DNA of 63,991 nt, filler included, from Dirinaria sp. TL-2023a (lineage: Eukaryota), in the NCBI GenBank assembly GCA_051941275.1. It is 3 parts of 3 records of this genome, joined end to end, with 100 filler letters (N's around TTAATTAATTAA, not from the genome) between each part and the next. Parts side by side here need not be neighbours in the genome. Positions count along the whole stretch, not along the records: positions 44,189 to 63,991 come from JAVEBF010000312.1; 2 more parts are not named here. One strand, 5' to 3'. A model generated the notes under the pieces. The model was not told where the DNA came from. It saw only the letters and a program-made list of their open reading frames with translations, and ran no database searches. A program made the position numbers and the translations under genes. Below, one piece after another: positions 1-63,991 of this stretch (positions within the stretch are counted from its first letter, which is position 1; each line of letters opens with the position of its first letter).

Positions 1-418
1 GGGGTATAGGGGAGGAAAGGAAGGAATAATAGAAATGGGTATGGGTGGTTGAGAGATTTATTTGTGTTTAGTTGTTTAATGTGGTACTTGATGTAGATAA
101 GAGAAGAGAAGGTGACTTTAGATAATTAGAGATAGATGTAGTTTCGGTAGGGCTGGTAGAGATAGGGGAAAAGGGAGGATATTTTTCAAACCCAACGATT
201 CAAGCAAGCAAGTAAGGGGGATTTTGTTTGAGTGGGTTGGTGGAGTTGAGTTCTAGCTGGATAACCAAGGATAGACAAATATGGGAGGGAAATCATAGAT
301 TTTTTCGCTAATAATAGCAGATTTTATGTCCAAGGTGGTACTTTATGTATACCTTACTTAGATACATGCCCTAAAGCTGTCGAGATACTGTGGAACAGCT
401 CCCCTCGAAAAAATTTCA

Positions 419-1762
419 TTAGAGCGCCATGCGCACAATCTTCTCCACCTCTGCCGCATCGACCAAAGGCCTCGGATTGCTGGGTGCATAAAAATCCACC
501 AGCGTGTCGGCCGCGACGGTCTTCACCTTCTCGTCGCCTTCAAACCCCACTTCCTTCAACGTTCTCGGAACGCCGAGTTCGCGGAACATGGCGTCGAGGC
601 AGTCGGCGAGGTCGCTGGTGCTCGGTTTCAAGCCACGGGCTTCCAAGACGGATGCTACGACCTCGTTCCCCCACAGGATCTTGGTGCAGAGGGCCTGTCT
701 ATCGGCGTTGACGGTCTTGTTGTAGCGCATCACCGCCGGCGACATAATGCATGAGGTGTACCCTGCATGAGTCTATTAGCGGAAACGTGGCTGTTATTGA
801 TGTCTCAAGGAGGGTTAGACCATGAGGGACCCCCAGACCACCCAGTGCGTGGCCGATGGCATGAGAACCACCGACGCGGACCTTTTTGGCGAGTCCATCC
901 ATGGAAAACCGAGCGCCGAGCATGGTTGCCAGCCTCGCCTCATCGTCGTCGGGATCTTTCTTTAGCCTCAGCAGGCCTTCTGGCAAGAGGGTCAATCCTT
1001 TCTTCGCCGACTCGTCGACATCCGCATCAGGCTCGATGATTCGACACAGAAGCTCGACGCTGTGATCCACCGAACGAATACCGGAAGAAATCCAGACATC
1101 CTCAGGAGATAACCTCGCCAGAGCTGGGTCCAGGATCACGACTTGCGGGGTCATGCTGGTATCCCATAAGAGCCGTTTCTTCTGATCGCGCGGGTCTTTC
1201 CAGCCAGAGCCGCCATTGTACTCGCCGGCGGATAAAGTAGTGGGAATGCATATCAACGGCAATGTTGCCGGACTCCGCTGCTCGCCTGTTGTGAGGGCAA
1301 GTAATGAGTCCAGATCTTTTACGAACGGATTCGCCAGCGCGAGGACAATGTATTTTGCAGCGTCGGTGATACTCCCGCCACCTTGAGAGCAATTTGTCAG
1401 ATTACCCGTACGATCAAGAAAGATTGCCCAGACTCTTCGATTCTCTTACCCAGTGTGAGCAGCATGTCAGCCTTGCACTTCCGGGCTTGGTCCAGGACAT
1501 CCAGGATGTCTTGGCCATCCGAGTGCGGCTTCATGCCGACTCTTTTAGCAACCACGAGACCATCGAGCGAGTTTTCAAGCTTCTCAACCTCTTTCGTGGT
1601 TCGTGCAAGCGTGCCGGAGACTATGAGGAGGATTCTGCGAGCACCTAAGCGGGCCGCATGTTTCTTGGCCAATTCATTGAAAGGTAGCCCGTATGAGACA
1701 AATCCAGTATTTTGTCGCCAGGCATAGGCCGGCTCAGTTATCTCTGCAGAAGGCTGTGACAT
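419..1762 (-). CDS. Iron-containing alcohol dehydrogenase / maleylacetate reductase family protein (3 exons)
   Basis: ATG at 1762; GT-AG introns at about 1449-1382 and 820-763. Spliced protein has LTLGGGSITDAAK, IPTTLSAGE, VILDP, GIRSVDHSVE, SHAIGHALG and PHG, which are Fe-ADH family motifs. Confidence 0.88.
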
Positions 1763-4277
1763 TTTCAAGAGATGAGTCTAGAAGTGATATATCGCTGCAA
1801 ATATGATTCAAACACAAGAGGTTCTATTTTCCACTTTAGGACTTAAGTATATGCGAAAGCTCCTACCCGCAGGACAAGTTTACCGGAATGGAAGGCGGGT
1901 TTTATCCTTCTGTATACTAGCCTCGTTCAACAGTAGGATTTCCGAATCCTGATAATATCAGTTTCTCTTTGCACTGCACACACCAGGTTCAACTGAAGTT
2001 ACCACCGGTGAGCTGGTTGCCCCTGCAGATACATAGACCACATTCACTGGGCAAATCTTAAGATCGTGTGAGATGGAGACGTGGAGAATGTACGATCATA
2101 AGTGATTGTAGCATGGCTTGATTCTCTAAGAATTTTGAGAAAAGGAACTCTGACCTCATAATGTCTGTTACTCTATGCATGCTTTAACCGGGGTTGGTTA
2201 GGCTGAATGAGTGGACCTGGTGAAGAGGCAGCAGCAGCAGAGAAACTTCGCAAGGTGTATCGAGGTATCTCAGGTACGACTGAGGGAAATGGAATGGAAG
2301 CATCGTGTTCGAGCCAAGAACAGATTTGCGCTAGATGCGAGCTCATCCAATCAGATAATGGGAAGACCAGAGTAAGTACGCATTGAACCAGTGGCTAGGA
2401 ATCGGATATTTGTATCAGCAACAGGGCCTGCGAAGCCAAGCGCTACCAAGAGCCATCTGGCCCCTCTCCAGAATCTTGCCATGCCTGGCATTGACTGATA
2501 AAGTCTCCACCGTTGGAAAGTCAACAGAGCAGTACTAATCTGCTGTTCGACCAGACCCCACTGGAACTCCTCCGTGGGCTGATTGACTTATAAGTTGCGC
2601 CCATAGCATTCTCGCTCTGAGGTCAAACATTGGGAAATACGACTTCAACCGACGGATGCATGATCTTGCGAGCTCCTTGGGTGAAGTGTTTCATGCCTGC
2701 CGGAGAAATGCATCTCGAATGTAGGTTTGAAGATTGATCGGTCAAGGATAGCCGAGGTTGGATAGAACTCGTGCTGACATAAATTCCCATTATTCCGTCC
2801 TGAAACAGCAAGAAGAGACTGAGCAGTAGGGTTCCATCCTCGGATTGCTCTAAGCTTTTCTACGACTTCAAGATGAGCGTCGATCAAGAACTTCCGTATT
2901 GGTACGCCTTGATGCCCTCCTGATGCACACGAAGCCTCCCAGCGAGCAAAGGATAATGGGAAAGTTTTCGAGATGTCAGGAGCCATTCAAGCAACAAAGC
3001 GGTCTAGTTAGTTGACAGCTGGCTGAGCCGTTTGACCTTTCTGCGCACTGGGCACACCGTAGACCTCCATTTTGATAATGAACCCATAACCTCGCAGATA
3101 GGACGTACACGGCGTCTGTAGGGTATCTTTATATCAAATTATCGATTCCAACAACGGTATGATGAGTGACCGTGGTGTCAAGAGCATTATCCCATTATCG
3201 TCTTTGCGGCTTTCCAGCCCTGCTCGTCTTTGCCCGATGAGCTCAAGATATGGTCTGACTTGCCTCTTCGGATTGTTTTATAGGCCCTTTCTTCTTCATT
3301 TCCAGCAAAGGTCTTCGGAGATGCTTCTATTCTCTCAGGTCGAGGTTGCTCGGCAGACGGGGGTAGAACAGTGTATACGTCGACAATGTCGCTTCAGGTA
3401 CATTTATCAGCTAAAATGGTTGCTAAACCCACGTTCCTTGGAGGACCTACTCAGACATGGCATTCGTGATCCTCTCTAAAGCTTCTCTTTCACGCCTGAG
3501 CGATTCGGGATCGGGTTGAGAGTAGACTGTGCGCTGCGGATGCTGGACGCCTCCATATTGGGACCGGTAAGGATCGTCGTACAGCAGACGTGAAGTCTCA
3601 GGGCTCTATGTGCAAGGGAGATCAGTCATCTGAAGGGGCGGGAGTCTAGCTCACATACCTCTGCGTCTGGACCTCGGCCGAAGCCAAGACAGGAGGAGCA
3701 GACCCCCATGGAATGTGGACCAAGTACGGCCGAAAAGCTGTATCAACCTCAGTGTATGACGCTGTCTAAGGGGGAGCTCGTGGCTCGTGGTCTCGGAGAA
3801 GTTAGTTGAAAATTGAGGAAGCGCTCTATCACGCTCAACTATGGAGGTAATGGCGGGCGTTTTGTTACACTAGTCGTAACGCGGCTCGTTACCTTGAGGT
3901 AAGATATCCTACCAACCTCACCTCAGTTTGCAGTGGCTCTCAAATATCCACCATAGGTTCGATTTATCTTGACGTATCAGCTGATCTCGAGGAGACAGTA
4001 CATATACTAAGTAACATCATAGACGAAAGTAGGTCTTGGACTTGTACATCTCCAAGTGGCCAGTATCCCTTGCTGAGCAACATGCTCGTCTTCTGTGAAT
4101 CCAGCATTCCAATGCTTGCCGTGGCTGGCATTGATCGGGTATCTCCTTACCACTGGTACTTTCGCTGTATAAGATCTCCTCTTCTTCAATGCTCTACCTT
4201 TCATATTGCTGGGCCGAGTCACTCACTACCCACACCCTCTTTTTTCAAGCTTCCCCAGAGCAAATATAAGTGCAACC

Positions 4278-6362
4278 ATGCACACTACACTCTCTTTCAT
4301 AGCACTTGTGCTTTCTACCCTTTTCTACCTTCCTGCTTCTGCGCGTTTCGGGTTGCGTCCGCGCCTTTTGTGTGTGCAGGACGATGTTTATGATGGCTTT
4401 CATAATGCGCCTCCAGAAGATGTTGCTCCATTGTGCAGCAGCTGGATTGGCATACAAGACGTTTCAGTTACACGGGTGGGACACACATCAAGAACGTACG
4501 CTGATCATTGATCTACTTTAAAGCTAAAGCTCATGTATCCTCCTGCAGTACAACTGTGACAACAACCACCATATACACCCCAGCCGTGTACACTACGACG
4601 TTGATTAGTAACGCCGCCACAGTGACCACCACTATAGGCGACCTCCAGGGGCGTTCGGCTGCGCCTGAACCAACTCCAGCTGCTCAGCTTGCCCAGCTTT
4701 ATTCGGCTGTACCCGTACTCCAGGAACCTGAATGCAGTGACATTAGTTCAACCGTGAGCAGTGCTTGCTCTTGCCTCCTTCTTGGGCCACAGACGGTGCC
4801 CGTTTTAATCACAACCACCATCGTGAGAACACCGTTTCGAACAGAGAATCTAGGCAAACCGGGCTGATTGGCATATAGACCAGAGTAGAAACCGCCGATG
4901 ATTATGAAGGTGCTAGTGCCTATGTGACCAAGCTAATCCCTTCTACATCGACTATCACAGCTCTACCAACTCCACTTAGCAACAACACTCTTCCAGGCTC
5001 GTCTGGCTTCTTTCCGACAAGCTCCGCACTCAGCATTCCGTCTGTCAACGTCTCTGGATCGCCAGTACCCATCCAGAATGCTACTCTGCTGCCAACTAGC
5101 CCAATTGTCCAACCTTCAACGTCTGCGCCGGTCAATTCTTCAACGTCTGCCTTGCAAAGTTCGGTGTCTATTTCAGTGTCCACTACTGGCACGTCCCCCA
5201 CGGCTGCGCCTTTCTCAGTATGCCCTGCAGGAGACAAGACAGTTATAACTGAATTGGACGGAGAAAGGTTCCAGATCCTCTGTAGCACGAACTTCACCGG
5301 CCCTACAACTCAGGGTTTGATGGAACCCACATTGGGTGCTTGTATCCAACAATGCGCTCTGAATAATGACGGCTTCTCTGCAACCCGCTGCTACGGTGCC
5401 ACGTATTTCCCAGACCAGCTCGGCTCCAATTGTTACCTCAAAACCCAGGAAGGAGTTGCTACAGCTGACTTCAATCCTGCTTATCGTATTGTGAGCGGAG
5501 TATTAATCATTGAACCACCAAGCAACTCCACGACTAATACATCGACGAGTCCCATACTGCCCTCATCGACTCCCACGCATTCATTGAACCATACTGGCAC
5601 TATACCACCTTTCGGACTCCCAAGTGATGGTGGAAGAAATGGTGGAAACTCCGAGTCTACTCCGTTAGCCTCAGGCTTACCTACGGGACTTCCGAATAAC
5701 ATTTCTAGCTCTGTTCCTGCATCCTTGTTCCCAGTAGGCTCCGCCAATGTCACGACTGGTGCTGGACCGACAGCCGCTTCCTCTGTATATCTGAATTTCA
5801 CCTCATTGCCAAGCAGCGCTTACCCGCCTACGAATGTGACATCGTTCAGAGGACCCACAGCGCCACCTATTTTGCTCAACACGACTGCGTCTTTGTTCCC
5901 TTCCTTAAAGCTGTAAGTACGGACCGCTGACGACAATAGTCAAGACTAACGGACCTGCCTAGCAATGCTACTGCGTCCCCATCTCTAACTCCAACACCTT
6001 CGTAGTACGTCATCCAGAAAATATCCCAACTTGGACAATCAGGCTAATTATGCATCAGTAATCTTACATCTACGCCTTCAGGATTTCCAAGCTCTCTATA
6101 CAACTTCACAACGCCTACAAGCAATTCCACTGCCATTTCAAGTGGCAGGCCTTTCAATTCGTACAACGCATCCATATGCTACTCTACAGTATGCCATTGC
6201 CTTGCTTTGTCGTAATGAAAGAGTTAAACTGATGGTGCTGCCCAGGACTGGGTCACTGCGTATACAACACAACCAATCTGCAGCTCGACAATTACAATAA
6301 CGACCTTCACAACAAGCCACACCACCACAATCACCCAAATTTTGGTCACACTTACAGCTTGA
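4278..6362 (+). CDS. Secreted Ser/Thr-rich mucin-like cell-surface protein with a PAN/apple-like Cys domain (multi-exon)
   Basis: Signal peptide MHTTLSFIALVLSTLFYLPASA; 'SSACSCL' motif; Cys domain CPAGD...ILCSTNF...CIQQCA...CYGATY...NCYLK; many NxS/T sites. Several short 3' exons end at ...LVTLTA* (6362). Exon boundaries are approximate. Confidence 0.7.
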
Positions 6363-6836
6363 TTGATCCTATCGGAAGCCCTATAGCTGATTCTTCTAGA
6401 AAAAAAAAAAAAAAGAGGGTTGGATACTTGGCTGCAAACAGTCAGGGTAGTGAGAATCGACAGGCGCAAAGGGGTAATATGACCATGACTTCTATATTTC
6501 CTTATCCCCGGATCGCGACCTAGCTCTTTAGCAGACTTATAGACCCCACAAGGCATACTTCCAAGCAGGCGACGGATATCTCGTCTAATTGGAAGCATAG
6601 CGGACAATACAAAGCAAGTTCTCTCACGAGCCCAATTTCGCTACACTACATGAGCATTCACCACGGAGTGTTGGAAAAAGCCATCTGGTAGGTCCATCTA
6701 CGAAGTCGAGTCTAAACTCTTTTGCATGCGTGTCCACGCAGCATCATTTCATTCAGTCACAAATTTATAGCCTCCGATGCCATCAATCGTGCAGTAGGCT
6801 ATCTGGCCTTTTCTCATTTCCTTCCTGGGCTTTGAT

Positions 6837-7649
6837 TCAATACGCACCGATCCAGTCACGATCATCCTTTCCCTGCTTCGTTGAGACCTGATAATCCTGA
6901 TCCTCCCAGTCCTTCAACGCAGTCTGCTCCAACTGCACTTGCTCCGACCGCGTCATTGGTTTCTCCGTACCACGTCTCCTGGCGTGCGACTCCGCCGTCT
7001 CGACAAGCGAGGCGTCCGGGTCAGAGTCGCCCGTGAAGCTGTAGGAGCGGTACTCGCAATTCGCCCAACCTGTACCGGGAAACTTCCCACTGTCTGTCCA
7101 ATCCTCGGTCAGGTAATGCAGCAGTCCACCATGCGTGACAACCACCACGTCCCCTTCCGTCCGAGACCGCAACCATGCTCTGGCGTCCCTGGCTCTGGCT
7201 TTGATTGCTTCGGTCGTAGACGCCCATTCGCCTTTTTTGCTATTCCAGCCTTTCGTCACCAAACTCAGGTCTACCGGCTGATCCTTGAACTCATCCTTCA
7301 AAATGTCGATGTCGCTGCCGGTGTCGCAGGGGAGATCGCTCGTTTCTTGCAGTTCGGGTAGAGCGACAATCCTCAGACCTTTTTCGAGCTCGGGCTCGAA
7401 AGTATGCAAGGCGGTGTAGAGAGTGCGGCGTATAGGAGAAGCAACAACCAACTTCACCGAGGAATGGTAGGGGAAGTTGCGCGAGAGGCAGCGGCACTGC
7501 TCGACGCCGTAGGTGGTGAGTGAAGGGTCGGGCATGCTGTAATTCGCGGTTGTGAGGTTGTGATAGCCTTGAGCATGGCGCACAAGGTGAACCGTTGGAG
7601 GCACTGGAGCCGTGTCAGTCACGGCGGATTCATCCAAGCTTCGGCCCAT
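6837..7649 (-). CDS. Histidine phosphatase / phosphoglycerate mutase family protein
   Basis: VHLVRHAQGYHN, ASPIRRTLYT, LPELQE and VVVTHGG motifs; intronless ORF with ATG at 7649. Confidence 0.9.
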   Translation of the reverse strand: MGRSLDESAVTDTAPVPPTVHLVRHAQGYHNLTTANYSMPDPSLTTYGVEQCRCLSRNFPYHSSVKLVVASPIRRTLYTALHTFEPELEKGLRIVALPELQETSDLPCDTGSDIDILKDEFKDQPVDLSLVTKGWNSKKGEWASTTEAIKARARDARAWLRSRTEGDVVVVTHGGLLHYLTEDWTDSGKFPGTGWANCEYRSYSFTGDSDPDASLVETAESHARRRGTEKPMTRSEQVQLEQTALKDWEDQDYQVSTKQGKDDRDWIGAY

Positions 7650-8824
7650 GTTCAATCTTACTTTTCTTGTTTGGCAAAAAATGATGTTTACTTCCAAGTA
7701 GAGTCAATTTCGATAAGAGATAGAGCAGGGAATGAGAAAGGAAAGCGTCAGGCAGCAAGGAGCGCCTTCGCGATCACATGTTCAGCCAAGGGATGAGAGA
7801 ATTCCAGGTGGGATTCGTGTTGAGTCAACATCCCTACAGTACCTATTGAACCATGGTGCTTATCTGCATTATTGGCCCATGATTGCTAATAAGCGTTGTG
7901 CACAACGCCATCGCTCCGATGACTCTTGAACCCATCTTTCTCGAATTGACTCCCCACCTCGATCAAGTGAGGGTAAGTCAGACTCTAAAGAGCACTCGAT
8001 ATTATTGTGCCGTGGAATGTTGTGAGGTGGGTACTTTACAGTACTCGTACCTGCACGAGCTACGGTAGGTAGAATCAAGGAGTCCCTCGGGTGCATTGCC
8101 AAGCGTGCCATGCCCGGTTGTACCCGAACCGCTCCCGAACTTAGGTACGTCATTTAGGGGCCCTCGGGCTTACATAAGGTAAAATGAAGCCAGGAGGTCA
8201 GGTACGAGTACCGTACGTTTTGCATCAACAGCATCCGCCTCAGACGTCTCATGAAACGACACAGGAAATTGTCCGTGACAGCCTCATACTGAAAATCTCA
8301 GCCCAATCGTCTCATACGCAGCATTTCATGAGGTTTCTGCCTTCATGAAACCCACATCAATCGAGGACTCTGTGAGTCTAGAAGACTCATAGGGTAAATG
8401 CGTGTGTTTGCCTATCTCGGGGTCGGCACCATGAACCTGCTCTATCAACATGCCCGTCGACCCCGTTGACCGCCGAATTCTGAAATAACTTTGTGGTATC
8501 TGCTTGGATCGTCAATAGCATTGCTATGTACCCTGGTTGAACTGCAATGCTCCTTCACATTTTGAACCCTGTACCACCAGATCGGAGTGCACGCCCGCGG
8601 CACAGGAGCTAGCTTCTGCAGTATTGAATGCACTTCCATATAATCAAAGAAAATGAAACAGTGTCTGCTTGAGCTGTTGGGGCAGCCCACGGAGCAATCC
8701 TTCTGCAAAGCTGCCTTGGGTGGCTTAGGCTTTGTATATCCACATGTAAACTCGCTTTTAAGCTTGCAGGCCCTTCTGCTGTATATTCTATGTTACGACT
8801 ACCATTGTCAGTCTTTGGGTAGCT

Positions 8825-10857
8825 ATGAAATTCTGCAAAAAATTGTGCTACTTTTTTGGTCAGCTTCTCTGTTTTAGCATTTCCCTCTGCCAGTGTCAAC
8901 AGAAGGCACTTCCATCCCATGTGTCTTCTGAGAACAGCTTTGAGCTTCGCCAGGCTTCTGGAGTTATTGCGGGGAAGAATTTTCTTCGCCGTGGTTATCA
9001 AGCCTGTGAGTAAAAAATAGTTGCGATCAAATCACGAGGGTTGGTCATAGAATTGACCCATTCGGAATAGCAATTGTTGTCGGAGATTGGGTTTACATTG
9101 ACGGAGGCGAATTTACCTTTACCAGTGATGGTAGCACAAATTATCAATATTGTACGTTTTCACCAAGACTTACCTTTCATTTAGATATAAAATAGCTAAT
9201 GTTCGGTCAAAGCAAACTCGCTCTTAGCCATAAATCTTGCAAGTAATTGGACAAATTCGACTGTCACCATGCATTCAAACACGAAACCGAACGGAGCGCC
9301 ATCACTGAACAACCCTTCACTCTGGTATCACGAAACAGACAATTTGATTTACGCAGGTTTCAGCGGCTGGGCGTCGAGATTTGGCAACCATCCACAGGAT
9401 CCACCACTGTCGCTTTGGACCTTCAAACCCGACGGCACCGGAGCAGGAACCTGGAATGAATCTATCGGGTCCACATGGCATTCATGGCGATCACTAACGC
9501 GTCCCCGAACGCCACTTGAAACATACTCTCGTGATAGAGCTTTCATTATGGGTGGCTGCCGTGAGGAGTCAAACCTCGGTGATTGGTCTGAAGACGCATT
9601 AGGTGGGATGGTCCAATTCAACATGTTGGATCGATCATTTGCGAACACCAGCATTCCCTGTTGTAATGCAACCGGTGGTATCAAGAAAGGTGCCTTACAA
9701 TACGTTCCGTCTTTTGGTCCCGAAGGCCTTATCATCGCCATGGGGGGACAAAATGCTCACAGGACCGGTAATTTTGCTTCTTTGATCGACTTCACCGTCG
9801 TTTCTGTGTTCGACCCTGTAAGCCAAAAATGGTGGAATCAGACTACCACGGGGAATCCACCGAGTCCCAGAATCGAGTTCTGCGCTGCTGGCATTCCTTC
9901 AGCGAACGACACGTATGAAATGTGAATGTCTTCTGTTGTATTCTAGCGAGCTCCAGCTTACGCTACTGGCAGATTCGTGTACGCTGGATGGAATACCGTA
10001 TTGGGCGGAGATGCTATCCAGTTCGATACTATCAACGTTCTAACTTTACCAGCCTTCCACTGGCTCAGCGTTGCTTACATCCCTCAGATGCCACGACACG
10101 CTCATTCTTGCAATGCTGTCGGAGGTAGCCAGATCTTGGTGATTGGGGGTCTTGACACAAATTCCAAGATCGTTTCGGGGCCTGGAGCGTATGAGTCAGT
10201 CTTCAATAGCACACCGGATCCATTCACGCAAGGCTTAGCCATATTCGACATGACCACTCTGACTTTCCAGGATCAGTATACCGCAAAGTCTTCGCCTTAC
10301 GAACAGTCTGCACTCGTAAAGCAATATTATTCCACGTCACAGCAGTGAGCTCCCCTCTCGCGCACCTTGTAGCAGATGATTAACATTAGTGTAGGTCATA
10401 TATACGGAATCTTTCACCTGGCGTTGCAGCATTGATGAAAACGACTCATTTCACAGATATCAACCAGTCTAATATATCAGCATCACCAACCACCCTAGCG
10501 ACTTCGGCGATTTCCTCGAGTAAAACTGCTACTTTTGCACTGCCAACCTCGAATCCTACTTCGTCTTTATCGAAGCCCAACATTGGTGCCATTGTAGGTG
10601 GTGCCACTGGAGGATGTGTAGCCTCGTTACTTTTGGTCACAGGCTTTACGTTGTACTTGAGGAGGCGCCGAAAACCCCAAAATCCCGTAACGGAAGTGGA
10701 CACGGGAGTTGTGGTCGGCGGACAGGCAAGCATAAGCGAGCTGCATGCCACCGATAGGCCCTTCGAAAGTGACGCGCGTGGACTCTACGAGATGCAAGCT
10801 GGACACATGGTTGAACTTGAAGGGTATACATCTGAACAGCGCCGTGAGCTATTGTGA
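8825..10857 (+). CDS. Kelch/galactose-oxidase-type beta-propeller type-I membrane protein (multi-exon)
   Basis: Signal peptide in exon 1 (8825-9004); kelch-like blades (VYIDGGE, IIAMGG, VFDPVSQKWWNQTTTGNPPSPRIEFC, PRHAHSC, ILVIGG); S/T stalk; TM helix GAIVGGATGGCVASLLLVTGFTLYL followed by RRRRK; tail with xELx motifs. Confidence 0.8.
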
Positions 10858-11854
10858 TCAGCTCAGCAACCTCTGGATTTGCGATCTGCAGGGTCTCGTA
10901 CGAGTACGTCTCAAATCTAAAAACTTGGTAGGAAGTCACGAGGCGCTCACTTGGGTAGTGATGTGGAGCATTTTAGACTGCTTCCTGCGTTTTATCAGAC
11001 ATCAAATGTCTTGACTAGGGACAGCATTTCACTGATGTATGATTCTCTGGTTCAAGGTAGCAAGTCAAGCGGGAGTCCTATCTTATGCCATCGCGAAAAT
11101 GGGCGCTACTACTCCTTGACTGGCTTTGATTTATGTTTGTGATGACTCTTTCGATTGTCTTTCTATGGCTTCATCAACTTCATAACGGTTTGTCGAATCG
11201 ACGGTGGCTCTTCGTGGATCAATCAATCCACCGTCATATAGTTGGAACGTTCTTTTATCTACAAGGCGCTGGTGTGCTTGGAATTAGCACAATGCTGCAG
11301 CATGAAATAGAGTGTTCCAAGCGCCATTGTGTGGAAGCTGCGCAGGTTTCTTGTTTACAGCAAGTACTTATACGTTTACGGATCTTGTCTGGCCAGAAGA
11401 TTGAAGCGCAAGATCAAGTCTTGCAAATGTGCTTAGCCGTAGATTCTGGCGCCTTGATAAATTCAAGTCCTGTGAGAGCTCTCTTCTACCTTGAAAAGGC
11501 GGAGGATCACCGCCCGGACGAGCTAGAGTACTACTCGGGTGGTGGCAAGCCAAAGGGCATCTGTAGTCACCTAGTCTTGGCGTACATGTTGCCAGCCGTC
11601 AACCTCCAAAAATACCTGTTTTGAAGCTGGAAGCAATGTACCGCCTCACAGCCTCGTCGCAAAGCCTGCGACATGGGGGCTGGGCACTATTCGCTGCTTT
11701 GCACTGTTCAAGCTTCCGTGAGAAACCCTTTCTGAAAATTATCTGTATGACCGTTTGGGCCATCGGTAGCCCTACAAGTTGGTCGGCTCAGGTCTATACA
11801 AATGTCCCTCGCAAGCCGTGCTCTAATATCAGAACGTAAACTTCAGGCGTCTAC

Positions 11855-14800
11855 ATGGACCCTCTTTCGCTTGCATTCGGAGTCGCCGGAGTCTTGGGTC
11901 TCCTCGGGCAAACATTAGCAACCACCAAAAGATTTGTACACTTATTGAGGCACGGTAAGGAAGCTGCGGCTGAATTACAAAATGAGCTTACTATTCTCCA
12001 TTTCAATGTGTCACGGCTGGATCGCATGCTCAAAGACAGCGCCCATGGAACCCTTCATTTCGAAGCTACTTCCGTGCTCTTGTCAAGTACCTTTACTTTC
12101 AAAGACAGGCTAGATGCTTTGTGTAATGAGCTCCGTGCTGCAAGCACGAGCCGGTTTGCGTCCCTCAAGTGGCCACTGAACAGCAAGGAGCATCGTGAGA
12201 CCATCCAAGACCTTCGAGCTTACGCTCAATGTGTTCAATTTTCTTTGAGCAACGATGGTTTTGCATTGCTCTCGAAGACGGCGACTGAAGTGCAAGATGT
12301 TTTGAGCAAACAATTGGAAGCTTTTCGGATCCTCGAAGCCATCAATCATCGGACTTCGTGGGCTGAGCACTCGTTATCAGAGCAGACTCAAGCGGTCAAC
12401 GATCAACTTTCCGCTGAGAAGCGTAAATCAGTCTTGAATTGGATCTCAACCGTCAAGCATGAACAAAAGCATCATGACATACGCACGCCTCGGATTGAAG
12501 CAACCGGTCAATGGTTTCTCGATCAAGGCCATTTCAAGCGTTGGCGCGATGAACCGTATCCACAGAGCACCGTACTACTCTGCGAGGGTATCCAGGGTTC
12601 TGGAAAATCGGTGCTAACGTGAGCATAACATTATTCTGCTACAACGAAGTTCTGCTGATTGCGTCAAGATCACTTGTCATCGATCATTTGATGGATAACC
12701 ATGCGAGCCAGACTATCGCGGTGGCTCATGTCTACTGCGACTACAGGGAGAGTGAAGATCAGTCAGCGGAGAAGCTGATTGCGAGTTTGCTGAAACAACT
12801 GGCCATTGCCAGACCGAATCTACCTCAAGCAGTAAAGGATTTTCACCTGGATTTTGAAAAGCAGATGAGGCAGCCTCAGCAGCAAGATTTTGAACGGGCT
12901 TTTCTACTCACGTGCAATGACTTTGACAGAGTTTACGTTGTGATAGACGCTTTAGATGAGTGTGCTGCAAGTCATAGAAGAAAATTATTGGGCTTTCTTT
13001 CAACCGCTCGGAGACAGCCTTCTATCAGAATCTTCATTACAAGCAGATCCTACCCGGAGCATATTATCAAACAATTCCATCCCGCCCAAAAATTAGTTAT
13101 TGAAGCTGACGAATCGGATTTGAGAAAGTACATTATTCAAGCGGTCGAGGACAGTGACAACTCAGAAGCGATAGACAATGAGTTCCAGCAAGTGATAGTC
13201 GAGAGGGTTTGTGCAGCGGCAAAGAATATGTAAGTTCATCATTCACTTGTCCCGTGAATTTGAATGCACAATGATCTGATTGGCTTGTCGGGACCCAAAA
13301 GAAGAGTTGCATGATCACTGCTTGAACGGTCTCTTAATCAAGGGAAGGTCCAGTATTACACACACTCGTAGAAATTTGATTCCATCGTACGGCGGCAGAA
13401 AAGCATGCTGTTTCATCATTGAAGACTTTTTGAATGATCTGGCTGATTTTTCCACAGGTTTCTTCTGGCGGTGTTGCAGATAAACGCCGTTTTGAACGGC
13501 GTGTCCGCCGGTGAAATGGAAGCAGCTCTGGAAACTATGCCCTGCGGCCTTGATGGGGCTATCGAAGAGACGTTGCACAGAACCCAGCAGCAACAATCAA
13601 GCAGGAAGAACCTTAGTGTGAAAGCATTAATGTGGATATCCTACGCTAAGAGACCGTTACGTGTAGACCAATTGGCCGACGCACTTGCTATCAATTCAAC
13701 AGACCGGACATGGAACCCACGGAACCGTCCTGATTCTAGGCTAATCCTGGAGTCTTGCTTGGGACTTGTAACTTTAGACCAGGAAAGCTCTGTCATTAGG
13801 CTAGTCCATTATTCCGTTCAGGAGTACTTCATTCGGCATCGAAAACAACTATTTCCAGCTGCAGAGGAGATGATTGCGGAGAACTGCCTCACTTCTCTTC
13901 TCCACGATGCTTTCGATACAGGTAGTTGCGTGGACGAGAGCGCTATCCTATCGTGTGTATCAAACTTCCCTTTCTATCTATATAGCTGTCGTTACTGGGG
14001 CCATCACGTCCGAGAAGTGGACAGCACAAGGATTGATCAGCTAGCGATGATTTTTCTTGAGGCGCGACCACATTTAGCTCGCTCATACCAGCTCTCGCAA
14101 TGGGATCTTGGCCGCAAGAGAGTCTACTGGGAGCTAGATGAAGCTAACAGCTGCACCGGTCTTCACTTAGCCTGTGTTTTTGGGCTGGAGCAACTTGCAA
14201 AGAAGCTTCTAGAGAAAGCTAGCCTTCCTATTGATGTCACTACCACCATGGGAACGACGCCGTTGATCAAGGCGGCAGCTGGCGGACACAGAAGCTGCGT
14301 AAGGATGTTGATGGAGAGGGGTGCCGATCCTTTGAAAGAAAATTGGTATGGAATCAGCCTGCACTGTGCGGCTGAAGCTGGTCATGTGCCGGCTATCGAA
14401 GAGCTGCTGTGTAATGGGGTGCCTGTGGACATCAAAGATGCTCACGGACGAACCGCCTTGCACTGTGCCACATCAACTGGCCACATCGGTGCCGTAAATG
14501 CATTGCTTTCACAAGCAGCTGATGTAAACGCAACGTTTTCGGACAGGACGCCGTTGCTCCTAGCTATATGTCTGGAGCAACGTATCGAATTGATCAAGAC
14601 CCTCCTTGAATACCACGCGGATATAGAGTTTGAAACCGAACATGGTGATAGGGCCGTCCATGAAGCAGCTACTATGGGTGCGGAGCAGACACTCTTACTG
14701 CTTTTAAAACACGGGGCAAAAGTTGACATGAAAGATGCCTCGGGTTTTACGGCTCTGCATTGGGCCGCAGCAAAGGACCATGCTAGCATCGTTCGGCTTC

Positions 14801-15244
14801 TGATAGAGCATGGTGCAACAATCGATGCAAAGTCAAACGAGGCGGCTACGCCGCTCCTCTGCGCAGCTGAAGAAGAAAGCGTTGATAGCGTGAAGGTTCT
14901 ATTGCATGCAGGTGCCGATGTCGAAGCTGGAGACGACGACGATTATACACCACTTCACGCTGCAATTAGCAGACACGATACTGGCATTGTGCGCATGTTA
15001 CTCGAAGCTGGGGCCAACACTGAAAGAAAGAACAAAGCTGGTGACACAGCTATAGTACTCGCACATCGCGAAGGCAAGGATGTAAAAATTATAGACTTAG
15101 TTCAGGCTGCAGGGAAGCTGGCGAGATTTGGACGGAAGCGACGACACTTAGAAGGTCTTTTCAAAGCTCAGGTAAGTCTTTTCAACTGAAGAATGATGAC
15201 GGATATTCATTGTCACACAGGATTTTGGGAGATTTCTAAAATAA
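11855..15244 (+). CDS. Fungal NLR-like STAND protein: HeLo-like N-terminus + NACHT + ankyrin repeats
   Basis: N-terminus MDPLSLAFGVAGVLGL; Walker A GIQGSGKS; Walker B VYVVIDALDEC; MFLLAVL and RLVHYSVQEY NACHT motifs; about 8-9 ankyrin repeats (TPLIKAA, TALHCA, TALHWAA, TPLHAA). Introns 12619-12668, 13230-13457 and about 15172-15220. Confidence 0.9.
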
Positions 15245-18200
15245 AACATAAGGAGCGGGTTTTTGAACCCCTTCGTTAGTCATCAGCGCGATGGCTCAGC
15301 ATAGCAATATCAGTTATGCAGCATCCCATTTCCTTTGCAAAACAGCTTGGGCAAGATGCAGAAGAGCGCACTTTTGGAAATCAAACCTGCTCATCCGCCG
15401 CTTGGAACTCATGCTACCATAGTGGAAATACTTCCTATAGCCAGAAGCTGAGGGTTAACTTGGAGATTTTTTGCTAAGAGAGTACCCAATGAGGGAATAC
15501 TCGTGAGAAAAGCATTCCCAACGGGATCCTGTTTGTTTTTCCTTTCCCACTCTATTTCTGTTTTGGCAGGAACATGCTCGAATCTGCCCAACTATCGTGA
15601 GAAGTATTCACTTTAGGAATTATACTAGATGATCATAGCGAGATTCCGATAAGATGTGAAAACTTTCCGATTCGTCGTTAAAATAGCACGTTAACACACG
15701 AGCATATTGAGAATTTTGTCTCCTCGAACTCTCCGTTGTTGGATGAGTAAATCATGCCCACTGTCTACGCCAAGATTAGTATATTGCATTCTACGCTCAG
15801 GATCTTCAAAAGATTTTCACCGTCCTCGAAGCTAAGCCTCGACTTGTATCAGCTTTCGACACCGCTTCCTATAGGTTTTTAACGCACCTCGGCCTCAGAC
15901 TTCGCTTTCAGGTTGTTGGATTGATCGATCGACTACCCCTTGATGCTAAAGTTCACGTCTGCATCATTCTCGCTCAATAGTCCCCCCTGCTCTTGCCTTA
16001 TCGTCGAAGACACAGGCTGTGCACTGTATGGACTCTCGTAATTTGCGCTAGGACGAAAGGACTACAGCGTCTGTCAGACGGTTTACGCGATGCTGTTTGC
16101 GTTCTGAGGCGTAAAAAAGTGATAGGTTGGGGATTTACTTGGAAGTGCCTTTATAAGGAGAATATGGCCCACGCCGTTCATATCAAGCTTTTGAAGCTCT
16201 AGTGTTAGATATAAGCCGTGTGGATAGAAGAAATCAAGTTTTGAATTACATTCATGCTAAGATCTTGACTCATAGTTTCTATCTCGCCTCTGCAGTCGCG
16301 AAGTGCTATTCCCGCTGAGCCCCTGTGGATGTTCTCATGAACCTTCTATTTCACGGAGGCGGCCGTCTTCTTTCTTTCAAGCCACCTACTTAAATCCTTT
16401 CGTCAGTCCTACGCTCCAGACTGCAATCCTTGCTTTAGCTCGCATTGAACTTCCTCTCGGACCTTGGACCTGGAATCCAGAGAAGATCCTCCTTAACAAG
16501 CCAACGAAATTTCAAAAAGCATCAGTCATTCTCCCTCTGAACACCCTCCGTGGTTTACTCTGTAGCCTCTTAAGCAAGCCACACCGAGCTCCACCGACGA
16601 AGAAAGAGTAGATGAGAGTAGACAGAGCAGGGAATATCGAAATCCGATATGAGCAGCGTGGAGTAAGGTATTTCAAAACCCTAATGTATCGGACATATAA
16701 TTTGAGATGGTGATGAATGGTTTTCAAGGAGACTTCTGTTTTTTGTTTTTTAGATGATAGGATTCGGTCGTGATGATTTTATGAAAGTGGGACGTGGAAG
16801 AATTGGGAGACGGTGATGGTTGGTAGATAGATGATACTGAGAGGACTTTTTTTAGGAATGGAGTAGGAGTACCAAGTCCCGCTTCGAAATTAAGTCTCTC
16901 CGGGCTTTAGGCGCCGGGGCGAGTGCGGAGCCAATTCAGTTTTAGGGTATCTCTGACCCATACCTTAGGTAAGGTAAGGTACTTTAGCCTCTTCCTACCT
17001 TAAGGTACCTAAGGTATGCCATCCAGCGTGCAGATAGAGTTAGGGCTGTCACCTTAGCTTTGGGTGCCCGTGAACCTTGCACCACTCCATGCCCCCGGAT
17101 GGGGGCCTTCTGGCGCTTAGCATCCTCTAACCTCATTCAAGAGCTTATTCTATCAAGCTACCTCTTATTGTACGCCAGACCCATCTACTACAAGTATTGT
17201 CGTGCTCGCAATCTCATAGGTCATCGACAGCTTAGCTTTCTGACTCGGGAGACTTTTGAACAAGTAGAATACATACTGTATCTGCATACGTGGGCGGCTC
17301 AACGTGTGCGCGCCTCCCCCGCGATGCATAACGGAAATGAAAAGCTTCATGATTGCCACGGCCGCAGCCAGCGAACGCCAATCATGGCCTAACGGGTCAT
17401 TAGGCACTGCCTGATGCAGATTGCTTCTCCTACATAAGCGGCCGGTGAGGTGCTTGCTTGCGCGGAGTCAAATGCGAAAATGAGGCTACGATGAAGGCGA
17501 CAATCGAGCAGTAAGGGAGTGAGCATGGTATGTATGGGCTTCTTGCTATTTGTATGGTTACGAGCCTTCACAGCTCGTTTCATCTGTGCAGAGTCTCATT
17601 TGGTCCCGTGTCTTCGCATTCACCCGCGTTTCTTGCATAAACGCTCGTGCGTACACCTTTCAAAAGACTACTATGAGGCTCAAGCTGCTTCTTCTGATAA
17701 TAAAATTTAGGCGCATCTGTTCAAACATGGGTTGACACAGCATTTCTCACACGGAGATACATGCGTTCATGTACGGAATTCAAATGATAGGATGAAGAAA
17801 GGATTGCAGTCTCCTCTTATTGGTATGCCTGTTTATCCTCATTTTGATCCTTTATCCGAGCGGTCCGGGGCTAGTAGCCCTTACACACTAGATGAACCAC
17901 GGCTTCGCCCACACCTGCTCAGTCAGGACGATGGCCCTTGTTGCAGTTTGCAACGTAGCGACTAAGGGTATCATAGCTTGAATTCTGCTCAGAAACGCTC
18001 GGAGAGTAGTGTGCACAAGGCGATGACCGCGGTTATCAGAATGCAGTGAATGAAGTTTCTATGAATAACCTCTTTACTTCCTTTCCTTTTAGAAACAGAG
18101 CTCACTCTATTATTACTGGAAGCTGTTCGAGACGATTTGTGCCAAATGTATTTAACATCCTGTTAATAAGGACGATGCCTATGTATACAAGGTTGGATGA

Positions 18201-18602
18201 GACTCTCCTTCTCTTGCGTTGGGGTCCTGCTCTGACAGTTGCTTCAACCCATGCACCGTACACTTGTCGTACCTCTCAAAGGGGACGAATGGCAGCGTAG
18301 GTTTTTTTAATCCCCTCTTTTCAAGACGATTCCGTCACGTTTCCCTTAAAAGCTGCGAGTAGTTGCCTACGGTAGGATTCGCCTTGAACAGTGCCAACTT
18401 AATGTTATAGGTGCAACACCTTATGCAGGAGTACGCAAAGAGGCAAAAACGTTGCTGCGCTGAAAAGTACTTCGCCTTATGAGCTGCTCCGAAACGTTTC
18501 ATCGTGCCGTCAGGAAAAGATCCAATTCATTCATTTACCCCAGGGAAGAACATTTCGCAGGATTTCCCTCATTCCTAAACTCGGGATATCCTGGCATTCA
18601 CA

Positions 18603-20245
18603 ATGCCCTTACCATCCAGTCCCCGGTACTCAACACTTGAGCTAGCTCGTCATGATGCCTCTGCTGGAGCTCCGGAAAGAGACAATGCTGTCGTCGCGCC
18701 TGAGTATGCCAAAGAGCTCGACGCTCCACAAGTCTGTGAGTCATCGCGGCATGACATTTCTCTACTGACGTCAAGTGTAGGTCGCTTTTATATGTGACCC
18801 AGAGACATCGTATAACAGCGATTTGCCAGAGGCTGTAGTTCCTTCGGAAAATGAAGTCAAAACTCAAAGCATCAATCGTTCAGAATCCACTCCACATCAC
18901 TTGTCTCGAAGAACTCAATTTATCTCAGTTGTTCTTGCGGCGACTGTCGTTATTGGGATAGCACTCGGAGTTGGTCTTGGAGAAGGACTGAAACAAACAA
19001 GAGAAGGAGTGAAATAGAACAGCTCAAGCCCTACAAGCAATGTCACTGGGACCAACAATTCAAGGTAAAGTTACATCCATCAGTAATGCATATTGTATAG
19101 CTGGAACAGCACTGTTAAAGAGTAACAGATCACCTACCGCTGTTGAGCAAAGATTTTCAAAAAGCCAGATACTCGCAGATACATCTCTCGCATTTGTGGC
19201 ATCTTCAGATGATTCCCGTCGCCTCCTTTTCCAAGAACAGTCCGGAAAAATCAGAGTAGCGACCTATGATGCATCAACGCCGGTATGGAACGCGCATACG
19301 GACTCCATCTTGGCTTCTGATGCCAAAAATTACACGCCTATTGCAGCAGTAGCTGACATAATTTATTCTGCTTTAGATTCATCGGATCCCACCGTAGGTC
19401 CTCGGTAGATGGGTACGTCTACAAGACTAACTGAATAAAGCCCATAGTTTTCTATATATCTAAGGATAATACTCTTGTCTGCAAAGTACTTGGCGACATA
19501 CACTACACGTCGGATCAGAGTCAGCTTAACGATAAAATATGTTCAGCCGGTATCTTGGGCTTCACCGCTGCAGACTCTCGACATCTATCAGCAATGGTAG
19601 TTACAGAAAGTGATTCGTCACATGTGCTAGTAGTGTATGAATCTCAAAATAAGACACTCCTCACGCTAAATGGATCCTTCGACGGTAGCTGGACTTGGCA
19701 TTGGAGGAATTTGACTAACATATGGGAACCTCCGGGGAGCAGGCTTGAATTATGTGCTCCCTTTTCACTTTCTCCATATCCCTTCGGGAACGCGTTTTTC
19801 GCTTCCAGAGACGAAGCTGGACGGTACACTGATACAATGGTTCAAATACAGAGTTTTCGTGGCCACGGAATGAAGGGTTAGTCTCTATGATGATGGTACA
19901 GGATCTATCGCTAATACTTGTATTGTAGCCACTCAATCCTTGAATGGTTCATCACCCATATACGGTGATTTAGCGCCCTTTTTGTCCTTTGATAAACCAC
20001 TTGGAGGTGTATTATGAGTGAATGGTACAGACTTGGACTCTACAGAAATAGGAGACATTCTCCTTACTCACGATCACCGCCCATTATTTCCGTACGCAAG
20101 GCTCGCTGGCTTTCTCGATGAAACCTCCAACTCATCTCTTTATCACCAAATCAATAGCACAACTTTCGCCATCGACAATTGGGATGTTATGATCGAGGGG
20201 TGGACCAGGAAAACCATTCATGTAGACCGACCTTACACGAAATAG
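18603..20245 (+). pseudogene. Pseudogene of a type-II membrane protein with a fucose-lectin-like beta-propeller ectodomain
   Basis: TM segment VVLAATVVIGIALGVGLG; ectodomain ILADTSLAFV...RRLLFQEQSGKIR...DAKNYTPIAAV...FPYARLA...LYHQIN. In-frame TAG at 19015-19017 and TGA at 20015-20017 interrupt an otherwise spliceable frame. Confidence 0.6.
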
Positions 20246-22003
20246 TTATCGGCCTGCTGACTATCATTACGTCGAGAAACAAGGTTGACACCTGGGAGCG
20301 AAGATCGCTACGGAGGTGCAGAGCGATATACACACGGCGTCAAGAAGCAAGGATCTATTTATTATCATGACACAACCATATCTGGAGAAAACGATCAGCG
20401 AGATTTCGAATACATTAGATTATAGCTCGATTTACTTTCCATCTGTCAACTCCATCACCCATGGGTGCAGTTATTCTGTCACCAAATCTTCGCTGGGGAA
20501 GCGAGCAATGTCACACATACTAATACCAGCACAGCACTATCGAGTCTACTAGAATCTAGGTTGCAAGGAAGAAAGAAAATCATTACATACCACGAGCAGT
20601 CGAACCTTGACTCTACAAGAGCCTGGATATCGGCCAGATACAAACAAAAACCATTGCAAACATTGAAACTTCCTCAGCTCGTTTGAGTTTGCATGTGCGA
20701 CCGGTTTGAGAATTCAATATGAGTCAATGAACCGTCCTTTACAAAGATATTTCCCGCGTGGGTTTAAGTCATCAGACACGAACTACTGAGGTAGGGTGAG
20801 CATATTCATGAATATCTCAATGATCGATGACAAGACTGAATTGTCCCTCAAGAACAGCATGAGAGCATGAAAAGATGGAAGTATTATAACCAGTAGTATG
20901 ACATGGAAGTACTTTCGCCTGATTCTTCGCCGCAAGGATACACTGGAAACACATCTTTTTATATCCCATACATTAGCCTTCTCTCCACCAAAAAAAAAAA
21001 AAAAAAGATGATGAAGAAGAAAGGAAAATAGAAGATGAAGAGAAGGAAAAAAAAACTTTCCTTGTGAGCACAGAGAGATGAAATAGCATCTCATTGAAGA
21101 AGCAACTAGTAAAGGATTGAAGTGAGTTGTCTATTCGTTTCGAAAACTACCTTTTGATATACAGTAGGATATTTTGAATATGCTAGCTCCGTTTGATACT
21201 TCTTCTCCCTGGCCCCAACTATTTACTCGTTTTTTTTTTTCTTCTTTTTTTTGTTTTTATATCAGCTACGCCTACACGGCCAGTACTTCGAAGCCATATA
21301 TTTTCAAAACTGACATCGACAACATATATAAAGAACTAAATCTCATCATTCCCCCCTCCCCGGTGACGTATAACTACCTCCATCACATAACATCACCAGC
21401 AATCCGTAACCGCAGTACCACTACTATCCATCCTCTCCACCGACCCGACCCAACCCATCTACCTAGCCTAGCCTGGCCTAATTATCCCCGTACATGCATT
21501 CTAGATATCCTCTGCGCAACCTGGCTTTTTACTCGTTTTGTCCTTCCCTCCCCCTTACAAAAAGAAAATAAAATCTCAGATCCAAGAACCTCGAAGCACT
21601 GATACGATGCAAGATTATGGGTATATATCGTTTAAAACATATCACAATCGAGAATCGAAATTTTTTTTTCTTTTATATCAGCCTCTTCTAGATATAACTC
21701 ATGTCTTTTTTCTTTTTTTTTTTCTTTTTTTTTCCCCCTTTCGTATGGTGGTCAAGCGAAAAAAGTATTAGGATCCTACCCACTCCCCAAACAGACCCTC
21801 AGAGGGTGATAAAGCACGGAATACAAGCGCGGAACGCAATTATAATCTGATCATAAACAAGCACAAGTTTCCCACGGATCCTTTAATAGATCTCAATCCT
21901 CGAAACTCAAAATCTGCAGAATTGTAGAATAGAGTGATAATATAGCTAAAAAAAAAAATATCGAGTTTATTGTTCGAGCGGACGGGGGGTTGTTATGTGA
22001 TGG

Positions 22004-22103
22004 NNNNNNNNNNNNNNNNNNNNNNNNNNNNNNNNNNNNNNNNNNNNTTAATTAATTAANNNNNNNNNNNNNNNNNNNNNNNNNNNNNNNNNNNNNNNNN
22101 NNN
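22004..22103. other. Artificial contig-joining spacer (N44-TTAATTAATTAA-N44)
   Basis: Exactly 100 bp, with a six-frame stop linker flanked by N runs; identical to 44089-44188. Confidence 0.97.
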
Positions 22104-25100
22104 AATATAACGAACTCTTTCCCTAGATCCCTTGAGTACAATCATGGTCGTGCACTCGTGCTTACATGTACCCTTGAAGCTCGTTGAGACTGACGAATGA
22201 ACTTGAAAATTAATGATCCGAGTGCACCAAGTGGAGTTGTCATGCGGCTTCGAATGCTGTCGGAGATTCATCTGGATCGAGGCTATAAGGAAAAGCAGAG
22301 AGAACTGGGTGACAAGTCATGCCGAGGACTACTGAAGTATAGTTGCGGGTGAAGTGACTGGGAACAATGGAAGTGTGTTTATTTATTTGATTAAGGGTTT
22401 AGAGGAGGCATTGTTGGCATATGGTTTGTGAGAGACGGATATGGGTTAGAAATGATGTTGTCGATGATCGTTCCTTCTTCTTCGTAATTAATCTATATTA
22501 CTTCTATATCTGATGTAGTCTCGTTAATGAAGAAGCCTTCTACTTATCACCACAAACGCATTTCTATCAATTAAGTAAATTTATTAATCCGTACGCTTAC
22601 ATTTCGAAAAATCCAATAATAAACATAATCAACGATAAACGTATAAAAAAGTTTCGCAGGAAAACTAGCTCAGAGAGTAGATAAATGGTGCGAGAATATG
22701 ATAATGATGATTGGATAGAGAAACTCACTCCTTGATTTGAAAGATCGAGCGGGCTTGCCTAGCTATCAAGTTGTGATGGACGATGCGATCTTTCTAGTCA
22801 GTCTACACTGTCATCAAATCTTCGCTTTGCTATATGATATTAACAGATAATTTATACTCTATCTAACTGAATATACGCTCCGTGGTACACAAGCAGATCC
22901 GTCCGATATGCAACAATATATCTTAACTTTTCCCACGACGTTTTGAAAGCTTCATTGCTCGTGATATGTTCAAATTGAAATGGCATCTGATTTCGCTTTC
23001 TTGTGATTCGGTTAAGAAAGTTCGAACAGAGCTTCTTACGTCCTTTTTATGCAAGATTGATTCGTGCATGGTAAAGTCATACATTACTCCAGAGCGTTAT
23101 TCTAGACAGTGCCCTTCTAATGATGGTGATCCGTATACAGTATGGTAGAAACAACTCGACGAAGGGAAGCGGACATTTACGTTAATTCTACTTATCGTTG
23201 CCAGCTTTTCCACCGAGTTCGCTACTCTCCGGATTTCTTCTAATATTAAGAGGCCAATGTCAACGGCATCTTTCGGCTGTGATTTCGGAGCTGTAATTTT
23301 ATGGCCCTTTTTGGACTCCGCAATCATGAAGAGCGTTAGCTCTTTGTTGGTGAGGAGCGAAAGCTCTTTCAACTCCTCATACTCGTCACGCTTGGTTAGC
23401 TTTGGATCCTCAAGTCGCGTACACAACCAGTTTTCTTTCGAAGCGGAATCGTGAAGGGAGCATGCTGATTGATTGTAGATTGTAATGTTGTTGCTTAAGA
23501 ACATAAAAAGATGTGTAAGTTCTTTTCATACGATCATCTGTTTTAGATGTAAGACGAAACATTATGTTCGAAATACATCATTCCTCTTCAATCAGCGTTT
23601 TATAATGAAGGCTTTAAGATTTTGATTCCGGGGGGTTTTTTTTTCAGATCGTTTTATACGATTGTAAAACTGAGAATTCGTTGTGTTTTGAATGATCAAC
23701 GAGGGTTTTTGTTTAATGAAATTTTATTCATTAGACGATCTAAAACGTGACAGTCATACGCTGTAGAAGCTCAAGGAAGATTGCTACGTTGGTCTGCATG
23801 GATTTGGGAGATTGGACTGTTGACTGGAGATGTTTATGGGAGCAAATCCGCTCCTGTACAATTCTTGGGAAAAAATTTGTTGCCTTAACTCCTCTCTTCT
23901 TGACTAACGCTGCTGATTTATTTCTCCTCAGACCGAGAATTTAGGAACTTTCTCTCCTGCCACGCGGTGATAATTGGTAGTGGCGTATTTCTTCCAGGAA
24001 ATATCACTCCGGTTAATCACTCCAGATACCTCCTATCAGACTCTAATTTCAGGCATCGTCTCTCAAAACCTTGCCTGATATTTCGTCGTTGTATTCTTCT
24101 ATAATTAGATCAGATGTCTGTGCGAAATCAATCGCGTCAAGCTGTGAAATATTCAATTTTGCGTGTCGAAATCAACTAAGTATCACTATTTTCCAACAAG
24201 CTCTGATAGTTTCGTATCAATCCCTTCGGTTTGAAAGCCATGGAATCGAAATTCGAATAATACTTATCGTCGTAGCCGGCGCTGGTGATGTTACTTTACA
24301 CTACTCGAAGCCAATATATTTGCGGAGATTATTGTACTAACGAGGTATTCACGGGAGCCCTGACTGCCTCTTCCGGGGGTTTATAGTCTTTGCAACCGGG
24401 TATCTCCTATATTTGGAGTTATCTTTCACAACTCGGAAAAGGTGTTCTCTTTTTAAAGGTGTTTTTGGGCTTCTGTTCAGCGAGAACCAAAGAGAGACCA
24501 GTTTACCTTGATTGAGAATGTGATGGGATATCGGTGTCCATGTATACGACTGGCTCACCAGGACTCGGTACAACTTAGCGTTCGATATTTTTCGATCCGC
24601 TCGTTTGCCAGTTAATTCAGAACCGACCATGAATAGTTCAAGCGTATTTCGTTTAAAATAGGCTACGAATGCCAGGATATTAAATGTTAGGTCCTCCGCT
24701 CTTCGCTAAGCTCTTATATCATTGAATAGAATGGCGGCTGCTCTGATCAGCCTGTAAAGCTATATCTGTTACAAGGTTTTCTTGGTTGATAATAGTGAAG
24801 AGGATAGAAAACTGTCTTTGATCTCGGCAACAGAGAAGGCCGATTCAAAGAAGGGAGTCAAGCAGGATTTCAGAAATCATTGCTGAGAGATGTCTGATAA
24901 GACGTGTGATTCATCTTCTGATAATTTACGTCCTCTACATCGTAATTATTTGATTGCTAATTACAGCAGCTGAGTATAACTGCCCAAACTTCCGCACTTT
25001 ACCAGCAAATCCGTTATTATGAGCGGATGCTTCAATTCCTATCACTGTTGCGAAGGAGCTGGTTGCGCTTTTTGGCGGTAAAATGAATTGACAAATTTTG

Positions 25101-28100
25101 CTAGATTGAAAATAGCTGGGCATTGCAGTCAATGACAGTGGTGAGCGCTGCTTCGCTTCAATCATAATCATAAAAGAAAAAAACTCAATGTCAATAAGTC
25201 AGTGTATATTATATTGATTGCAACGCAATAGACGAATCATAAAACTCGTATCATAAATACTGTATAGAGAATGCAGTTTCGAACTTCATATGAAATGCTG
25301 ATTATCACGTAATAGGTTTGTCAAAAAAGGATTTAAAAAATTTGGTGCCATAACCATCAGGAAAGCAGTTTCGACCTTCTTAAGACGCCGTATGAGAAAA
25401 CTCTGCAGCTACTACACCTAGCGCGAGTCGCAATTTGTTCATGATCTGCCAGGTTACAATCAAGTTGCTGTAGTCGACTTCCAAGCCCATCCAGACTTGT
25501 ACCATTCTGGCGACGTTGAATGTTCCGAAAGCTTTTTCTTCTGACTGGCGAATATCATAGAATGAGGGTACATTTGCAGTTTTTTCGATGTCATCCTTCA
25601 TAATGACGAGTGTCATATTCAAATGTTTGTAGGTGGGGAAAAAGCGAAAGAGGTAGTCTGTCAGCGACAAATTAAATATTATAGGGCTATACTGAGAAGA
25701 ATATGTAAAACCGCATACTCAACACCCCTAACAACATTTCTTAGATAGGTTGACCAAAACGGTCTAGCTTCGAAACTAGTCACCTCAACACCACTAAGGG
25801 TAAATAGTGCCCACAAATGTTTTTCCATAGACTTTAGACAATACATGCTACATACACATACATAGGTGCCATTGACTTGTTGCCCCTACTAAATCTGACA
25901 GAATATCAGTCAGATCAACGGATTTGAAATCGCGCGATCGAGCCCATGGTTTTTATCAAATTATAATTAGAAATACCCGCTGAAAGTCTTCCAATTTAAT
26001 CAACTATGCGAAATATGGCGCAAAAAAGTCGTTTCAACTTGGTCAGGCTCAGACCATTGGATGGCTAGCTTCGACGATTCCAATTTTCCGTGTTCTTTAC
26101 GATGCTGCCATATGATTAATCAGCTCTACTTCTTCTCATGGTTTTCATAAATGTGGCGGTTGAAATCAATAAGTTGCTGATGTCTTCGAGGTCGAGATAT
26201 CAGTTCTGCTCGCTAGCGTCGCTGGTCCACGTTTAGAAGTTGAGCGTCTTAAAAGATCCTCGACAGAAAGGACTTCATCGCATCTCGAAATTGATCAACC
26301 GTCAAGAAATCGCTGGCGAACTTTTCCATGCTTGATGAATTCGTGGATTTATTTCTTCGAGAGGGCCGCATCCTCAGCTTGTGACTCGAGAGCGGCGATG
26401 GTGATCACGAATATTATCCTATAAAAGGTCAGGTCTTAGTATTTGGTGCTATGCTTAAAGTGATGATAGTTGAGTCAAGCTCTACCAATGCGTGCTAAGA
26501 GTATATAGTTTGGTTACGTGGGTCAATTCCATTTTCGCTGCCACAGCATTTTCTGCTTTAAGATATTTGTAAACTGTTTCCGGTCTTGGACATATTCGGC
26601 TTTTTTATGACGAAGCTCGTATATGTAAGTATATCGTGTTAAACAAGGCGTCGGAGGTCTTTCAGAGCACACTTTGATCGAAGTCACGAGAATGAAGGTT
26701 TATCATCATGACATTCAAGATCGTTCATTCCTCAAACGTGGTCTTTCAAATCTTTGATCATGACTTTCCTATTTTCAAGATCTTGAGGCGATTCTTCCAT
26801 AGAACTAGGGATCCAAGGACAGCTTCTATCCTTGTTCCCAATTGCTGTGGTTCAATCGTTTATTTGCTTGTGATCCGACTTTGACTCGTAGATTCTAGAA
26901 TTCGCCCTATGGACAGTTTACGCTGGTGAAGAGCAAGTCAGAAAGCAATCGAGCATAATAAAACTTGTATAAATTCTATGGAAGTTCACTTACTCGACCT
27001 TGCATTCGTCTCAAAAATCCCAAAATTCCCATATTCCAAGCTCGTCTTTCATGCTTTGCTCACGACTGTTCGAAAACATCGATCTTCAGCAATAAAGCTT
27101 TACAACAGGGACAAGATGATGATCTTTTCCGAGAATTTCAAATTCTTTTGAAGACATTTCTTTTACTTTTCCAACTTCGGATTTAAGAATCTGAAATCAT
27201 ATTCTAAGCTCAGTAATTTACGACCGTAACTTCCATAATAAAATCCGTATTAATAAGCTTTGCTCGAGTCCTCACGTTCGCTACCGAGATTCTATGCTTT
27301 GCAGCTTGATATGCTTCTGTGTTCCCCTGAGAGATAAATTTAAAGCTCCCAAGCTTCATTTTTCTCTTTGAGTTAAATTGATATGCCTTCATTGCGATAT
27401 ACTTATAATTAGCGAGTATTGAGATTTCGAATGAAGGTCGAAAAGAAACGCTGCTGAATTTCGCTAGCTTGACAATTATCTTCGTCTAGCTCGAATTCTG
27501 TTTTCAAATATCACGGAATGAGAAGCAAGATATTCGGATGAGATACAAGGTATTCAAGGGACATGTGACAAAAAAAAAGGAGGCCGGGAAAGAGGGAAAA
27601 ATCAGTTGAGAGGGAGAGAAAAGAAAGGAGCAGAAAGAATGGAATGCAATTCGTTCTCTTGAAAAAAGCTAACAGGCACCCTTCTTGATCAAAATGGAGA
27701 GATATGGCTTTCTAGGCTAAGTAGAAATACGATCGCTGCAGGATCGTATAAACCTTGGCCTTCGATCGATTGGAAAAGGAGGTCATACAAGTAGTTTAGG
27801 TCAATTGTGTCTTCGTTGAAGAGTTTTTGAACATATTAACAACATACCCAAGACCGACGATACTTGAATAATCGGCCTATTCTTGATCAAAAGTGATATT
27901 CGCTCATTCTGATCAAAGTGAATAAAGCACTTTCTCTTGTTAGAAATCAGCGTTCTACATTCAGTCTTCTCCCCTTAGTCAAAGGAAAACCAGGGATCTT
28001 ACCGGCTCGCTCGACGCTAGACAGCATTGTCAGATGATAGAGTTCGATTCCATGTTCCTCAAACACGACTGTCCATCTTCACAGAATTGATAGATCCGGG

Positions 28101-30309
28101 GAAGGAACCAAATCATTGAAAGCTGAAGTAATAATCATTGTCATCAACGAAATGGTTGAGATAAACCTCTCAAATATTGTCACAGACGAATTTCAATCAT
28201 GCCCCAGATTAGATGCTCTGAAAAGAAGAAAAGAAAGCATCAACATCTAGTCCTCTAACCTGGAAGATTGTGAGTCAGACTCGTCATCACGTATAGAAAC
28301 CCTTTATACGAGAACACATGAGAAGCATCACCAGAAAACGAGACGAGACAGGTGCGTACTTTTGGCCAAGTATTTTTAATAAATTAAATCTCTGTGCTCG
28401 CTCGTGAGAATCGACAATAGCATATGAGCTCTATCAGGGCAGATGAGATGACATCGAGTAGATAAAGACGTAGTTGACGATAGTATAAACGAAGAATGAG
28501 AGACAATAATAATGCTAGTGTCTCGACTCGACACTATGGATGATGAAATTGATTTTATTTGTGCATGATCTTTAAGTTAGTTGGCGCTTGTGCCCAGCAT
28601 TATTTCTTCAGGTGTTTGAACGGCTTACTTCTGGATGGAAAGATAGACTGGTATCAAATGCAAAGGTGCTCATTGCAAAGCTCAGTCGCTATCGCTGTGA
28701 ATTTGACGTTCTATACTTCCTCTTCTTCATAGTTAGTCGCCCATGTTTGGTCATGTTTGTACCATGAATAAATTTCTCGTGAAGAGCTGAGCAGCTATCC
28801 TGTATATAGTGCCGTGTAGCATTGTGAAGTGTAGTCACATCTTTCCTCCATTGCATGAGAGCCCACAAATGACGTCTAGTGTCAGTGTTGGAGCTGGGAA
28901 AAAAAAGGGGAAGAATATAGCTGAGCCTAGAGGATTGTAGAGAACCACTAAGCCTGTGAAATTTGCTCTAGGATAAATTTCCTAAATTCGAGTAGTAAAG
29001 AAGTTCGAAGAGAAGGGTATTTAAAGGGAAGGAAGAAAAGGAAGAGTTCACTAGTACCACACCAGATCAACTATTGATCGACAGAGCGAGGGATCTGAAG
29101 CGTGTACACCTGAGTCACTACCGAACAGCACATTGCAGGAATCCCTTCGTTCTGGCACCAATCCAGCATTTCATACATGCCATCTGGGTAATGATAGTTA
29201 TAGAGTATACACATCAATCAGAGAGGAGACCAGAAGTGCGCAGCCATAGGCTGATCCAAGTATACCCATCGTCTGGCGGGATGAGGAGCAGCTCATTACC
29301 TCTGAGTAAAAATATGACATATGTGTATCAATGAGATAACGTTGAAATTTCTCACGAACTTGGAGTCATTGCAAAAAAACCAAAACGTTCAATTTGTACC
29401 CGTTACACATTAAGTGGAACTCAAAGACTGTATTACTGCGATTGATTGTTCAACCAAAAAAAGCAGCCTCTGCTGAAAACCCTGAACAGGAGAGAATCAT
29501 TGAGGTAATGGATAAAGTAAGGAATGAGCAGACATTTTTGGGCAAGGTTCAGGAAAGAGATTCTGCATTGCTGCAGAATGTTCCAATGCTTGACTTGACT
29601 TTAATAACGCATACTGAGAAACGTGTCCCGAAACATACATTCTAGAACGATCTCGAAAGTGGACGAGGATGCGATGTGCCGCACACCGTTTATGACTGAA
29701 TCGAGAATTTAATTTTGACTGTTTTGCAGGCAAAAAATGTCGAGGAACATAGCAGCGTTTCCTCAACAGAAGGAAGTAAATCTGACATATAGCTCCAAGA
29801 TTTCTCCAACCCGATAAGAATAGGCACACTTCCCTAGTAATGCTAGCATAACCACAACTACATTCCCTTAATCTCCTTCTCTTACTTACGTTCCTCTCCT
29901 TAAGTTCTTCTGTGGTGGTACTGGTCGACTTTAACGAATTGACCCTCTAAGAACAGAGCCTTCCCTCGAAAATTAATAAGCCCATCTTCATTTCTTTAGG
30001 TCCTATTATGATCTAGGGAGGTCGAATCGTGACTCGATACGGAAAATTTTGAGCGAGTGGGGGAAGGTGTCAGGCAGGTTCGGATGAATGTTGATATAGA
30101 AAATGTCGGGAGGAGAGGAGAGGGGAGTTGGGGGTGTAGAGGGGCGCGGCAAGTGCGTGAATGAAGTGCTCTTTTGTAACATCTATCTTTTTTATTCTTC
30201 AATGACGCTGCTTGAACTTCTCGTTTGCAAGCTTGACTACACTACAAAGTCGACAAATGTCTTGGTCCGCGAACGGTCCGTGTCTTCCACGCTACTTATT
30301 GAAGAACCC

Positions 30310-31973
30310 TCAAAGTGCAATCTTCCTCTCCCGCCTCATAACATCGGCTAACAACGCCAAAGCCTTGGTTCCCACCCCGCCACCTCCAGGCACATCCTTG
30401 ACCCACTCTTTGACCGCCATCCTGAGCGCCAGTCTCCCCACATCGCCAAAGAACAGCAGCACCCGGTCCTCGAACCCTTCGATCATCGCTTTCATCACCA
30501 TAGCGTGCGTATCCGTCTTCTGTGACGCGGGGACATTGACCATATTCGATAGCGCGGTCCAGTACTTGATCGCAGGGAAAGGATTCTCGTGCGATGATTT
30601 CTCGTAATTGCGTAGACTGATTCCGGCGAATCCAGCGCCGAGCCCAGTCATACGTTGCTGATGGGCTTGGAGCCCTATGAATGGCCCGCCTTTCCCTTCG
30701 TGTGTCCATCCTAACCGCTCTTTCCCGGCGATGGTATTCTCGGGGCCGTAGATGCCGAAGAGAACCGGGCATGCCGCGTGGAATTTGGCGATTAAGATGT
30801 TGATGAGCGAATGTCCCTGCCAATGGAATGTTTCGAGAGCGAAGATGTGGCTGGCGATTGTGCCGATTGGATCGGCTTTCTGTGTTGGTTCGATACCGGC
30901 TTCAGATACAAGCTGCGCAACGATTGCTTTGCTGAAGATGTTGAGGAGGTAGAGTAGAAGGGAGGAGCCGGTGTCGGAAGTACCTGCGGGCATATCGGGT
31001 TGTGGGTAGATAAATCTGGCGACGGGGTAAAGCGGTGAAGGGATCGAGAGAGCCTGCTTGAGTGTCTTGAGGATGTTCGCGAGCTGCCGTGAGTGATTAG
31101 CCGGAGAAATGCGAGGATCGAGAAAAGCAATCGAAGACTTACAGGTAATTTATTCGCATTCTTGCCGGCTCGAAGCTGACCACAGCTCTTGCGAATCTCA
31201 CGACGCATGTCCCCCATGGCGGTCTTGAGCTCTGATGACTTCTTGGCTTCCTTGGCCATGAAAGTGCGCAGGGCTTTGCATTCTCGGTGGATGCCGATGT
31301 AGAGTTCATGCTCAGTGACAAGCTCCGAAGCGTTGGGCAGCTGCGCTGGAGTTGCGTTCGCCACAACGGAGGGCGCAGGTGGCTGCACAAGTGGTTTTGT
31401 GATGGCTGAGTTTGTGCTTGATGCTGTTGGAGGCGAGGGTGAAATGGGTTTTGCGGATTGCAGACTTGCATTTCGACGCTGTATCTCCGCGTTCCGCTTT
31501 TCCTTCTGAATTCGCGCTTCTTCTGCGGCTTTCTGGTCTTGTTCGGCTTTCTTCGCTCTCGCGGTCGCTTCAGCTTCGGCCTTGCGTTCTGCTTCTGCTT
31601 TCCTCGCTTCGAGCTCTGCTGTCCTCGCTAGGTCCTCCTCTCGTCTCTTCTTGGCTTCTAATTCCCGCTCAACCTGCTCCTGCTTTCTGAGCTCTAGCTG
31701 TCGGCGCTGCTCTTCTTCTCTCCTCCGGCGCTCATTCTCGACTTGTAACTGTAGCTCCTTACAGGCCAGTTCGGCGCTCTCTCGGACGCGGTCATGCTCT
31801 GCGGCGGCTGCGGCTAGAGCCTTTCTATGGACGAGCTCTCGCTCTTGATTTTCACGGTCGAGACGCGCGTGAAAATTCCGGTTGGATGCGATGCTGATTT
31901 GACTGAGCTCCCAAAGCAGTTGTCTCGACGGGCTGTCTTGAGCTGATCTCCATGGACTGGACGTGATCGCCAT
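30310..31973 (-). CDS. GLE1: mRNA export factor / nucleoporin Gle1
   Basis: N-terminal E/R/K coiled coil followed by a GLE1 domain (YLLNIFSKAIVAQL, ILIAKFHAACPVLFG, RMTGLGAGFAGISLR); one intron at 31142-31084. Confidence 0.88.
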
Positions 31974-33108
31974 TGTTTTTGAATCGTGTTTGTGTGGAGC
32001 GAAATACAGGGTAGGGGTAGAAGTTCGCTAGTCGAGCCGAGGTGGCTAATTTCTATCGACTAGAGTACGAATGGCCCATGAACGAGTTAGTTGGCGAGCC
32101 AGGTAAGGGCATGGGCGATGGTTGGCTCTCCAGTAAGGTATTCTATCCTTCAATATGTGGACCGCGTCAAGTAGGACCGGCAGAGGCGACGGTGGACGGG
32201 GAGAGCAATTTGATGTATTGTACATGCATCGGCAGTATTAGTCAATTGTTGAGTGGTGAGGAAGGGAATCTGGGGATTTGGAATGCATGAGGTGATCTGG
32301 GAACAACATGTCTATCAACGACAATAGTAAGTAGCCTTAGCGTGGTTGTTCATAAGCGGGCCGAGGTTTCCGCGGCGCTAAAGGGCACTTAGTGTTCGAT
32401 TAGTAAGCGCCTCTGTTCGTAAAGCAGCACAATGAACACATATCCTACAAATAAGATTAAATGAAGGTAGACCCAGTTACCTACCATCAAGTCGTCAATC
32501 GTGCGCTGTATCATAATTACCTCGTGAGGTTTCGGCCTTTTCCTTCAAAGGCATCGTAGCGGGCTCGGAGTTTTGTGAAGATAACTCGGGTTTAGCTTCC
32601 ATGAGGCTGGCAGATGCAGCTGGCATCTCGCTTATTTGTGTGTCTCTCTGCTATTGACTCAGTAAAAAAGATTAGATGACTATGATTTTGATGTTTGGCT
32701 TGGAGCATGTGAGCGTATCGAGTTGGTGTTGAAATTTGTTTGTTCATGCTTCAGGGGCCACTTCCGTAGATAAAGTACGTTTCTCAGCCAAGACGAAGAG
32801 TATCTATCCCGTCCACCCACACATGCCAATCGGCGCAAATCTTGTAGTTCATTAATCGGAATCCTCTGGCAGAACCATGTAATACTACCTTAGATAGAGC
32901 ATGAAGATTACTGTAGATGAATGAATTGAAGGACACGCGGCCTCCCTTCACTGTTGACGGCTGCCGTGAACACTGAAGCCGCACGTGGTATGACTGGCCT
33001 GAACCAATAGTGCGGGATCGCCATTCGCCAACAGCGGGAAATCAAAAGAAAGCGGAGTTGAACAACTTCGCTTTTCCTTTTCCCTGAGCTGTGAAAACTC
33101 GTCCACAT

Positions 33109-33143
33109 CATTCCTTCCCTCTTTACTCAGAGAGTCATTCCCT
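33109..33143 (+). promoter_or_regulatory. Candidate Ssd1-binding CNYUCNYU motifs in the SSD1 5' leader
   Basis: CATT-CCTT-CCCT-CTTT (33109-33124) and CATTCCCT (33136-33143) lie about 400 nt upstream of the SSD1 ATG. Confidence 0.4.
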
Positions 33144-33504
33144 CGACTGCTATCACCACCTATCTTCCTTCCTTTTCTCCCCTTCAATCCAGTCTCGCTT
33201 GCCATTTGCACTCCAAAAAACTCCTTCCCCCGACAGCGTCGTCCACGCAATCACCTTACAATTGCACCATCTTCTCTGCGAAGAAAATCCCACTGCGCTC
33301 GGTCAGTTCCGTCGTAACACACCACCATTGCGCTGTGGCCCTTCTATTCTGCCGACCTATTCTATCCATCATTTGCCTTGATCGCAATCAGGATCACCTG
33401 AGGCCCGGCTGCGAGCCGAAGCAGGCCTTTCAAGTACACACCGGCTCAGAACTGCTCCCTACAGCAAACTCGACAATCACTCAGGGTATTCGTAACATCA
33501 AAAG

Positions 33505-36500
33505 ATGGACCCGCAACAGAATCTTGGAGTCCCGGGCCAGCCTGGCCGGCGGCTCCACATCGCCCATAGGCGTAGTCCGTCCGAGATGACGCCTATGATA
33601 AGTAAGTCATCTGATGTCTGGGCAACACAGGCCACGCACCTCGTCTGCACTCTGGGCGCTGTGAAATCCCGATTGGTTCTATGGTCACTGACACTGGTTT
33701 CGATTAGTGGAACAACTTGCTCTGCAGCAGCAGATCGAGCTCCTTCAGCAGCAACAACAGCAAATCGCTGCCACCCACCAACAATATGTGAACATGGGAA
33801 TGATCCCGCAGCAGCAGCAGATTCCAGCCGTCAACTATCCCGGCCAGCAAGTCCACCAAGGGCAAGTATCCATGGCCGGCATGTCACCTCATGCGAATGC
33901 TTTCCAATTCCCGCAGCAAATGCAACAGCAACAGCAGCAACAGCAGCAGCAATTGGGGGTACCAATGAACGCTCCTACTCAGCCTTCATCGCATCGTCGA
34001 AACCAATCTGCACTGCCAAATGTGAACATGGGCCCACCGCCTGCACCTTCATCAGGGGCATCCGGATTTGGTGACTTCAATCAGAATGCAGTGGCACAGA
34101 ACCGAGAGAATGCGCCACAACGCGGAGGTCGTGGTGGAGGGCCACCGGGGGCCGGCCACCAACGTCGGCATTCTCTTGCTTTACCCGAAGCAAAAAAAGC
34201 AGCCGAGCTTGCACAGCAAAAGCGAACTACCTCAGGGTTCCAATTCCCCATTCCTGGAGGGTCAGGCGCTTCTCCGACCAGTGCAAATAGGAACCTTAGT
34301 CCAGCTGGATCTGACGATAAAGGTACGGATAGTCCATCATCGGGACAGTCGAATTCAGCAGGTCTGAGCGTCCGTGCAGGTAACCGCGGAGCTGGAACCG
34401 CCGGTCATGGCAGAAGTCAGAGCATGGCAGTGGGTAATGGCCGTGGTATGCCTCAAGGTCGAGGGGCTGGTAGCTTTCAATTCCCTCCTCCGATGGCCAC
34501 AAACGATGCTGGAGCGAACACGGCTCAGCAGTCGGACTTCCAGCGCCGCGGTAGCCAGAATGGCCACAACCGTACGTCGTCCAGGAATTTTGATGGCAAC
34601 TGGCGACAACAGAACAATGCCCAGACCGCTCAGGAGCAGCAGCAGCAGACCATGGGAAACTTTTCCGCCCCTCAGAACCCCAACGCCAGCGTTTTCCAGC
34701 CTGGCCACAGAGTTCGAGGATCTATGAATCAGTCAATCGGCTCTATGAATGGTTTCACCTTTCCCAATCAGCCGCAATTGGTCCAGCTACCGCAGGGCCA
34801 GGTAATGCTCCAACAACCTCAAGTCTTCACCGGGCAGCAACTCAACCCCATGCAATTAAATCAATTACAAGCGCTGCAAGCGGCGCAAATGAGCGGGCAA
34901 CAATTCAATCTTCAGGGCGTCCAGCCTCAGCAGCAGCTGTCGAACCAACAACAACAGCGTAAAACTCTTTTTACCCCTTACCTTCCGCAAGCGAGTCTCC
35001 CAGCCTTGCTGTCAGATGGTCAACTCGTGGCTGGTATCCTACGAGTGAACAAGAAGAATCGAAGCGATGCATATGTGACTGCTAGCGATCTTGACGCCGA
35101 TATCTTCATCTGTGGAAGCAAGGATAGGAATCGGGCTCTGGAAGGAGATTACGTGGCAGTTGAGCTTCTTGACGTGGATGAGGTTTGGGGCCAGAAACGG
35201 GAGAAGGAAGAGAAAAAGAAGCGCAAAGACATAACCGACACTAGGACTGGTGGAAGTAGCAATCTTAGTGAAAAGCCTTCTCGAAGCGATTCTGGCGCCA
35301 ACGGAGACGCTAGTCAGGTTGGTGGCCACGAGGGTGGTATAAGAAGAAGAGGCAGCTTGAGGCAAAGGCCTACACAGAAAAAGAACGATGACGTGGAGGT
35401 AGAAGGTCAGAGCCTCCTGTTAATGGAGGAAGAAGAGGTCAACGACGAACAAAAACCCCTGTATGCCGGTCATGTTGTGGCTGTCATTGAGCGCGTCGCA
35501 GGGCAGATGTTCTCGGGGTGAGGTCGCCTCAGTGTGTTTGAATCTGAAACTTTGCTGACATCTTGTAGCACCCTGGGCCTGCTGCGTCCTAGCAGCCAAG
35601 CAACTAAGGAGAAGCAAGAGGCCGAAAGACAGCAACGTGAAGGAAGCTCCGGCCGTCATCACCAAGACCGCCAGCAAGACAAGCCAAAGATCGTATGGTT
35701 CAAACCTACCGATAAACGCGTACCGCTGATTGCTATCCCTACCGAACAAGCTCCACGAGATTTTGTGGAGAGGCATCAGGACTATGCCAATCGTATCTTT
35801 GTTGCCTGCATAAAGCGCTGGCCGATCACCTCACTTCACCCTTTTGGCACCCTAGTAGAATTATTGGGTGAAATGGGAGATTTGAAAGTTGAGACTGACG
35901 CGTTGCTTCGAGATAATAACTTTGGCCCTGATGATTTCTCCGAAGCTGTATTGAAAAACACCGGCTTCGATGACTGGGCCGTCAGTAAGGAGAGTGAGGA
36001 AGCACTTGCCGCACGACGAGATTTCCGGTCTGAGACAACTTTTACTATTGACCCGAATGGCACAGAAGATTTCGACGATGCGCTTCATGTCAAAGACTTA
36101 GGTGATGGCAGGGTTGAAATTGGTATTCACGTGGCTGATGCCGCACATTTCGTGAAGGCCAACTCCCTAGTTGATCGCGAAGCGAAGAAGCGCGGTACAG
36201 GTGTTTACCTCATGAATCGTGCTGTCAACATGTTACCTCCAAAGCTCGCTTCGGAAGTCTGTTCTTTGAGCCCAGGTGAAGAGCGTTTCACTGTCAGTGT
36301 CGTCTTCACAGTCGACTTGGCAAGTGGCAACGTTATTGACAACGAAGCTTGGATTGGCAAAGCAATGATCAAGAGTGCTGGTAAATTGACATACGATGAT
36401 GTGGATGCTGTGATACATGGTAAAGAGGGAGTGGAGCTTCAGGGCGCAACTCCCAAAGACATCCAAATATTGAAGGTAGGTATCCATGACAACCTTGCAG

Positions 36501-38028
36501 TTGGGCTGAATTGACTGTCTCTCCAGAAAATTGCACAGAGATTTCGCGAGGCTCGGTATGGCTCTCGAAGTGAATATGTACCACCTCTTCGCTTGCTTCA
36601 TCAGCTTGATGATGAGAATGTTCCTGTGGAGCATAATATCTTCGACTCAACCCCGGCACACGAGATTATCGAAGAGTTGGGCCACAAGGCAAATGAGTAT
36701 GTAGCTAGAAAGATCGCTAATGCTTTGCCCGAGAAAGCCTTCCTTCGTCGCCAGGCTCCGCCAAATCCTCGGAGACTCCAGACATTTGCAGAGCGAATGA
36801 CAAGGATAGGGTACGAGATTGATACCACTAGCAGTGGTACCTTACAGAACAGCCTTTTCAACGTCAAGGACCCCGAAATCCGAAAGGTATATCACTGCTG
36901 TTGATGATCTTTGAGCTGCTATAGCTAACATTAGCTAGGGTATGGAGACACTACTCGTCAAAGCCATGCAGAGAGCCAAATACTTCGTTGCAGGACGAAC
37001 TCGCCAAGAACAATATCCACATTACGCTTTGAACCTGCCGCTATATACTCACTTTACCAATCCCTCCCGCCGTTATGCAGATATCGTCGTCCATCGACAG
37101 CTCGAGGTAGCTTTGTCGAATGGAGCTATGGAGTTTAATGAAGACATAGATAGCCTTGGTAAGACAGCAGAAGCCTGCAACACCAAGAAAGACTCAGCGC
37201 AGAGCGCCCAGGAGCAGAGCGTCCACATCGAATCTTGTCGAATCATGGACAAGAAGCGTGAGGAGCTAGGCAGTGACTTCATCAGCGAAGGCATCGTTAT
37301 TTGCGTCTATGAGTCCGCCTTTGATGTTCTCATTCCCGAGTATGGCTTCGAAAAGCGTGTGCACTGCGATCAATTACCACTAAAGAAGGCCGAATTCCGC
37401 AAGAACGAACGCGTACTCGAACTTTACTGGGAGAAGGGTGTGCCATCGTCTGCTTACGTGCCGGAGGACGAGCGCCAGAAAGCAGGTCCCGGATCGCGAT
37501 ACCAGAGGGGCGGTGCTCCAGCAACCGCAACAGACACTGCTTCGCAGCAATCGCGTGAGGATGCGCAACGTCGCCAAATGGATACCGGTACCATGTCAAC
37601 TGACGACGTCGACGCTCTTTTCGACGATGAAGACTCGGTTTCCGAGGTCACGGGTATGACTGCTGGTGTATCCCTTGGCGCTGGACGTCCGACACAAAGC
37701 ATGCCTCCTTCTCCAACCCGGGTCGATTCAGATAGTGATGCCAATCGCCAACGGACTCGCTCGGATCCAAGGTTTGCTTCAACCTCTGGGGAGAACCCGG
37801 AGGCCAAGTTGAGTAACAAGGACAAATACTTGGGTATGTTTAAGCTTCGTGAAGAAGGTGGGGAGTACATCCAGGACGTTACGGAAATGACGCGGGTGCC
37901 CGTGATTTTGAAGACAGACCTCACCAAGAGCCCACCGTAAGCTATCGCCCATGATTATTGTTGAGAAACAGCTAACAGGTGTGTGAAGGTGCCTAACTAT
38001 CCGATCGATGAACCCATATGCTTTGTAG
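33505..38028 (+). CDS. SSD1: Ssd1/GUL-1 RNase II-like (inactive RNB) mRNA-binding protein (multi-exon)
   Basis: HRRSPS, HRRNQS and HQRRHS Cbk1/COT-1-type sites; polyQ N-terminus; RKTLFTPYLPQA, GILRVNKKNRSDAY, IVWFKPTDKRVPLIAIP and YTHFTNPSRRYADI; C-terminus CLTIRSMNPYAL* (38028). Confidence 0.95.
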
Positions 38029-39408
38029 ACTTGGCAGACAGTGTTTTCACCAACCCGCTGGACATCTGAGAGGAGGTGGTAGCGATGGATACAACTACTA
38101 CTATCCCGCTGACATTCGATGATGAAGGAGAAGGGAGCCTGTGTGGAAGTAGAGGGAAAGACTCATAGCGGAGGAAAGGCGTGGGTCGAGTACTGCAGTC
38201 GGAGCGACGAGGGAAGATTGATCGCAGCAGCATAGCATGAGCGCTAGTAACTTAGTAGCTCGATTGCATAACTGTAGCTACTTTATTGATCATGCAGTAT
38301 AAACATCGACAGCAATATACTTCAAGCGCCCAGCTTCCCTGATAGCAATTCTCTCTCGAACCTGACATCACGTCCCTCTTCAAGGCCTGAGATGCCGTTG
38401 ACATTTGCCTCTGGCTGTACGTTGGAGACCTGACTAGATAGAAATACATGTATCTTCGACCGTTTTCGACTGCGCATCCCCGAAATCGTCACTGGGCAGC
38501 GAAGAGTTGATAGCGTAGATAATGATAGAGCAAATGATAGAGCAATACTTTCTGAGTGATGCGTGATCTAGATCGAATCCTTCGGCAATGCAGGGCCGAG
38601 AATGGTGTGTCTCGAGAGGCCTGTTCCAGCCTTGAGGATCCCAAGAAGGAGCGTGTGTGGCTTGCCATGCTTGCATAACCCGCATAAGTTGGGGCTAAAA
38701 ATCTAAAATCCCCGCGAGTCGAATCGATACAAACCACTCATTCTTCAGGGATGCCGAATACGACTGACTTTAAACATCCCCCCAAATGCTAAAGTCCTTT
38801 GGGAAGGACGCACATATTTCCTTTTGACCCTTGCCCATCAACAACGTGGCCTCTACCAGGCCATCCTGTTGACCCTTGTTGCCATCTCATAGATCTTTTT
38901 TCGAAGCATTCAAGTGCCACAGCGTGTTCCAACGGCCTTATTGGCTGTAACGGCCAAGGAGTCTCATCACTTTCTCCCCAACAGGGATCGTGGCGAACTC
39001 TGGCCTTGGACGACGTGACACCTGACTGTCGTTCTTCTGTCGCAGCTGAATCGGAGTCCCAACGACATCACGCCTTCCGGTCCAGCTGCCATCCACCGAC
39101 GCTGGGCTATCTTGGCGTGGAGCAACTCTCGGCCATCAACACAAACATCCCTTGCATTCATCCGAGAGAACTCCATCAGTGTTGAGAAGTCTGGTAAGCA
39201 TCACGAATCTTTGAGCTTGAACATCTTCCTTTCAAAACACGAATCCCTCGCTCATCCGTTGGAATGTCCAGCTTCACGCCCTAGAGTGGAACCGCAATCT
39301 GAACCCCTCGACCATCGATAAGCCATATACATCTCACCGATAAAGCCTGTCTTTCGTACTCTTCCTACCAGATTTTGAAGATCTGATTGAACAAACCGAC
39401 CACGTACA

Positions 39409-40950
39409 ATGGAACCCTGGCAGAGCTGGGCTTTGGTAGGCGCTGTAGGCGCGGGTGCCTACTTTTACTATGCCAACACATCGAACCCCACTCGCGGCAG
39501 ACACCTGAAACCCAATGAAGCCGCCCAAGCACAGCGTCGTGCTTCTAATGCCAGCTCAGAGAGTAATAGGCGTCAAAAGAAGGGCAAGAAGCCCGGGAGT
39601 AAAGACCGCAGCGCTGGCGACGTTGCTGATGTCTCGTCGGCCTCAGCTGCCACGAGTGGAAATGAGAATGCCAAAAAGAAGAAAAAGAAGACGGAAAACA
39701 AGAGGCAACCAAGCAAGCTTGGTCAAAGTTCCGCTGTTGAAGTAGAGCCACCTGCCGAGGAGACTGGAGTGGCGTCGCAACCCGAAGAAGAGCCAATGGA
39801 TAATCAGGAATTCGCCAAACAGATGGCTGGGCTCAAGGTTGGATCTTCCCTGGCAAGGCCTTCGACTGCCTCTGAGACCAAAAAGACGAGAAAACAAGGC
39901 AAGAGAAACAACGGAGCCACTGAACTTCCACCCAATGGTAAAACAGTCGAGCCCACGGGTGGCGCAGGCCCACACGAAACGTCGACAACGTCTTCAACTA
40001 CAGGAGCCGATGCAGATGACGATCTATCGCCAGCAACATCCCCCGCTCTCCACGGTTCTAATTCCACCCCTGACGCCGGCGGTGTCTCCGACATGTTGGA
40101 GGTCCCGGCCAGAGGACCCTCTATTGTGCGTGTGACTCCTCCAGCTGAACCTCAGCCTGACCGTCAGCCGAAGCAGAAGAAGGCGGCACCTGAACCTGAA
40201 ACGAAGAAGCAGAGGCAGCGTAGGCAGAAGAACGAAGCAGCGAAGGCTGCCCGTGCAGAAGCCGAACAGCAACGACGCGAGCTTATGGAGAAACAACGCC
40301 GCACTGCTCGGGAGGCCGAAGGCAGACCAGCTAAGAATGGTCTTGGGTCTGCACCACCTGCAAACAATGTATGGTCGACGCCTGCAGGCTCCGTAGAATC
40401 CGAAGGCAATGCTGCTGCACCTGTATCGAACACCAATGGTCCACTTCTTGACACCTTCGAAGAGCATCCGAAAGCATCTCTTAGTTCTAGTGTCACTGAA
40501 GCCAATGGCTCTACCGCAAACCGCAAACCGGTGGTACATGAGACACCTTCGGAGGAAGAGCAGATGAAGATGCTTAGCGAAGTTGATGATGATGGATGGA
40601 ACACGGTTGTAAAAGGTGGCAAAACTAAGAAGAAGAGCAAAGCTCCGCTCCATAGCGCAGAGGCGGAGAGTTCTACCTCTGGAGTCAATCTGGGCAGTAA
40701 TGGACCAGTCAATGGCGGAACGTCCTCAGAGCGTAAACGTCCCTCTGCAATCAATGCCGGCGGCAGCAAAGTGAAAGGACCGCCGTCACCTATGATTGGA
40801 GTGGTTCCTCCGAAGCCTAGAACGACCACTGAACCGATCGATCCGAAGGTTTGGAACCGGAGCAACATCCATCTCCATCCTGACTATGATCCCGAGTATC
40901 CATATGCTTTAACTGGTCATCCTGATGACTCCGACTGGGCCGTTGTGTGA
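39409..40950 (+). CDS. Hypothetical protein with an N-terminal membrane anchor, a Lys-rich disordered body and a coiled coil
   Basis: Intronless 513-aa ORF; TM WALVGAVGAGAYFYY; ETKKQRQRRQKNE...EKQRRTAREAEGRPAKNG block; C-terminus DSDWAVV. Function unknown. Confidence 0.8.
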   Translation: MEPWQSWALVGAVGAGAYFYYANTSNPTRGRHLKPNEAAQAQRRASNASSESNRRQKKGKKPGSKDRSAGDVADVSSASAATSGNENAKKKKKKTENKRQPSKLGQSSAVEVEPPAEETGVASQPEEEPMDNQEFAKQMAGLKVGSSLARPSTASETKKTRKQGKRNNGATELPPNGKTVEPTGGAGPHETSTTSSTTGADADDDLSPATSPALHGSNSTPDAGGVSDMLEVPARGPSIVRVTPPAEPQPDRQPKQKKAAPEPETKKQRQRRQKNEAAKAARAEAEQQRRELMEKQRRTAREAEGRPAKNGLGSAPPANNVWSTPAGSVESEGNAAAPVSNTNGPLLDTFEEHPKASLSSSVTEANGSTANRKPVVHETPSEEEQMKMLSEVDDDGWNTVVKGGKTKKKSKAPLHSAEAESSTSGVNLGSNGPVNGGTSSERKRPSAINAGGSKVKGPPSPMIGVVPPKPRTTTEPIDPKVWNRSNIHLHPDYDPEYPYALTGHPDDSDWAVV

Positions 40951-42259
40951 TGGGGGAGAGGGAGATGTGCCCAGAATGGTGAGGTGGGTTGGCCCGTGAT
41001 TATGTAGTCGACTACACAATCACGCATAAAGGGGACGAGCTAACCAGGCACCAGGTCCATCACTTCTACAGACTCACTGTCATGTACTTCTACACTTGTT
41101 TGCAGACACACACTGAGAGAATCTGCACTTGCGAAGAGCTTGATTTCTTTGTGGGCCAGGCAGCTCACATGCATTTGCAACTACATCAAAGCGGAGTTAG
41201 CCTGGCATATGCGGCTACAATGTCACCAAAAGCACAGCATAGGCGGTGTAAAATATTGTTCGAACAGCACGGCCCTGCTTTTAAGAGGCCGGTTGCAAAT
41301 GCTTTTTTTTTACTTCATGTAAATTAGGTGAGGCTTGCAGACCGCTTTGTATTGCATTGCGCTCTTGCCAAGCTTAGCAGATAGGAGAATTGAGCTCTAT
41401 CGCTACGAGATCTTCCATTGGCCTCCCAGCTTCTTTTATTTTATCGATTCATGATTCTTATCAGTATATGCAGCAGTTCTGGAGTGTCCATTTTCTTCAT
41501 ATATGTTATCCTTGACTTCATTGTCTGAATATTTTGCAACTATACTTTGTTCTCAGCCTTTTGGGTGTTATGGAGAAGAAGTAACATTTATTGTCTCTGG
41601 TACGATAGAACACCATACGAGTATGCAGATACCATGGCAGTTCTTGGTAGACAGTATCTATCAAGCCATGAACTACAGACGATGGGATGAGCGGCATCGC
41701 AGCAAGATCATAATTGATAGGTCTATGAGACGAAACAATCACCTCGAATAGTCGCTGGTAGACAATATAGTCGGCTATTAAACACTGAGACACCTGGTAC
41801 CTAAAGATTTTACATCAACTGGGTACGGCATCAATTTTTGGCGATCGAACGAAAACCGGTTTCTGAACAGTGACACGAGACCAAGAATCGCACTTTGTTG
41901 TATCATATTTAATGATTGATGCATTTGGGAATTTACTTCAAGATTTCTACATACTTCATACTTTACTTCTATATACTTCTAGCCCCTAGTGTGACCCGTG
42001 ACTTCGCTTATATCCCGGGAACGGTACAACCTTCCACCGAACACATCAAATGACCCCAGCCAATCATATCTTGTTCGAATGTGTCCTGAATGGAACATTT
42101 TCATGTTGAGCGGTCGAAAGCCCTCGGAATCACTCAACCCAAACCTCGCACGTTCTTCCGTGCCAATCGCTATTTTAAGTCTCCTGTCGAATCTTCTCTA
42201 AAACTACCCGTTGCCTGACTTTTCTCTTCTTTGAATGCGAACGTGCATGCGAATTCATC

Positions 42260-43489
42260 ATGGCTCAGATACGTGGCACTGCGGGCTACAATCTAGGTGC
42301 TCAAGATCGCTTTGGAGGTCCTGGCCGCGCCGACGCCACCAATGACCCCAGCCCTCTTGATGCGATACGGGAGCAGACGAGCAAGATCGAGGACTGGCTG
42401 GACACGCTGTCGGATCCTGTCAAGCCGTAAGTGGGCTCCGTAGCTGTGGTCGGTTTTAGGGGCGAGGAGATTGAGCTGGGAGGTCATGAGATGGGAAATA
42501 TGGGGGCTGATATTGAGTTGATATAGGTATCTACCAGCAATAGGACGCTTCCTCATCGTCGTTACCTTCCTCGAAGATGCCCTCCGAATAATCACGCAAT
42601 GGAATGATCAACTTTTCTACCTCAACGATCACAGGCATAGTATGCTTGATGGCCCTTCTCACCTCCAACTCTCGGCCATCAGCTGACCTTCTCTACAGTC
42701 CCTTGGGGTCTCACACACCTCTTCCTCCTCATCAACGTCGTGGCAATGGTTTCTTGCTCCACCATGGTCATCACGCGTAAATACAGCGACTACGCTGTAG
42801 GCGGCCTCATCGCAGTCGTCATCACCCAAGCGCTAGGCTACGGCCTGATCTTCGATCTGAACTTCTTCCTCCGCAACCTCTCCGTCATGGGCGGGCTGCT
42901 CATGGTGCTCTCCGACAGCTGGGTCCGCAAGCGGTTCGCTCCCGCCGGACTGCCGCAACTGGACGACAAAGATCGGAAGATGTACTTCCAGCTCGCTGGG
43001 AGGGTACTGCTGATCTTCCTCTTCATCGGATTTGTCTTCGCCGGAGAGTGGGGCTTTGGAAGGGTGTTGGTCAGCTTACTTGGCTTCGTCGCCTGTGTCA
43101 TGGTCGTGGTGGGGTTCAAAGCGAAATGGAGTGCGGTGATGCTGGTCGTGATCTTGAGCATTTTCAATGTGTTCGTGAATAATTTCTGGACGGTAAGCTC
43201 TCCTCTTCCCTTCTTCCTCGAGCTATATATTCTGGCCACTTCGACCACTGTACGGACCAGACATTGACAGACAGCTAGCTACACGAACATCATCCGCACA
43301 AGGACTTTGCCAAATACGACTTCTTTCAGATCTTATCGATCGTGTACGTCTCCCTCAGCCCCAATTCCCGTTGCGTAAAATAAAAAGCTAATGCCTTAAC
43401 TAACCGCATCGAATAGCGGCGGACTGCTCCTCTTGGTGAACATGGGCCCCGGCCAATTCAGCGTCGACGAGAAGAAAAAAGTCTACTAG
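42260..43489 (+). CDS. ERV29: SURF4-family ER cargo receptor Erv29 (multi-exon)
   Basis: MAQIRGTAGYNLG start; [73 protein letters not shown], ending in a dilysine ER-retrieval motif. Confidence 0.95.
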
Positions 43490-44088
43490 CCTGCGCTCCC
43501 GCTGCAATCACACCCAATCCTGCGCAAGCATCCACCATTCTTCCCCACTTCTTCACCGAATGCCCAAATCCACAAAATCTTTGTTTCGACGAATATCACC
43601 CATCAGATCACCGTCCCATGTCATATGTCATGATGAAGTCCAGTATAGGGTTCAATTCATGACAAAGATATGGAATGGGTAAGTAAGCGACATGTGTTCT
43701 TGAATGATTGTCTCTCTCAGGAAAAGGAAAAGTAAAGCTCTACAATATGTAGGGAGAGAAAGGGGAAACTTTTTTATTTTCTTCCCCTGCAAAAAATGTT
43801 TTCCAATCACGCGGATTCGGAGAGATGGCATGGACACTATTATTTGTGTGAGATTGTAGAATAGAAAAAAGAACCCTTTTTTTAACAAAAACAAAAACAA
43901 AAATCAAAGTCGATCCAGCATGACTAACAACAGTACTCGAACTCCTAACCTTAAGAAAGTGCTAAGAACGGTAGGGATTTAATTCTTCCAATCATGCTGC
44001 CAAAATCAGAAGGATCAAGTCAGTCACTGTCTTACTATCCTCGCCCCTCTATCCCCCCCTGGTCCCCTCTTCTACATACTAGGAGGAC

Positions 44089-44188
44089 NNNNNNNNNNNN
44101 NNNNNNNNNNNNNNNNNNNNNNNNNNNNNNNNTTAATTAATTAANNNNNNNNNNNNNNNNNNNNNNNNNNNNNNNNNNNNNNNNNNNN
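44089..44188. other. Artificial contig-joining spacer (N44-TTAATTAATTAA-N44)
   Basis: Same 100-bp structure as 22004-22103. Confidence 0.97.
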
Positions 44189-44227
44189 ATCGCTAGGTAG
44201 TTTTCTTTGTTTTTCATTTGTTTTTCC

Positions 44228-44353
44228 TTGGTGAGCTTGGGTGGGTTGGCGAGCTTGGATGGGTCGGTGGGTTTGGATGGGTCGGTGGACTTGGGTGGTT
44301 TGGTGAGCTTGGGTGGGTCGGTGGGTGGGTCGGTGGGTTGGTCGGTGGGTTGG
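44228..44353 (+). repeat. G/T-rich degenerate short tandem repeat (GGGTCGGTGG / GAGCTTGGGT units)
   Basis: Visible 12-18-nt periodic repeats of GG-runs near the contig start. Confidence 0.8.
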
Positions 44354-44564
44354 CTGCATTACTAACCGGACATTGGGGTGGACGAGGCGCTTGCCATGGT
44401 TAGGAGGACGAGCCTTTTGGCATGGGGTAGGTCCGGGCTGGTGGCTCGACGGTTTGGGTAGGGTGGTAAGTCTTTTGTTCCCTTCCTTCAACCCAACTAC
44501 CCCTGGCTAACCTACTTCCAGCTCCTACCCACTATTGACTCGGCATGCATTCAGTTGGTGCTGG

Positions 44565-45036
44565 GCTGCAGCGGCGTACTATAAGAGGGTTCTTCGGAAC
44601 ATTGACGGAGGTACGCCGTCTGTTTGAGGGTTCTGGGGCTGTAGCAGCGGCGTACCATAAGAGGGTTCTTAGGAACATTTACGGAGGTACGTCGTCTGCT
44701 TTAAGTCAGTGGCGCTGTCGCAGCGGTGTACCATAAGAGGGTCCTTGGGACATTGACGGAGGTACACCGTCTGGTTCAGGTCACTGAGGCTGTCTCAGCG
44801 GTGTACCATAAGAGGGTTCTTCGGAACATTGACGGAGGTACACCGTCTGGTTCAGGTCAATGGGGGTGTAGCGGCGGCATACCATAAGAGGGTCCTTGGG
44901 GACATTGACGGAGGTGTGTCGTCTGCTTGAGGTTGCTGGAGCTGTCGCAGTGGTGTACCATAAGAGGGTTCTTGGACATTGACGGAGGTACACCGTCTGC
45001 TTGAGGTTGCTGGGGCTGTGCTGCACGGTGTACCAT
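44565..45036 (+). repeat. Tandem repeat with a 75-76-bp period (6 full units plus 1 partial); each unit is a predicted hairpin
   Basis: ATAAGAGGGT anchor at 44581, 44657, 44733, 44808, 44884 and 44960; consensus GCAGCGGTGTACCATAAGAGGGTTCTTCGGAACATTGACGGAGGTACACCGTCTG. Confidence 0.92.
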
Positions 45037-45355
45037 TATCTGGGATTCTTGTGTGTAAGTTTCCTCATCTCCCACCTTACTGTGCCTCCGCTGGCCGGAT
45101 ATCACTCATGCAGAATAGGGGCAGCAAGGAACGAGCCAGGGTACGCGTCTGGTGTAAATGGCACACACTCAGTGTGACTGCTAGAGATCGCAGAGTACTT
45201 GCCACATGGCGTACCGATATCTGGGATCCTTGTGTGTAAGTCTTGTCCTTCCCTTTCTCCTGATCACGATCACACAACACTGATCACCGAGTAGGGGCAG
45301 CAAGGAAGGAGCCAGGGTACGTCTGTGTACGGCAAACCTGCATCTCAGTGGGATT
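45026..45355 (+). repeat. Degenerate direct duplication of about 180 bp
   Basis: TATCTGGGAT(T/C)CTTGTGTGTAAGT and TAGGGGCAGCAAGGAA(C/G)GAGCCAGGGTACG each occur twice, about 180 bp apart. Confidence 0.75.
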
Positions 45356-45490
45356 GCCTCGTGGTATCTGGGGGTTTGACAATGATGACGGCGAGACTCG
45401 CCATCTCGCCTGGTTCAATGTCTTGACGGCGGTGACGATGAGACTTGCCAACTCATCCGAGCCAATGTCTGGATCCTGACGGAAGTATTT

Positions 45491-45706
45491 GTCCGATTCA
45501 AATGGATCATTTGGGCACGGTCTTAAGTCCACATTCAAACTTCGTCGCTTGGGCCAGCCTCTGTCCGTTTCAAATGGACCATTTGGGCACGGTCCTAAGT
45601 CCGCATTCAAACTTCGTCGCTTGGGCCAGCGTCTGCCCGTTTCAAATCGACCATTGGGCACGGTCTTAAGTCCGCATTCAAACTTCGGCGCTTGGGCCAG
45701 CGTCTG
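45491..45706 (+). repeat. Tandem repeat with a 72-bp period, 3 copies
   Basis: CAAAT(G/C)GA(T/C)CA...GGGCACGGTC(T/C)TAAGTCC(A/G)CATTCAAACTTCG at 45499, 45571 and 45643; the third copy has a 1-nt deletion. Confidence 0.9.
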
Positions 45707-45730
45707 TGGAATCTGAGGGATTTGCGGGTT

Positions 45731-45875
45731 CTGGGGGTTTGCCATCTCCCGTCGCCAGGATGGTCGACTTTTCCTAGCATCCTGGTCCAGGTGATGTGCC
45801 GTGGGCTCTGGGGGCTTTGCCGTCTACCGTCGCCAGGTTGGTCGACTCTTCCTACCCTCCTGGTATAGGTGATGG
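45731..45875 (+). repeat. Tandem repeat of about 77 bp, 2 copies
   Basis: CTGGGGG..TTGCC.TCT.CCGTCGCCAGG.TGGTCGACT.TTCCTA...TCCTGGT..AGGTGATG occurs twice. Confidence 0.8.
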
Positions 45876-47831
45876 CTCGCATCAGTGCTGGTCACACGCT
45901 GATGCTTGTGGTGTCCGGCTTGACTCCACTATGTAGCGAGTCTTGTACTCGTTGCTTCGCAATGGTAGCTAGTCTACTCCATTGCTATCCACTGCCTTTG
46001 CATTGCCTCTTGTGCCCTTTTCATGGCCTTGGAGTTCCTGCAAAACTTTGGCGTAGTGGTAGATCAAAAGCAAGTATAGTCCCGAGTGTCTTACTTGCCG
46101 TGTCTTGCGAATCTCGGGCTGTGCCTGGGTATGAGCAGATGCACATTCTTTTCAAGTTTGGCCCTCGTGGCCTTACTTACAGTCATATCTCTATGAACTT
46201 CTGGGCTATGCCCGGTTGTGAGCAAGATATGCAATTTTTGGAAACTTTTCTGCCTGCTTTATGCGGGATCTTTAATTTTTTTTTTTCTTTTTTTTTTTTT
46301 TTCATCGGGTGCCTTTTGCTGGCTCAAGGGGATCTGGAGAAGGAAAAGAAAAGAAAAGAATGGTTGTGCTTGCGAGTGGAATGCAAGCATCAGGCTCTAT
46401 TATGTGGAAGACTTGCTTACTTTTGGGCACAGGCTCTAATGGGTGGTTGACCAGTTAACCTAAGGTACCGCTACTTCAGGTATGAGTGGATGCCCTGTAC
46501 CCTAAGATAATTCACTTGCCACACTAAACCCCATCCAAGCGGCTCCTCCCGTGCCTGCCCCCTTTACCCAGGCCCATTCAGAGCATATTGTCCCTGGGCA
46601 TGTGCCTTACATCACAACACACAAACAGCAGAAACAACCATCTCCTTCCTCGTCCTCGCCGCACCGCAGGCATTTTGTCTTAACAGGATTGGTTACCGGC
46701 TTCGTGAGCGTCTCGATCGACTGTGTTGGCTTGACTAAAATTATTCGTGTCGCTTCTGATCTGCTCTGCATATTGTAGCGTTGGTAGTAGATCGGTAGGT
46801 GGTAGGTTTTAGTATTTAGTATTTGTGGACTGCTGGAAATTCGTGATTAGTCCTGAATTTTTACTCAAGTCCCGTGCTGTGCTGATGCTAACAGGCAGGA
46901 AGGTCCAACGTACCTTTGGAAGTGTTCGTTTTTGGAAAGACGAAGATAGTGGTGGTGATGGTAGGCTGGTGCTCAAGGGAAAAAGAAACAGCCAGGGTTT
47001 TGAAAATGTTGGCTTTTGAAAGGTGGAAGATGGTGGTAGTGGTCGTGGTAGTAGGTTGGTGCTTAAGGGAAAAAGAAATAGCTAGGGAAAGTGGAATGCT
47101 TTATAGACAAAATATCAAGACTAAAAACGTGAGCCATGTCAAGTGAAACAGTCGTATCAGTATGAAACAGTGACTCGTTCACACCAAAAATCAAGCGAAT
47201 GTCCCAGAACCAGGGCAATTCATGACAACTGCAAACCGTGGGTTCGTGATTTCAAGGCCGGAACTTAGATATTCTGGTCACCGAGCAAAACACATGCAAG
47301 TGAATTGAACATCGTGACACAGAAGTACATCGGTTAGTCAGACACAAGTTAGACTGGAAACTTCGCAATAAAGAAGCGAAATCAGGCGAAGGAAGTACTG
47401 CGACTGGGTTCCTTCATTCCAGTATGTGAGTGATGCCTCGTGACAGAATCACGTAGGGAGTGAAACATTTGGTGTTGTGTGCATTGCCGCATCTGTCTGA
47501 GGACGAGGAGACTTGGCCAATTGAAGAAAAAAGAAGTACGCATAGGGATTCATATTGACATCCTGTATACAGTGAGATAGATAGTATACCTATAAAACAA
47601 GCCATGTCTGCGTTCGAAGAGGAAACAAATGGTGACGAAATTGCGAAGCTTTTCCAGATCAAACGAGAATCAAGCAATCATGCACTTGTGCCAGGAAGCA
47701 AGCTTCACTTTGACTCTTTGATGGATCCAGAACCGCTTCGTAGGCCAAGCTGTCCATTACCGTACAATATGTGTTCCACCTCATCTTATAATATAGTCCC
47801 TTTCATCAGCCCGTCCAGCTTTGGCATCGAT

Positions 47832-48014
47832 TTACATGACAGAGCAGCACGGAATTGGAATGATGCAGCATTCGCAATCGCATCCGCAACAGTCACAACC
47901 GAAGCACTTGGTTTGGCCCGTTTTGATGCTCGTGGGCTTCACGATAGACTCGATTGAAACGGCTGGATTGACGCTGTCAACAGGAGATGCGAGGATATTT
48001 GACTGCCCCTGCAT
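47832..48014 (-). CDS. 60-aa Cys-rich peptide ending in a CaaX prenylation motif (CCSVM)
   Basis: MQGQSNILAS...KCFGCDCCGCDCECCIIPIPCCSVM*; ATG in an ACG-ATG (A at -3) context; TATATAA on the minus strand at 48167-48161, about 150 bp upstream. Confidence 0.65.
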   Translation of the reverse strand: MQGQSNILASPVDSVNPAVSIESIVKPTSIKTGQTKCFGCDCCGCDCECCIIPIPCCSVM

Positions 48015-48592
48015 CGTGGATTGAGAGACAGCTCGGAAGGAATAGGCAAGCTCCAATGGTGTCGGTCGCCCTGCGACTTGTTTTAGCAACTAATCTTCTC
48101 TGCACATTAACTGCTTTCGAGAGGAAGACCTACTTTAGAAGCTGAGAAGAGATCACCCGATTATATAGTTTGGGAGGAATCGTGGGCGAGAGGTGCAGGT
48201 TCGGTCTGTACTCTTACTTAGGAGTCATAAGTTCTTATATATTTTAATGAGCGGTGCAAAAGCTTTCGAAAATCAAGAAGTAGATAAAATTGGGCCATGG
48301 GACGGAAACCTGCTGGAGGTTCGATGTGTCGGGAAAACGGAAAACCGGATTGCTCCTTCGCTATGATTAGCCATAGAGGGAGACACACGTAATACCCAAT
48401 TAGATTTGTGATTTTGTGAAGAAACGTGAAGATCCGCGCAGGGATGCGTTAGCCGTGGGCTAGCGATCCATTAGTCTTGAACATAGCAGTACCTTGATCT
48501 TCAACTTTCCTTGCCTTTAAACAACAAATGGCCGGAATTCAACTCAAATAGATTTGTGTATTGTATACCAGTTTTAAAAAGCCCTGGATGTA

Positions 48593-50275
48593 CTATGTTG
48601 CGTGAGTAGGTATCGAGGCAACAGCTTCAACCGGCGCTGATCCGGAAGGCCGCGCTTGCTCTGTTTGCTCCGTTTGCTCCGGCTGCTCATGAAATTGCGT
48701 AGTCGACTGCCGCTCTTGGTGCGCTTTCCACTGCGTATATATATCCAATGCGGCCTCGTACTCGTCGGGAACCCTATGGGCTTCCATTTCATCCTTGATA
48801 CCGAGTCTCACGAGACGCCACTTCCCCCAAAGGACCTTCAGCAGGCCCCCCACGCCAAGAATGAAAGCTATGAGTTGTCCAAGACTAGTTAGACTGTTTA
48901 GACCATCAATGTGATTCCAAACAATTGTGAGCTCAACCTGAACAATGAGTATGATAATGATCAACAGATTATAGATGGCACTGAGGATCCATAGCCTTGT
49001 TGCCATCTTCAGCGGGATTTGGTGTAATTGCACGTCAGAAGCTATCGCAACAGTTCTCCAATCCGGGGGCTTAGTCTTTTCTGCGAATTGGTACGAGCGA
49101 TGCAAAATGCGCGGCCAGATCAACAGCGGACCCTGAGCAAGCCCTGTAAGATGAACATGTAACCTCCAGCGCAAATGCATAGGGATGATCCCCCACGTAG
49201 ACCATATAAATATAGTATATAGACATTTTGAAAGGGGGACCAACCTCGTGTCTGCCGGGGGGTTGCGGTTCGGAATATAGAATCGCAAGAAGCCTCTCCA
49301 GAGGATAATCACGCGTTTTCGCCCAAGTAGAGCCTTGGGTGGCTGGCACTCTGTGAAGAGAGAATTGAGATATGATTCAGCCTCCAACACTGCAGACATA
49401 ATTTGCTCCTGTTGTGGGCTCATTATCGAAGTCTTTCTTTCTTTTCCTCGTTCCTCAGGGGGGCCATTCGTTGAAGGTAGGTCGCCGTTGGGCTCAGAGG
49501 CACTTGATGATTCCTCAACGCGACTACCTTTAGGCAATGGTGGTTCAGTGAGTGTTGGGCTTTGCTTCGCAGGTTCGGCAGGGACTCCTGCAATGGCTGA
49601 TTGATTGTTGGCGTTGATACCACCAGCAACCGAGCGAGCAGCTTCCACAAAGTCCAGTTGAGACTGCTTTCTTAAGAGTGAATGTAGGATATCCATCGGC
49701 GTGCTCGAACCAAGCACTAAGACTGACCATACAAGGCCCCATAATGAAAGGACTTGCATCACCGTTCTCATCCACCCATACATATTGGCTCGTACAAGAT
49801 AGCACGCATATGTTCCGCCTTTGTGGGTTGCAGCTCCCTGTGTAGCCGGACTTGTTGAATTTCCTACGAAACGTCTGCAAGGAGTAGGCCGCATTTCGTC
49901 AAGACCTTTCCACCAGAAAAAGATTGCAAATATGAAACCCCCATGGAAGATAGCGCTCTGTATAACCATGCGATCCCTTGAGATTCTCATGTACCGGCTT
50001 GTGAATCTGGTTTGCAAGAGACTGACCATCGCTATAACAACAGCGATATACAAGAGCAAGAACGCCTCGACCGCATAGGTTTTCCGTGCATTGTGTACAT
50101 AGATCAAGCCGACGACGGTTAAAGCGAATAAGAAAAGATTGTTCACTGATCGCTGGGCGTTCGCTTCGCGGTAATGAAAGTAATTGGCAAACCAGACAGC
50201 TAAAGCCTGGCTGTAATAACCGATCCGTATGCCAATTCCGTAGATGTCAGGATTCCCTGTAAAGCCGCATGCCAT
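48593..50275 (-). CDS. Multi-pass membrane protein of an uncharacterised fungal family
   Basis: Intronless ORF from MACGFTGNPDIYGIGIRIGYYSQ; about 5 N-terminal and 2 C-terminal TM segments (IIIILIVQVELTIVWN...SLGQLIAFILGVGG). Confidence 0.8.
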   Translation of the reverse strand: MACGFTGNPDIYGIGIRIGYYSQALAVWFANYFHYREANAQRSVNNLFLFALTVVGLIYVHNARKTYAVEAFLLLYIAVVIAMVSLLQTRFTSRYMRISRDRMVIQSAIFHGGFIFAIFFWWKGLDEMRPTPCRRFVGNSTSPATQGAATHKGGTYACYLVRANMYGWMRTVMQVLSLWGLVWSVLVLGSSTPMDILHSLLRKQSQLDFVEAARSVAGGINANNQSAIAGVPAEPAKQSPTLTEPPLPKGSRVEESSSASEPNGDLPSTNGPPEERGKERKTSIMSPQQEQIMSAVLEAESYLNSLFTECQPPKALLGRKRVIILWRGFLRFYIPNRNPPADTRLVPLSKCLYTIFIWSTWGIIPMHLRWRLHVHLTGLAQGPLLIWPRILHRSYQFAEKTKPPDWRTVAIASDVQLHQIPLKMATRLWILSAIYNLLIIIILIVQVELTIVWNHIDGLNSLTSLGQLIAFILGVGGLLKVLWGKWRLVRLGIKDEMEAHRVPDEYEAALDIYTQWKAHQERQSTTQFHEQPEQTEQTEQARPSGSAPVEAVASIPTHAT

Positions 50276-51238
50276 ACGATCTAGATTGCTGACCGCTTCA
50301 ACAAGATTGAGAAATTCGACGCCAAGAGAAAGAAGTGCTTGATGCAGCGAAGCAGAAGTGCTAGCCAAAGTCTAAAGTTGTCCAAGGGAGACCGGCGGTA
50401 GCACCAATAGGCGATTATATAGACAGGCGATAATATGCTCTAAAGAAAGACTGTATGAGGAAGAAGTCGGAATGGTGGCTTAAGGAAGAAAGCAACTTAT
50501 ATGTATCAGCAAAGACTAGGGAGAGGAGACATGAGACAAGTAGGCATGCTTTGAGACACACTTTTCGGGCAATAAGAAATATGGGTTACCAGTTGAGAGA
50601 CCTACCCAATAGGCGAAGGCCTCTCCTGAAATCCATCTAAATAAGTATTGATGGGCCGGTTGGGGGGGTGTGGGACGAAGTTTCGTGGGCTGCAAGTAAG
50701 CGCCGAGCGCTTTAAAAGTGAAAAAGGAGCAACTCGTTACGAGCAACCTTTGAGACGGGAAGTCCGATTTGGTTCCTCGTATTGATCTCTAGACGCAACT
50801 GAAAGAGAACGTTGACGAACAAGCCCCAAATCGTTTCTCATGCGTAGCAGAAAGAAGCGTGAAGAGATTTTGAGCGCATCAGACCGCGACTCCGCAAGCT
50901 GACCGTCCTGGGCGTCAGCTTGTATGACATCACATAGCTCTGGCACAAGCTCCTGGTCGGTTACAACTTATCTGAATAGCTTTCTCGTAGGTCAGAAGAA
51001 GCTTGTAAGATTAGAAGCTGGAGTCTTTCTAGTGCTTTTAGTGTAGCTGGGATTCACGTCGGCCTATGTTCGGCCAAAAAGCTTGAAACCCCATCTAAGC
51101 TTCTGAAGCAAAGTAGGTACCAAGCATAAATCCGCTTCAGCTGGTTTATCTCTCAGATGTCTTGCCCCGAAAGGCTAATCAAGAATATTGGCCATATCAT
51201 CGCCTTTGAATCCTTCGACCTGCTCCTCCGATGGCGCC

Positions 51239-51922
51239 TTAGAATCTTCCAATTTCCCTCTTCAGCGTTTTCCATAACCTCTTGTCTTCCGCCTCAGCTT
51301 CCCATTTCCTCTTTTCGACCATCATCTCCTGATCAACTTGTTTTAATGCTTCCTCACCCAGCGTAATGAGCGCCTCCTTTACCCTCTCGCCCGTCTCTCT
51401 GCACGTTTGGATCTCTTCCCTTCCCCTCCTCACCTGCTCCTCCATCATCTGGATCAGAGTCTCCCTTGCTTGGTGCGGGCGATACTCATTGATCACCCTA
51501 TGCGCTTGTAGAAAGATATCCCGTAACTCATCCCATTTCCGTGCGTAGTCTGCGGGCTTGGTCGCAAGGATATGTGTCAAGGAGAGGAAGTGGAGAAGGA
51601 GAGACCGGGTAAGGGTTTTAAGCCGCTGGGGATCAGGTGTGGTAGAGGTGGGTTCCGAGGCATTGATGGAGTGAAGGGCGTTGAAGGAAGTATACTGGTC
51701 TTTTGGCGGTTGTGGTGGTATCAGGTAGCGGAGCTCAGTTGGTAGGGAGGCGATGTCGAGGGGAGGTGGCGATTTGGCTGGATGATCGGTTTGGGTTGAT
51801 GAACTCGAGGAGGCTCGAATTTTCTCTATACGAGCGAGGTTCTCTGGAGTAAAGGACTTGTAGAACGGCGGTGGTGCTGGGAAGGCGGCGCTTAATGCGC
51901 CGGCTGAGGGCTGCTCCGCCAT
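51239..51922 (-). CDS. MED7: Mediator of RNA polymerase II transcription subunit 7
   Basis: SAAFPAPPPFYKSFT, LRYLIPPQPP and HRVINEYRPHQARETLIQMME signature. Confidence 0.93.
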   Translation of the reverse strand: MAEQPSAGALSAAFPAPPPFYKSFTPENLARIEKIRASSSSSTQTDHPAKSPPPLDIASLPTELRYLIPPQPPKDQYTSFNALHSINASEPTSTTPDPQRLKTLTRSLLLHFLSLTHILATKPADYARKWDELRDIFLQAHRVINEYRPHQARETLIQMMEEQVRRGREEIQTCRETGERVKEALITLGEEALKQVDQEMMVEKRKWEAEAEDKRLWKTLKREIGRF

Positions 51923-52246
51923 CCGCTCGCTATAGCTTGGAGAGACATGCGGTGGATCTTCGAGGGGCAGCAGATCGATGCAAAGGACCGTGAAAGTTGC
52001 TAATAAAGTACCTCAAGTTGCTGTAATTATGAGTCTGGGGTAACGCGCTGTTTGCGCTTTAGCGCCCGTCACCAGGAACTGCCCAACGTGACCTCGGGAT
52101 GTCGTCACTTCCCTTTTGGGAACCAGACACTTCAACATTGAAATGATGTTCAATCCGAACATCGTGCAGCTTCCTTTGCCATGGCTTCCTCTTGAAACAG
52201 CATGATTCTTCGGTGAGCCGTTCTCCTAACGCGACCAAAGTCTGCG

Positions 52247-53439
52247 ATGGCTCGTCCACGCTCCGTAGCGAGTGGTCAGAAGGCCACTAAAAGTCAGGAG
52301 GCCGGCTTCCTGGGCTCAATAGCCAGATTCTTGCAGGTATACATGCAGTTTAGTGAGTGATGTCACACGGTTCACTAAGAGTGCCATAATAGAGATCCTA
52401 CGCGGCGGACTATGCTGGGTTTGCACTTCTACTGACCGGCTACATACTGGTAAGGTTTTACCTCCAGCTATGGTTCTCAAATTTTAACACGGAACCCAGA
52501 CTGAGATGGTGGCCGAGCCCTTCCATCGCATGTTCTCCCTTGACAATATCGCAATACAATTTCCTCATGCGAAGGTCGAGCGAGTTCCAGTCAGTATGAG
52601 TCCAAAATCCCTTTCCTGACTTTTGAAAGCTCATACCAACCAAGTCAGCATGGAATATCGTTTACGCAGGCATCGTACCGCTTTTCATTTTGATTTTCTG
52701 GGCCATAGCCTTCCGGCCTGGACTACACAAAGCCCACGTATCAATCCTTGGCCTCTTCATCAGTCTCATATTAGCCTCATTCCTTACGAATGTCATCAAG
52801 AACGCAGTTGGTAGGCCCAGACCGGATCTCATCGATAGATGCAAACCTAAGAAGGGAACGCCGCAGCACGAATTGGTCACTATTGATGTGTGTACGCAAA
52901 AGAGTCATCATGTGTTGCAGGATGGCTGGAGGTCGTTTCCTAGCGGACATAGTAGCTTCGCTTTCAGCGGACTTGGCTACTTGGCTTTGTACGGTTTGTT
53001 GGCTAATTTGACCATGGAAAGTGCTGACAGCGCCAGATTGCTTGCGGGCCAAATGCACGTCTTCCGGCCCCGCACAGACCTCGCCAGAGTGCTTCTTGCT
53101 CTTGCACCTTTGGTCGGTGCTGCTTTGATCGCCATATCCCGTTGTGAGGATTATCGACATGACGTCTACGATGTAACCGTTGGCTCAATCATCGGAATGC
53201 TTGTGGCCTGCTTTTCGTACAGGCGGTATTACCCCAGTCTCAAGTCATCACACTGCGACACCCCCTACCACAGTCGTGCAGACGCAGCTTCGGAAAGAGG
53301 CTATGGCAAGAGGAGAGACGAGGAAGAGCGTATTCAGAGTGCAGGCGACTTCGAGGCCGAAGACTTGGATGATGACTCAGAGCGCGTGCCATTACAGCAA
53401 GCAACAACAGATAAAGGGAGACTCGGAAGCCATTCGTGA
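52247..53439 (+). CDS. DPP1: PAP2-family lipid phosphate / diacylglycerol pyrophosphate phosphatase (multi-exon)
   Basis: Catalytic motifs KNAVGRPRPD, SFPSGHSS and SRCEDYRHDVYDV; EPFHRMFSLDN upstream. Start codon at 52247 inferred from the exon structure. Confidence 0.88.
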
Positions 53440-54571
53440 CCGAACACAGCACGCTAGAGAGCTGAGACCATATTGTGAAAAAGCTTCCAAGGAACAAATA
53501 TGTTAACTTAGGCTAAGTAGGACGCTTAGCGAGATGGCTACGGAGATTTCAATAATATCTACAGCAACCATCGGATTTGTTGCTCAACTTCGGTCAGCGC
53601 TACTAGCTTTTAGGGTAGCACCAGTACTGCTGGCTTCTTCAGCCAAGCTTGGTGTTATGGCTATATCTCCTTTGAACGTCGTACCACTTTCTACCTCGCC
53701 AATTGCTCTTTCCGCCGTCTTTCGTCGTTGCCGCCAAGGGACCCATAAGCACTTACTACCGGTGCAGCGATCTCTGGCGTCTTCCAACCCTGGTCTGCCA
53801 CCGCTGCACTAATGGTTTTCGTTGCTACCGGTCGTCATAATTGTCCTTTTTTGAAAGGACAATTGGCCAAAGTCACTAAATTCGGGCGCCGGTTCAACAT
53901 AAAGATGGTGCTACCAAATTGTCAAATCGTCAGTATCAAAATTGTCAGAAAAAGGATGACTTTACAATGCTCGTCCTGAAACATCGAGATGTGAGATAGA
54001 CACTGATAGATCGAACCGAGTCGATATAATCAGACAGAATCTATGTCTAGTCGAATGATCGGATTCCTTGAAGAGGTCTGTCTCTACCTCTAACTCGCCT
54101 CTGCTACCTACCATATGTAGCATACATATTCTAGGAACGGACCCGCTTGATCGACTGAATGGAAGCGAAGGAAAATGAATGGAGAACACAACATTATATT
54201 ACCAAGCCATGTTGTGAAAGCGCCGACACAAAATGATGAGACGAACGCAGTGTACATGTGACCAGAACTTGAATAGAGTACTATTACCGTCACAGCATCA
54301 AATCAATTTCACAAGCTGAACACTTAAGGAAGGAACATGCAAAAGAATTATGGATCCTTAAGGGAGGCAGATACTTCACAGGGTCTTGATTCGTTTTATT
54401 GTTGGTCAAGTCTCAAGTAATCAATTCCCTCCGTATGAAAGCTCTTGCCTATGCATGTATAATTCTGCATATCCCAGCACTTGGACATTGTGTTCTAAAC
54501 AAGAATTGCAGAACCGACAATATTTCCCAAACCCACGACAGCCAAAAGAGAAAAGAGCACAGGAGACCAAG

Positions 54572-54892
54572 ATGCACACCGTCCTATTCCCCCTCTTAGC
54601 GCTGAGCGCTTCCATTTCCGCTTTACCCCAACCATCTCCCACGACGAGCATCCAGACCCAGGTCAATTCCACGACATCCAGCACAGATCAAGACAAACAC
54701 TCAAGCTCTCCAGCCGCGCAAAATGAGAAAATTGTAGTTCCGGTCATCCCTGTCATCGCTGGAGCCCCTGCCAGTACCAGCAAACCCAACAATAACAGAC
54801 GCATAGAAATAAAAATCACTAACTTCAGTTCAAGTGGCAAGGAGAAGGTTATCAAATACATTGGGGAGATTCATGCGGCCCCAAAGACCTAG
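54572..54892 (+). CDS. Small secreted protein A (106 aa, no Cys; divergent member of the array)
   Basis: Signal peptide MHTVLFPLLALSASISALP resembles the neighbours' LALSASA(F/V); S/T-rich pro-region with NSTT; RR precedes a 29-aa C-terminal peptide. Confidence 0.65.
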   Translation: MHTVLFPLLALSASISALPQPSPTTSIQTQVNSTTSSTDQDKHSSSPAAQNEKIVVPVIPVIAGAPASTSKPNNNRRIEIKITNFSSSGKEKVIKYIGEIHAAPKT

Positions 54893-55541
54893 TGGCTTTG
54901 TCTACAGATCCTCAACTCAGGAGGAAACGGTATCTAAAGGCCTAGGACGGAGGATATCTTTGTCTTGATTTGATGGTCGTGGCAACTCCAGTGGCTGTTT
55001 TATGGCAGCATGGTAACGACAGCGAGCCTGTGCCCCCAATTGAGTAGCATGGGCATCACTTGGAGACAGTATAGAATGTCCAAGTATCTCAGGAATATCT
55101 CCAGCCTGATAAATCGAACGGAACTTGTCACATATGCATAAGGTGGTCGTCTTTGGGCTACTTAAGCCTGGTTTAGAAAAGATGCCTGGTCTCTTATCAT
55201 ACTAAGCTTCTAGCATGAGTCTAGTTTTCTTTTGAAAGGTATCCATCGAGCCATATGATGTTTCCAGCATGGAAGACCCTTCATCAGATGAACGACACAA
55301 TATGAATAAGGGTAGTGATGATTGAAGAGAACGTGGTGTTCACATTCTTCATTCCTTTGACTTCCTCTTGTTTGTCAATTCCTTAGCATTCTACGAAGGA
55401 AGCTCTACCGTTGGGATACATTACCTGCATGCTCAATTTTGCTCTCAAATCTTTCATGATACACCTGGCATCCTTCCCTGCAGGAATTCACAAAGTACCG
55501 CTTTAATCCATCTTCAGCAAGGAATTCCAAAAATAATAAAG

Positions 55542-56027
55542 ATGCATCCCGTCTTGCTCCTCCCTTGACTGATCTTAAGCGCTTTCGCCTTCGCCGTACC
55601 CACTTTTCCGGCCTCTTCTGTGCCTACAGAAGTCCTCGCGATCACTACGAGCCCCCATCAGAACAACTTCACCAGCTCCAACACTACCATCAGCCAGCAC
55701 CAGATCAACTCCAGCACCTTCAGCATCGACTTCGACAAACGCGGTCGTCACTACGCAGCGCCCTACTTTCGGATTTGGAGGCATAGCACAGTATGTTTCG
55801 GCCGTTCGGACGGCGTAATCATGATGGCATACAAGAAATACTGCCAACCCATAAACTTGGCTTCCAATTTCTCCGTCAACTGGGAGCACACACTGTCGCA
55901 AAACGACAGCGTGAATATCTATCAATTTCCGACGTGCGACAGGCACAAAATGTACTGGATTGAGCACGGATCTAGAAAGTGCTGGCCCGGGGGCCAGATA
56001 GCGGCCGTGGAGTATATCCTCCCTTGA
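55542..56027 (+). pseudogene. Small secreted Kex2-processed Cys protein B, with a premature stop in the signal peptide
   Basis: ATG at 55542 is in frame with the downstream ORF, but codon 9 is TGA (55566-55568) where paralog C has TGC. The rest is intact (DFDKR, 4 Cys, QIAAVEYILP). Confidence 0.8.
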
Positions 56028-56435
56028 GAGACGGCGGTTCGTTATGGCTCCGGGAGAGAAGGTTTTTAATTATTGACCTGTCGTATGTGGCATGCTCTGA
56101 ATCACGCCGATTTACTATGAGCGGAGGAGGGACGATGCTTCTGATCTGAGTTGATTGTATTTTATCTATCATACGTTAGCACGCTTTTGAATAATACCTC
56201 AGAGGCGGATCGGGCTCGATCGATAGGGACAGACATTCACCACGTACTTCCAGCCAGAACACTAGATTCTTCGGCGTTCATGAAATGTTCACATCCGGCA
56301 TTCCTTTTTGCTTCCCAAGATACATACCCTTCACTTGCCCTCAACTCTTTTCACGATGCACTTTGCATATTTCTTCCATCCACAACGTACCGCTTTTGAT
56401 CCTTCTTCAACAAGGAAATTCCAAAGATTACGAAA

Positions 56436-56882
56436 ATGCGCTCCGTCTTGCTCTTCCCTTGCCTGATACTAAGCGCTTTCGCTTTCGCCGTACCCAGCTT
56501 CCCTACCTCCTCGCCTACAGAAGCCTTCTCAATCACTACGAGCCCCCATCAAAACAACTTCACCAGCTCCAACGCCACCATCGACTACGACAAGCGCCGT
56601 TCTGGACCCGATGTGCCCTGGCTTTATGTCTGGAGGCACAACCCCACCTGCAGCGGCCGTCCTACCGGCGCCTATAAATTGACGCACAAGCAGGTATGCA
56701 CCAAAATCGGCAATCCTCAGAGTTTCGCCATGAAGTGGGTGGACTCCAAGTGGAGATTGCAGGACGGCGTGAATGTCTTAGAAAACCCGCAGTGCGAGGG
56801 CAAATGGGTGGCGTTCCAGCACGGAGATATTAGTTGCCGTCCCGGCAACCAGGTGGCGGCGGTGATGTATATCTATCCTTGA
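56436..56882 (+). CDS. Small secreted Kex2-processed Cys protein C (148 aa)
   Basis: Signal peptide MRSVLLFPCLILSAFAFA; glycosylated pro-region; DYDKR; 4-Cys mature domain; clear paralog of B. Confidence 0.85.
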   Translation: MRSVLLFPCLILSAFAFAVPSFPTSSPTEAFSITTSPHQNNFTSSNATIDYDKRRSGPDVPWLYVWRHNPTCSGRPTGAYKLTHKQVCTKIGNPQSFAMKWVDSKWRLQDGVNVLENPQCEGKWVAFQHGDISCRPGNQVAAVMYIYP

Positions 56883-58290
56883 GAAGGGAATACGGCTGGT
56901 GTTGTTTCTTGTGGATGGAGGGATGGTTTTCTCGGACAACAACACCCCTAAACGGAGCGGGATCCTTCCCAGGCGTGCGAGTTCCTCGTCTGCAGCACAC
57001 AAAATCAGTCCTTGACACCTTACGACAGCCCTGCCATCATCCTACCTTACCTTACAGCACCAGCAGGGGCGCAGTATCTCCTTCACGTATTTCGCAGAAT
57101 TGTCTGCAATTTATCGATCATATGCAGCATGCTTGAAAGACTTCAGGACGGATATCGGCTCGGTCGATGGAAAACTGAGAATTGATAATGCACCTTTATC
57201 CAGAACGTTGTTTTTCTTCGGTGGCTCTGGAGGGATGCTCTGATTTGATGCGGATTGTCCTTATTTATCATATCTAGCGTGCTTTGAATAATTCATGGAT
57301 TGAACGAATAGAAATTGTCATAGACTTTATCCAGAAGATTTTTTTTTTTGGTGTGTGGACCTCATGGCTCTACTTTACTACAAACCTAATCAGTGTCAAA
57401 TCTATAGTACAGATATACTTACGTCTCCCTTTGATGAGAAGTATTCTGACCAAAGCCCAAGGCCTACTTAATAGCGTACTCTCATGAAGTTGTACACGTT
57501 CTTGGGCTAAAGCATTCTCGGAGGAACCTCGGGAACGCTAGCGACAGATGTTCACCTTAGATACCAAAGCTCGCTAAGGAACCTCTTCATTCTATATCTT
57601 GCCCATCCAATGCCCTTCGCGACTAGTATTTCTTATTTCGACTGGCTATACTTGGGCCCCGCTAGCGCCGCGCGCAAATTAGTATCGATGTCACGAGCAT
57701 CGGTGGTGCTACAGACATCTAATGCTGCTTCAAGCGCCAGAGGTCGATATGTATACGTGCCATCCAGACACTTACCCCCAATCAAGCTAGGCACACATTT
57801 GCGGAAGCATAGCGTGGGAAGATCCCATCATGGCTATTTGATTGGGTGCTTTTTTGTACGAGTCTGTGGATGGGCTTGGTATACTGTGGGAGATGCTCAA
57901 TGGATCCACCCCATTCCAAGCCAGGCCGATTAATCGAACACAAGAATGATAGCCAAAAATGAATCAAAATGCACAGAAACCAGATCCTGCTTGATAGAGC
58001 TCTAACATGAATTGAGCACGGAATAATCTTCACAATGAAGAGCTTCATTAAGGGTAAGAAACCAACTCATCACGAAACATCTTTCCTCACATTTTGAAAT
58101 TCCTCTTTTGTCAATCTTGTCTCGAATTCCCAAGGCTCCGCATGGGAAGTTCTACATCTGGTATATAACCCACGACCTCCCAGACTCAAGTAAAATGTTC
58201 TCACGAATAACCTCGATTTTAATGATATCTCGCCTCTTACTTTCACACACAAGAACTCTTTCAAATCAACACATATCTTCAGACATCAAG

Positions 58291-58776
58291 ATGCAGGTCA
58301 TCGTTCTTCTTCAATTCCTCGCACTGAGCGCTTCCGCGGTATCAGCGCTTTCTTCCTCGCTTGCCGAAGCCCCCTCGATCACAACGACTATTCAGAACAA
58401 CTCTACAACAATCAACCCCAACTACAGCAAGCGTACCGACACAGTCCCTGATGATAGTGAGAGCCAGTATTCGGGACCGACCTCCGAACCCCCCACAATG
58501 AAGAATTACGACAGCGCAACGTGTTCCGCCAAACCTGGTCCTTCGACTCTTGTAACCTCCGAGTGCACCAAATTCCATCCAACCATGTCGCATTTCATTA
58601 TCGAGGGAGCGGGTGATTGCCCAGGATCCATGAGTTTTTTTTCAGACCCCAGCTGTAAGACCCGCGCGTTCGCATCAACCAACATGAACTTGGGGTACTC
58701 ATGTTTCGAGACTCAGAAAAACCCGGTCAAGGCTGTGAAGTGGGAATCAGGCTGTGACCGGGGTAGCAGGCTTTAA
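58291..58776 (+). CDS. Small secreted Kex2-processed Cys protein D (161 aa)
   Basis: MQVIVLLQFLALSASA...PNYSKR|T; mature domain with 6 Cys; TATATAA at 58162. Confidence 0.85.
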   Translation: MQVIVLLQFLALSASAVSALSSSLAEAPSITTTIQNNSTTINPNYSKRTDTVPDDSESQYSGPTSEPPTMKNYDSATCSAKPGPSTLVTSECTKFHPTMSHFIIEGAGDCPGSMSFFSDPSCKTRAFASTNMNLGYSCFETQKNPVKAVKWESGCDRGSRL

Positions 58777-59751
58777 ATGTGATGAGGCAGAGTTGGTCTC
58801 TTTAAAGAGTCTGAGAATTTCATGAAAAGAAAATTTTTAACATTTTACTCCTGTTCTTCATTACTTTCCCCTTTTTTCGAGATCCTGTACGAGAATTCTA
58901 GAATTTTCGTGCGTTAGAGAAGTCTGAGCATTTGAATCAAAGAGAGTCTTTTTCTTCTATCACTTTCATTGCTTCACTTTTTTCTTCCCTGTTGAATATT
59001 ACTGTATAATATGATTATGTAGATATCAGGTACTTCTCACTGTTTCCCGCTCCTTTCACTTCGTTCAAATCAATGATATTTCCAAACTCTCCTATTCCAT
59101 CCTATATCTATCCTCTGTCACTTCCCACCATAACCAGACAGAGGAAATAGCACCAACCTTTCCTTCTTTCCCCCATGCTTCAATGACAGTCTCGCTAACA
59201 ATCCTCCAACTTTCCACCTGTGCCGTTTCCTCTTTCCTCGCAAGCATCATTGATAACTATTCCTATCACTCATCCTCAACTCTTCTCTTTTCTTCCACTA
59301 ACCCCCTACTAATATCGATATATCAACTCAAAAGGCACAAAAAGAACGAAAGACAAATTATTCGGTCCAGGGGGAAAAACCCCCAAAAAAGTTCTCCCTC
59401 TCACGCTTTAGAGTTCAAGCCAGGGAGTAGAGTGAGGATAGATTGTATTGATTTGATTCCAAAATGTCAGGGAATGGATATCCGATTCTGATTCCTGCCC
59501 TGGAATCAGGAGCCGATTCCCGTAATAAAGTGGACCAATTCCGAGATCGATCCCTGATTTCTAAGATAGTGTTAGAAAGTGTGCTGATAAGCAGGTAGTA
59601 TGACAGGAAATATGAATATTTGACACACTAAAAAAATGAACTCTCAATTGGACACAGTAAGCATTCATGTTTCTCTAGATAGCAACAGGAATCAGAAATC
59701 CGGGTTCCATGTTTTCATTCACTACGAAGCCAAGACTTGATTCCAAAGTCT

Positions 59752-59890
59752 AGGAATCAGAAATCAATTTCGGAATCGATTTCTGATTTCTTGTCACTAC
59801 AGAGCACTATCAAATCTCAAATTCTCAAGCACTCCTCGTGTGAAGCTCTAAGATCTGAGTATATAACCCACGCTCTTCTGACTTCGAACA
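59752..59890 (+). promoter_or_regulatory. Conserved promoter block of the secreted-protein array (copies also at about 61248-61395 and 62934-63060; core at 58150-58190)
   Basis: AGGAATCAGAAA...TCACT(AC/GTCAC)AGAGCA(C/G)TATC..TCTCAAATTCTCAAG...TGAGTA(T/C)ATAAC.CA.GCTCTTCTG; TATA lies 117-129 bp upstream of each ATG. Confidence 0.7.
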
Positions 59891-59980
59891 AAATCTTTGA
59901 AGAAACCAGGGTAAATCTAATAAGACTCTGTCCACACAAAAATTCTTTAAACCCAAAAACAACACCTCAAACAATCAAAG

Positions 59981-60466
59981 ATGCAGGCCATCATCCTTCT
60001 TCTTCAACTTCTCGCTCTGGGCTCTTCCGCATTCCCTGCACTAAAATCCTCCTCATCTGCCGAAGCTCCCTGCACAACTATGTCCAACCAAAGCAACTCC
60101 ACCACGACCACCCCCAACTACAGCAAGCGCACTGATCCATACATTAATCCAGACCCTATGACATCTCCCATGGGAATCAACCGCCCAGCACCCCCCAAGA
60201 TGAAGAGTTACGACAACGCAAACTGTCACGGCAAGCCTGTTGGCCCTGAAATTCGTGTAGACGGGTGCACGAAATTCAATCCAACTCTGCCGCATTTCGG
60301 TATGGACTGGGTAGAGGGTGACTGCTCAGGGACCTTGAATCTTTTTGCAAAACCCGACTGCTCGGATGGCGCGTTCGCGTCACTCGACCTAGTTGACAAC
60401 GCCTTCAAATGTTTTGACAGTGAGACAAGCCCGGTCACAGCTCTGAACTATTCACCAAACTGTTAA
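59981..60466 (+). CDS. Small secreted Kex2-processed Cys protein E (161 aa)
   Basis: MQAIILLLQLLALGSSAFP...PNYSKR|T; 6 mature Cys; TATATAA at 59860. Confidence 0.88.
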   Translation: MQAIILLLQLLALGSSAFPALKSSSSAEAPCTTMSNQSNSTTTTPNYSKRTDPYINPDPMTSPMGINRPAPPKMKSYDNANCHGKPVGPEIRVDGCTKFNPTLPHFGMDWVEGDCSGTLNLFAKPDCSDGAFASLDLVDNAFKCFDSETSPVTALNYSPNC

Positions 60467-61488
60467 TGCGATGAGGCAGAGCTCGTTTCGTTAAGAATCC
60501 GAGAATTTGAGGAAAATGAAGTCTTGAGTTTTTCACCCCTATGTCTTGATTTCCTTTTCAGGTTTAAAGGGATGATTGTTGGTTGGAAAGACGTGCGTGT
60601 TTGAACTAAAGAGAGTCCTTTTGCTTCTGCCACTTGTGTTGCTTCTATAGCCTTCTCTTTCAGAAATCAAGGTATGATATGAGTGTGTAGATAGGACCAA
60701 AGTTTTACTGTTTCTCCACTCCTTTCATTTTAATCAACTCATCGTATCCGGATTCCCTCCTCTTTTCTTCTGTAGTAGCCTCTACACTTTTCTCAAAGCA
60801 GAGACAATAAATACCACCCTTTCCTCATTTCTCTCCTTCTTCGAGCGTAGTATCTACCCAGAAAGATCCTTCAATTTCCCCTGACAGGCAGTATCTATGG
60901 TAGGCAGTATGGCAAACATGAAAAAGAACTTCAATAAGACATAGTTTGTATTCACGACTCTAAAAAGTTGGGAGACCACTGAACGCGATGATGATTTAGA
61001 AGTCCCCAGGATAACGTGTATACCTTGACCGTCGTCTAATGAAATATTTGACCACAGCCCCTTACCATTACCAACTGGGCAAGGTGACTGAAGCACAATT
61101 CTCAACATAAAACACAGAAATCGATTTCGGGCCTCGATTCCAAAATTCTAGTAATCATGAATCGACTTCTGAAATCAAGTAAAACCAATCTCGGAATCGA
61201 GTTCACGGTTTCAGTCACCACAGCGTCAGAACTTGGTTTCAAAATCTAGGAATCAGAAAGTCGATTTCTGACAATTCTAGAAACCGGTTCCAGATTCCTT
61301 GTCACTACAGAGCACTATCTGGTCTCAAATTCTCAAGAACTTCTCACGTGAAGCTCTAGGATATGAGTATATAACCCACGCTCTTCTGTCTTCAAATAAA
61401 ATATTCAAAGAAACAATCGTTAACTTAATAATCTTCTATTTCTTACTTTCGCACAGGAACTCCTCAAACTCAAATCGTATCTCACAAG

Positions 61489-61980
61489 ATGCAGGTCGTC
61501 TGTCTGCTTCAACTTCTCGCGCTAAGCGCTTCCGCATTTCCTGCACTACAATCCTCCTCATCTGCCGAAGCTCCCTGCACGACTACGACCAACCAGAGCA
61601 ACTCCACCACAACCAACTCCACCACGACCAGCCCTAATTACAGCAAGCGCACCGGCTCTGGAAATGCAGGTCCCAGTATGCAGAGTTTCGACACCGCATG
61701 TACGGGTAAGGCTATTGGTCCTAATATCCCCCTTATCAATGGTCGTTGCACAAATTTCAATCCTACGCTATCGCATTTCAATATCGACGTCGCGGGACTG
61801 GGTCTCGGCGCAGGGGTGCTGGCGCTTTATGAAGACCCTCACTGTGAAAATTGTACAACATCAGTCGATCTTGAGCTACAGGCCAGTCAGGGAAAGGCCC
61901 AATGTTTTGACTCTAGGATAACCTCGATCATGTCTGTGCAGTGGAATGCATCAGAGGTGTCAGTTTCTAGACGGATCTGA
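61489..61980 (+). CDS. Small secreted Kex2-processed Cys protein F (163 aa)
   Basis: MQVVCLLQLLALSASAFP...PNYSKR|T; CTNFNPTLSHF and CFDS motifs; TATATAA at 61368. Confidence 0.88.
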   Translation: MQVVCLLQLLALSASAFPALQSSSSAEAPCTTTTNQSNSTTTNSTTTSPNYSKRTGSGNAGPSMQSFDTACTGKAIGPNIPLINGRCTNFNPTLSHFNIDVAGLGLGAGVLALYEDPHCENCTTSVDLELQASQGKAQCFDSRITSIMSVQWNASEVSVSRRI

Positions 61981-62222
61981 CGAGGTAGAGTTCATTTGGC
62001 TGACGGATCTGGGAGTGGCCAAAAGAAGAGAATTTTTGATGTATCACATTTGTGTCTTGAGTTTCTTTTCACATTTTTAGATAGTGTACGAGAGTGAGCG
62101 AATATTCGAACCTTAAAAAGAATCTGGGAGGTTACACAAAATGAGTGATCTTTTATGATAAGAGCTTGTCAATATCAGCAAATTTTCATCATTTCTCCCC
62201 TCCTTTCATTTCAATCAACTCC

Positions 62223-62451
62223 TGTTGGAAATAGCATTCAATAGCACTGACTATTAAATGTCTATCTCGAGGCAAAACCAGGTGCCTATATAGGCATTAG
62301 GTGTTTGCCTACCTGATTGCCATTAAGGCAAAGATAATGAAAGAAATCAAAGAAATCTATCCATGGTAGGTAAATACCATGTGCCATCGGCCAAACCCCG
62401 GTCCTCCTGGGTAATCTTCGGTTCACCCTATGGTAAGGCTGATTTCCAACA
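62223..62451. mobile_element. 229-bp solo-LTR-like (or MITE-like) insertion
   Basis: Starts TGTTGGAAAT and ends ATTTCCAACA (perfect 10-bp inverted repeat, TG...CA termini). It interrupts a 3' flank that is uninterrupted in paralog G (CAATCAACTC...ATGTCTCAAACCTT, 63856-63882). No clean target-site duplication is visible. Confidence 0.7.
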
Positions 62452-63149
62452 ATGTCTCAAACCTTCTTCAATTTTCCATCCTTGTCTCTGATTCTATTCT
62501 TCGCACACTTCATTGGCAACTATTTCCATCACTGATCCTCTTCCCTCCAAACCCTCTTTCAAAATCGCAGCATACTCAATGTCAAAGTACGTAATGAAAA
62601 TAAAAACAAAGCATCCTTTTCTTGAAAGGAAGTCACTAGGGTATAGAGCGAGGATGGAAGAGTTATCATATCAAATTTGAAAATTGTAACAGTCTCTCTG
62701 TAATGAAAATCATACGATCGATTTCAAGTTGTCAGAAAAAAGAAGCTTCGTTTTCGTTTCCGATTCTTGACATGAAGTGGAATAAGCAGTCGATTTCTAG
62801 AATGAAGTGATCAAATTTCGAAATCGACTTTTTGGGAGGTCAGTATGAATTCATGTCTCAACAACAGGAATCCGGAATCGATTTCAGCATAATCCCAAAT
62901 CACTCCAAACTCAAAACCCATTCTCCAAAACCAAGGAATCAGAAATCAATCCCTGATTCCTCATCACTGTCACAGAGCAGTATCAAATCTCAAATTCTCA
63001 AGAACTTCTCATATGATTGTCTAATATCTGAGTACATAACTCAGGCTCTTCTGACTTCCAAATCTTTGAAAAACAAGCGTAAATCTAGTAAAACCCTATT
63101 TACACAAAAACCTTTCAAACCCAAAAACCACATCTCAAAAAAATCAAGG

Positions 63150-63635
63150 ATGCAGGTCATCTTTCTTCTTCTTCAACTCCTCGCGCTGAGCGATTCCACA
63201 TTCCCTACCCTACTCCCCTCACCCGGACCTATCGAAGCTCTCTCCATAACTACGACCAGCCATAGCAACTCCACCGCGACCACCCCTAACTACAGCAAGC
63301 GCACCGGCGGTGGAGGTCCACTCCCCAGATTGCAGAATTTCGACAACGACCTATGCCAAGGCCATGATACTGGCTTTAATGTCCCCGTTACCGACCAATG
63401 CACTGCATTCCATCCAACATCGTCGCATTTCAATGTCAACGTGGGGGGAATAAGGTGGGCTAACGCAGGGTACTTGCAGTTTTATACGGACCCCAACTGC
63501 AAAAAAAAGTTAAAAAATCCTCATTTTGGGCAATACAGCCTTGCGGACCAAATCGAACTCGGATACGTTATGTGTTTTGACAGCAAGACATACAACTCGG
63601 TCTCGGCTATGAAGTGGTTTCAAGAACCGTCGTGA
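63150..63635 (+). CDS. Small secreted Kex2-processed Cys protein G (161 aa)
   Basis: MQVIFLLLQLLALS...PNYSKR|T; CTAFHPTSSHF, DPNC and CFDS motifs; TACATAA variant at 63033. Confidence 0.85.
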   Translation: MQVIFLLLQLLALSDSTFPTLLPSPGPIEALSITTTSHSNSTATTPNYSKRTGGGGPLPRLQNFDNDLCQGHDTGFNVPVTDQCTAFHPTSSHFNVNVGGIRWANAGYLQFYTDPNCKKKLKNPHFGQYSLADQIELGYVMCFDSKTYNSVSAMKWFQEPS

Positions 63636-63991
63636 CGTGATTGTTGAATCTGATTAGGTAGAGCTCGGTCAGTTGACGGATTTGAGGGTCATGGAAAGAG
63701 AATTTTTGATGTATCACATCTGTGTCTTGATTTCTTTTCCTTTCTTTGTTTCTGTCACTTCTGTTGCTGTCATACTTTTCTCTTTCAGATTATTTTGTAC
63801 GATAAAACATCTCGATATCAGCAACTTTTCATCATTTCTCCAATTATTTCATTTCAATCAACTCAGTCATGTCTCAAACCTTCATTCGACGACAGTAACC
63901 CTTGACTTTCTTCAATTCTTCACCCGTGTCTTTAACTCTTTTCTTCGCACGCTTCATTAAAAACAACTTTCATCACCCGCTCTCTCCCCCC

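Follow-up and report, generated by a model that had tools for sequence, protein, structure and literature searches.

A tandem array of six hairpins with a near-invariant internal loop, probably under selection, in a repeat-rich segment of the Dirinaria sp. TL-2023a genome

The window, the whole stretch of DNA analyzed here (63,991 nucleotides), joins three unrelated contigs through N-padded linkers with a stop-in-all-frames word (22004-22103 and 44089-44188); features flanking a linker are not neighbours. The array described below lies on the third contig, G000:C312, which begins at window position 44189, and the genes to its left in the window are therefore not its true neighbours. Elsewhere in the window, NLR-like gene pieces are found at 11855-15189, comprising an NPHP3_N domain, a winged helix, and ankyrin repeats. 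The assembly as a whole amounts to 27.7 Mb in 3105 contigs. Among named proteins, the closest relatives of the Med7 protein encoded on the array contig come from lichen-forming fungi, e.g., Heterodermia and Stereocaulon (47-50% identity), which we take to place the host in the Lecanoromycetes. An rDNA contig, G000:C2117:1-3109, holds the end of the SSU gene, ITS, 5.8S, and a partial LSU gene, and breaks in an intron-like insertion of the LSU; its ITS/5.8S region presumably is basidiomycete-like, and this contig may be co-binned or chimeric.

The array starts 377 nt from the start of its contig. Tandem Repeats Finder reports a repeat of period 76 at 44568-45036, with 6.2 copies and a score of 569; the span 44565-45017 contains six full units of 74 to 76 nt each, followed by the 5' arm of a seventh, so that the 75-76-bp tandem repeat claimed by the first-pass annotation is real. 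The loop core recurs at spacings of 76, 76, 75, 76, and 76 nt. On the + strand each unit forms a 12-bp outer stem with one bulged U, a purine-rich internal loop of 8 by 9 nt, and an inner stem of 3 to 4 bp, with a linker of about 22 nt between hairpins. Unit 1 occupies 44565-44640, with its hairpin at 44569-44622 and loop strands at 44581-44588 and 44601-44609; unit 2 (44641-44716; hairpin, 44645-44698) carries the sole internal-loop change of the array. Units 3 (44717-44791; hairpin, 44721-44773) and 4 (44792-44867; hairpin, 44796-44849) are followed by unit 5 (44868-44943; hairpin, 44872-44925), whose stem is the most diverged, with one private two-sided change and three G-U pairs, and by unit 6 (44944-45017; hairpin, 44948-44999).

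An alignment of the units contained all of the outer- and inner-stem variants that had been listed, as written, among them the inner stems GTTC/GAAC in units 1, 2, and 4, GTCC/GGAC in units 3 and 5, and GTTC/GGAC in unit 6. The variant of unit 6 is present, but its closing pair around a 2-nt loop cannot form, and the inner stem there has 3 bp only. RNAalifold, run on the six units, returned the claimed structure as its unprompted consensus. On the + strand the same hairpin is the minimum-energy fold of every one of the six units; in unit 1 its distal 3 bp are open. A 17th, terminal pair (RNAalifold columns 4-59) is broken in one of the six units and was excluded from the 16 pairs counted below.

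The setting of the array, absent from the first-pass annotation, is a repeat-rich, non-coding, duplicated segment, in which two longer hairpin units lie directly downstream. Long unit 7 (45020-45152, + strand) has the outer stem of units 1 to 6 around a longer and different interior, and long unit 8 (45203-45326, + strand) is its paralogue; singly, neither folds better than shuffled sequences (z of +1.29 and -1.39, respectively). The two share a frame in which the outer stem is followed by a 5-nt bulge, a 4-bp helix, a small internal loop, and a 7-bp helix, with six one-sided compatible changes and one two-sided change among 27 predicted pairs, and the outer stem that they have in common with units 1 to 6 is kept via one-sided compatible changes. 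At the contig start, G/T-rich minisatellites of 18 and 12 bp (44228-44350) show no folding signal beyond composition (z of +0.17 for 44225-44560). Fifteen nucleotides at 44372-44386 resemble, with one indel, part of the Magnaporthe HAR-E repeat as printed in PMC1635262, a partial match that is probably due to chance. Downstream of the long units are a 72-bp repeat in three copies (45490-45707) and a 78-bp repeat in two copies (45726-45874), with two-sided changes in 0 of 17 and 0 of 14 predicted pairs, respectively. A domain at 46195-46620, with a long-range helix at 46203-46607, folds better than chance on the + strand only (z of -2.52, versus -0.43 on the - strand); a 24-bp stem enclosed by this helix, at 46280-46360, pairs a U-rich arm with a purine-rich arm and, read on the + strand, includes five G-U pairs.

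A second copy of the right end of the repeated segment (46805-47290) opens contig G000:C2632. Over the 453 nt from 46805 to 47257 the copies are 93% identical, the first 99 nt exactly so; beyond 47257 a weak match (81%) continues to 47290, and identity between the two right ends fades from 100% to 84-94% with no sharp end. We infer that the 99-nt exact overlap at a contig start is a branch of the assembly graph and that the DNA left of the right end, perhaps including the array, is common to at least two loci or haplotypes. In the assembly itself the right end is present twice and the array once, and no contig extending left of 44189 was found in it. The assembled segment showed no transposase, reverse transcriptase, terminal repeat, or target-site duplication; an inverted copy of the right-end word was not found, and the right border had no recognisable Helitron-type end. 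The 3.1 kb from 44189 to 47300 contains one TTAGGG/CCCTAA word only, the DNA left of 44189 being unassembled. The region is G/T-rich on the + strand, with intron-like signals on that strand near 46795-46895; a TATA-like word at 47105 is oriented along the - strand. The first gene to the right of the repeated segment is a 591-aa ORF on the - strand (48593-50368) that belongs to no Pfam family.

Pairing is retained throughout the array. All 96 stem cells (16 pairs in six units) hold standard pairs, 89 Watson-Crick, 7 G-U, and no A-C, a count that includes the closing pair of unit 6, sterically impossible around 2 nt; three of the 16 pairs are changed on both sides. The claim that most variation between units preserves pairing is thus borne out. 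In slid controls, merely 28-50% of cells were paired. The observed pairing percentage or covariation score was reached by 1 of 500 shuffles, the all-paired statistic being inflated because the helix borders were read off the same six paralogous units that make up the sample, and three compensatory pairs were reached by 33 of 500. The best parsimony tree gives about three to four independent compensatory events. Arms pair within a unit with 66 Watson-Crick and 6 G-U pairs of 72 and no mismatches, and across neighbouring units with 50 Watson-Crick pairs, 8 G-U pairs, and 2 mismatches of 60; a common duplication history could contribute to the better pairing within units.

The first-pass annotation had cautioned that all changes are transitions and that CpG or RIP-type decay could mimic covariation. 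The first statement holds for the stems, with 11 transitions and no transversions, but fails for the linkers (8 transitions and 11 transversions; Fisher p=0.0016) and for the single loop change, which is a transversion; the linker transversions indicate that the local mutation process is not transition-only. Variable columns number 1 of 17 in the loop, 11 of 32 in the stems (p=0.037 against the loop), and 13 of 22 in the linkers (p=0.0007), in agreement with the near-invariant loop and more variable linkers described earlier, and the conservation of the loop is independent of the choice of helices. Linker transitions include G>A, three times, and T>C against two C>T and one A>G, a spectrum without a strand bias able to fake G-U pairs; G>A is the change that would produce A-C in stems, and it occurred three times in linkers while A-C is absent from the stems. 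Decay was then simulated by placing 14 stem changes on the best parsimony tree, with 20,000 runs for each of eight settings (uniform transitions, CpG x10, strand bias x5, and a linker-like spectrum, each with two ancestors). Full pairing together with at least three compensatory pairs arose in a fraction of at most 0.0005 of runs in all eight null settings, and full pairing alone in 12% of simulations under the 5-fold strand bias. RIP-type indices are shifted mildly (TpA/ApT of 0.89, versus 0.68 in the flank). CpG decay was rejected as a sufficient cause, the pattern appearing in at most 0.05% of simulations with CpG decay or strand-biased mutation, and the caveat does not account for what is seen. 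Pairing, the spectra of stems and linkers, and the simulations together support the view that the hairpin is kept by selection; the fold and the loop look selected, and we consider selection on a single-stranded fold of the + strand to be likely.

The choice of strand does not come from energy models, which give no preference for the + strand. On each strand, none of 100 shuffles folded as well as the whole array (z of -3.65 on + and -4.98 on -), both strands folding because the arms are inverted repeats. In context, the outer-stem probability on the + strand is 0.36 for unit 1, 0.38 for unit 2, and 0.20 for unit 6, and the hairpin pair probability on the - strand is 0.82-1.0 for units 1 to 4. 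The outer stem of unit 5 forms on the + strand (0.84) and is lost on the - strand (0.01). The case for the + strand is built on this unit and on the polarity of the non-Watson-Crick stem cells, all seven of which are G-U and none A-C, as the first-pass annotation had argued. A + strand single-stranded DNA would equally tolerate G-T, and the RNA nature of the array is presumed. The competing 5-bp hairpin that had been proposed as an alternative fold is present; it is much weaker (-3.6 to -10.5 versus -20.7 to -23.8 kcal/mol for the main fold in units 1 to 5), has no two-sided change, and is broken once, but it would explain the invariant bulged U.

DNA and pattern searches of the assembly located the array at one locus only. 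The pattern search gave six other places, at the control rate, and 40 own-genome loci scored with a covariance model reached at most 13.6 bits, against 95-100 bits for the units; diverged copies elsewhere in the genome are possible, as the model scored selected loci. Viral contigs gave 0 and 4 pattern matches and prokaryote genomes 1, none with both stems. Among at least 119 metagenome matches to a short 16-nt pattern, the best of those listed scored 14.6 bits, against the same 95-100. One metagenome contig (L055:1690-1840) carries an unrelated short tandem repeat that has in common with the array the 5' loop word alone. A look-up of sequencing runs listed none and bears neither way on the question of relatives. 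Rfam 15 gave no match in the window at the gathering score, and at a relaxed cutoff of E 10 its 14 matches in 43500-46500 all fall outside the array, which thus belongs to no known Rfam family at that level. A similar array in fungi was not described in the literature listings searched, which cover mostly sources other than subscription journals.

Several candidate identities were rejected. The array is not coding, since units of 74 to 76 nt break any reading frame and an 84-aa frame across units 4 to 6 has no protein relative; likewise, no protein relative was found for a neighbouring 153-aa ORF, and two ORFs within the repeated segment belong to no Pfam family. A tRNA-derived element was discarded for lack of any tRNA in the window. 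The genome's match to the ascomycete telomerase RNA (RF02462) is on another contig, G000:C696, where matches at 8223-8380 (47.4 bits) and 8822-8867 (26.1 bits) mark a likely telomerase RNA gene. An H/ACA guide RNA requires a single-stranded H box between two long hairpins and an ACA, likewise free, 3 nt from the end; each unit has an ANANNA word and an ACA, yet these fall inside the internal loop and the inner stem, and pairing across units, which would free the H box, is poorer than pairing within them. Self-cleaving ribozymes (hammerhead, hairpin, twister, HDV-like) were set aside on the lack of an Rfam match over the array and of hammerhead, hairpin-ribozyme, and twister core words on the + strand of 44189-47300; the earlier statement that no hammerhead core is visible is confirmed over that range.

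Stems that are free in sequence and fixed in pairing, around a loop that is fixed in sequence, are what one would expect of a binding site or a catalytic core. The reading that we favour, tentatively, is that of a protein-binding platform with six sites, carried in the untranslated RNA of a repeated element that is probably mobile. The array would then be a cis-acting RNA element whose six hairpins present the fixed purine-rich internal loop, with the two stems holding the loop in place and their sequence free provided that pairing is kept. It would lie in an untranslated part of a + strand transcript, the coding part of the element being located beyond the contig start, and its six copies would form a multivalent landing site for one protein. 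The partner might be an element-encoded protein, for packaging or priming of the element RNA, or, should the loop kink, an L7Ae/eL30-type protein of the host. We infer all four components of this reading, namely, the RNA nature of the array, the mobility of the segment, the binding of a protein, and the identity of the partner.

The same selected RNA hairpin might instead belong to a cellular locus, which we regard as rather unlikely. Such a locus could be an rDNA spacer, a shared subtelomeric domain, a long non-coding RNA, or a gene that lies past the contig start and whose long 3' UTR includes the array. The gradual fading of identity in the second copy, as in gene-converted duplications, would suit such a locus, as would the G/T-rich + strand and the intron-like signals noted above, and Magnaporthe subtelomeres hold comparable repeat blocks according to the available text of PMC1635262. 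Against it, 44189-47300 has its one telomere word, the telomerase RNA is on another contig, and Rfam offers no match. The sole rDNA contig found stops within the large-subunit gene, has no contact with the array, and so says little about a spacer.

The hairpins might also be a neutral inverted-repeat minisatellite whose apparent covariation arose when template switching during replication, or repair templated by a hairpin, rewrote one arm from the other. That hairpin stems can be formed and restored by template switching is set out in the portion of PMC8794818 available; the segment is full of unrelated tandem duplications, and the independent compensatory events are few. Arm copying gives perfect pairs, however, and leaves seven G-U against zero A-C unexplained, along with stems devoid of transversions and a loop more conserved than the stems, so that we judge this origin unlikely.

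An action of the hairpins in + strand single-stranded DNA, where a rolling-circle or other transposase would recognise or nick them, appears improbable. Tolerance of G-T yields the same polarity, and with DNA parameters the outer stems of units 1 to 4 form on the + strand with probabilities of 0.78-0.91; the same parameters fail the outer stems of units 5 (0.20) and 6 (0.02). Helitrons are reportedly enriched in lichenized fungi (PMC13535494), but the right border lacks a recognisable end of Helitron type, and large internal loops that are rich in purines and have GA steps in tandem are typical of RNA motifs. Last, that each unit is a self-cleaving ribozyme or processing site, cutting a multimeric transcript to ~76-nt monomers, is very improbable: the loop has UAA in its 5' strand and GA steps in its 3' strand, and a conserved internal loop between freely varying stems, head to tail, is the layout of satellite and retrozyme ribozymes, but Rfam is silent over the array up to E 10, the core words of the three classes named above are missing from the + strand of 44189-47300, no conserved pseudoknot partner is evident, and a two-way junction this simple makes a small scaffold.

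To return to the protein-binding platform, a further conception, clearly unlikely in our estimate, would make the hairpin a new small RNA motif used six-fold, either a kink-turn variant with a 4-nt bulge or a two-way-junction ribozyme; it would build a multivalent ribonucleoprotein of a mobile element or yield self-cut pieces of ~76 nt, and the alternative hairpin, which takes up the 3' loop strand, would make it a two-state switch. We conclude that the array is a real, well-formed, and probably selected hairpin array at a single locus, and it is apparently undescribed. The catalogue of structured RNAs is thin for filamentous and lichen-forming fungi, and this array's own paralogous copies carry the covariation, which provides a ready 54-nt construct for probing, cleavage, and binding experiments. 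If it is part of a mobile element, it would indicate that tandem repeats at the non-coding ends of elements in fungi, usually deemed products of slippage, can be selected RNA modules.

Among known systems, the non-coding ends of the fungal telomeric retrotransposons FoTeR and MoTeR hold many unrelated tandem repeats (available text of PMC12857005), and Magnaporthe subtelomeric domains consist in part of compound blocks of unrelated tandem repeats bordering unique DNA (available text of PMC1635262). Like these elements and the Magnaporthe helicase-associated repeats, the segment studied here crowds into 1-3 kb of non-coding sequence several short tandem repeats that are unrelated to one another, and is of a kind that is absent from or breaks short-read assemblies. 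It differs in that the word "hairpin" occurs zero times in the main texts of PMC12857005 and PMC1635262, and in that no reverse transcriptase, helicase, or telomere tract is present at the array locus, where the DNA left of 44189 is unassembled. The Tangerine Starship, in the part of its description available (PMC13486527), comes with no mention of a tandem repeat or hairpin.

At the level of the loop, the closest comparison is with the kink-turn, for which Kt-7, U4 snRNA, and the L30e pre-mRNA were used as examples. Beside the outer stem, the array loop can be written as C-G, bulge, G.A, A.G, G.G, G-C. Given a 4-nt bulge, it thus has tandem G.A and A.G at 1b.1n and 2b.2n (columns 21.45 and 22.44), invariant in six of six units, together with C:G at -1b:-1n and with G at 3n, two features that promote kink-turn folding according to the available portions of PMC8191799 and PMC4382518. 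The standard bulge is 3 nt (PMC5061560, in the part available), whereas that of the array is 4 nt: the 3-nt test fails in both orientations and the 4-nt version passes, a relaxed signature that also appears in 3.5% of shuffled loop letters. After the G.A pairs, where a standard kink-turn goes on as an uninterrupted NC helix, the array has G.G, one G-C, and then a 5-nt bulge in the opposite strand before the inner stem, and six-fold tandem arrays are absent from the available text of PMC5061560, PMC8191799, and PMC4382518. The archaeal double kink-turn, in which one helix serves two kink-turns in series (PMC5499556, in the part available), does not match the array loop. By analogy, the array loop may work like a kink-turn, yet we do not class it as one.

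Screens for structured RNAs in fungi have found mostly single-copy motifs, single hairpins with conserved internal loops beside conserved genes, as far as the available text of PMC5640933 and PMC8216456 goes. The rpl30 and amd motifs among them are in or near conserved genes in many species, and "tandem" does not occur in the available text of PMC5640933; the array, by contrast, has no adjacent gene and no Rfam match. What it has in common with them is the design itself: a two-stem hairpin whose purine-rich internal loop is the most conserved part and is the proposed protein-binding site (PMC5640933).

Follow-up and report, generated by a model that had tools for sequence, protein, structure and literature searches.

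A spliced gene for a small Cys-rich CaaX peptide

As listed in Table 1, a small ORF on the minus strand of the window encodes a 60-amino-acid peptide with ten Cys in its last 24 residues and the end C-C-S-V-M-stop. The window is the whole stretch of 63,991 nucleotides that was analysed. It joins separate pieces, so genes on either side of the N spacers (22004-22103 and 44089-44188) need not be neighbours; the contig carrying the small gene runs from 44189 onward. The original prediction had described the 60-amino-acid ORF, the Cys count, the CSVM end and a good start context, and all of these are borne out, with A at -3. It had left the strand unstated; this is the minus strand, and the plus-strand frame over 47832-48014 is interrupted by stops. 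Among the 770 ORFs of at least 15 amino acids that start with ATG in the window, 33 have Cys at -4 and three pass the canonical CaaX filter, one of which is the probable paralogue at 46607-46771. Only two other 24-residue stretches hold ten Cys, both antisense to a long ORF of the plus strand.

Table 1. Coordinates of the small gene, its probable paralogue and neighbouring genes in the window.
Feature	Position	Strand	Evidence or remark
CDS of the 60-aa Cys-rich CaaX peptide, stop included	47832..48014	-	covered by RNA contigs
C56 and CaaX C57-S-V-M: predicted prenylation site with adjacent acylation site	47835..47849	-	sequence; modification inferred
Cys cluster, codons 37-50: CxxC knuckle, 4-residue insertion, C-x-C-C	47865..47906	-	alignment
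S-I-E-S-I-V-K-P motif, codons 20-27, in the S/T-rich N-terminal half	47934..47957	-	conserved in alignment
Longest RNA contig (leader, CDS, ~290 nt of 3′ UTR)	47545..48312	-	strand deduced from intron ends
63-nt GT..AG intron in the 5′ UTR	48071..48133	-	joint in 3/3 RNA runs, one sample
Proximal TATA-like word (TATATAA)	48161..48167	-	inside RNA contigs; altered in relative
Distal TATA-like word (TATATAA)	48235..48241	-	inside RNA contigs; unaltered in relative
Probable tandem paralogue, 54 aa, 6 Cys	46607..46771	-	~1.06 kb downstream of the gene, same strand
Predicted 81-nt 5′ UTR intron of the paralogue	46833..46913	-	sequence pattern only
TATA word of the paralogue	47100..47105		sequence pattern
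560-aa intronless ORF with hydrophobic stretches, no Pfam family	48593..50275	-	between the small gene and MED7
MED7, conserved neighbour of the family	51239..52012	-	Pfam Med7, E 2.6e-45
PAP2 phosphatase, second conserved neighbour (approximate span)	52393..53436	+	Pfam PAP2, E 4.7e-27

The small minus-strand ORF is a real, spliced gene. RNA contigs covering it, one from each of three runs on one sample of a single study labelled lichen metagenome, are 90-95% identical to the window and come from a relative. The stretch compared with the RNA was 47000-48800, which ends short of the paralogue. The 63 nt that they skip read GT..AG on the minus strand, indicating a transcript of the ORF's own strand with an intron in its 5′ UTR. 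A missing transcript had been named beforehand as grounds for giving up the gene; spliced RNA contigs exist.

The CDS of the relative differs from that of the window by four synonymous and three non-synonymous changes (N6H, I7L, T32P). The relative retains all ten Cys as well as the CSVM end, with C56 and the CaaX unaltered, and the four indels between the two sequences all lie outside the CDS. pN/pS is about 0.2 (P=0.04 against neutrality), a value from only seven changes and thus thin evidence of selection, and the substitution density is not lower in the CDS (0.038) than in the 3′ UTR (0.032).

A TATA had also been placed upstream of the ORF. Two such words are present, and both lie inside the RNA contigs, which give no start site. 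The nearer one is broken in the relative by a substitution and a 4-nt insertion. On this evidence the proximal TATA-like word is unsupported and is probably not the promoter.

Family membership, gene order and a Cys-expanded copy

Single-sequence searching for homologues gave no candidate protein, and the peptide had no match in Pfam or in PDB sequence searches. The sole phmmer match among 1.84 billion representatives, a 1685-aa repeat protein, was dismissed as spurious. Forty-four metagenome loci were found with a short motif pattern in which only the first base of the stop was fixed. The stop follows directly after the CaaX in 37 of them; the other seven were dropped as chance matches because no stop came next. 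Seventeen metagenome homologues align with the peptide at 39-50% identity. Profiles built without the query recognise it even after the search motif and all cysteines are removed, and the N-terminal part, which has no Cys, gets 13.1 and 14.1 bits from homologue-only profiles, values reached by 0 of 1000 shuffles.

The profile search gave 125 proteins, of which 120 were listed. Named homologues among the matches listed come from Leotiomycetes, Xylaria, Apiospora, Colletotrichum, Fusarium, Diaporthe, Claviceps, Ophiostoma, genera of the Sordariales and Myriangium; we take Myriangium to be a Dothideomycete and the genera before it to be Sordariomycetes. Judged by these matches, the family occurs across Sordariomycetes and in a Dothideomycete, which is new here. 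No named lichen fungus stands among the 120 listed of the 125 matches. Cys is at -4 in 84 of the 120 listed homologues, and the family ends mostly in CTVM, CVVM or CTIL; the terminal CaaX is missing from the remaining 36 listed entries, many of them apparently mis-spliced gene models. Two listed entries bear odd names, MUS-26 (P0051) and Metallothionein (P0019, from UniRef, with no evidence given). The usual member has 6-7 Cys in about 57 aa, or about 11% Cys. A 41-aa subtype with an extra Cys is found at seven loci (L002, L007, L008, L012, L021, L026 and L036) and groups with the Myriangium protein (100/98 support). At another locus (L037), the plus strand holds a further short Cys-containing ORF ending in CIVM, which may be there by chance. 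An intron-like pattern lies upstream in 11 of 20 homologue loci, compared with 4-8% in shuffles; it is only a hint, because the same pattern missed the proven intron.

The family is already in print. Wilson et al. (2023) proposed B. cinerea BCIN_13g03330, of unclear function, as a putative Leotiomycete a-factor and reported homologues in at least 111 Leotiomycetes (PMC10569646). Their proposal was based on size, an S/T-rich N-terminus, a GY motif and the CaaX, with GY near the C-terminus in 87 of the at least 111 published members (PMC10569646). This was the only paper in which a literature search by gene id and motifs found the family, most subscription journals lying outside the search. The original prediction thus stands in part: the small gene is real, conserved homologues keep both the Cys cluster and the CaaX, and a lipid anchor is likely by inference. 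The metal or redox binding and the export that it inferred stay hypothetical, the class is one already described, and the proximal TATA is unsupported.

By sequence and by MED7 linkage, the gene is an orthologue of the BCIN_13g03330 family. At 60 aa it falls within the family's 45-64 aa, and its CSVM corresponds to the terminal CAAX/CPAX (CTVM, CSVM and similar) of the members. By eye they share the S/T-rich N-terminus, S-I-V-K-P, G-[KQ]-T-K-C-x-x-C-D, C-C-x-I-P-I-P-C and the [TS]-V-M end, and the Atlas top cluster is equal in size and length for the query and a Leotiomycete member.

MED7 adjoins 25 of the 37 homologue loci, convergent on the 3′ side and 213-683 b from the stop. Divided by type, the linkage holds for 25/30 loci of the main type, 0/7 of the 41-aa type (flanks examined) and 0/7 of the chance matches; the loci are non-independent, several being near-duplicates. 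PAP2 was matched in 11 of the 37. The window differs: MED7 lies 3.2 kb off with its orientation changed, and both it and PAP2 sit 5′ of the small gene at 3-5 kb, separated from it by a further gene. This 560-aa ORF had no tblastn match in the 44 homologue loci with flanks of up to 2.5 kb. The layout would be explained by a local inversion and an insertion. The best named relatives of the MED7 in the window are from the lichen-forming Heterodermia, Stereocaulon, Pseudevernia and Usnea, at 46-50% identity, so that the host is, by this one gene, probably a lecanoromycete.

The copy in the window was compared in a 75-row alignment comprising 66 of the 120 listed proteins, eight loci and the query. 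The rows were picked as complete-looking, so the conservation of the CaaX in it is by selection. C37, C49 and C50 are invariant. Fifty-seven rows have the tail Cx2Cx4CCCx4C and 12 have Cx2Cx4CCCx2C; six Cys are usual in the tail, and ten are found in this copy alone (1/75). They were reached by a four-residue insertion, the replacement of a Tyr by Cys, and one more Cys ahead of the CaaX. Read from its codons, the insertion looks like a duplicated G-C-D-C unit. This copy is without the N-terminal Cys present in 50/75 rows, without N-G-P-G-S-A-A and without the GY near the C-terminus, which is found in 44 rows and is missing from 31. The final residue is M in 62/75 and L in 12/75, which suggests that either prenyl type may suffice. 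Two or three Asp/Glu among the cysteines are conserved in all 75 rows. The peptide has 16.7% Cys with CxC and CC clusters, one Phe, and no His, Trp or Tyr. No signal peptide or transmembrane stretch was seen by hydropathy (maximum 19-residue mean 1.48), and AlphaFold gave no confident fold (pLDDT 51.2, pTM 0.15). A tree of 58 columns leaves the query unplaced, on an end branch of 1.4 and in no supported set, and we therefore make no claim on its origin. The Cys-expanded copy is a new variant of a published but uncharacterised family.

A second, shorter ORF, absent from the original prediction, lies downstream on the same contig. It has S-I-E-x-x-x-K-P, K-T-K-C-x-x-C-G and a C-V-V-M end, and is without I-P-I-P. 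Its pairwise score with the 60-aa peptide is 70, which 0 of 2000 shuffles reach (maximum 53), and hhalign gave 79% and E 1.6e-5 for the pair. On the family profile it scores 9.0 bits, reached by 2 of 1000 shuffles; its Cys-free part alone is non-significant on that profile, being reached by 122 of 1000. The position of its predicted intron relative to the ATG matches that of the 60-aa gene, and such an intron pattern arises in 72 of 2000 shuffles. From these comparisons, 46607-46771 is a probable old tandem paralogue of the 60-aa gene. Searches of the own genome matched only the two ORFs themselves; with a Leotiomycete member as query there was no match, and this same search missed the known gene too. 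The leader of the paralogue contains a 61-nt direct repeat (46937-46997 and 47027-47087). At the start of the contig, 44230-45874 holds short tandem and direct repeat arrays with units of ~18, 72, 76 and 78 nt.

Candidate roles of the product

We give about an even chance to a product that is prenylated, S-acylated and membrane-tethered on the cytosolic side, with a free CxxC knuckle, and that acts like the yeast CYSTM/CYSPD proteins. Following general CaaX biochemistry, farnesyltransferase would prenylate C57, Rce1/Ste24 would remove SVM and Ste14 would then methylate the end. DHHC enzymes may S-acylate C56 and part of the C-C(-C) cluster, and the I-P-I-P spacer would lie in the membrane surface. 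The CxxC knuckle among Asp/Glu would stay free, as a Zn/Cu site or a thiol switch; the N-terminal half, S/T-rich, disordered and bearing S-x-x-S-I-V-K-P, would be exposed to a partner in the cytosol. The gene would have moved locally in this fungus, gained cysteines and probably been duplicated.

The Cys-rich tails of small yeast CYSTM/CYSPD proteins are palmitoylated, in competition with metal chelation (PMC10840359). Together with CaaX chemistry, this favours a doubly lipidated membrane peptide. Like Cpp1-3 of yeast (PF12734), the present peptides are small, with a Cys-rich C-terminus and a lipid membrane anchor, here a predicted one; metal chelation by the yeast proteins is proposed but unproven (PMC10840359). 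The two groups differ in that the present family ends in CaaX and has I-P-I-P, and the word 'CaaX' does not appear in the text of that paper (PMC10840359). Pfam CYSTM (PF12734) matched none of 18 family members, and in the Atlas the scores for CYSTM reach only 0.76-0.77. The Asp/Glu conserved between the cysteines count against acylation and would suit metal ligation better. In published data the M. fructicola orthologue is at 0 RPKM in 5/5 sets, which argues against a constitutive role.

The gene itself belongs, as the local orthologue, to a conserved, single-copy, MED7-linked micro-protein family of Pezizomycotina; that its product is a lipid-anchored cytosolic peptide and no pheromone we hold at about an even chance. 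In at least two fungal classes the family has retained its place next to MED7, and in Botrytis it is well expressed; it is without a Pfam model or a structure match. Whether the cysteines carry lipid or metal could be asked by comparing the Cys-expanded copy with its probable paralogue, a natural pair for the purpose.

It is unlikely that the peptide leaves the cell by the a-factor route, that is by prenylation, N-terminal cleavage and Ste6-type export, to serve a purpose other than mating, such as autocrine signalling or a cue in thallus development. In that case the Cys-rich tail behind the K-T-K motif would be the mature part. The general plan is that of an a-factor precursor, being short with an S/T-rich N-terminus, no signal peptide and a CaaX; conservation is much stronger in the C-terminal half than in the N-terminal half, and 86% of homologues have a basic residue before the first Cys. 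However, the N-terminal NGPGSAAS...SIVKP is also strongly conserved across classes, which would be unusual for a discarded pro-region, and the tail would carry 5 to 9 free thiols and two or three acidic residues, compared with one Cys per unit in the listed a-factors.

Fungal metallothioneins (Cup1, Neurospora MT) are small, with CxC and CC clusters and almost no aromatics, and the present peptide resembles them in these respects, against a family norm of only 6-7 Cys. Plant HIPPs carry a folded HMA domain. They pair this metal-binding domain with prenylation, so that a metal-type Cys motif and prenylation, the latter predicted here, occur in one chain in both; HIPPs are said to exist only in vascular plants, and the present peptide has no HMA match. 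That the peptide is a membrane-tethered metallothionein-like buffer, its cysteines mainly chelating Cu, Zn or Cd, and that ten Cys and a second gene are a lichen adaptation to metal load, is nevertheless unlikely. The high Cys content with few aromatics, the Cys gain by apparent unit duplication and the one UniRef entry named for a metallothionein are in its favour. Against it, the Cys of the family are confined to the tail and number only six or seven in the usual member, followed by the CaaX end; no Pfam metallothionein matched, and 586 b upstream contain no MRE or Ace1-like word. One data set on Cd gives weak evidence: the searched lists of Cd-regulated genes do not name the orthologue of O. 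maius Zn (id 122295), but these lists fall short of the p<0.05 totals of the paper and include no true metallothionein to serve as positive control (PMC7075258).

A broader conjecture, which we also regard as doubtful, is that the family represents an unnamed class of prenylated metal/redox-sensing micro-proteins of filamentous ascomycetes, a HIPP counterpart without HMA that was mistaken for an a-factor. Duplication and a near doubling of Cys in the lichen fungus would then have led to a membrane-bound metallothionein. If true, the real a-factors of Leotiomycetes and lichen fungi are still undiscovered.

The a-factor assignment

The Leotiomycete orthologues were put forward as a-factor from their size, S/T-rich N-terminus, GY and CaaX (PMC10569646); that this fungus has its true a-factor mating pheromone precursor in the present gene is very unlikely. 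No lecanoromycete a-factor was apparent in the literature covered by our search, and the present peptide resembles Neurospora mfa-1, Fusarium ppg2 and yeast MFA1 in being short, with a C-terminal CaaX and no signal peptide (by hydropathy for the query). It differs from them in that those precursors have no Cys cluster before the CaaX and share no motif with it by eye. The original prediction had remarked that a-factors lack such clusters, in agreement with the published a-factor list as far as available (PMC10569646). Moreover, the GY cited for the assignment is missing here and in 31/75 rows.

The family has entries in Colletotrichum asianum, C. gloeosporioides and C. orchidophilum too, as truncated gene models that match the N-terminal part, and for each of these species a different a-factor is listed, which may itself be a prediction (PMC10569646). 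It is likewise found in Fusarium and Sordariales, whose a-factor is ppg2/mfa-1 (PMC6562746); Sordariomycete a-factor precursors are thus present in the same genera as separate genes. Presence in Sordariomycetes, including the three Colletotrichum species with a different a-factor, and in a Dothideomycete indicates that the published pheromone label of the family is probably wrong. The family next to a different a-factor in Sordariomycetes challenges the published assignment and reopens the search for the a-factor in Leotiomycetes and lichen fungi. The wider value of the locus lies in this evidence that the family is not the a-factor.

Gene order and expression were also compared. In one family, as far as the source covers it, a-pheromone genes have no consistent synteny (PMC13037118), in contrast to the fixed MED7 linkage of the present family. 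Expression of the a-factor is MAT1-2-specific in heterothallic species (PMC6562746). The B. cinerea orthologue does not follow such MAT1-2 dependence, since in published data it reaches 180 RPKM in a MAT1-1 strain, in which ste3 is at 0; it is at 46-198 RPKM in mixed tissues.

Finally, an ORF present by chance, or a transcript with its coding frame elsewhere, has practically no probability left: single-sequence searches found no relative, but the spliced minus-strand transcript, the profile homology to a family and the MED7 linkage refute it, and an overlapping 117-aa plus-strand ORF loses both its ATG and its stop in the relative.

Two other genes were seen elsewhere in the window. Pieces of NACHT/NPHP3_N, winged-helix and ankyrin domains at 11855-15189 (+) mark a fungal NLR-like gene, and pieces of an RNB/Dis3L2-type exonuclease lie at 33794-37940 (+). 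Near 33800-33980 the minus strand shows poly-Cys runs, which are probably antisense to triplet repeats within this RNB/Dis3L2-type gene or immediately ahead of it.
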